DNA from: a virus
Taxonomy: Duplodnaviria > Caudoviricetes
Length of the DNA: 33,248 nt
Virus record (IMG/VR): IMGVR_UViG_3300027838_000022
Span: 1-33,248 of that record
Reading direction: 5' to 3' (one strand)
In this document: one piece after another, positions 1-33,248 of the stretch
How the letters are laid out: each line of letters opens with the position of its first letter
Numbering within the stretch: position 1 is the first letter of the stretch
Notes under the pieces: model-generated
What the model was told of the DNA's origin: nothing
Database searches by the model: none
What the model saw: the letters and a program-made list of their open reading frames with translations, nothing else
Translations under genes and position numbers: made by a program

Positions 1-373
1 TTGCAGCATTATATAAAGCAACCTCATCTTCCATATTGTCAAGCATCATATTAGTAGTATCAAAATATGTGGGGTCTACTATCTTTTTTCTAACACTTGA
101 GAATACCCACAGTAAAAATTTAATTAGCTTTATGTCATCTATCCACCCTTGCTCTAGAACATATGCAGTAGAAAGAAGAACATCTACCCCGCCCTCTTCT
201 AATTTGGGGAACGTAATTCTTTCGCTGAAGGGCCAAAAAGAGGATTTAAAGAGTCTAGAGAGAAGCCTTGTTTTCTTCCCATCTAGGTTTCTATGAAACA
301 TAGAGGATTTGAGTGAGGGATGACTATGAAGGTCAACCAATATTGCATCGTCGTGTAGTTTCTGCCAGTCCAT
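1..373 (-). CDS. Membrane dipeptidase (peptidase M19, amidohydrolase fold), N-terminal part; runs off the window edge
   Basis: Not in the ORF track. Manual translation from ATG at 373: MDWQKLHDDAILVDLHSHPSLK...ITFPKLEEGGVDVLLSTAY. The LH...VDxHxH and P.L..GGV motifs fit the M19 N-terminus. Confidence 0.75.
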   Translation of the reverse strand, partial: MDWQKLHDDAILVDLHSHPSLKSSMFHRNLDGKKTRLLSRLFKSSFWPFSERITFPKLEEGGVDVLLSTAYVLEQGWIDDIKLIKFLLWVFSSVRKKIVDPTYFDTTNMMLDNMEDEVALYNAA

Positions 374-382
374 ATTATTGTC

Positions 383-646
383 TTAAAACAAGGGAATGAT
401 AAATTTCCATAGGACTACAACTACGGCTGACGCTATCGTCAACCACTTTAGGGCTTTAGCTAATGCCAATAAAAGCTCTTTAAGGGGGCGAGGCTTGTTT
501 TGCAAAATCTCAAACTTTTCTGTGAGCTTTTCCTTTTTCTTATCCCAGCCCTTGGGCTTATCTTCTTTTTCCTTTTTCTTTGCCGCCCTAGCCTCTTCTT
601 TCTCTATCTTAGCCAGCCTGTCATGATAAGTTTCTTGTTCTGCCAT
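383..646 (-). CDS. Hypothetical protein, Lys-rich with a C-terminal TM helix
   Basis: ORF track; AGGT SD-like element upstream; hydrophobic C-terminus. Confidence 0.6.
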   Translation of the reverse strand: MAEQETYHDRLAKIEKEEARAAKKKEKEDKPKGWDKKKEKLTEKFEILQNKPRPLKELLLALAKALKWLTIASAVVVVLWKFIIPLF

Positions 647-659
647 TTTAACTACCTAT

Positions 660-770
660 TTAAAAAATACCTACCCACCATCCTCTAGAGATGCCAAGGA
701 AGTATACACCAATTGCTAAACCGACAGCCAACAAAGGCTTTCTTTTAAGTAAATCTAAAATTTTCGACAT
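660..770 (-). CDS. Small membrane protein (36 aa)
   Basis: Manual translation MSKILDLLKRKPLLAVGLAIGVYFLGISRGWWVGIF; G-rich SD upstream; fills the gap between genes. Confidence 0.6.
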   Translation of the reverse strand: MSKILDLLKRKPLLAVGLAIGVYFLGISRGWWVGIF

Positions 771-791
771 TTTAATGCCCCCCTAAAAGTG

Positions 792-1742
792 TTACTTAGG
801 ACTAATTCTAATAAGAAACGGAAACTCGTTTATCTCGCCTTCCGTACTTTTTTCCTCATCCTTTTCGTCTTTCTTGTTCGATGACCCCTCAATCGGAAGC
901 TTAAGTATCTCGCTCAAACTCGGAACATCTTCATTAGTGTCTAAAGACCATAAAACATTATTCTTTTCTGCCCACGAATGCATCCTTCTTACGGGCACAA
1001 TAAAATTAAAACCTTCGCCTGCCCCCCTAACGAGCATGCCTACATATTTGCCGGTGTTGTCACCAGAGTCTTCAGATAAGAACACTCCGCCGCCACTAGA
1101 ACCCGGAAATGCTGTTACTGTTGTTTGGTCAAACACAATGCCCCCGCTGCTGCCAAGATTAAGCACTCTGCCTACCTTAGACATAATTCCACGGGTCATA
1201 GAATTAGCGCCCTGCTGTCCAAGCAGAGAGCCGACATGATACAGTTCTGTGCCGATTGGAGTAATTTTATCTCCCTCTAGGAAGAACTGGGCGTCTACAT
1301 CAATAAAACTTCTTTTTCTTACCATCAGCAGGGCTAAGTCTTCTCCGTTGTCAGCATCGCTGTATTTTATTACCTTGGCGTCCATTTTCAATTCGCCAAC
1401 TCTGCGACCATTCTCTGTTAGTTCTTTAACTATTTGAGCATCTTTGAATTCAACCAATCTTTTTTGTTGACCGTTCACAATTACGGTTCTAACAGAGCGC
1501 AAGCTATCTATGACGTGTCCAGCAGTCCACACAAAGTTAATTTTTTCAGTTGTCTTGGGGCCAGTTTTTACTTCTCTGGTTATGAGAACTCCAGAGCCTT
1601 CGCTAAAGCTAGCTTTAATGGTAACAGAAACCTTTTGCAGGTGTTCATAGAGGTCATTGGCCTTAACAATAGAGACCTGCAAAAAAAGACCTAAGAGCAT
1701 GACTACTGCCAGAAACTTATTTTTCATTGTAAATCCTTCCAT
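792..1742 (-). CDS. Secreted trypsin-like (S1) serine protease
   Basis: Signal peptide; catalytic triad motifs TAGH, DLALL and PGSSGGG. Confidence 0.88.
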   Translation of the reverse strand: MEGFTMKNKFLAVVMLLGLFLQVSIVKANDLYEHLQKVSVTIKASFSEGSGVLITREVKTGPKTTEKINFVWTAGHVIDSLRSVRTVIVNGQQKRLVEFKDAQIVKELTENGRRVGELKMDAKVIKYSDADNGEDLALLMVRKRSFIDVDAQFFLEGDKITPIGTELYHVGSLLGQQGANSMTRGIMSKVGRVLNLGSSGGIVFDQTTVTAFPGSSGGGVFLSEDSGDNTGKYVGMLVRGAGEGFNFIVPVRRMHSWAEKNNVLWSLDTNEDVPSLSEILKLPIEGSSNKKDEKDEEKSTEGEINEFPFLIRISPK

Positions 1743-1751
1743 TCCTTAAAC

Positions 1752-2069
1752 TTAATTATCTAATTTCTTATCTATTCGTTCCAAAATGTCTGCTATCCGT
1801 CTCTGGTCGCCAACTATTTGTGTCATGACACTCTGCATATCTTTTTGTATTTCAGCCCAGCTTCGTGGAATATATGCTAATGGTGTACCGTCTGAATCAC
1901 ATTTATCTAGTATTTCATGTGCGCTTCTCATCCAGTCCCTTTCTTCGTCGGTTAAGACGGATTTTTTAGGCATAGCTTTTACAATTAATACTTCAATAAT
2001 TTTTCCCAACGCTATTACGATTGCGACAATCGCAGCTAGTACGGGAACCTCTAGGATAGACTCAGGCAT
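1752..2069 (-). CDS. Hypothetical membrane protein (N-terminal TM plus coiled coil; holin-like layout)
   Basis: Hydrophobic N-terminal helix and a heptad-like C-terminus. Confidence 0.5.
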   Translation of the reverse strand: MPESILEVPVLAAIVAIVIALGKIIEVLIVKAMPKKSVLTDEERDWMRSAHEILDKCDSDGTPLAYIPRSWAEIQKDMQSVMTQIVGDQRRIADILERIDKKLDN

Positions 2070-2083
2070 TTTATCTCATTTAT

Positions 2084-2125
2084 AAAAAAAAAGAGGAGGC
2101 GGGTTTGCACCCGCGCACCTCCCCC
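2084..2125 (-). terminator. Rho-independent terminator after the 2138..2788 gene
   Basis: GGAGG-tgc-GCGGGT-GCAA-ACCCGC-CTCC hairpin followed by a run of 9 T on the minus strand. Confidence 0.8.
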
Positions 2126-2137
2126 AAATAAAGGGCG

Positions 2138-2788
2138 TTAGCCCGTTTTCTGTTTGTAGTCATCTTGCTTAGGAAGCTTTGCCCCAAACATGTAAACCAA
2201 TTCACCACGGTCAGCACCAGTTTCACTGCGAACATTGCAAACAGCATCGTCGCTAGAATTGGTGGTGTTGTCTGTGGTAAGCTTAAAGGTAGCGTTGAGA
2301 ATGGCAACGATGCCACCGGTAACGCTAGAAGAAGCGGAACTGTTCCAGTTGCTTCTCTGTGCAGAAATACCAGTTGCGTCCCAAGCACCATCGGTAAGCG
2401 CCGTGATACTCTTGGAGCCATACATTTTCTGACGGCCTCTCTTGTCAGCCTGTCGCCACTGAGTATCAGAACCAACAATTCTAAGCATGGAAGTTGTGAT
2501 GTTATTAATCTTAGTGCTATAACCCCTGATTAAAAACTGAGGGTCTTCGGGAGTGGGCTGATATGCCAACGTGCCTGAACCTTTAGCCGTCTGAACGCCA
2601 GTTGCAGACGCAGTACCGGTTAAAGCAATGACTTTTGCACCATAACCCATAGACCAACCACTATCTTCAGCGAAGTCACGAAGACTTTTACCAGTCCATT
2701 TTGAATCAGCAATAGTACCGCCGTGAAGGATGACTCCACCGTTTATCTTTTCATTGCCGCTTGTAACTGCTTGATAAGGAATTGCCAT
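2138..2788 (-). CDS. Ser/Thr/Gly/Ala-rich protein, possible virion structural protein
   Basis: Amino-acid composition; GAGG SD; has its own promoter-like motif and terminator. Confidence 0.45.
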   Translation of the reverse strand: MAIPYQAVTSGNEKINGGVILHGGTIADSKWTGKSLRDFAEDSGWSMGYGAKVIALTGTASATGVQTAKGSGTLAYQPTPEDPQFLIRGYSTKINNITTSMLRIVGSDTQWRQADKRGRQKMYGSKSITALTDGAWDATGISAQRSNWNSSASSSVTGGIVAILNATFKLTTDNTTNSSDDAVCNVRSETGADRGELVYMFGAKLPKQDDYKQKTG

Positions 2789-2861
2789 TTTTATTACCTC
2801 GTATTGATAAATGGCCAGCTATAGTCCCATTTTTTCCTATAATTAGTTCCAGTTCCTAGCA

Positions 2862-2871
2862 TATTATACAC
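2862..2871 (-). promoter_or_regulatory. GTGTATAATA motif, candidate -35-less (late) promoter
   Basis: The identical 10-mer is also intergenic at 9550-9559; no TTGACA-like -35. Confidence 0.45.
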
Positions 2872-2881
2872 GGTTTTTAAA

Positions 2882-3370
2882 TTAACCGTGTCTTTTTTTT
2901 AGTTTCTCTATGCCTTTTTGGACATACTGCCTAGCCGTTTCCCGGCTATAATTATTTTTTTTAGCAATTTCCTGTACTGTATACCCATATATAAATTTTT
3001 GTTTTATTGCTATTGCAAGCTTTTCTGGAAGTGAGTCAATCCAATCCAGCGTTTCGCAGATATTTATATCTTCACAGTCTCCGTCCACAGAAAGATTAGT
3101 AGAGATTCTTTTGGCTTTTTTGTATTCAGATAGCTGTCTTTTACATTCCCAATCTATACAATTATACAAAAAGGATGTAAATTTTACTTTTCTCTCGGAG
3201 TCAAAATTTCTTAGGGCGTCCCACAGGGCAACAAGCTTACATCTATGCAGGTCTTCTGCGGATATTCTACTTATATATTTCTTGCAAACGTGATTTATTA
3301 TTTTTATATTGTCTTCGTCCTTTAGAGCTTCTTCAAACTCCCTGTCCTTCGCTTTGCTCATTTTGTTCAT
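2882..3370 (-). CDS. Sigma-70/ECF-family RNA polymerase sigma factor
   Basis: Region 2-like EDL...ALWDALRNFDSERKVKFTSFLY and region 4 HTH LPEK...GYTVQEIAKKNNYSRETARQ. Confidence 0.8.
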   Translation of the reverse strand: MNKMSKAKDREFEEALKDEDNIKIINHVCKKYISRISAEDLHRCKLVALWDALRNFDSERKVKFTSFLYNCIDWECKRQLSEYKKAKRISTNLSVDGDCEDINICETLDWIDSLPEKLAIAIKQKFIYGYTVQEIAKKNNYSRETARQYVQKGIEKLKKRHG

Positions 3371-4028
3371 TTTGTTCCTCCGAACTCACAATAACTCCCC
3401 CGGAAAAATCTCTAGCAAGCTTAAATGTAGAAAGCTTTTTGATAAAATTTTCGTCCATATTGTTCGAGCTAACATAATCATATTCCCCGTTGGGAAACAC
3501 AAAAATAGCCCAATATTTATCTGTTTGAACTTGTGTTTTTATTGTTTCAATTATTTCGTATGTTTCCTCGCAAATTCTACTGTCTTGTTCTTCTTCTTCT
3601 GATGTTTGGGTTATAGTGCTTTCAATTTTAATTCTAATTCCATCCCAACCATTGAAAGTAAATAGCTTTCCTATACCAACAAAAAATCTATATCTACTTA
3701 AAATAGATAAAAGCTCTATGCCCTCTGTCCTTTCTATTTCTGATTTAATTTGGTTTGTGATTTCAAAATTTGTATATCCAAGCCAACAATCAAACTGTTT
3801 GTCTGGACGATTAACGTCCTCGTTATGAAAAAAGCCAATCGGCGTTGAAATCATGTTAAACGGGTTCATTCCAAAGTCAGACCCTTGGAAGAGTATGTTC
3901 CCATGAGATAATGCTTCGTCAATTGCTTCGTCAACAGGCTCTTGTGTATAAGTCTCTTCTAAAACTTCTGGCTCCTTGGCTTCCCATTTTTCCCACGCTA
4001 TTTTTCTTTTTTCTGGAGGCATAATCAA
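3333..4028 (-). CDS. Hypothetical protein
   Basis: Long ORF, AGGAG SD, operon context. Confidence 0.6.
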   Translation of the reverse strand: MIMPPEKRKIAWEKWEAKEPEVLEETYTQEPVDEAIDEALSHGNILFQGSDFGMNPFNMISTPIGFFHNEDVNRPDKQFDCWLGYTNFEITNQIKSEIERTEGIELLSILSRYRFFVGIGKLFTFNGWDGIRIKIESTITQTSEEEEQDSRICEETYEIIETIKTQVQTDKYWAIFVFPNGEYDYVSSNNMDENFIKKLSTFKLARDFSGGVIVSSEEQNEQNEQSEGQGV

Positions 4029-4046
4029 ACTCCTATTTTTTCGTGG

Positions 4047-4397
4047 TTACTCTTCTTTGTGTGTGTTTATTCTATTAGCCAAATCCGTAGGTTTTACTAC
4101 TACTTCTTGTCCCGATTTATCCTGTATTTTTCCATCGAGCTTTGTTTTTAGTAAAGAGGTTAAAACTCTGGCTGTTTCCTCTTTGTTTTGTCTCATTAGC
4201 TGGTCAGTTAAAAAAATGAATGTTCCGTTGGCAAGCTCACCAGAAAAAACTTGAACAAACATGTCTGCAAAATTGTTTACGTCACAGTGTTGCTCATAAA
4301 ATTCACACTCACAATATATTTCTCCAGAATTGTCAACTGAAAATTTTATAAAGGAGTTCGTTTGTTCCTCATTTTTATAGTCGTCACCGGTTTCCAT
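4047..4397 (-). CDS. Hypothetical protein
   Basis: ORF track; operon context. Confidence 0.55.
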   Translation of the reverse strand: METGDDYKNEEQTNSFIKFSVDNSGEIYCECEFYEQHCDVNNFADMFVQVFSGELANGTFIFLTDQLMRQNKEETARVLTSLLKTKLDGKIQDKSGQEVVVKPTDLANRINTHKEE

Positions 4398-4403
4398 TGA
4401 TAT

Positions 4404-4796
4404 TTATCTTCCAGTCAGGGCTAGGTTGATATGTTTTATGATTTCATTATAATTAAAGTCTATCTGTTCTTTCTTGCTTAAAACATTAAACATTTTTATC
4501 CAGCTCCCAAGCTTATTTTTTATCGTGTCTGGAATAATCGTAATATAATTGAGATAGAGGTTGCCTTCTCTGTTGGAAACACAGCAGAAATGTTTTTCTG
4601 GCCACTCTGGGTGGGTTTCTAGGTGTTTTTTAACAATGCGGTTTAAAACATCTTCTATTTTTTGCTCGTCGTAGAGGGCGAGTCTGGGAACGCCACCATG
4701 TCCTACTGTTAGCATTTTAAAGTTGACGGCACTGTCGTCTTCTAGGTTGTGGGCTATAATACCCAAATTAACTATAACCTTATATCTTAATGACAA
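4404..4796 (-). CDS. Hypothetical protein
   Basis: ORF track; AGGAG SD before the TTG start. Confidence 0.55.
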   Translation of the reverse strand: MSLRYKVIVNLGIIAHNLEDDSAVNFKMLTVGHGGVPRLALYDEQKIEDVLNRIVKKHLETHPEWPEKHFCCVSNREGNLYLNYITIIPDTIKNKLGSWIKMFNVLSKKEQIDFNYNEIIKHINLALTGR

Positions 4797-4807
4797 TCGC
4801 TCTGCTC

Positions 4808-5878
4808 CTATCCAAGACTAAGGCTGGATACTATTTCTCTTGCGGTATTTTCCCAAGAAAATTTTTCAGCGGTTTTTATTCCCTCTGTATTTATTAAATC
4901 TTTGCCTGACCTTTTTTGTTCGTATACGCTTCTCATATGATTTGATATGTCAGAAATTTGTTCATCATCAATTTTTGCCCATTTACCCTGACCTTTAAAC
5001 CATTTTCCGTCAAACGCATCTTCTGTGGAGTTGATGTCAACTAAGAGAGAGTTAGAATCGTTGCAAAATTCTGTGTGGGCGGAATAATTTGTGGCGACAA
5101 TCTGTTTCCCACATGACATCATTTCAAGAGCTTCTAAATTCCACCCCTCTGCACGACTAGGAAAAACACCGCAGTCAGACTGCGCCATGATATTATACAC
5201 CTCTTTTTGTGTTTGTTGTCTGGGAATTATTCTAATCTTGTTTCCCAGTTTAGAATTTTTATATAGGCTCTGCCACTCCCTATTTCCTTCTACGTCATAG
5301 AAAGGATTGTGGCACATCATCCACAGTTCTACGTTGTCATCTTCATTAAACGCTTGATTGAACGCTTCAACTAGTACGTCGTGCCCCTTTCTAATTTCCC
5401 ACTTTCCAACATTTAGAAAAATTGTTTCTGTTCGGTTTGAATCTGTTTTAGGAAATATATTCCGGTCTACCCCTAGAGGTATGACAGAAACTCTATAGTG
5501 ACCCTTTTCTAAAGCGTCAACAACTATTTTTTTAGCCCAAGATGAGCAAACAAAAATCTCATCTAGGCTTTTAAGATGGTGTGTTTCGTTGGGGGCAAAT
5601 CGGTCAAGCTCAAAAATAGGAAACCCTACCCTTGTTCCCCTTCCCACAAATTGACTCATATCGTGCTGATGCCAAATCCTCACACATGGAGCAGAGAAGT
5701 TAGGCAAGCCCGCCTTAGATACACAGTCTCGCAGTACAGCCGCATCCTCTGCGGAGGCTTCAGGGCTTCCGATGGGCCACAGGGCAACATTTGCAATTTT
5801 AGATAGGTGTTTCGTCACATTAGCCCCTACTACACCGTATCCTAAGCTGTTTATTGGTGCTATTATATTTATGTCCAT
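4808..5878 (-). CDS. Glycosyltransferase family 4 (GT-B)
   Basis: FLNVGKWEIRKG and DCGVFPSRAEGWNLEALEMMSCG (EX7E motif). Confidence 0.9.
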   Translation of the reverse strand: MDINIIAPINSLGYGVVGANVTKHLSKIANVALWPIGSPEASAEDAAVLRDCVSKAGLPNFSAPCVRIWHQHDMSQFVGRGTRVGFPIFELDRFAPNETHHLKSLDEIFVCSSWAKKIVVDALEKGHYRVSVIPLGVDRNIFPKTDSNRTETIFLNVGKWEIRKGHDVLVEAFNQAFNEDDNVELWMMCHNPFYDVEGNREWQSLYKNSKLGNKIRIIPRQQTQKEVYNIMAQSDCGVFPSRAEGWNLEALEMMSCGKQIVATNYSAHTEFCNDSNSLLVDINSTEDAFDGKWFKGQGKWAKIDDEQISDISNHMRSVYEQKRSGKDLINTEGIKTAEKFSWENTAREIVSSLSLG

Positions 5879-6799
5879 TCAGCCCCCAATCCTTTGTGCC
5901 CAATAAGAAATGCTTGCCTTCTCATAATTTTTATTTATATCTTTTGTCTTTTCCACAATTTCCATCAGAATTTCTTCTGTGATATAATAGAGAGAGTTTA
6001 TTCTTATTACAGGCAAGCCTTCAAAATAAGAGGTGGTCTTGCTTTCCAATACTATTGGGGTACAGCCCAAGTATAAAGCCTCCCATATTCGATGACAGTC
6101 CACCCCATTCCCCTGTGGACAAAGAACAAATTGATGTTTAGCCATCTCTCTTAAGTATTCGTCTTTAGGAAGAGTGGGCTGCTCTTGTACGGTTGCCCAA
6201 GGAAAGTTTGAATTTGCAAAATGGCGTTTAAGATGAACTCTTTCGTTTGTATAGGTTTGCCAATTTACATAAAGAAGTTTATCTTTTTTGATTTCTTCAT
6301 TTTTGACTTGTGATATTAGTTCGGTATCGCCTTCCCCTACGCCCATAGGAATCCCCACAATTCTGTCATGACTTAGCATCGGATTTACTAAATACCACTT
6401 TTCAATATTAGAAGGAATTTCATTAAAAGTTGAAAGTGTAAAGGAATAACACTTTACTGAATAAGTGTCGTGAGAATCGCACTGTTCTTTATCACACCTA
6501 GCCGGAATAAATAAATCCGTATATCCTGCTTGTTCTATCTCGTTAGAAACAAACGGAATCCATTTCATCATATCCATGCCAACAGGATGCTCTTCTTGTT
6601 TTGCTAGCCCAAAATCGGTATAACCACTTACTACCGTATATTTTCTATCAGTTTGCTTGCATTTCTCAAAAAAGTCTTTTATGTGTTCAATGTTAATATA
6701 AACCAGACCGCCTTCTGGCAATGTGTCACCTGTGCGAAACTCCGTTTCACAAAACACATCTCTCCAAAATTTACAGTCTAACATTTCATTTGAATTCAT
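5879..6799 (-). CDS. Exostosin/GT47-like glycosyltransferase
   Basis: C-terminal FVLCPQGNGVDCHRIWEALYLGCTPIV motif. Confidence 0.8.
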   Translation of the reverse strand: MNSNEMLDCKFWRDVFCETEFRTGDTLPEGGLVYINIEHIKDFFEKCKQTDRKYTVVSGYTDFGLAKQEEHPVGMDMMKWIPFVSNEIEQAGYTDLFIPARCDKEQCDSHDTYSVKCYSFTLSTFNEIPSNIEKWYLVNPMLSHDRIVGIPMGVGEGDTELISQVKNEEIKKDKLLYVNWQTYTNERVHLKRHFANSNFPWATVQEQPTLPKDEYLREMAKHQFVLCPQGNGVDCHRIWEALYLGCTPIVLESKTTSYFEGLPVIRINSLYYITEEILMEIVEKTKDINKNYEKASISYWAQRIGG

Positions 6800-6829
6800 T
6801 TATGATTCCTTCCTAAATAGGGTTACTGC

Positions 6830-6859
6830 ATTTTAACAGCGAGGCTTTACTATTGTCAA
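6830..6859 (-). promoter_or_regulatory. Sigma-70 promoter for the glycosyltransferase operon
   Basis: TTGACA-18 nt-TAAAAT with a TGn extension. Confidence 0.7.
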
Positions 6860-6895
6860 CAATAATTATAGAGCGGGCCAGATAGCCTGATACAT

Positions 6896-6936
6896 AAAAA
6901 AAAGGGCCACAAAAACCCCTAAGAGTTTGTGCGACC
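6896..6936 (-). terminator. Rho-independent terminator
   Basis: GGTCGCACAAAC...GTTTTTGTGGCCC hairpin followed by 8 T. Confidence 0.7.
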
Positions 6937-6958
6937 TGTTTATTTTCGTAACTGTTTG

Positions 6959-7216
6959 CTATTCGCTGTCTTCTGTGGGAACACACTTTCCCTCTTTTTC
7001 CACGTAGCCCTCGTTGCAATTGGGTGGATACCCAGCCTTTTCGTCAGCATAAGATTCAACAGTCCTATTCAAAATATGGCCTGACGTGTTTAATTTTTCC
7101 CCCTTGCCCTTAAACAATAGGGGTCTTCCGTTCTTTTTATACGGCCCCTTTCTGGAATAATAAAAAAGCTCACCAGTTTTGGGGTCTTCGTATACAAATT
7201 TTTTTGGAGATGGCAT
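6959..7216 (-). CDS. Hypothetical protein with a C-terminal C-x2-GY-x5-C motif
   Basis: ORF track; YPPNCNEGYVEKEGKCVP. Confidence 0.55.
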   Translation of the reverse strand: MPSPKKFVYEDPKTGELFYYSRKGPYKKNGRPLLFKGKGEKLNTSGHILNRTVESYADEKAGYPPNCNEGYVEKEGKCVPTEDSE

Positions 7217-7243
7217 TGTTGTCTCTATTTTAGTAAGTGTCTA

Positions 7244-7573
7244 TTAAACCTGAAAACTACTCCCACACCCACAGCTTTTTGTGGCATTAGGATTATTGAA
7301 AACAAAACCACGCTTAGAAATATCAGTGTAATAATCTAACGTAGTTCCTTCTAAATACAACGCGCTTTTATTATCTACAATAACATCTACACCATGTTGA
7401 TGATATAACGCATCCTTTTCCTCATCGTAGTCATTGCCTACAGTTAAGTTATATTGGAAACCGGAGCATCCACCACCCTCCACAGCAATCCTTAGATATT
7501 TTTCTTCGGTATCTTTAAGGTATTGCTTAGCCTCTGCTCCTGCGGCTTCCGTTAATTTAATTGTTGATGGCAT
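7244..7573 (-). CDS. Fe-S cluster A-type carrier (IscA/HesB/ErpA family)
   Basis: LRIAVEGGGCSGFQY and C-terminal NPNATKSCGCGSSF. Confidence 0.95.
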   Translation of the reverse strand: MPSTIKLTEAAGAEAKQYLKDTEEKYLRIAVEGGGCSGFQYNLTVGNDYDEEKDALYHQHGVDVIVDNKSALYLEGTTLDYYTDISKRGFVFNNPNATKSCGCGSSFQV

Positions 7574-7575
7574 TA

Positions 7576-8190
7576 TTATTTTCCGTATAGTTTTCTAATT
7601 CTTGAAATGTCGTCTTTTTGTGGCGTTACTGTGTTGGGATTATAGTAAGGATACATCAACGCCGATTTGTCTGCGGAATGCCTCAGACCTAAAAGGTGTC
7701 CTATTTCGTGAGCAGCCACGGCCCGCAAAACAAAACTATTGTTCTCTTTCTTTAGTGTCCACTTTTCGGCAACATCAAATTTTGACAGGAGAAGCCCACT
7801 AAACTTTTTGCTTCCGGGTAGTTCTGCCCAAGCTAAAACGTCTCCGGGTTCACCAAAGCCTTCTGATGGTTTATTTCCAACACTAAAAACAATGTCGCAA
7901 TCAAAAATATTATCAACCTGATTAAAAGTCATGCCACAAATGTCAGACCAAGATTTAAAAGCTAGCTTAAACTGTAAATCCCAGCTTGACAGGGCCAATT
8001 CTTCTATGTCTCTATTTAAAAAGAAATACTTTAAATGTTTTTTGTCCCATTTATTTGCATTTTTTCGTTGCAGATGTTCTACATTTCCACATCTGAACGA
8101 GCAACCGCTCTCTGATAATTCCTCTTGCCCATAAGCCTCAAGACCGTAAAAACCAGACAAGCTGGTGTATAAGAATTGCCTACGTTGCAT
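7576..8190 (-). CDS. Matrixin (M10A) zinc metalloprotease with a Tat-like leader
   Basis: HEIGHLLGLRHS (HExxHxxGxxH), ALMYP Met-turn, N-terminal QRRQFL, RCG cysteine-switch-like motif. Confidence 0.9.
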   Translation of the reverse strand: MQRRQFLYTSLSGFYGLEAYGQEELSESGCSFRCGNVEHLQRKNANKWDKKHLKYFFLNRDIEELALSSWDLQFKLAFKSWSDICGMTFNQVDNIFDCDIVFSVGNKPSEGFGEPGDVLAWAELPGSKKFSGLLLSKFDVAEKWTLKKENNSFVLRAVAAHEIGHLLGLRHSADKSALMYPYYNPNTVTPQKDDISRIRKLYGK

Positions 8191-8254
8191 GTTGCACCCC
8201 TTTCAAAGTATGCAACCACAGAAATCCTCCTTTATTAAGGAACCCTCCAAAGAA

Positions 8255-9508
8255 TTACAAAACCGATTCCGTATCTGTTTCTATAAAATATCTAGGGCGA
8301 CCAGACATGTCAAGTCTTTGTGTATGCTGGTCTATCCCAAAATGCTTAAGCAAGGTGGCAGTAACATTTTGTGGATTAATTGGATTTGTTTTTGGTTCTT
8401 CTGCATTGCTGGTAGACTCACCAATAAATCGACCAGTCGGAAAGTCTCCACCAGCCAGCATAAGCGGAGACAGCCTTGGCCAATGGTCACGGCCAGCATT
8501 ACCATTTATTTTATATGTGCGGCCAAACTCTCCGGTTACTACTAGCAGGACATCTTTATTCATGCCTTTGGCATATATATCATTAATAAATGCTGATAAA
8601 GCCTTGTCAATAGGTGGAACCTTGCCCTTGAGGGCTTGTGAAATGTTGCCATGCATGTCCCATCCACCATACTGAACGGTGACAAATTTTGTGCCAGCTT
8701 CTACAAGTCTACGAGCTAAAAGAAGCTGTTCCCCTATGCCCTTGCCATAGTTGGCAAACATTGCAGGGGGTTCCTTTTTAATGTCAAAAGCTTCTGCCAC
8801 TTTACCTAAAAGCATGCTGTATGATTGGCTGCGAAGGTCTGACCATGCGTCAGCACCACTGTCAACGCCCTCTCTGAGCCTGTCCAAGCCACTCAAAAGC
8901 TCCTGATTACCCAAGAACCTCTCTGGTGTGATTTTTAATTGGAGGTTCTTAACCCCCTGTCCGCTAGACTCATATGGCTTTGTCTGACTTCCGAGCCACG
9001 CGCCTTCATCAAAGCTAATCCCATTAACTCTGACATAGGTGGGCATGCCACTAATAGGATGATTAGAGCCATAGGCTGACGACACGATAGAACCGTAAGA
9101 AGGGTGGTATGCAGGAGATTGCGGCGTGTTATCTGTACTGTTATGTCCAGTCATTACCCAGTGGGTTGCTGTGCGATGACTAGCATTGCCATGCGCAAAT
9201 GACCGAACCACAGATATCTTGTCACCTACGCCTGCCAGCCCAGTCCAGTCGCCCCCAATGAGATAATCACCATTGGTCATTATGCTGCCATTCACGGCTC
9301 GAACATTATCTGGAGCGTCTGGCTTAGGGTCAAATGTTTCTACTTGAGTAGCACCGCCACCAAGCCACACCCAAACTACAGACTTGTTGTTGGGAATAAG
9401 GCAGGTCGCGTCATCTGCATAAAGGTCAGAAAGACCTATGGCAGAAAGCCCTGCTCCAATACTACCAATCCTCATCAAGTCTCTGCGATTAAAACGAAGG
9501 TCAAGCAT
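8255..9508 (-). CDS. DUF1501 family protein (Tat signal; Planctomycetota-enriched)
   Basis: NRRDLMRIG, WLGGG..QVETFDPKP, LLARRLVEAGTKFV, GWDMH, GEFGRT, GRDHW, P.P..V.AT....GI. Confidence 0.92.
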   Translation of the reverse strand: MLDLRFNRRDLMRIGSIGAGLSAIGLSDLYADDATCLIPNNKSVVWVWLGGGATQVETFDPKPDAPDNVRAVNGSIMTNGDYLIGGDWTGLAGVGDKISVVRSFAHGNASHRTATHWVMTGHNSTDNTPQSPAYHPSYGSIVSSAYGSNHPISGMPTYVRVNGISFDEGAWLGSQTKPYESSGQGVKNLQLKITPERFLGNQELLSGLDRLREGVDSGADAWSDLRSQSYSMLLGKVAEAFDIKKEPPAMFANYGKGIGEQLLLARRLVEAGTKFVTVQYGGWDMHGNISQALKGKVPPIDKALSAFINDIYAKGMNKDVLLVVTGEFGRTYKINGNAGRDHWPRLSPLMLAGGDFPTGRFIGESTSNAEEPKTNPINPQNVTATLLKHFGIDQHTQRLDMSGRPRYFIETDTESVL

Positions 9509-9549
9509 TTGTGGACTCCCCCATCCTTAATTTTCGTAATAGTATATAT

Positions 9550-9559
9550 TATTATACAC
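9550..9559 (-). promoter_or_regulatory. GTGTATAATA motif, candidate -35-less promoter for the DUF1501 operon
   Basis: Same 10-mer as at 2862-2871. Confidence 0.45.
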
Positions 9560-9571
9560 TAAAAATAAGGC

Positions 9572-10018
9572 TTATTTGCTAAATGCTGCTTGAAGAAGCT
9601 CTTCTGAGCTATCGAAGGTCGAGTTTGCGCAAAGTTCAGAAACTATCTTTTTGGCTTCTGTTTTTGTGTAGCCCATCTTAACAAGGGCGACTACAACCTC
9701 TTGAATAATTTCGTCACTTGTGGTGTTCTGAGGTTGAGGGGTGGGTTCAGGTTCAGGAGGGTGGGCGGGACTAGGCTTGTTCGATACCCCCACTAAGAAT
9801 TGCTTTAGCAGGTTGTTTAATTCTCTTAGCTCTTGTCCAGATTCAATTTGTTCTGGCTCTATTTCAATAGTTGGTTTACTAATTCTTGACATGAGCAACT
9901 CATGTTGATGCCTTCTTTCTTGTATTCGTTTATTTTTCATCAAATTAACGATAAGAAATATAACAACTAGAATAAAAAACCCCGCAGAAAGCAGGGTTGG
10001 GTCGAAGTCAGAATTCAA
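9572..10018 (-). CDS. Membrane-anchored protein with a C-terminal RuvA domain III-like module
   Basis: N-terminal TM (AGFFILVVIFLIVNLM), Pro-rich linker, C-terminal EVVVALVKMGYTKTEAKKIV...SSEELLQAAF. Confidence 0.7.
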   Translation of the reverse strand: MNSDFDPTLLSAGFFILVVIFLIVNLMKNKRIQERRHQHELLMSRISKPTIEIEPEQIESGQELRELNNLLKQFLVGVSNKPSPAHPPEPEPTPQPQNTTSDEIIQEVVVALVKMGYTKTEAKKIVSELCANSTFDSSEELLQAAFSK

Positions 10019-10029
10019 GACTGGCCCCC

Positions 10030-10899
10030 TTAGTTTGTTTCGGGATTAAAGTATTCGTACTCACCATTATCCTGAAAGCTATCTTCGTCGTCCTCTACCT
10101 CTTGAGCTTGCTCGTTCGTCATCATCATATCCATAAACTGAGCAAACTCTTCGGTAGTCCATTCACCCCCATCAGACTTATGCATTACGCTCTTAAGTGG
10201 CCCTGCGTAGTCAGCCACTACTTCATAGCGACAGCATCGAACCTTCTGGCACTCGGAGTCTACGGGTACTGAGACTACATCTCTTGGGTTAACCTTAACG
10301 ATAACCACTAGGTCTTCGTTATGCTCACACCGATAACCCTCAACATACTCAATTGCCCCAACATGCAAACCATCGCTGCATCCCATATTACAATTGTCAT
10401 CTACTTTTCGTCGCTGCATTTCTACAATGCTTCCAATTTTATTATCAATTGCTCCCGTCCACTTGTCAGTATAGTCTTTTCTAAGAGCCTTATAAGACAA
10501 GAAGCAACCATCCTCCGTAATGGGCAGGTTTTTATTCTCAAGAAAAGTATACAGTTCTTCCACGGCTCTATTGGAGGGGTTACTGAGAATATTTTCTAAG
10601 AACTTAAGCATTGGCTGAAACGGGAAACCATTTCGCATCATTGTCATAATGCGTGAGGTTAATGTATTATGAATCACTTCCTCTTGGTAGGACAAGACGC
10701 CATCCTTAATATCAATATCCCCGTCGCTATAGTTCAGAATGGATGCGGGTATATCAATAAGAGCCTTAATGCTCTCTGGGTCATTGTTAACCAAACACTC
10801 TTTAATAGGCATGTAGTTTGGGTGGTCATGCCCAATACTAAAGCTTTGATTATCAATAACAATCGTCATTGTTCCGTTGCCGCTGATGATATAATTCAT
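10030..10899 (-). CDS. rIIB: rIIB-like protein
   Basis: NPS.RAVEELYTFL, ITEDGCFLSYK, CSDGLHVG, VKVNPRDVVSVP, RCCRYEVV. Start moved to ATG 10899, just after the rIIA stop, with a GAGGAG SD. Confidence 0.92.
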   Translation of the reverse strand: MNYIISGNGTMTIVIDNQSFSIGHDHPNYMPIKECLVNNDPESIKALIDIPASILNYSDGDIDIKDGVLSYQEEVIHNTLTSRIMTMMRNGFPFQPMLKFLENILSNPSNRAVEELYTFLENKNLPITEDGCFLSYKALRKDYTDKWTGAIDNKIGSIVEMQRRKVDDNCNMGCSDGLHVGAIEYVEGYRCEHNEDLVVIVKVNPRDVVSVPVDSECQKVRCCRYEVVADYAGPLKSVMHKSDGGEWTTEEFAQFMDMMMTNEQAQEVEDDEDSFQDNGEYEYFNPETN

Positions 10900-10900
10900 C

Positions 10901-13018
10901 CTACTTCTCCTCAAAAACAGGGGTGGTGTTCTCGATAAGGTCAACATACTCCGAAATTTTTCCAGCATCTTCTTCGTCTATGGCACGATGTGTAGACCAG
11001 TTAAAAGTAAACAGGTCAAGCATGGGATACCTTTTCTCTATTCTTTCTTCTAATCCATCTAGGGGAATATAGCCTTCGTCGTGTTCTATTCTAAACAGGC
11101 TATAGTTAGCTAAGTTCTTGGCCGCTTCGTATGCTTCTCGGTTTTCTTCTAGCGACTTATGCCTAGACACATATTGCTTGATAAGGTTTTCGGATTTAGT
11201 GTGTTTGACAATCTTCTCTAGTGACTTGAAGCCTAGCAAAGCTCCAGACGCCGCCCTTATATCCTTAATCCGATTGGCCCATTTCTTTTCCACCATGCAG
11301 GACTCAAGAATTTTGTTCACAAAGTCCTCAAGCCTGACCCATTTGCTGCTTACCTTCTGAAACTTTTTTTGCTTTAAAAGCGTAGGCTTAAACCCATAGA
11401 TAGGGGTTTTTGTTTCGTGGCCCATCGTCTTTAGCTTATCAAGCATAGCTGATATGCGACTGGGGTGTTCATCATGTCCAAACTTGTCTCTATAATTGTA
11501 TCTGAAAATTTCTGCATAAATTCCACCAGCTTCCAAGTCAACTTCTACGTCAGACCAGTGGTTATTGGTATCCCACCCTCCGGTCGGCTTATAGATACAT
11601 GCCTTAGAGCGAGTATAGCCTCCCCCACCAGAATAACCAGAGAGGGGTTTTTCAAGGGTAGATGCGTTTTTAAGTACAGATGGGAGCATGCCCATCTTTT
11701 CAAGGAAGCTCTTAATTGCTTCGTCGCTACCCCTTACAAGGTAAATTTCCTTTGCGCTTTTGCTTTCAATGTAGGTTTTACACCTGCTGATTGCACCCCT
11801 GCCTAAGTCATCAAGATAAAACAGGATGTCTTTCTTGGAGGGGATTGCAGCTACATCCTTTTCATTCTGCACAGTATCTCTCCACAATCCTTTATGGAAT
11901 CTCTGACAGTCTAAGCCTGTGATTTCCCAAACTGCAATACTGGTGTTGTTCTTTTCAAACATCTTTTTGCCGCGCCACATAACATCGTTAGTGTCAAACA
12001 CTCCATTAAGACTGTTTAGCATTTTGTCTGAACTCTTTAAATCACTATATAAGAGTCTGGCATCCCACAGGGTTTCACATGCTTCAAGTTTAGACTCCAG
12101 TATTTCACCTATTTCACCAATAATCCTATTAAGCTTCTTTAGGATATTTTTCTTGGTATACTCATTGTATGATAGAGATTCTCTTGATGGAGTTACGCTT
12201 ATCTCTCCAATATCAAAATGAATATCTATGTTTCCACGTAGAATATGCTGTATTGATTTTTCTTCGCTATCAATAATATTAGCACTAATTGGATAGCATA
12301 CGCTTCCCATGATAGCACAAGCATCCCAACTGTAATCGCGCCTATCGTTACCATCGTGAATAGCCCAATCATCGCCTTCTATCAGGTAGTTGGGACTGCT
12401 AATCTCAATTTGTTTTCCAGTAATATTGGGATTTACTGCAAAGAAAGTATAAAGCTGTTTTGCTTCTTCCTCAAAGTCAAAGTTATCATCTGAGTTAACA
12501 GGAAAGCTAACACGAAGGCCATTCCGTTCCTGTGTTTCCTTACTGGACAGTAGGGCAAATACAGGCTCTTCTTTCTCATTTTTATACGCACTATAAAGCT
12601 TGTGTTCGCCATTATAAAATGATTCCACACTAAAGCTATCATTATAGGCAAACGGAGACTTACTGCCCAGACCCATGCAGCCAACGGATTCATTGGAGCC
12701 TGTTCGACTTGAGCGAAAATAAGTCGTATACAAGCTCATGCAATCTTCATGAGATAAGCCTGTGCCGAAATCCCTTATAGAGAAAAAGGGTTCCATCTCG
12801 GTAGGCAAATGTACACTGAAAGGTTCAGTGGGATTACCATTGTCCACCTGAGCGTCGAGAGCATTGGTAGATAGCTCTCGGACAACTGCACGGACTTTAT
12901 TAGCATACAGCCCGTCAGATAGAATAGAGAATGCTTTTGCCGTTGCTTCAATAGTGTACTGAGACTCTTCAAAGTCTCTGCTACGCTCAATCTTATTTTC
13001 AGAGTGGGTCAACTTCAT
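10901..13018 (-). CDS. rIIA: rIIA-like protein (N-terminal GHKL ATPase domain)
   Basis: AFSILSDGLY.NK.RAVVRELSTNALDA, IRDFGTGLS, GLGSKSPFAY, TPSRESLSY; adjacent to rIIB. Confidence 0.92.
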   Translation of the reverse strand: MKLTHSENKIERSRDFEESQYTIEATAKAFSILSDGLYANKVRAVVRELSTNALDAQVDNGNPTEPFSVHLPTEMEPFFSIRDFGTGLSHEDCMSLYTTYFRSSRTGSNESVGCMGLGSKSPFAYNDSFSVESFYNGEHKLYSAYKNEKEEPVFALLSSKETQERNGLRVSFPVNSDDNFDFEEEAKQLYTFFAVNPNITGKQIEISSPNYLIEGDDWAIHDGNDRRDYSWDACAIMGSVCYPISANIIDSEEKSIQHILRGNIDIHFDIGEISVTPSRESLSYNEYTKKNILKKLNRIIGEIGEILESKLEACETLWDARLLYSDLKSSDKMLNSLNGVFDTNDVMWRGKKMFEKNNTSIAVWEITGLDCQRFHKGLWRDTVQNEKDVAAIPSKKDILFYLDDLGRGAISRCKTYIESKSAKEIYLVRGSDEAIKSFLEKMGMLPSVLKNASTLEKPLSGYSGGGGYTRSKACIYKPTGGWDTNNHWSDVEVDLEAGGIYAEIFRYNYRDKFGHDEHPSRISAMLDKLKTMGHETKTPIYGFKPTLLKQKKFQKVSSKWVRLEDFVNKILESCMVEKKWANRIKDIRAASGALLGFKSLEKIVKHTKSENLIKQYVSRHKSLEENREAYEAAKNLANYSLFRIEHDEGYIPLDGLEERIEKRYPMLDLFTFNWSTHRAIDEEDAGKISEYVDLIENTTPVFEEK

Positions 13019-13042
13019 TTTTCAATCTCCAGCAAAGTTCAA

Positions 13043-13080
13043 TTTATACTACAGTATAAAGTGTCAAATCAAAAAGTCAA
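13043..13080 (-). promoter_or_regulatory. Sigma-70 promoter of the rII operon with an overlapping palindrome
   Basis: TTGACT-16 nt-TATACT; perfect inverted repeat TTTATACT-nn-AGTATAAA at 13043-13060. Confidence 0.65.
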
Positions 13081-13102
13081 GAGTTTTTTTATGGCTATTT
13101 TC

Positions 13103-14110
13103 TTATTTTTGTAAATGGTGCGTATTTATCCATTGTATTGTTTTAACATCAGACCGCATGAATAAACTATTAGTTCTAATTTGCCCAGCGGTTCTTTTTA
13201 CGCCCTTGAATATTGTTCCATCCGTAATGCCTGTTGCCGCAAATATGCTTGGGCCACATACCAGCCTACCCATAGGCATTATGTCTCCTACTGGAACCCA
13301 TTTTTCATCATTGGCAGAAAAGAATATGTCTTCTCTACCAGAAGCATTGCTTTCATATATTTGGGCTTCCATTCCCCCACCTAAACATTGTATGGCAGAA
13401 GCAGAAATAACTGCTTCGGGGGAGCCTCCTATACCATACACAAAATCAACATCGCTTGTCGGTAGGCAGCTAGCAAGAGCGCCAACTATGTCGCAATCTC
13501 TGATAAGCTTTACTCTTACTTTAAGGTCTCTAAGTTTTTGTATGACCTTAGAGTGTCGTGGTCTATCTAGAACGCACACCATTAATTCTGGAATTAGCTT
13601 TCCAGTTGCTAAAGAGGCGAGTCTAAGATTTTCTTCTAGCGGGTTTCTTAAAGAAAGCTCAACCTTATCTTTAATCTTCTTTCCGTATGCTATCCTGTTC
13701 ATATAGTAATATCCAGTATAGAACATGGAAGATGGACAGCCTACAGATATGACTGACATGGCCTCTGGCCCAGAGGTAACGGTCTGAGTTGTTCCTTCTA
13801 TCGGGTCAACAGAAATATCGAGCCATGTTGGTTCTCTGGTTCCATATCGAAGCCTGTATGTGGAACCGTTGGCCTCCCAAGTCTTTGCTTTTTTACCCAC
13901 GGTTTCGCCTTTGAACAAGCCAAAGGACTCATCCTTTTCCCCCTCCCCCATAACAACTCTACCGGCAATCTCTATCTCTGTGTTGAGCTTCTCCCGCATC
14001 GCTTCTGTGGCGGCTTTATCCGCAAGCTCTTTTTCTCCAGAGCCTATCCATTCTGATGCGGCAATGGCGGCAGCTTCTGTTGCTTCTACAATATCCGAGC
14101 TTATTTTCAT
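13103..14110 (-). CDS. glpX: Class II fructose-1,6-bisphosphatase
   Basis: ATEAAAIAA, GEGEKDE, VDPIEGT, LDRPRH, GIGGSPEAV, FAATGITDG. Confidence 0.92.
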   Translation of the reverse strand: MKISSDIVEATEAAAIAASEWIGSGEKELADKAATEAMREKLNTEIEIAGRVVMGEGEKDESFGLFKGETVGKKAKTWEANGSTYRLRYGTREPTWLDISVDPIEGTTQTVTSGPEAMSVISVGCPSSMFYTGYYYMNRIAYGKKIKDKVELSLRNPLEENLRLASLATGKLIPELMVCVLDRPRHSKVIQKLRDLKVRVKLIRDCDIVGALASCLPTSDVDFVYGIGGSPEAVISASAIQCLGGGMEAQIYESNASGREDIFFSANDEKWVPVGDIMPMGRLVCGPSIFAATGITDGTIFKGVKRTAGQIRTNSLFMRSDVKTIQWINTHHLQK

Positions 14111-14196
14111 AACACCCCTTTTATTGTAGGCGTACTTTCATCGGCAGCTAATATATCTTTACCATCAGATATAAGTTTCGAGATTGTTTTTTGCAT
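14107..14196 (-). pseudogene. 29-aa N-terminal remnant of class I fructose-bisphosphate aldolase
   Basis: Manual translation MQKTISKLISDGKDILAADESTPTIKGVL*, matching the GKGILAADESTxTI signature; its stop overlaps the glpX start (ATGA). Confidence 0.75.
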
Positions 14197-14204
14197 GCTG
14201 CCGT

Positions 14205-14411
14205 TTAGCTGCGTAGCGGCCAAAATACATGACCGCACAGAACCCCTATTATAAAAGGCACAATAGGATGCTGCCTAGAAATTGTATATATAGAAAAACT
14301 AAGTGTTGCGTTTAAGTCCTTAGCATAAAACATTACTATGCTATCCCAGACAAAGACAACACAAAACGTAAGTATAATTAAAAACTTGGTTACGTTTAAA
14401 AAATCAATCAT
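14205..14411 (-). CDS. Small two-TM membrane protein
   Basis: Two hydrophobic segments; C-terminal G.L.GH.FWP. Confidence 0.6.
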   Translation of the reverse strand: MIDFLNVTKFLIILTFCVVFVWDSIVMFYAKDLNATLSFSIYTISRQHPIVPFIIGVLCGHVFWPLRS

Positions 14412-15505
14412 TTTACCCTGTTCACTTTTATGAATGTTGTTCTTTTGCTAAAATCCTTCAGTGTCTTTGCTCCGACATAAGCACAAGCACTTCTTATTCC
14501 TCCTAAAATTTGATGTACGGTTTCCTTCACTGGCCCCTTATAAGGAACCCTTTTAGCTTCCCCTTCTGTTGCTCTATATTCTGCGACCCCGCCACTATGT
14601 TTATTCATAGCGGCTGAGCTTGACATTCCATAAAACTTTAGCGACTTCTTTTTTTGTCGTAATTTGCCGTCTTGGTCAACTTCAATCTTCCCTGCGACGA
14701 ATGGCTTGTCTTTTGGTTCTAACCATTGAAGGTCATTTTCCCATTCCCACTCCCCTTCACATTCATCGGTTCCAGCTAGCATGCCACCTAACATGACAAA
14801 ATCTGAGCCTGCCCCAAACGCTTTAACTACATCCCCCGGAGTTTTGCACCCCCCATCTGCACAAATATGAGCGTTAAGACCATGTGCCGCATCTGCACAT
14901 TCTATTACGGCAGAAAGCTGTGGGTATCCTACGCCAGCTATTAATCTAGTAGTACACACACTTCCCGGCCCAATACCTATTTTAACTATATCTGCCCCAC
15001 CTTGCAAGATTAATTCTTGAACTATTTCTGGAGAGCATACATTTCCAACCATAAGTATAGCTTTAGGGAATTGCGCTCTTATTTCGGCAACCCTATTTAC
15101 AAAGTAGTCTGTGTACCCATTAGCTACATCTATACATATATTATTAATGGAAACCTTGCTTGATATCTGATTTAATTTTTCTCTATCTTTCTTTCCTGTT
15201 CCCAGCGTGTAAAAAAAATAGTGGGAGCCAGCTCTTTGTTTTATGAACTCGCACAGGTTATCTATTGAATAATGTTTATGGAGACATGTTCCCATGTTAT
15301 GGTTAGCAAGACTGTCTGCCATAGCAAAAGTGCCAGTAGTATCCATGTTTGCGGCGAGTATGGGTACTCCTTGCCACTCTTGATTAGAGTTTCTTGACTT
15401 AAATGTTCTGATAATGTCCACTTCTTTTCTGCTCGCCGTTGCAGACCTTTGTGGTCTAATTAGAACATCTTGAAAATCTAATTTTATGTCTTCTATAATT
15501 CTCAT
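14408..15505 (-). CDS. guaC: GMP reductase
   Basis: MRIIEDIKLDFQDVLIRP, AANMDT, IDVANGY, KIGIGPGSVCTTR, GYPQLSAV, FYGMSS. Confidence 0.95.
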   Translation of the reverse strand: MRIIEDIKLDFQDVLIRPQRSATASRKEVDIIRTFKSRNSNQEWQGVPILAANMDTTGTFAMADSLANHNMGTCLHKHYSIDNLCEFIKQRAGSHYFFYTLGTGKKDREKLNQISSKVSINNICIDVANGYTDYFVNRVAEIRAQFPKAILMVGNVCSPEIVQELILQGGADIVKIGIGPGSVCTTRLIAGVGYPQLSAVIECADAAHGLNAHICADGGCKTPGDVVKAFGAGSDFVMLGGMLAGTDECEGEWEWENDLQWLEPKDKPFVAGKIEVDQDGKLRQKKKSLKFYGMSSSAAMNKHSGGVAEYRATEGEAKRVPYKGPVKETVHQILGGIRSACAYVGAKTLKDFSKRTTFIKVNRVK

Positions 15506-15666
15506 TGTATGTCGCCAGAACTTTTCTGTAGCTCATATATAAAGGCTAGGTTGGCTATTGCGTAAGATATGAACACTACGGACAAGGCAACCCTGCCCTT
15601 TTTATAAGAATCATAGGCTGCTACACCGTAGCATACTATCGTTATACACAAACCTATTGAACCCAC
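15502..15666 (-). CDS. Small two-TM membrane protein (54 aa)
   Basis: Manual translation MGSIGLCITIVCYGVAAYDSYKKGRVALSVVFISYAIANLAFIYELQKSSGDIQ; AGGAG SD; ATGA overlap with guaC. Confidence 0.65.
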   Translation of the reverse strand: MGSIGLCITIVCYGVAAYDSYKKGRVALSVVFISYAIANLAFIYELQKSSGDIQ

Positions 15667-15667
15667 T

Positions 15668-16471
15668 TTATCTCCTTACCTCACTATTTTTCTTCCATAC
15701 TCCGGTCATTATAGAAGGGTCTACGTCAAGCTCAATAGACCTATTAATTAAGGCGTTTAAATCCTTGGGAAAGCATGTTCCACCAAAGCCCCTCTTTCCG
15801 TCTGGGCCGGGAACGCTCCAATGGGAGTCTCCAAGCCTCTTGTCAATGGTCGCAAGCTGAACAACTTTGTTATAAGGAATATCAAGCTTTTGGCATATCT
15901 GACTTAACTCATTGGCTAATCCCACTTTTACGGCAAGATGTACATTAGTGGTATACTTCACCATTTCAGCCACGGTCGAAGATGTTTCCCATATAGGAAT
16001 CTTAGGATATGCTTTCTGATAACATTGACTTACGCTATCTAAAATATCATAGCTGCCACCAATAATTATTCTGTCCTGATTTTTGAAGTCTTCAACTGCA
16101 TTAGCCTCAGTTAAAAATTCAGGATTAAAACAAATACTACAGTGTACATATTTTTCAGATAATGCCTGCGTGGTTCCCGGCACAACCGTCGATTTAATAG
16201 CAATAGTTGTCGCTACATCTTGTAGCTTTGCTTCTTCGTTGATTAATTCTACAACGCTCTCTACTATTGAAGTGTCACAACTACCACTTGGAAGCATCGG
16301 GCTTGGAACACAAATAAAGATAGGCCCATCGACCTTTTGCACTACCTCTTTTATACTGTCGCAATTGCTTTCCCCGTTAATGTCGTAACAAAGAACATCA
16401 AAAGCGTGGAGCATGCCCTCTTTAACGGCTGTGCCAACTACTCCACATCCTATTAGCCCTATCGTTTTCAC
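15668..16471 (-). CDS. UDP-glucose/GDP-mannose dehydrogenase family (lacks the C-terminal domain)
   Basis: GCGVVG, KSTVVPG, NPEFL and catalytic GFGGTCFPKD; only 267 aa. Confidence 0.88.
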   Translation of the reverse strand: MKTIGLIGCGVVGTAVKEGMLHAFDVLCYDINGESNCDSIKEVVQKVDGPIFICVPSPMLPSGSCDTSIVESVVELINEEAKLQDVATTIAIKSTVVPGTTQALSEKYVHCSICFNPEFLTEANAVEDFKNQDRIIIGGSYDILDSVSQCYQKAYPKIPIWETSSTVAEMVKYTTNVHLAVKVGLANELSQICQKLDIPYNKVVQLATIDKRLGDSHWSVPGPDGKRGFGGTCFPKDLNALINRSIELDVDPSIMTGVWKKNSEVRR

Positions 16472-16473
16472 TA

Positions 16474-16707
16474 TTAATCTTTACCTCTAAGTCTGAGCAT
16501 GTGTGTGTTGGTAAGTTTTGTTGTTTTTAAAACCTCAAAATCTTCTTTACTATGGCTTGGATTGTTCCACCTAGCTTCCAGCAAACACATCTGGGATGCT
16601 TCTAGGTCGCTGCTGGCCAATACTTCTGACGTAATTACACCCCCCCCAACTTCTATGTCTACTTGGTATTTATCCATTTTCCTAATCGTCGTGGTGAAGT
16701 CCCGCAC
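16474..16707 (-). CDS. Hypothetical protein (real start probably the internal MDKYQV)
   Basis: ORF track; AGGA SD before MDKYQ. Confidence 0.5.
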   Translation of the reverse strand: MRDFTTTIRKMDKYQVDIEVGGGVITSEVLASSDLEASQMCLLEARWNNPSHSKEDFEVLKTTKLTNTHMLRLRGKD

Positions 16708-16891
16708 AATCTTTTTGGGGGGGATGAAACAAATTGAAAAGCATTTGTAGGCTTACTTTAAGAGACATGTTCTTGGCAGGCTTGCCAATTTCATCATTAA
16801 GTTCTTCAACAAGATTTTGAGCAGTTTCAAGGTCAACGTATTTTATAATTATCCTATACATCTTGTTTGCTTCGTGTACACTAGTTGGCAT
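16682..16891 (-). CDS. Hypothetical protein
   Basis: ORF track; AGGAGG SD upstream. Confidence 0.55.
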   Translation of the reverse strand: MPTSVHEANKMYRIIIKYVDLETAQNLVEELNDEIGKPAKNMSLKVSLQMLFNLFHPPQKDCAGLHHDD

Positions 16892-17312
16892 TTTTAATAG
16901 CCTCCTTTACGGGAAGTCTGTAAAATTTATCGAAGCGTTCACCATTATACCCCGGCAAATTTGGGGTAGCTTTGACAACCTCCTGATAAATCTCCAGACA
17001 TTCTGGGCAGGAAACGCCATGATGCTCTGCTGAGTGCGGCGATTCGTAGTGATTATTTCTGATTGCCATATTCATTATAGTTCTAATATGGGAAGTTTGC
17101 CCTTCTAAAAGTATATAAATATTGCTTATTTCTTCTTCTAGACTTTCAGGAGTTTTCATTTCTTCCTTCACCGTAAAAGAGGTTAACTCTTCTTTTAGCT
17201 TCCTGTTCTCAAAAACTATATTAAAGAAAGAGTATGCAAACAAAGAAACGATAAGAAATGAAGAAATTAGAAAAGTTATTAAGCCTTCTCGAACACTTGT
17301 TTGTCCGCCCAT
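16881..17312 (-). CDS. Membrane-anchored coiled-coil protein with CxxC
   Basis: N-terminal TM; CPEC motif. Confidence 0.55.
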   Translation of the reverse strand: MGGQTSVREGLITFLISSFLIVSLFAYSFFNIVFENRKLKEELTSFTVKEEMKTPESLEEEISNIYILLEGQTSHIRTIMNMAIRNNHYESPHSAEHHGVSCPECLEIYQEVVKATPNLPGYNGERFDKFYRLPVKEAIKNAN

Positions 17313-17349
17313 GATAAAATCCTTATTGGTTAAATTATTTTTGTAGAAG

Positions 17350-17422
17350 CACCCCCGGCAAGAGTCGAACTTGCAACCTACAGATTAGAAGTCTGTTGCT
17401 CTATCCATTGAGCTACAGGGGC
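17350..17422 (-). tRNA. tRNA-Arg(UCU), no encoded CCA
   Basis: GCCCCTG-TA-GCTC...ACAGA-CTTCTAA-TCTGT...GCAAG-TTCGACT-CTTGC-CGGGGGT-G cloverleaf. Confidence 0.95.
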
Positions 17423-17667
17423 TAGAGGCAATCTATGACCTCATCTGTATCTATAATATGTTCGTTTATCGTGTCAATTACAAAAGGATTCCTATCACAT
17501 ACGAACCCCCTTTCGCTAACCACAAACTTATCCCCTATCGCAATACCAGAAAGCTCTTTTCGGTCTTTGGTTAACAAGACCCCCATAGCTTTTATGCAGG
17601 CTTCAAAGGGCTTGTTTGCGACTAACACAACTTTTAGGTCATTGCTTTCAACGTAATATTTAGGCAC
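17422..17667 (-). CDS. Hypothetical protein, MPK[YF]YV family (paralog of 18325..18540)
   Basis: Shares the MPKxYVxSxxLxVVLVAxxPFxAC and VxxRGF motifs. Confidence 0.7.
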   Translation of the reverse strand: MPKYYVESNDLKVVLVANKPFEACIKAMGVLLTKDRKELSGIAIGDKFVVSERGFVCDRNPFVIDTINEHIIDTDEVIDCL

Positions 17668-17668
17668 G

Positions 17669-17866
17669 CTATTTCTCCATCGAGCTATCCATAGCCTTTT
17701 TTAGGGGCGTGAGTCTTTCTCTATTATCATGCTGCATTTTGTCTAAAATTTTCTGAACCTTAGTTTCTTCCCTAGTCTCTTTTCTTTTTGCTAATATCTT
17801 TTTTCGCGCAAACTTTTCTTTATCTTTTCGCTTCTTAAATTTTTTCTTGTTTTGATAATCTGACAT
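17669..17866 (-). CDS. Lys/Arg-rich hypothetical protein
   Basis: Start reassigned to MSDYQ, downstream of tRNA-Leu. Confidence 0.55.
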   Translation of the reverse strand: MSDYQNKKKFKKRKDKEKFARKKILAKRKETREETKVQKILDKMQHDNRERLTPLKKAMDSSMEK

Positions 17867-17898
17867 TTCTTCACCGTGTATAAGACTATATTTATAAA

Positions 17899-17983
17899 TA
17901 GTGCTGGAGGGACTCGAACCCTCACGCCCCTTACAGGCACAGGATTTTAAGTCCTGAGTGTCTGCCAATTCCACCACAGCACT
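17899..17983 (-). tRNA. tRNA-Leu(UAA), long variable arm, no CCA
   Basis: AGTGCTG...GGAATTGGCAGAC...CAGGA-CTTAAAA-TCCTG...GAGGG-TTCGAGT-CCCTC-CAGCACT-A. Confidence 0.95.
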
Positions 17984-17987
17984 AAAG

Positions 17988-18324
17988 TGGAGGCGGCGGG
18001 AATCGAACCCGCGTCCTGTCTTGCTTCACTAATAACATCTACATTGTTAGTCTGTTGTTATCACACAACAAACAAAGCTATCCAAATTATCGGAGTCAGG
18101 TTAATTATAACCATTCGTTACATTTGATTCAAGTGTAACATCTATATCCGAATTATCGGAGTCAACACAATTGGGTAAAAAGGTCTGTGTAACCCCCGCA
18201 GCTAAGCTGCAATTGCTAAATTAGATTCGGCAATTAAAAATTTGGTCAACTTTTATAGTGGCCTGTTGACCAGCCACTCAATGCAGTTACTACTTTCACA
18301 AACAGTCGATACCATTTCGCCCCC
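17988..18324 (-). ncRNA. ssrA: tmRNA; tag ORF 18231..18202 encodes (A)AESNLAIAA*
   Basis: 5' GGGGGCG pairs with 3' CGCCTCC-A including G3:U70; T-arm GCGGG-TTCGATT-CCCGC; pseudoknot 1 (AGTGGC/GCCACT and GGTCAAC/GTTGACC); resume codon GCC after TAATT; tag ends in AA. Confidence 0.95.
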
Positions 18325-18540
18325 TTATTCTTCCCATTCCCATCCCGCAGCTTCAACTACAGTTTCAACATCAAAGGAAAGCTCTGGCGAGCTTTCAAAG
18401 CCTCTTCTGTTCACATCAAATTCATGGTCAACAGTAATTCTTTTTGTAATACTATTTATAGCTCTACAGCAGGCATCAAAAGGGTTTTTAGCTACCAGAA
18501 CAACTTCTAACTCACCGGATTTTACATAAAACTTAGGCAT
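18325..18540 (-). CDS. Hypothetical protein, MPK[YF]YV family (paralog of 17422..17667)
   Basis: MPKFYVKSGELEVVLVAKNPFDAC...VNRRGF; its TAA abuts tmRNA +1. Confidence 0.7.
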   Translation of the reverse strand: MPKFYVKSGELEVVLVAKNPFDACCRAINSITKRITVDHEFDVNRRGFESSPELSFDVETVVEAAGWEWEE

Positions 18541-18544
18541 TATT

Positions 18545-19093
18545 TTATACACCACCCGTTACTAGATTACACATTTTAATAAAATGCTCTTTTTCAAAAC
18601 TGTGTTTCATTAGATTTATATGTTTATGACAAAACTCTATGTTTCCCAGCACATACCCCTTTGAGTTATCAATCCTGTCCAGAGATGCTGTTCTTTCTTG
18701 TCGCCACGCCCGCACACCAAAGGTTAAATCTTCGCCAGTATATGCACACTTGCCTTTTTGTTTTTCCCATTGGTTTCTCACATCCTCTATCGTAATAGAA
18801 AATTCTTTATCCCGCCTACCAGCCCCAATCTTGAAAGAATTGAAAAATCCCAGCGGTATATCTCCACAACCTTGCCATGCATGCGAACCTTTTCCTGTGG
18901 TGCAACGTTTGCATCCACAGCTTTTAGTGTCGCCAGCGTTTAATCTCCCCGTCGGAGATTCATATTTATTTCCACAATCACATTGAAGAAGCCACCGATA
19001 GTGGCCATGTTTATCACGGATTTTCATGTCGGCAATAATAACACCCATCCCAAATCTTTGACCTATATCAAATATTTTTCTTTTTCTAGGCAT
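18545..19093 (-). mobile_element. Free-standing HNH-type homing endonuclease
   Basis: RFG...W..QCDCG...SCGC N-domain; CAYTG...SLDRIDNSKGY..GN...INLMK nuclease domain. Start moved to MPRKRK (GGAG SD), outside tRNA-Ile. Confidence 0.8.
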
Positions 19094-19105
19094 TAATTCT
19101 CCAAG

Positions 19106-19178
19106 TAGGACGGGATGGAATTGAACCATCGACCTGTCGCTTATAAGACGACTGCTCTAACCACTGAGCTACAGTCCC
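19106..19178 (-). tRNA. tRNA-Ile(UAU), no CCA
   Basis: GGGACTG-TA-GCTCAGTGGTTAGAGC-A-GTCGT-CTTATAA-GCGAC...GATGG-TTCAATT-CCATC-CCGTCCT-A; one acceptor-stem mismatch. Confidence 0.9.
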
Positions 19179-19183
19179 ATATG

Positions 19184-19987
19184 CTATTTCTTGCTTCCTA
19201 TTATAACATAGTTAGGCCACGATGATACAGGAAATTCTTCAAGAACCTCTATATCAAAATCTTTCTCAACCTTCTTGATAAAGTTTGCTTTTCTAAGTTC
19301 GTCGTGCATGTTCATCAGCAAGTATATGCTATTTGATGTTAATATGTATTCATCGTAGTAATCATCAATTCCAGCATCATCCATTTCAGAAAGACAAAAC
19401 TCACTAATGGCTAAATCATAGGTAAATCCATGTGGCTGCATCTTTACTTCTTCTTCGCTTCCAAAAGAGCGAGTGTGCATGTTTTGCATGCCAGAAGCAT
19501 AGGAGATGCTTTTATGCATACCAATTCTATTCAAGTATTTTCTTGTTAAAAGCACCACGTTATCTAAATCTACCAGATGATAGTTAAACAAATCATAGTA
19601 AGTATGGAGCATGTAACACAGTCCACCATACCCCACCCCTATTTCGACAACGCTTTTATTGTTAAGAGAGCCAAAGTGTGTTTTAATATCGCATAAAGTG
19701 TGTAAATACCTAAGTGTGCTGGGAGATATGGGGCCGGTTTCGGATTCCCACAATGCGGGTTCACCAACAGTGTCATTAACTATAAATTCATCCATCCTGT
19801 TAAAGATGGAGGGGAAGCTGTCTTTTATATTGTTGTACCAAACCTCTGCTTGCCAGTCAGTAGCCATGCCCACGATTGAATTATAATTAGGGTTGCTCTT
19901 AAAACCAAGAAAGTCTTGTTCGCTAACAAGGAACCTGTTTACCGAGTGAGAATATCCCAAGGCAAGCCCCGGTGAAACTGTCCACAT
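19184..19987 (-). CDS. Putative sugar O-methyltransferase (class I SAM-dependent)
   Basis: ND.VG.P, SPSTLRY, VVEIGVGYGG, LVDL, DLAIS..CLSE. Confidence 0.8.
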   Translation of the reverse strand: MWTVSPGLALGYSHSVNRFLVSEQDFLGFKSNPNYNSIVGMATDWQAEVWYNNIKDSFPSIFNRMDEFIVNDTVGEPALWESETGPISPSTLRYLHTLCDIKTHFGSLNNKSVVEIGVGYGGLCYMLHTYYDLFNYHLVDLDNVVLLTRKYLNRIGMHKSISYASGMQNMHTRSFGSEEEVKMQPHGFTYDLAISEFCLSEMDDAGIDDYYDEYILTSNSIYLLMNMHDELRKANFIKKVEKDFDIEVLEEFPVSSWPNYVIIGSKK

Positions 19988-20001
19988 AATATCATTCCTT
20001 T

Positions 20002-20050
20002 AAAAAGACAACTAGCCCCCACCAGCAGAACACCAGTGGAGGCTAGCGTC
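20002..20050 (-). terminator. Rho-independent terminator
   Basis: GACGCTAGCCTCCAC...GTGGGGGCTAGTTGTC hairpin followed by T5. Confidence 0.65.
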
Positions 20051-20058
20051 GGCGGGGG

Positions 20059-20595
20059 TTACTCGTCCTCTTGGTTAAAGAGGTTCTCTACCTTCTTATT
20101 AAACTCTTCAACAGCTTCTTCTGTGCTTTGAAGAGTCTCTCCAGCACTTTCGTCAAAAGAAGGGATAAGAATGGCTCCTTCTTCTACGGGGCGCTTTTCG
20201 ATAATAACTGCATGGTCTGGGTACACGTCTTCCATAGCAGCATGGTATCCATCCTCATACTTCATTTCGGCAATATACTCATTCTGAGTTAAACCTTGCT
20301 CGTAACCCTCATGCCAAGTTGAAGAAAAATTTTCTTCGTTTCTAAGGAAGGCTGTGATTCCCTCTAGCCTCCCCTGCTGGATAAGAGACTCGCTTGTTAG
20401 CCCATTTAGGTCAGACATCCTACTATACAAAATCTCACTAAGCCACTCCGAGTTAACATTGGAGCGTAAGTCCTCAAGCTGCACGATGCTCTCAAGCCGA
20501 GAAACTTCTTTCTGTAGACCTATGGAGTAATTGGCAAGTGTAAAAAACGAAGCAGCAGCGCAAAAAACAGAAATCTTTTTAGTAAAGGTGTTCAT
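20059..20595 (-). CDS. Secreted or anchored coiled-coil protein with GYxxG repeats
   Basis: Start at MNTFTKK (AGGAG SD); WHEGYEQG and YEDGYHAA. Confidence 0.6.
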   Translation of the reverse strand: MNTFTKKISVFCAAASFFTLANYSIGLQKEVSRLESIVQLEDLRSNVNSEWLSEILYSRMSDLNGLTSESLIQQGRLEGITAFLRNEENFSSTWHEGYEQGLTQNEYIAEMKYEDGYHAAMEDVYPDHAVIIEKRPVEEGAILIPSFDESAGETLQSTEEAVEEFNKKVENLFNQEDE

Positions 20596-20708
20596 AGAAC
20601 TTCTCCTAGAGTATAGCAAAGGAAGAAAATTAATGTGTTAAGTTTAGTAGGTGTTTTAAAGTGCCCCCCGTTTAATCTTTAACTTCTTATTATCCGACCA
20701 CCCAGCCT

Positions 20709-20737
20709 AGTGTAAGGTTTTGATTTTGAATTGTCAA
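20709..20737 (-). promoter_or_regulatory. Sigma-70 promoter
   Basis: TTGACA-17 nt-TACACT. Confidence 0.7.
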
Positions 20738-20799
20738 CCACAAATTTTAGAATTTTGTAGAATCGAATCAGGAAGGATGGGCTACTACAAATTACTCCT

Positions 20800-20839
20800 A
20801 AAAAGATGCCGTAGCAAGGTCGTCACCGCTACGACATCT
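20800..20839 (-). terminator. Rho-independent terminator
   Basis: AGATGTCGTAGCGGT-GACG-ACCTTGCTACGGCATCT hairpin followed by a T run. Confidence 0.7.
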
Positions 20840-20860
20840 AGAAAGAACATAGTAATAATG

Positions 20861-21217
20861 TTACGCCATAGCGTTTACACCAAGAGCCAGCTTCATTCTG
20901 CCGCGAAGCACTTGGTAATTTCCTCTATTCGAGGACGCCTTACCTGCGTTTACTACGTTGTCGGCCAGAGTTGTGCTTACCGAAAGATTTCTAGCGGCAG
21001 ACCTCTGGCCTCTCTTGGTGTCTCGAAATGTTCCATTGCCGGTATACCGACAAACAGCAGTTAAAGGACTAAATGTTCTTCCCCTGTCAGCGCCATTTCT
21101 AGCAACACCTAAAAGTTGGTTCTTTCCATTAACAGACCATCTATAAGCCTTGGTCGTCTTTTCAAGAGTCAGTATAAATTGTGTCTCGTTCATTTTTTTC
21201 TCCTTATTTTGTTCCAT
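20861..21217 (-). CDS. Basic hypothetical protein
   Basis: Bounded by a promoter and a terminator; AAGGAG SD before MNETQF. Confidence 0.6.
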   Translation of the reverse strand: MEQNKEKKMNETQFILTLEKTTKAYRWSVNGKNQLLGVARNGADRGRTFSPLTAVCRYTGNGTFRDTKRGQRSAARNLSVSTTLADNVVNAGKASSNRGNYQVLRGRMKLALGVNAMA

Positions 21218-21228
21218 CCTATATCGTT

Positions 21229-21257
21229 ATTCTAAACCACTCACGCCCAATTTGCAA
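21229..21257 (-). promoter_or_regulatory. Sigma-70 promoter
   Basis: TTGCAA-17 nt-TAGAAT. Confidence 0.6.
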
Positions 21258-21276
21258 CAAGTTCAGTCCGAAATTT

Positions 21277-21618
21277 TTATGACACCATTACATCCTCAAC
21301 CCCTCCGTAAATTATATACCAGACGACAAAAACCTGAACAGTAAACACTGATACCATACAGACCCAAGCCCACCTTCGCTTACACTTATATAAGAGAGCT
21401 AAAATTCCAAGAGCCAGCATTGTTCCGGCAAGTTTTAGCGAAACAAAAATGGACACATCCCCATCGTCCAATTCTATAAGCCACAGCCCAAGTGGATTTT
21501 TTTCTATTGAAGATATGAACTCTCTATTTTTTACCAGCCAAAATGTATCATAGGCAGACACAAGACCTACACCCACCCACAAAATGCTGTAAAGTATAAA
21601 CCATCTTTTAGCACACAT
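21277..21618 (-). CDS. Three-TM membrane protein (E.NP motif, DUF5658-like)
   Basis: YD...EKNPLGLWLI...K motif between TM helices. Confidence 0.55.
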   Translation of the reverse strand: MCAKRWFILYSILWVGVGLVSAYDTFWLVKNREFISSIEKNPLGLWLIELDDGDVSIFVSLKLAGTMLALGILALLYKCKRRWAWVCMVSVFTVQVFVVWYIIYGGVEDVMVS

Positions 21619-21625
21619 TGTTCAT

Positions 21626-22177
21626 TTATGTTTCCCCATAGACCTTTTCAAAATCGAAAAAGCGCCATTTGTTGTGACTGTCTGCATTACTATTTGTGTT
21701 TACATGCTTCAAGTATCCCATAACCCCACTCCAGTCGTCAAATACCATGTCGTGAGGCACAATTCCAAACATCCAGTTTGGCAAATCCTCTTTTCCCTGC
21801 TTGCATCGTATGATTAGCGGCTTCTTTTGGGAAACAGCAACGAACGCTTCATGGTATGAGCCACAAAGATGAACGTCTAAATCTAAGTTCATTACTACGA
21901 AGTGAGCTATATCAACCATCCTTAAGTCCACTGAGCAAATTGGCTTCATTATCTCAGACACTTCATCGAATTTCCCATTTTCTTTCAAACTGGAAATTTT
22001 TTCTCTGGTGTTATAATCCTCTGGAGCAAAGTCGCTTGGCTTGTCGCATGGATTAAACACACCAACGCCCAGCTTCTTTAACTTCTTCGAGATGTTTTCT
22101 CGCCATTCAACCCCGCCATCTGGAACCCTGTCCATAGGCCCGCATAGATAGCAAGTCATTCCTTTTAGCCTATTCAT
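21626..22177 (-). CDS. Nucleoside 2-deoxyribosyltransferase-like protein
   Basis: YLCGPM, WRE, VFNP, DL..VD, GS..E...A...KP. Confidence 0.75.
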   Translation of the reverse strand: MNRLKGMTCYLCGPMDRVPDGGVEWRENISKKLKKLGVGVFNPCDKPSDFAPEDYNTREKISSLKENGKFDEVSEIMKPICSVDLRMVDIAHFVVMNLDLDVHLCGSYHEAFVAVSQKKPLIIRCKQGKEDLPNWMFGIVPHDMVFDDWSGVMGYLKHVNTNSNADSHNKWRFFDFEKVYGET

Positions 22178-22703
22178 ATTTCAGCTTCCTTTTCATTTTG
22201 TCAACAGCCTTAGCTATAGTATAACTAACTGCTTGCTTACAAATCCCCTCTTCTTCAGCTATATGAATCATATTTTTGCCGCCTACATATTTTCTTATAT
22301 ATCTTTCCTGTTTTTCTGTTAGACTACTCTTAGATATAATGTTTTCTATATCAATTTCTTCTTCGTCTCCGGTAGTATAGAACATGTTTACTAGCTCATT
22401 TTCTTTTCCTGAGCCGGAAGTTCCTATTATCGTGTTCAGAGATATTGGTTTTTTCTTGCGTCTATTAGAGATGATATTCTTTAATGCGTATCTTGCCCTA
22501 AGTATTCTCCAAGTAGACTTCTTAGCCCCCCTAGATGGGTCATATGTTTGGTCTGCAACCATCATATAGTAGGCCACCAGACCCACATTATCATTATCCC
22601 TCATCATCCAAGGCTGACCCCACTTACACATTACAGCCTTAGCTTGCTCCAGATACCAATGTAAACTGTTTTCAGGATTTTTCATTTTCAACAATCCTTT
22701 CAA
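22170..22703 (-). CDS. Second sigma-70-like/HTH regulator
   Basis: ADQTYDPSRGAKKSTW (region 2-like), ISLN, LTEKQ...IAEEEGICKQAVS (region 4 HTH). Confidence 0.7.
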   Translation of the reverse strand: MKGLLKMKNPENSLHWYLEQAKAVMCKWGQPWMMRDNDNVGLVAYYMMVADQTYDPSRGAKKSTWRILRARYALKNIISNRRKKKPISLNTIIGTSGSGKENELVNMFYTTGDEEEIDIENIISKSSLTEKQERYIRKYVGGKNMIHIAEEEGICKQAVSYTIAKAVDKMKRKLKYE

Positions 22704-22935
22704 ATTCTTTATGAGTGAAATGTTTTTCCATAATCACTTCTTCATTATCAATGACACTTTCTTGCCTAACAAGCCTAAATGAAACACCATCCCTGTTAAC
22801 CAAAAACTTCCTTTTCACGTTTTTGTCTTCTTCTATGGTTATAGAAAGCTCATTCTTAAACCCATCTTTTATCTCAACCGTTTCCCTGAAAAGAGTTGTC
22901 CCCACGTTTTTCCAGTACCCTATTTTCATCTTCAT
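22672..22935 (-). CDS. Hypothetical protein
   Basis: ORF track; overlaps its neighbours. Confidence 0.5.
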   Translation of the reverse strand: MKMKIGYWKNVGTTLFRETVEIKDGFKNELSITIEEDKNVKRKFLVNRDGVSFRLVRQESVIDNEEVIMEKHFTHKEFERIVENEKS

Positions 22936-23218
22936 CCTCTTTGATTTTGCTTATTTCTTCTTTTAGCAGGGTAAAAAACTTTTTTGATGACTCCACCCGA
23001 ACAGTTTTTTCGTTTATCTTTATTTGTCCTCGCTCCAGAACCCCTGAATTTGCATACTGTATATCTATTACATTTTCTGCCCTAGAGGAAATTAGGGAGT
23101 CTGTAGTTGTGGGTTCCAAGAGATTATCAAACGCTTTTTTGATTGCTAGTATTAATCTCATTCTATCAGATTTATATTTTATATATCTCTTTTGCATGTT
23201 AGTAGTTAGCCTAATCAT
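22874..23218 (-). CDS. Hypothetical protein
   Basis: ORF track. Confidence 0.45.
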   Translation of the reverse strand: MIRLTTNMQKRYIKYKSDRMRLILAIKKAFDNLLEPTTTDSLISSRAENVIDIQYANSGVLERGQIKINEKTVRVESSKKFFTLLKEEISKIKEDEDENRVLEKRGDNSFQGNG

Positions 23219-23366
23219 ACACAGAATGAAAAAAGCACGCAGACCATAGCCAAAGCTCAGTCATATAGCTTGGCTTAAACCCATTAATGGATGCTGTAAT
23301 TAAAGCAGCAAGCATAAACACAGTACCAAATTTAATCTTAGCCCTGTAATTATTTTCGTTATTCAT
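23211..23366 (-). CDS. Small membrane protein (51 aa)
   Basis: Manual translation MNNENNYRAKIKFGTVFMLAALITAS...FFHSVYD; GGAG SD. Confidence 0.45.
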   Translation of the reverse strand: MNNENNYRAKIKFGTVFMLAALITASINGFKPSYMTELWLWSACFFHSVYD

Positions 23367-23865
23367 TTTTCTCCAACACTAATATCTTGTGTGGTTCATT
23401 GTAACTACAAAGTTCTTCATTATAGTTAGACTCGCCCATATAGATAAACTCCCTCACGTTAGCCTTCCTGCCTCTTGTGTGTAACTGGAGACCAATTATC
23501 CCGCAGCTTTTTGGGCCATTGTCGTATATTTCCACTACTTCAAACCTACCCTTCTCCCCAAGCATTATCTTTTCCCCCGGCTTGTCCTTACTAAGCCAGT
23601 ATGGGCCACTCCCAACGATACACTTTATTATATCACCCTTTTTTAAGTCTCGCCAATTAGAGGCATCAATTTCCTGCTGCTTTTTCTTAGGAATATAAAA
23701 TTGATAGCCGCATTTGCACTTACTGGCTCTTGCGTGGGCCTTATTATCACACTCTGGGCATTCTTTTGTTGGGACGCCTCTCTTTTTGGGGGCTGGGATA
23801 GACTTGTTGTCGTTTTTCATTGCTTCAAAGGCTTTTTTTATGTCAACTATCTGGCTCATTTTCAT
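23359..23865 (-). CDS. Zinc-ribbon protein
   Basis: KECPECD...CKCGYQF. Confidence 0.6.
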   Translation of the reverse strand: MKMSQIVDIKKAFEAMKNDNKSIPAPKKRGVPTKECPECDNKAHARASKCKCGYQFYIPKKKQQEIDASNWRDLKKGDIIKCIVGSGPYWLSKDKPGEKIMLGEKGRFEVVEIYDNGPKSCGIIGLQLHTRGRKANVREFIYMGESNYNEELCSYNEPHKILVLEKNE

Positions 23866-24166
23866 TCAACTCCGTAATTTTTGGCATTAGCTCTTCAAAA
23901 TTAGGTAAATCAAAGGGTGATATGGCTTCCTCTATTTCCCACAGTTCGTGAGCGTTTCTCCTTCCGTCTACAGGGTCTACATATGTACAAATTCTATGGT
24001 ACTCTGGTTCCATTTCTTCGTATAGCTCTTTTAATTTTTTAACTCTTCGCCCTCTGTAATCACTAAACTTCTTCATTCTGCCTATATGCTTTTGAGTTTT
24101 GGGAAATTGATGCTCACATATGTTAAGAGGAGTCGGAATATCTCTATCGTTACGATTAAAACTCAT
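23843..24166 (-). CDS. Hypothetical protein
   Basis: ORF track; AGGA SD. Confidence 0.5.
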   Translation of the reverse strand: MSFNRNDRDIPTPLNICEHQFPKTQKHIGRMKKFSDYRGRRVKKLKELYEEMEPEYHRICTYVDPVDGRRNAHELWEIEEAISPFDLPNFEELMPKITELNENEPDS

Positions 24167-24184
24167 TTTACTGTTCCTGTTCAG

Positions 24185-24505
24185 TTAATAGGGCCATCTT
24201 TCTGCCATAGTCTTATTAATGTGACCATCTTCTCCAATATCAACTAACCACCGACCATACTTTCCGGTCTTGTGCGTGGTTACTACAACATATCCTTCGT
24301 CATCCATGCTGTCTATGATTAATGTCTTAAGGGCTTCGGTGGCAAAGGCATAATCATCCCGCCCCCTCTCTGGAGTATCAACTTTTAGCAAGCGGCATCT
24401 AACGTGGGCAGTTAGCCTGAAACCCAAGTCTATCTCAAAGTCTACGGTGTCTCCGTCTACACACCTAACTAATTTTGCTCTGTAAGTATACATTAGCTTC
24501 TCCAC
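24185..24505 (-). CDS. Thermonuclease (SNase-like) family protein
   Basis: MYTYRAKLVRCVDGDT...IDLGF...RL..VDTPE...GKYGRWL. Confidence 0.85.
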   Translation of the reverse strand: MEKLMYTYRAKLVRCVDGDTVDFEIDLGFRLTAHVRCRLLKVDTPERGRDDYAFATEALKTLIIDSMDDEGYVVVTTHKTGKYGRWLVDIGEDGHINKTMAERWPY

Positions 24506-24684
24506 TTAAATCCTTTTTCAAGAGCCTCTTTTGCTCTCGTTTTTGAATCGTAATAAACACTAAACCTATCGTGATTGCCACACCCCTCACATATTCTTCC
24601 TATGTAATATCCATCAGGGTCTTCGCAAATATCGCAGCGTTCTTTTCCAGAGTAGAATTTTTTATTACACTTAACACATTTCAT
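24493..24684 (-). CDS. Small Cys-rich protein (three CxxC)
   Basis: CVKC, CDIC, CEGC. Confidence 0.5.
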   Translation of the reverse strand: MKCVKCNKKFYSGKERCDICEDPDGYYIGRICEGCGNHDRFSVYYDSKTRAKEALEKGFKWRS

Positions 24685-25109
24685 GGTAGCTCATTTACTT
24701 TCCAACAGCCATAAACGCATTGACCATCATACCAGCCAATCTTATAGGCATCATTGATAACGCCATTCACCACAGCATAAACATGCTTCACAGCTTTACA
24801 AATATAAACACCTTTAGAAAACTCTATAGCGAAACGCTTAGGACTCATTCTTTTTTTTCCTTTCACTAAAGGAAAGGGTTTCCAAACAAACTCATATCCT
24901 AATGCACAATCATAAGAACGCTTCTTAGGAAATAGAAACGATTTTCTAAACCTACGACCACGTTCTTTGAGAAAGTCATGAGCAGTATTGTAATCTGTAT
25001 TAGTAGAGATAGCTAAAGCCCTTACGGTACAATCGTTTCTTTCGTTGGGATTGTTTTCTTTACGACCAGCAAGGGTGTAAGTATGTGGTAGTTTTTCATC
25101 TAGACTCAT
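24681..25109 (-). CDS. Phage hypothetical protein (DCxVRA...H...V.DG-type motif)
   Basis: NDCTVRALAI..., KHVYAVVNG.IND. Confidence 0.6.
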   Translation of the reverse strand: MSLDEKLPHTYTLAGRKENNPNERNDCTVRALAISTNTDYNTAHDFLKERGRRFRKSFLFPKKRSYDCALGYEFVWKPFPLVKGKKRMSPKRFAIEFSKGVYICKAVKHVYAVVNGVINDAYKIGWYDGQCVYGCWKVNELP

Positions 25110-25114
25110 TTAAG

Positions 25115-25186
25115 TGACCCCAAGCGGATTTGAACCGCTGTTACCGGCGTGAAAGGCCGGTGTCCTAACCACTAGACGATGGGGCC
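25115..25186 (-). tRNA. tRNA-Glu(UUC), no CCA
   Basis: GGCCCCA-TC-GTCTAGTGGTTAGGAC-A-CCGGC-CTTTCAC-GCCGG...AGCGG-TTCAAAT-CCGCT-TGGGGTC-A. Confidence 0.95.
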
Positions 25187-25369
25187 AGCCCACGCCCTTT
25201 CATGAATGTAGTAGGCAGCAGATTTTATTATAATGTCTGCCAGACCAAATGCTATACCAAACTCAATAGACGATGTGTAAAAATAAATTAAGCCTACACC
25301 TATTGAAGTAGCTATTACTCTCCAAGAAATAGTTTTTAGTATGGTTCTTTTTTTTGAGTCTTTGTTCAT
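25172..25369 (-). CDS. DUF2061 family membrane protein; last 4 codons and stop lie inside tRNA-Glu
   Basis: DS.KR...KTISWR...K...YY.HERAW. Confidence 0.85.
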   Translation of the reverse strand: MNKDSKKRTILKTISWRVIATSIGVGLIYFYTSSIEFGIAFGLADIIIKSAAYYIHERAWAGPIV

Positions 25370-25615
25370 CTATAAAGGCCACTCTGGAATTTCTGGCTCC
25401 CGCCTTCCCTCTTGCAATACTTTCCACTGTCCTGACGAAAAATGTGTTATCCTAGTTAATTGTTCTAACTCATCTTTCAGCTTCTCTCTTTTTTCTCCAA
25501 GCTTTAAGATTTCACCTTCATTACCCTTTTGTGCAAACAAAACCCTTATTCCTCTTTCTGTTTTTCTTATCTCATAGTCTAAACTGGAAATCTGAAGCTT
25601 TGTTATTTTGTCCAT
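25370..25615 (-). CDS. Hypothetical protein
   Basis: ORF track; abuts the next gene. Confidence 0.5.
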   Translation of the reverse strand: MDKITKLQISSLDYEIRKTERGIRVLFAQKGNEGEILKLGEKREKLKDELEQLTRITHFSSGQWKVLQEGRREPEIPEWPL

Positions 25616-25628
25616 CTAGATAAACCAG

Positions 25629-25856
25629 CTATCCACAATCACTACGAGGGGTTCTGTGTTTGTTAGTGGCTTCTGTCATCCACTCAATCATGTCTTTGTT
25701 CATATTTGCCCACGATTCCACATCGGGGTGCATACGGAGCCATCTCTGGCCGTCAATATCTATTACGTCGTCACCATTACCAGACTTCTCTACTAATTCA
25801 TCGTATTTTTCTGCCTTTTCTTTATTATTCATCCTTGTCCTCCAAGATTGAAACAA
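25629..25856 (-). CDS. Hypothetical protein (likely start MNNKEK)
   Basis: GGAGG SD before MNNKE. Confidence 0.5.
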   Translation of the reverse strand: MFQSWRTRMNNKEKAEKYDELVEKSGNGDDVIDIDGQRWLRMHPDVESWANMNKDMIEWMTEATNKHRTPRSDCG

Positions 25857-26154
25857 AAACTACCCTTGAGCAAGAAGGACATCTTCCCATGCTTCCTATT
25901 AATGTGCAAGGCAGTTTCATTTTATGGTCACACTTAGGACAAGAAAATAAAAACTTACTATCTGTCTTGGGTTTATAATAGAACCTGCCATCTTCTCCTA
26001 TTAACTGCTCTATTATGTCTAGTTTTACCATAACTTCAAGCTGGGCAGATACCGCATCCATTAATTCTTCTTCACTCATCTTGTCCCAGCCATGTTTTTT
26101 CATCATTCTTTTTATTTCTTCGTCTAGCTCATCTTCCCCTTCGTTATCATACAT
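25825..26154 (-). CDS. Protein with a C-terminal zinc ribbon
   Basis: FLFSCPKC...GRCPSC. Confidence 0.6.
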   Translation of the reverse strand: MYDNEGEDELDEEIKRMMKKHGWDKMSEEELMDAVSAQLEVMVKLDIIEQLIGEDGRFYYKPKTDSKFLFSCPKCDHKMKLPCTLIGSMGRCPSCSRVVFVSILEDKDE

Positions 26155-26166
26155 TATTTAATTTCC

Positions 26167-26194
26167 ATTTTACCAGACATATTCGTAATGTCAA
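26167..26194 (-). promoter_or_regulatory. Sigma-70 promoter
   Basis: TTGACA-16 nt-TAAAAT with a TGn extension. Confidence 0.65.
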
Positions 26195-26595
26195 GTTATT
26201 TCTTTTGGCTTTTTTTATTGGGTCAAGCTATTTACCCATGCACAGCCAAAGTTGCGATATAGTAAACACAATGCCATACAGCATTACACATCCTGTAGTA
26301 ACCCATCCAAGGGATACAAACATCTTACTAAAGTGTTCTTTAATTTTCATGTTGCCTATCCTAAAATCATTATCAAAAAAGTTAAAACTACAATTCCTGT
26401 AAATATGCACATAGACATTGTTGCAAGTCTATTTGAAGATTCAATCTCAGCATGTTTTCTAGATATCCGACATCCATACGGGTTATATTTATTCTTCTTG
26501 AAAATCACTGTCCCCTCTTTTCAAGCCACCTACTACAGCAATAGGCAACCAAGACAGTAAACATTATTCCACAGATTACAACCTCTAACATTTTA

Positions 26596-26811
26596 TCACC
26601 CCTTATCTCCACAGGTAGGTGAGGAACTCCCATGTCCCTTAAACCCTTCTTTCCAGCCCCGCTTCTCTGTATCCCACCACTTCTTATACTTCTCTGAAAT
26701 AGCTTTAATTTTTTCATTAAGCATCTTGAGATGCTCTTTAAATTCCTTTATCTCCCCCTCATTGACCTTGGGGGCTTTATATTTAGCTTTCTTTTTCGCC
26801 ATCCTGCTCAA
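26596..26811 (-). CDS. Lys-rich hypothetical protein
   Basis: ORF track. Confidence 0.5.
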   Translation of the reverse strand: MSRMAKKKAKYKAPKVNEGEIKEFKEHLKMLNEKIKAISEKYKKWWDTEKRGWKEGFKGHGSSSPTCGDKG

Positions 26812-27244
26812 TCCAATTACTAATTAGTTCGCTAGAAGACTGGGTTTTATTACCACCTACATTATAAGCAGTTTTTATGTTTCTCCACTGACAATATTCT
26901 TCTTCTGGAGAATTTTCTTTGTTTCTGTCCCCTCCGTTGGCAAATATCATGGATTCAAAGAAGTAGTCAGTTGCGCATTTGTTATATAGTGAAGTAAGAG
27001 TTTCCACTACAGAACTACCCTTATCTGTAGAAATAACGGCTCTATCAACACAGCTTAATGCAGAGACAATTCTAGCCCTGTCGTTTTCGCTCATAAACGG
27101 GTAAGAGCCTTTAAGTTTAACCTGCTCGTCATTATTGATGATTACAATTAGCTTGTCACCTAACTGACGAGCCTCTTCCATATGTTCAATGTGGCCGACA
27201 TGGAGAGGATTAAAGTATCCCGATACTACTGCTATTCTTTCCAT
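26783..27244 (-). CDS. Cytidylyltransferase-family nucleotidyltransferase (TagD/RfaE-like)
   Basis: SGYFNPLHVGH (HxGH), FANGGDR, KTQSSS. Confidence 0.88.
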   Translation of the reverse strand: MERIAVVSGYFNPLHVGHIEHMEEARQLGDKLIVIINNDEQVKLKGSYPFMSENDRARIVSALSCVDRAVISTDKGSSVVETLTSLYNKCATDYFFESMIFANGGDRNKENSPEEEYCQWRNIKTAYNVGGNKTQSSSELISNWIEQDGEKES

Positions 27245-27600
27245 CTTTGCCCCTCGTACATAGTTATTTGTCTAAAATCCATAACACATATTGTATGTTG
27301 TTCAAACTCTTTAGATAGTTTAACAGCCAAGTGTCTCATAAAATCATCTATATCTATCGAGTTGGTTTCTATCTTGGGATAATTTATAGCACATACTTCC
27401 CAGCCATATTCTCTATACTCAGAGCCGGAAATAAAGGTGGTGGGGGTAATCCTTACTGGAATTACATATTTGTAATTGTCTTGGATGTTTGATATGGCTT
27501 TTTCAAGCACTTGTTGACCAAACTCTTCGCCAGTGTGCTTTACGCTACCGATGTAAAGCCTGCTCTCATAGTAAGGTTTGGTTTTTATGTTAGTCATCAT
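27232..27600 (-). CDS. Hypothetical protein
   Basis: ORF track; overlaps its neighbours. Confidence 0.55.
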   Translation of the reverse strand: MMTNIKTKPYYESRLYIGSVKHTGEEFGQQVLEKAISNIQDNYKYVIPVRITPTTFISGSEYREYGWEVCAINYPKIETNSIDIDDFMRHLAVKLSKEFEQHTICVMDFRQITMYEGQRWKE

Positions 27601-27902
27601 TCGTCCTGCATGCGGTCTATCTCTAATTGCTTTTCCATACTTTTATACATAAGATGACAGCATATTTTTGCTATCGCACAGAATTCCTCTCTTTTTTCCT
27701 CATCATCGTCGGAGTACCAATCCGCAACAGAATCTATGAAACAATATAAGATACAAGACATCTCCCTGTTTTCTTCTTCTAGGGAAGACATAAATTCCTT
27801 AATTCCAAAGTTCTTGTTTTTAGTAAAGACTTCTTCTACTATACTCTCTATAGTGTCTGGACTTATATGTGGCAACCCGCTATTTGTGATTCTTTTTGAC
27901 AA
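27597..27902 (-). CDS. Hypothetical protein
   Basis: ORF track. Confidence 0.5.
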   Translation of the reverse strand: MSKRITNSGLPHISPDTIESIVEEVFTKNKNFGIKEFMSSLEEENREMSCILYCFIDSVADWYSDDDEEKREEFCAIAKICCHLMYKSMEKQLEIDRMQDE

Positions 27903-27905
27903 GGT

Positions 27906-28364
27906 TTATTTTTTAAGCCTACTGCGCCCATTTAAGTGTAAGATACTTCTGTTTACTATCTCTACATCAAAAGTAGTATGGCTTTCCCTTTTCCAGTTTG
28001 ATTTGACTTCTCTTATTTTCTGGCTGTCCTTATCATAAAACAGACAGACCCATTTTCCCTTTTCTAGTCTGGGTACTATAGATTTAACTTGTTGTGGTCT
28101 AGAACTATAAGACCAAGAAATCCTATAATCCTTTACTACAAAGCCAGACATATTTCTGTAGTCACCGGAATCTTCTACAAGTATATGGTTTCTCCACTCC
28201 CACCATATAATCTGAACAAAACGCTTTGTATAAGTCCTGTCAGTTTTATTGTATCTATAAACATGGTTTACTTCTACAAAATCTGAAACATCTCTTGTAA
28301 TACCGTTTTCTCTAACTGGAGATAGCATTAACACAAGATAAATCAGAATTTTTAGTTTTAACAT
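27906..28364 (-). CDS. Secreted hypothetical protein resembling a Planctomycete-type family
   Basis: Signal peptide; D.VEVNH.Y...QII.WEW...V.D.R...D.E..NR pattern (recalled, unverified). Confidence 0.5.
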   Translation of the reverse strand: MLKLKILIYLVLMLSPVRENGITRDVSDFVEVNHVYRYNKTDRTYTKRFVQIIWWEWRNHILVEDSGDYRNMSGFVVKDYRISWSYSSRPQQVKSIVPRLEKGKWVCLFYDKDSQKIREVKSNWKRESHTTFDVEIVNRSILHLNGRSRLKK

Positions 28365-28460
28365 TCCATGTTCACATACTTTTTATCTTTTTAAGAACAA
28401 AATGAAGAAGAATTGCCGTTGTAGTTATAGAAGCGACCGCTAATAACAATTTGAACATAA

Positions 28461-28733
28461 TTACCCCCCGGCATTTGCTACGTCTTTATTAAAATCTTCG
28501 TGTGATATTTCTAAATAAGTTAAAGTGTCGTCCACTAAGGCTTTCCACCAGTCTGCACAGTCCTCATACCCACCTACTGCCCATGTATTATCTACTACTA
28601 TATCGTAGGGGTGAGCATTAGCGTCAAAACATTCATTGCAATACGCCGCAGACCAAGGTACTCCCGGTATGGCAGATACTCTAGTCTCTCTATCTTCACC
28701 GCATACTTGACAACTAGGGTTCGGGTTCTTCAT
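28461..28733 (-). CDS. Small zinc-finger protein
   Basis: CQVC...CNEC. Confidence 0.55.
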   Translation of the reverse strand: MKNPNPSCQVCGEDRETRVSAIPGVPWSAAYCNECFDANAHPYDIVVDNTWAVGGYEDCADWWKALVDDTLTYLEISHEDFNKDVANAGG

Positions 28734-28890
28734 CTACCTTCTTTCCGTAACTATCTACATGTATCACACCGCATCCTTCACACAATACCTTCCATATCTC
28801 ATCTTTTGGGATACCACCATTTGCAAAATCATTCCACCTTGGGTCTACCCCAAGAGTATCTTTAGCGCAATCGTAACAAAAGTTTGCCAT
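28714..28890 (-). CDS. Small zinc-finger protein (58 aa)
   Basis: Manual translation MANFCYDC...LCEGCG...VD..G. Confidence 0.6.
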   Translation of the reverse strand: MANFCYDCAKDTLGVDPRWNDFANGGIPKDEIWKVLCEGCGVIHVDSYGKKVDEEPEP

Positions 28891-28894
28891 CTCG

Positions 28895-29131
28895 CTATCT
28901 TTCTATGGAGTATCTATTAGGGTCTGCCAACCCACTATCAAGCCTATTTATATCAGTTACATAATATCCTATATCGTCTTTGCAAACTACCTCACCATCT
29001 TTCAGGGATGTAAAGTCGTCTTCTAAGTCAAAAGAGTCTACAACCATGTCAGCGTGGCTTCCAAACCAGCTTTTAGTGGTCACAACACTTCCGACGCTGC
29101 GTTGTACAATCTGTCTTTTGTATTTAGCCAT
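28895..29131 (-). CDS. Hypothetical protein
   Basis: ORF track. Confidence 0.55.
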   Translation of the reverse strand: MAKYKRQIVQRSVGSVVTTKSWFGSHADMVVDSFDLEDDFTSLKDGEVVCKDDIGYYVTDINRLDSGLADPNRYSIER

Positions 29132-29144
29132 TTAATATAATACA

Positions 29145-29447
29145 CTAATTGCCAAAATGCTTCGGGATATTTTTGTCCATAGCGGCTTTTACTAATCCCT
29201 TAAAGGCAATTCCTATCATTGGAAGGTTTACTACAACATCTAAGCTGTCCTCTTTTACTACAGCTTTTCCAGAGATTTTAATACCTCTACTGATACAGGA
29301 AAATCCCACATTATCCTCACCATCTGAGACAATGCTAGTTTCAGTGGCCCCAAATTCGGCTAGAAGTTTAATTATTGCCTTCTCAGACGCATCAGCGGCC
29401 TGCTCTTTAGTCATACTATGGGGGTATGTTCCTTCTACTTTAGGCAT
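29145..29447 (-). CDS. PHA_gran_rgn-like (polyhydroxyalkanoic acid system) small protein
   Basis: MPK...PHSMT.EQA...G.KISG...V....V...LP.....FKG; start reassigned to MPKVEG. Confidence 0.6.
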   Translation of the reverse strand: MPKVEGTYPHSMTKEQAADASEKAIIKLLAEFGATETSIVSDGEDNVGFSCISRGIKISGKAVVKEDSLDVVVNLPMIGIAFKGLVKAAMDKNIPKHFGN

Positions 29448-29637
29448 TGTCTTGTCCTTCTGGGGGTGTAGAATTGGGTAGGGTATCACCACGGGCAATC
29501 CCTGACGCCATCATCCAAGCACGTCTAAGTTCTTCTTCGTCAAGATTAACAAAGGTTCCATCAGTGAACTCTACATTCAGGTATTGCTGTCGTTTCTTAT
29601 CGGTGGGCGTGTTAACTATTACAGCTTTCTTAATCAT
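29440..29637 (-). CDS. Hypothetical protein (paralog of 32037..32186)
   Basis: V.F.DGT.VNL.EEELR.A motif; start MIKKAV. Confidence 0.6.
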   Translation of the reverse strand: MIKKAVIVNTPTDKKRQQYLNVEFTDGTFVNLDEEELRRAWMMASGIARGDTLPNSTPPEGQDNA

Positions 29638-29741
29638 TACATCCCCCCATTTGTGTAGTATGGGTAGTATCCCCAATAACTGTAATACATTCCCTCTGGG
29701 GCGTAGTAGTAGTTATAGTTACTGTATGTAGGGTAGCTCAT
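29637..29741 (-). CDS. Tyr-rich peptide (34 aa, 13 Tyr)
   Basis: MSYPTYSNYNYYYAPEGMYYSYWGYYPYYTNGGM; AAGGA SD; TAATG coupling to the next gene. Confidence 0.6.
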   Translation of the reverse strand: MSYPTYSNYNYYYAPEGMYYSYWGYYPYYTNGGM

Positions 29742-29819
29742 ATCAAATTCCTTAATCATCATGGTGTAAAGCGGCACGGTCACGCTGACCTTGTGTGCCA
29801 AATGTTCTTCCACTTATCA

Positions 29820-30128
29820 TTAGCTTTTGTCATTTTCAACTCCTTCACTGGATGGGGTATCGCACCCTAAGTGTTCATCCACTAACTTTAGAAGTATGTC
29901 TCCATGACAACTCTGCGGCTTACACCAACAACCTAAAGTTTTTCCTACCAACTCTGGTATGTCGGCTATTAATTTAGTGTTTGCCCTAATCCACTTCTCA
30001 TATTTTACAACAACTTCTTCGCGGGTTCCATCTTTTCCGATACTAAAAGGGTTCCCCCACTTCTGAGGTCTACCAATGTAAACATCATAATCTTCTTTTT
30101 TACAGTGAACTACTCTTGACATCTCCAT
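29820..30128 (-). CDS. DUF4326 family protein
   Basis: VVHCKK..YDVYIGRP.KWGNPF...GKTLGCWCKP..CHGD. Confidence 0.88.
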   Translation of the reverse strand: MEMSRVVHCKKEDYDVYIGRPQKWGNPFSIGKDGTREEVVVKYEKWIRANTKLIADIPELVGKTLGCWCKPQSCHGDILLKLVDEHLGCDTPSSEGVENDKS

Positions 30129-30252
30129 CAATCTCCATATTGACAACGTAATTGTCAACTTGGTATTCACCAAGAAATGACTCGCCTAAATCTGTGCATC
30201 CCAATTCATACCCGTCTGGATTAAATAAGACACCCTGTCCATCACCGCCGAC

Positions 30253-30432
30253 CTAATTAATTTGATAAATCCACTCACCGCCGATGGGCAGAGTTAATGA
30301 AGCCGCCTGTTCTTCCGTAAACTTGTCGGCTTCTTCCATTGTAGTCCACCCCCACTCATTTGACCAGTATAATTCTGACCAAGTATCGTCATCCATTTCG
30401 TTTTTGCTCATTATAACCAGCTTCTCGCCCAT
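30253..30432 (-). CDS. Small Trp-containing hypothetical protein (59 aa)
   Basis: Manual translation ...LYWSNEWGWTT...LPIGGEW; AAGGAGG SD. Confidence 0.6.
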   Translation of the reverse strand: MGEKLVIMSKNEMDDDTWSELYWSNEWGWTTMEEADKFTEEQAASLTLPIGGEWIYQIN

Positions 30433-30619
30433 TTTCGCCCTCCTTGTACTTTGCTATTGCTTCTTTAAGGTCGTTAATCGCATCTTCTAGCCTACGCACG
30501 ACAAAATGCGCGGCTTCTCTTTCTTTTTTCAAGCTGGCTTCGTGTTTTTCTTCATTTTCTGCGATTTCGCTCTTTAGATTGGCAATTATATTACCATAAA
30601 TTACTGTTAAGTCACTCAT
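30389..30619 (-). CDS. Coiled-coil hypothetical protein
   Basis: ORF track; overlaps the ruvB stop. Confidence 0.55.
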   Translation of the reverse strand: MSDLTVIYGNIIANLKSEIAENEEKHEASLKKEREAAHFVVRRLEDAINDLKEAIAKYKEGENGREAGYNEQKRNG

Positions 30620-31544
30620 TATCTTTTCCTTCTGCCGCCCCGACTTTTTTACGATTAAGTACTCTGCCGCGAGGCGTCTTCTTTATTATACCATTTCGTA
30701 GCAGCCACGGCTCAATTATATCCTCAATCGTTGCCTTATCAATCCCTGTGGTTGCAGATATTGTACTAACTCCTAGAGGAATATCGCTGTTATTCAAGAC
30801 TCGTAAGTATTGTCGGTCAACATCCGTTAAACCACTGGTGTTTACGCCCTTAATTTTCATGGCCGCTTTTACATCTTCCATAGACAACTGGCCGAGATGT
30901 TTAGCAATCTTATAGTCTCGCAGCCACTCCAATGTTGAATTTACTATTCGGGGCGTGCCTTTAGAAATTTTTGCTGCTAAATTGATAGCATCATCAGACA
31001 GCTTAATCTCTAGTTTACCCATATTGGCTTCGGCAATAGCTCGCAAGTCTTTATCGTTATACAATTTTAGCGTGTGTTTATTCTTGAATCTATCAATGAA
31101 CGGTTTAGCCAGCAATCCAATCTGAGTTGTTGCTCCGATTAAAGTAAAGCTAGGTATCGAAACGCTTATGGTTTTTTCCTCACTAACAGCCATATCTATC
31201 TTAAAATCTTCCATGACTGGATACAGAAATTCCTCCACGATTTTAGTCATGCGATGAATTTCGTCTATAAACAGAATAGAATCCTTCTCAATCTGCATTA
31301 GGTAAGCGACAATGGATTTAATATTTCTTAGGTTAGCACCATTAGCGGTCTGTAGTGAACACCCCATCTCGTTTGCTATTGCATTAGCTAATGTAGTTTT
31401 ACCTGTTCCGGGTGGCCCATAGAACAGCATGTGACCCAAGCAAGTGTTTCTTGTTTTGGCACTATCGACACTTATCTGGAGAGCCTCAAGAACTGATGAC
31501 TGTCCTAAGATATCATCAAACTTTGTTGGTCTAAGTATATTCAC
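30612..31544 (-). CDS. ruvB: Holliday junction branch-migration ATPase RuvB
   Basis: LRP..FD..LGQ, GPPGTGKTT, LFIDEIHR, EEFLYPVMED, FTLIGATT, DRF, GTPR, EPWL...TPRGR. Confidence 0.95.
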   Translation of the reverse strand: MNILRPTKFDDILGQSSVLEALQISVDSAKTRNTCLGHMLFYGPPGTGKTTLANAIANEMGCSLQTANGANLRNIKSIVAYLMQIEKDSILFIDEIHRMTKIVEEFLYPVMEDFKIDMAVSEEKTISVSIPSFTLIGATTQIGLLAKPFIDRFKNKHTLKLYNDKDLRAIAEANMGKLEIKLSDDAINLAAKISKGTPRIVNSTLEWLRDYKIAKHLGQLSMEDVKAAMKIKGVNTSGLTDVDRQYLRVLNNSDIPLGVSTISATTGIDKATIEDIIEPWLLRNGIIKKTPRGRVLNRKKVGAAEGKDNE

Positions 31545-32053
31545 TAATCATCGTCCTCTATAGGCTCTAGGTCATCTTGCATCTGCTTTGAGTAAGTTTT
31601 ATCTTCCCCTAAATCCATTCTCATTTCATATCCAGAACAGTAAAACCCACACTTATCATAGAAGGGAATGTTGTATTCACTACAATTCAATATAACTTTA
31701 TAACAGGAGCTATACTTGGCTATCTTTACAAGGTGGTTTATAATCATTCTTCCCACCCCAGTAAGCCTTGTAGTTTTGTCTACAACAATATCTTCGAGAT
31801 GTCCTACTACTCCCCCTTTTCGTAGAAACTTTTGTTCTATGAGTATAGAACCAGTGCCTATCACTACATCATTGGCTACAGCGACTACAATGTGGGTGTG
31901 AGACTGTTTTTCATATTGACTCCACAATAGAGCATTTAGGTCGAGCCTGTTATCAGAACTACTAAGCTGCTCCAATATCCTGATAAAATCACCATCAGGC
32001 GTAACGTCTTCTTTTTCTAGTCTTCTAATTACAATTTTATTCACGGCTTGCAA
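31544..32053 (-). CDS. GNA1-like glucosamine-phosphate N-acetyltransferase (GNAT)
   Basis: IEQKF...G..GHLEDIVVD...G.G...CYKVILNCSE.NIPFY.KCGF. Confidence 0.85.
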   Translation of the reverse strand: MQAVNKIVIRRLEKEDVTPDGDFIRILEQLSSSDNRLDLNALLWSQYEKQSHTHIVVAVANDVVIGTGSILIEQKFLRKGGVVGHLEDIVVDKTTRLTGVGRMIINHLVKIAKYSSCYKVILNCSEYNIPFYDKCGFYCSGYEMRMDLGEDKTYSKQMQDDLEPIEDDD

Positions 32054-32186
32054 AAGCCTTTCTTAGTTCTTCTTCGTTAAGATTAACAGATGTTCCATCA
32101 TCAAATTGTACTTGAACAAACTGTTCTTCCCTATCTCCATCATCAAATATATCGGGCAATCCTATTACTTTAGCGGAGAAAATCAT
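32037..32186 (-). CDS. Hypothetical protein (paralog of 29440..29637)
   Basis: Start MIFSAK (AAGGAG SD); DGTSVNLNEEELRKA. Confidence 0.6.
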   Translation of the reverse strand: MIFSAKVIGLPDIFDDGDREEQFVQVQFDDGTSVNLNEEELRKAFASRE

Positions 32187-32196
32187 CTTCAACTCC

Positions 32197-32676
32197 TTAA
32201 CTAATCCAAACAGGTACGGGTCTATTCTTCCAACTATGCAGATGTGACTTAGCTTGGTTGTAGTAATTACGATACGCAAGCACCGGACTGCTCATTCTGT
32301 ATATAATATCCATAGCTTGAGTATGAGGTGTCTTATATATTGTCTTAAAACAAGATGTATCTGGTATGTTTAGAAAACAATCGTCTATAACAGCCTCACA
32401 CTTATGTACCTTTCCATATCTGTGGGTATATTCTTTACACAATGCCACGCCAAACCTACATAGCCAACAATAATTGTATAGGCTTTCCCTTACCCATATA
32501 CTGCAAGGATGGTTTGTGTGCGTCTTGCGGTAAGGAATGGTGTCAGCGTCCTCTCCAAGCTCATAGCGAGCAGTACAGAGCAACTGAGCAGTTTCCAGAG
32601 GCATCTTTACAATGTGCTTATCAACATGGGCTTGTGCTGCCCTTGTAATATCCTTATCTAGTACAAATATGTTCAA
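32197..32676 (-). CDS. Pyrimidine dimer DNA glycosylase/endonuclease V family
   Basis: MNIF.LD...DKHIVKM.LETAQLL...NHPC.IW...EY..RYGK.H...AYR.YY...W..R..P.W. Confidence 0.85.
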   Translation of the reverse strand: MNIFVLDKDITRAAQAHVDKHIVKMPLETAQLLCTARYELGEDADTIPYRKTHTNHPCSIWVRESLYNYCWLCRFGVALCKEYTHRYGKVHKCEAVIDDCFLNIPDTSCFKTIYKTPHTQAMDIIYRMSSPVLAYRNYYNQAKSHLHSWKNRPVPVWIS

Positions 32677-32963
32677 TCTTCATCTTCTCCGTCAGTTGAA
32701 TAACCTGTTAGACTATATTCATCTCTCCATTCAGCGTTACAGTCAATACATGACATGTCTTGCCAAGCCATACCAACGTCAGTATTGACCACGCCATCGC
32801 TTTCTATATCCGTGCGATTACAGTACGGGCAACGCACCCCACCCTTTTCTACATATTCTTTGCTATTTAAGCAATGCAATTTTTTGCTACTCATCTTTAT
32901 CCTTCGAGCTTTTAGGTGTGGACGAAATGATGACACAATGCTTATCACACAAGGTAATAGCAT
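32673..32963 (-). CDS. Zinc-ribbon protein (likely start MSSKKL)
   Basis: CPYC...CIDC...W.D.Y.L.GY. Confidence 0.6.
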   Translation of the reverse strand: MLLPCVISIVSSFRPHLKARRIKMSSKKLHCLNSKEYVEKGGVRCPYCNRTDIESDGVVNTDVGMAWQDMSCIDCNAEWRDEYSLTGYSTDGEDED

Positions 32964-33156
32964 CTTCTCTAGACATAGTTTCGCCTAGTAAATATCGGGC
33001 TGTACTTGTTTTAGTTACCTCGTACTTTGTTTCTTCACAATTATCTAACTGTTTCAATGTTATCTTGTAGCCCTGTTCGCCGTCTGGTGGCAATCCGAAG
33101 CCGTGGTGAGTTATGCTAGGAGGAGTTCCCTTAGCCTTGAATGGGTCTCTACTCAT
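32887..33156 (-). CDS. Hypothetical protein
   Basis: ORF track; AAGGAG SD. Confidence 0.55.
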   Translation of the reverse strand: MSRDPFKAKGTPPSITHHGFGLPPDGEQGYKITLKQLDNCEETKYEVTKTSTARYLLGETMSREDAITLCDKHCVIISSTPKSSKDKDE

Positions 33157-33248
33157 TTATCAACTCCTTCAAAGATATTCCCAATCACTTCTTTATATTC
33201 ATTTGATACGCCGCCATAATAGTCATTTGGCTCATCTGACTTCACATC
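33153..33248 (-). CDS. C-terminal end of a YopX-like protein (partial)
   Basis: Manual translation ends ...KEVIGNIFEGVDK*; EVIGNI.E is the YopX-type C-terminal motif. Confidence 0.6.
   Translation of the reverse strand, partial: DVKSDEPNDYYGGVSNEYKEVIGNIFEGVDK

Follow-up and report, generated by a model that had tools for sequence, protein, structure and literature searches.

A phage protein joining a predicted membrane helix to RuvA domain III: a candidate membrane adaptor for RuvB

Introduction

RuvB is known as a motor whose work depends on RuvA, which keeps it in place at a Holliday junction. What, then, might a phage gain from RuvA domain III (D3) when this domain stands behind a predicted membrane helix and lacks the junction-binding part of RuvA? 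The question is raised by a gene in a DNA stretch of 33,248 nucleotides from a virus of the Caudoviricetes (IMG/VR record IMGVR_UViG_3300027838_000022), here called the window at its full length. In PMC9477746, D3 is described as docking on RuvB at helix 3 and at the presensor-1 hairpin, and as both tether and nucleotide-exchange factor; other sources on the D3–RuvB contact are PMC10071043, PMC2265524 and bioRxiv 10.1101/2022.09.22.509074. A survey of jumbo phages reports phage RuvC that is not coupled to a RuvB (PMC7824862). A full-text literature search listed no paper on a phage protein in which D3 follows a membrane helix or a zinc ribbon; the first-pass annotation of the window had likewise known of no system like the membrane form. 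What is added here is a marine family of membrane-D3 proteins, which complete genomes show to occur without ruvB and without rII, together with the swapping of its alleles.

The gene and its product

The features of the locus and of the distant ruvB gene are collected in Table 1. The ribosome-site-like run (GGGGG) lies 6 nt upstream of the TTG start, and the plus strand is closed across the gene. A spurious ORF or artefact was considered and rejected, because in ten aligned alleles (120-176 aa) the hydrophobic segment and D3 remain joined in a single reading frame. The window allele was found again in an independent run (X4), and the runs containing the window stretch are marine or seawater metagenomes.

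Table 1. Positions of the features discussed, numbered from the first letter of the window
Feature	Position	Strand	Basis or remark
Membrane anchor + linker + RuvA domain III (membrane-D3) gene	9572-10018	minus	148 aa, TTG start
Predicted single transmembrane helix, residues 9-27	9938..9994	minus	hydropathy; family-wide positive-inside rule
Charged helix + Pro-rich linker, residues 28-100	9719..9937	minus	length highly variable among alleles
RuvA domain III (RuvA_C), residues 101-148	9575..9718	minus	Pfam, TIGR00084, Foldseek, VIA
G-rich ribosome-binding-site-like run directly past rIIB stop	10025..10029	minus	sequence; similar run in L001, L006, L007
Terminator-like hairpin + U-run inside codons 7-14	9972..9998 (hairpin + U-run 9998-9978)	minus	pairing kept in most of 5 alleles
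Segment replaced by divergent allele in L001, L002, L008	9670..10026		flanks 99.3-99.99% identical to window
rIIB	10030..10968	minus	PHROG 609, E 1e-72
rIIA	10901..13018	minus	PHROG 612, E 4e-126
Intact phage-clade ruvB; hydrophobic D3-binding hairpin residues kept; no adjoining D3 gene	30612..31544	minus	both NCBIfam RuvB equivalog cut-offs passed

The mean Kyte-Doolittle value of the 19-mer formed by residues 9-27 is 2.76, a measure of hydropathy only. An AF2 model built from 77 family rows begins with a long helix, continues in a linker of low confidence and ends in a three-helix domain (residues 101-148, pLDDT above 95). The hydrophobic N-terminal helix and the Pro-rich linker of the first-pass annotation are confirmed. 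Judged by hydropathy and charge, the protein is likely single-pass, N-out/C-in, with D3 in the cytoplasm; the N-terminal helix may also be a cleaved signal-anchor.

The C-terminal domain is RuvA domain III

Residues 105-146 match Pfam RuvA_C (PF07499) with 29.5 bits (cut-off 24, E 1.1e-6); among seven other close homologs one exceeds this cut-off, the remaining six scoring 15-22 bits. The match to the RuvA profile TIGR00084 is confined to positions 152-201 (29.5 bits against a cut-off of 85), and by this profile the OB and HhH junction-binding domains are missing from the window protein, whose N-terminus is a hydrophobic helix. At the structural level, Foldseek ranks 1-10 are all RuvA with probabilities of 0.9-1.0 (7pbl_G: rmsd 1.0 Å over 47 columns, probability 1.00, E 0.098); no match reaches E 0.001, which is expected for 47 residues. 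D3 superposes on 7pbl_G and 7pbp_G with an rmsd of 1.0 Å over 45-47 residues. By VIA, the five top rows are RuvA with Z of 6.2-7.7 (next row 5.2), values under 8 being modest for a small helical domain, and 5/5 sequence matches of the allele profile to the PDB are RuvA.

A UBA domain was tried as the other candidate and rejected: the window protein has no UBA match in Pfam, and UBA entries in Foldseek come at rank 23 and below with probabilities of at most 0.18. UBA and other RuvA-C-like bundles have an [ML]G[FY]-type loop, as D3 does. The C-terminal domain is RuvA D3 rather than UBA, as the first-pass annotation had proposed together with the loss of the OB and HhH domains.

The E. coli RuvA positions L167, L170, Y172 and L199, which we take to be RuvB-binding, align with L112, M115, Y117 and F146 of the window protein, and these are hydrophobic in 100, 97, 74 and 100% of the 77 family rows; the LG[FY] motif is also structural, and therefore its conservation is no proof of an interface. 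In most window-clade alleles Tyr117 is replaced by His. The family has, in addition, conserved features of its own beyond RuvA, namely K119 (69/77), C130 (46/77) and an aromatic residue at 135 (73/77).

Position after rIIB and transcription

The gene had been annotated as starting 11 nt after rIIB, apparently under the rII promoter. The gap is 11 nt, the neighbours are rIIB and rIIA by PHROGs, and the position thus stands; the terminator-like hairpin inside codons 7-14 is a caveat to the promoter. If this hairpin terminates, transcription of the membrane-D3 gene would reach only part of the rII level. The hairpin comes out as the optimal fold for the window, L006 and L009 and not for L001 or L007, its covariation is weak, and sites with a terminator-like hairpin and U-run number 5 in the region against 4.1 by chance. 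A terminator lies 3' of the membrane-D3 gene in L074; in L075 a terminator is present and the gene is missing. Contigs from RNA libraries (X7, X16) run from rIIB into the other allele by 99 and 52 letters, such contigs being no proof of transcription, and X15 and X16 have no cover over 9540-10025, which is uninformative on expression.

Besides the window clade, 22 further membrane-D3 loci were compared. The gene directly follows rIIB in the window clade, in L074 and in 5/22 of the further loci, and ssb lies within about 1 kb upstream of it in 9/22. In L075 rIIB is present with no membrane-D3 gene after it, and in L080 (9601-10066, minus strand) a frameshift, from a pseudogene or an assembly error, separates the hydrophobic part from D3; because of these two loci the gene is considered accessory. 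In G020 the membrane-D3 gene is present and rIIB is missing.

Several other features lie beyond the gene. Between it and a DUF1501 gene, a promoter-like stretch containing TATAAT (9540-9560, minus strand) is kept in L006 and L007; it does not appear in the promoter scan. The genes at 8255-9508, 7576-8190 and 7244-7573 code for the DUF1501 protein, a matrixin-like M10 peptidase and an Fe-S carrier. The DUF1501 protein and the M10 peptidase have twin-arginine-like N-termini, and relatives carry up to three copies of DUF1501 (L089).

The wider viral family

When 1.84 billion representatives were searched with a profile, 88 clusters matched. An N-terminal helix with a Kyte-Doolittle value of at least 1.6 is present in 65 of them and a weaker one in 6; 15 have none, many of these looking truncated, and the last 2 correspond to RuvA or a piece of it. 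K/R residues are in excess on the C side of the helix in 62 of the 65 helix-bearing clusters, which suggests an N-out/C-in topology with D3 in the cytoplasm. Clusters of the ESM Atlas have 55-176 members, 91-100% of them viral and partly with RuvA_C, at scores under 0.9 that make them leads only. A third possible targeting module is seen in the 371-aa protein P0050, where a family-type D3 stands at the end, behind a large unknown domain.

A GT4 glycosyltransferase gene is common to 31/31 records (window, further loci and ruvB-bearing relatives), and because of this the records are assigned to a single phage family with genomes of about 150 kb. In the GT4 tree the membrane-D3 carriers lie to the same side of a branch with support 89/87 (not starred). 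Among the cultured phages of INPHARED, tblastn with the window protein gave no match, and RuvB matches are at most 41% identical among the best 30 of 34. A scan of prokaryote genomes with RuvB gave 5 short unrelated AAA matches only. A planctomycete host is inferred from DUF1501, which we take as a pointer to such hosts, and from two structure matches in the Atlas that fall short of the score threshold. Elsewhere in the window, 13103-15505, 15668-16471 and 4808-6799 hold a GlpX fructose-bisphosphatase, an IMPDH/GMP reductase-like protein, an ORF that by eye resembles a nucleotide-sugar dehydrogenase, and two glycosyltransferases; the start (17900-17977, minus strand) of the ORF at 17669-17977 resembles a translated tRNA gene.

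Independence from ruvB and the zinc-ribbon sister family

The intact ruvB of the window, noted in the first pass as lacking an adjacent ruvA, is confirmed by its equivalog scores, and no D3 gene stands beside it. It lies 20.6 kb from the membrane-D3 gene, which is not the ruvA–ruvB(–ruvC) context of a full-length RuvA, and the 33-kb window holds no second D3 or zinc-ribbon-D3 gene. The 109-aa ORF at 25825-26154 (minus strand) ends in a CxxC...CxxC zinc ribbon; it was considered as a lost zinc-ribbon half and rejected, having no homology to the zinc-ribbon-D3 family described below.

Searches for ruvB in genomes with a membrane-D3 gene gave no match to the window RuvB in 24/24 carrier records (control 5/5) and none to PF05496 in the 22 carriers outside the window clade (controls 4/4); most of these records are fragments, and 6/22 hold at least 21 kb upstream of the gene, so that the closest relatives carry no weight in either direction. 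Three carriers without ruvB are near-complete: G020 and G029 (100%, with terminal repeats) and G028 (94%). G028 and G029 have weak AAA matches, and the one scanned (G029) is RecA; in the five records tested for RuvA_N and RuvC neither was found. The D3 of these near-complete genomes falls under the Pfam cut-off (14.7 and 18.4 bits, and no match for G020) and may be drifting. Because complete carriers lack ruvB, and G020 lacks rIIB too, the membrane-D3 protein does not depend on a phage RuvB or on rII. The first-pass annotation had taken the protein for a dedicated tether of the phage RuvB within the rII module and had named beforehand homologs independent of ruvB as the observation against it; such homologs do occur, and the proposal is not supported in that form.

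In the opposite direction, a viral scan with a RuvB alignment, covering 26/64 parts of the set, gave at least 24 loci of the RuvB clade of the window. Directly or two genes upstream of ruvB, 17/24 of them, several being near-copies, carry a gene for a zinc ribbon followed by D3, without OB or HhH (L003:3048-3455, L010:333-692, L012:1449-1817 and 14 more loci). The other seven have no zinc-ribbon-D3 gene, and one of these, the complete G004, has ruvB alone and no D3. The RuvB closest to that of the window, from L010 (61%), has the zinc-ribbon form as its neighbour. No membrane-D3 gene was found in any of the ruvB-bearing records searched, and the window is the only record with both genes among those examined; both D3 forms occur together in none of the records searched whole, a set that excludes L010, L017, L027 and L074. 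A second D3 in G002 (E 1.2e-4) was rejected as a membrane-D3, since it reaches 14.4 bits and has no hydrophobic helix. Just downstream of ruvB in L003 (5804-7124), L011, L016, L023 and L025, a small membrane protein is followed by an actin-like gene, which in L003 is Pfam Volactin (PF25216, E 7e-65).

The best PDB match of the zinc-ribbon-D3 family is RuvA D3 (E 1.5e-5), and the window D3 aligns with this family with an hhalign probability of 94.8 (E 5e-8). The C-terminal HMM of the zinc-ribbon family matches the window protein at 29.4 bits, against 9.5 bits for a full RuvA of bacterial type. Because the window D3 groups in this way with the family adjoining ruvB, D3 appears in these phages as a partner of RuvB whose N-terminal module can be exchanged. 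The bacterial RuvA_C cut-off is passed by D3 in 13/24 membrane-form against 1/7 zinc-ribbon records, rows that are not independent.

Allele exchange

The swapped segment reaches from just past the rIIB stop (10026) to 9670, inside D3. In L001, L002 and L008 the replacing allele is of 120 aa and has 41% amino-acid identity; L001 has 1 mismatch to the window in 9,987 upstream bases. Save for one-base and nine-base gaps, this segment is the sole divergent place in about 20 kb of phages that are 99.9% identical. Two other runs carry the same junction. Loose ends occur at 10026, and contigs of X4 break at 9669, as they would at a bubble. Among 5 alleles D3 has a pN/pS of 0.38 and the first 27 codons one of 0.84; for rIIB it is 0.10 in one pair (pN 0.026, pS 0.258). 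We infer that allele swapping in such a background is typical of conflict loci.

Predicted binding to RuvB

The window RuvB is hydrophobic at three hairpin positions matching those of the bacterial-type RuvB of L032. In a complex prediction of residues 96-148 with residues 1-236 of the window RuvB, the score is 0.56 against 0.02 for the best control, above a mark that is reached by 116/157 solved complexes and 2/215 mismatched pairs, and in the range (0.60 or under) where the mark is reached by 18/157 solved complexes and by both passing mismatches. Contacts agree by at least 97% between runs, and the pLDDT of the partners is at least 85. The docking of D3 on the window RuvB is thus weakly predicted, and the pass may reflect memory of solved complexes (1IXS, 7PBL); the check with the phage RuvB that had been proposed in the first pass goes this far.

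Membrane adaptor, decoy or another partner

In the reading preferred here, with a probability of about 40%, the protein would be a membrane adaptor likely recruiting RuvB, by default that of the host. The cytoplasmic D3 of this predicted single-pass protein would grip the RuvB motor at the presensor-1 hairpin and stimulate it as in RuvAB, helping rather than blocking it, and RuvB held at the membrane would serve phage DNA replication or recombination. The many relatives without a ruvB gene would use host RuvB, and in the window phage its own RuvB may be an additional client. Since the adaptor is kept after loss of the motor, use of the host's motor is the simplest explanation. Also in its favour are the kinship of the window D3 with the zinc-ribbon family adjoining ruvB, the hydrophobic residues of the putative RuvB face, the constraint on D3, and the placement of the gene behind rIIB or within ssb operons. 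Points against recruitment are that nearly unconstrained N-terminal codons and a free linker length are unlike a force-bearing machine, that the gene is accessory, and that D3 falls under the Pfam cut-off in the three near-complete genomes without ruvB. Action on the host RuvB had been a secondary option of the first-pass annotation, and it fits better than the phage tether; the computed results do not separate recruitment from sequestration. The main rival is precisely sequestration, in which D3 at the membrane would act as a decoy, titrating host RuvB and denying RuvAB(C) access to branched phage DNA. This is rather unlikely in our estimate, even if it would account for the independence from phage ruvB and rII, for an anchor and linker that are nearly unconstrained next to a conserved D3, for the allele swapping in a nearly identical background, and for the more frequent passing of the bacterial RuvA_C cut-off by the membrane form than by the zinc-ribbon form, in rows that are not independent. 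It is less easily reconciled with the intact RuvB of the window phage, which has a D3-type hairpin, with the zinc-ribbon sister that is operonic with ruvB and points to cooperation, and with the hairpin inside the gene, which suggests low expression.

A D3-descended bundle might alternatively have been repurposed for another partner sited at the membrane, such as an rII protein, SSB or a host defence protein. We consider this improbable: the retention of D3 without phage RuvB, there under the Pfam cut-off, the conserved features proper to the family and the His that replaces Tyr117 would agree with it, but the best sequence and fold matches are still RuvA only, the putative RuvB face stays hydrophobic, and G020 has no rIIB. 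Very doubtful is the first-pass proposal of a membrane tether reserved for the RuvB that the phage itself encodes and acting with rIIA/rIIB, given that none of the 24 carriers has ruvB (3 of them being at least 94% complete), that G020 also lacks rIIB, that the nearest relative of the window RuvB goes with the zinc-ribbon form, and that no ruvB-bearing record searched has a membrane-D3 gene. On its side are the presence of both genes in the window, the position directly after rIIB in part of the loci, the weak predicted binding to the window RuvB, and a description of T2 RIIB as an anchor of the replisome to the membrane (PMC13001434).

Recruitment to the membrane, the preferred reading, could be extended to a wider scheme. 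In a large family of aquatic phages D3 would be a plug-in adaptor with exchangeable targeting modules, a zinc ribbon or a membrane helix; the membrane form would let the phage drop ruvB and hijack host RuvB as a membrane-anchored dsDNA motor, and the anchor half would be swapped between co-occurring strains under host conflict. As a whole this scheme is unlikely. A natural and widespread grip on RuvB at the membrane would show that phages re-aim or block the repair motor of their host: if RuvAB is blocked, the protein would be a natural inhibitor of bacterial recombination repair, and if RuvB is recruited, it would represent a novel mode of membrane anchoring for DNA processing. The protein is small and directly testable in E. 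coli.

Comparison with known systems

With bacterial RuvA (PF07499; PDB 1IXS, 7PBL-7PBT, 7X7P; PMC9477746) the window protein has in common the sequence and fold of D3 and a flexible linker to an anchoring module. The window protein differs in lacking OB/HhH, in having a predicted membrane helix as anchor, in being encoded by a phage, and in that membrane-D3 genomes are usually without ruvB, the N-terminus of ruvA or ruvC. UBA and other RuvA-C-like bundles have the small three-helix fold in common with D3, although UBA entries rank far below RuvA. Regarding T4-type rIIA/rIIB, there are gene neighbours in common, and membrane association of RIIB has been reported (PMC13001434); however, the link is positional and restricted to part of the membrane-D3 family, G020 and L075 breaking the pairing. 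Finally, the phage zinc-ribbon-D3 proteins (L003, L010-L013 and others) are of similar size and from the same phage family, with a homologous D3. In these proteins a zinc ribbon replaces the membrane helix and, unlike the membrane form, the gene stands beside ruvB in 17/17 loci.
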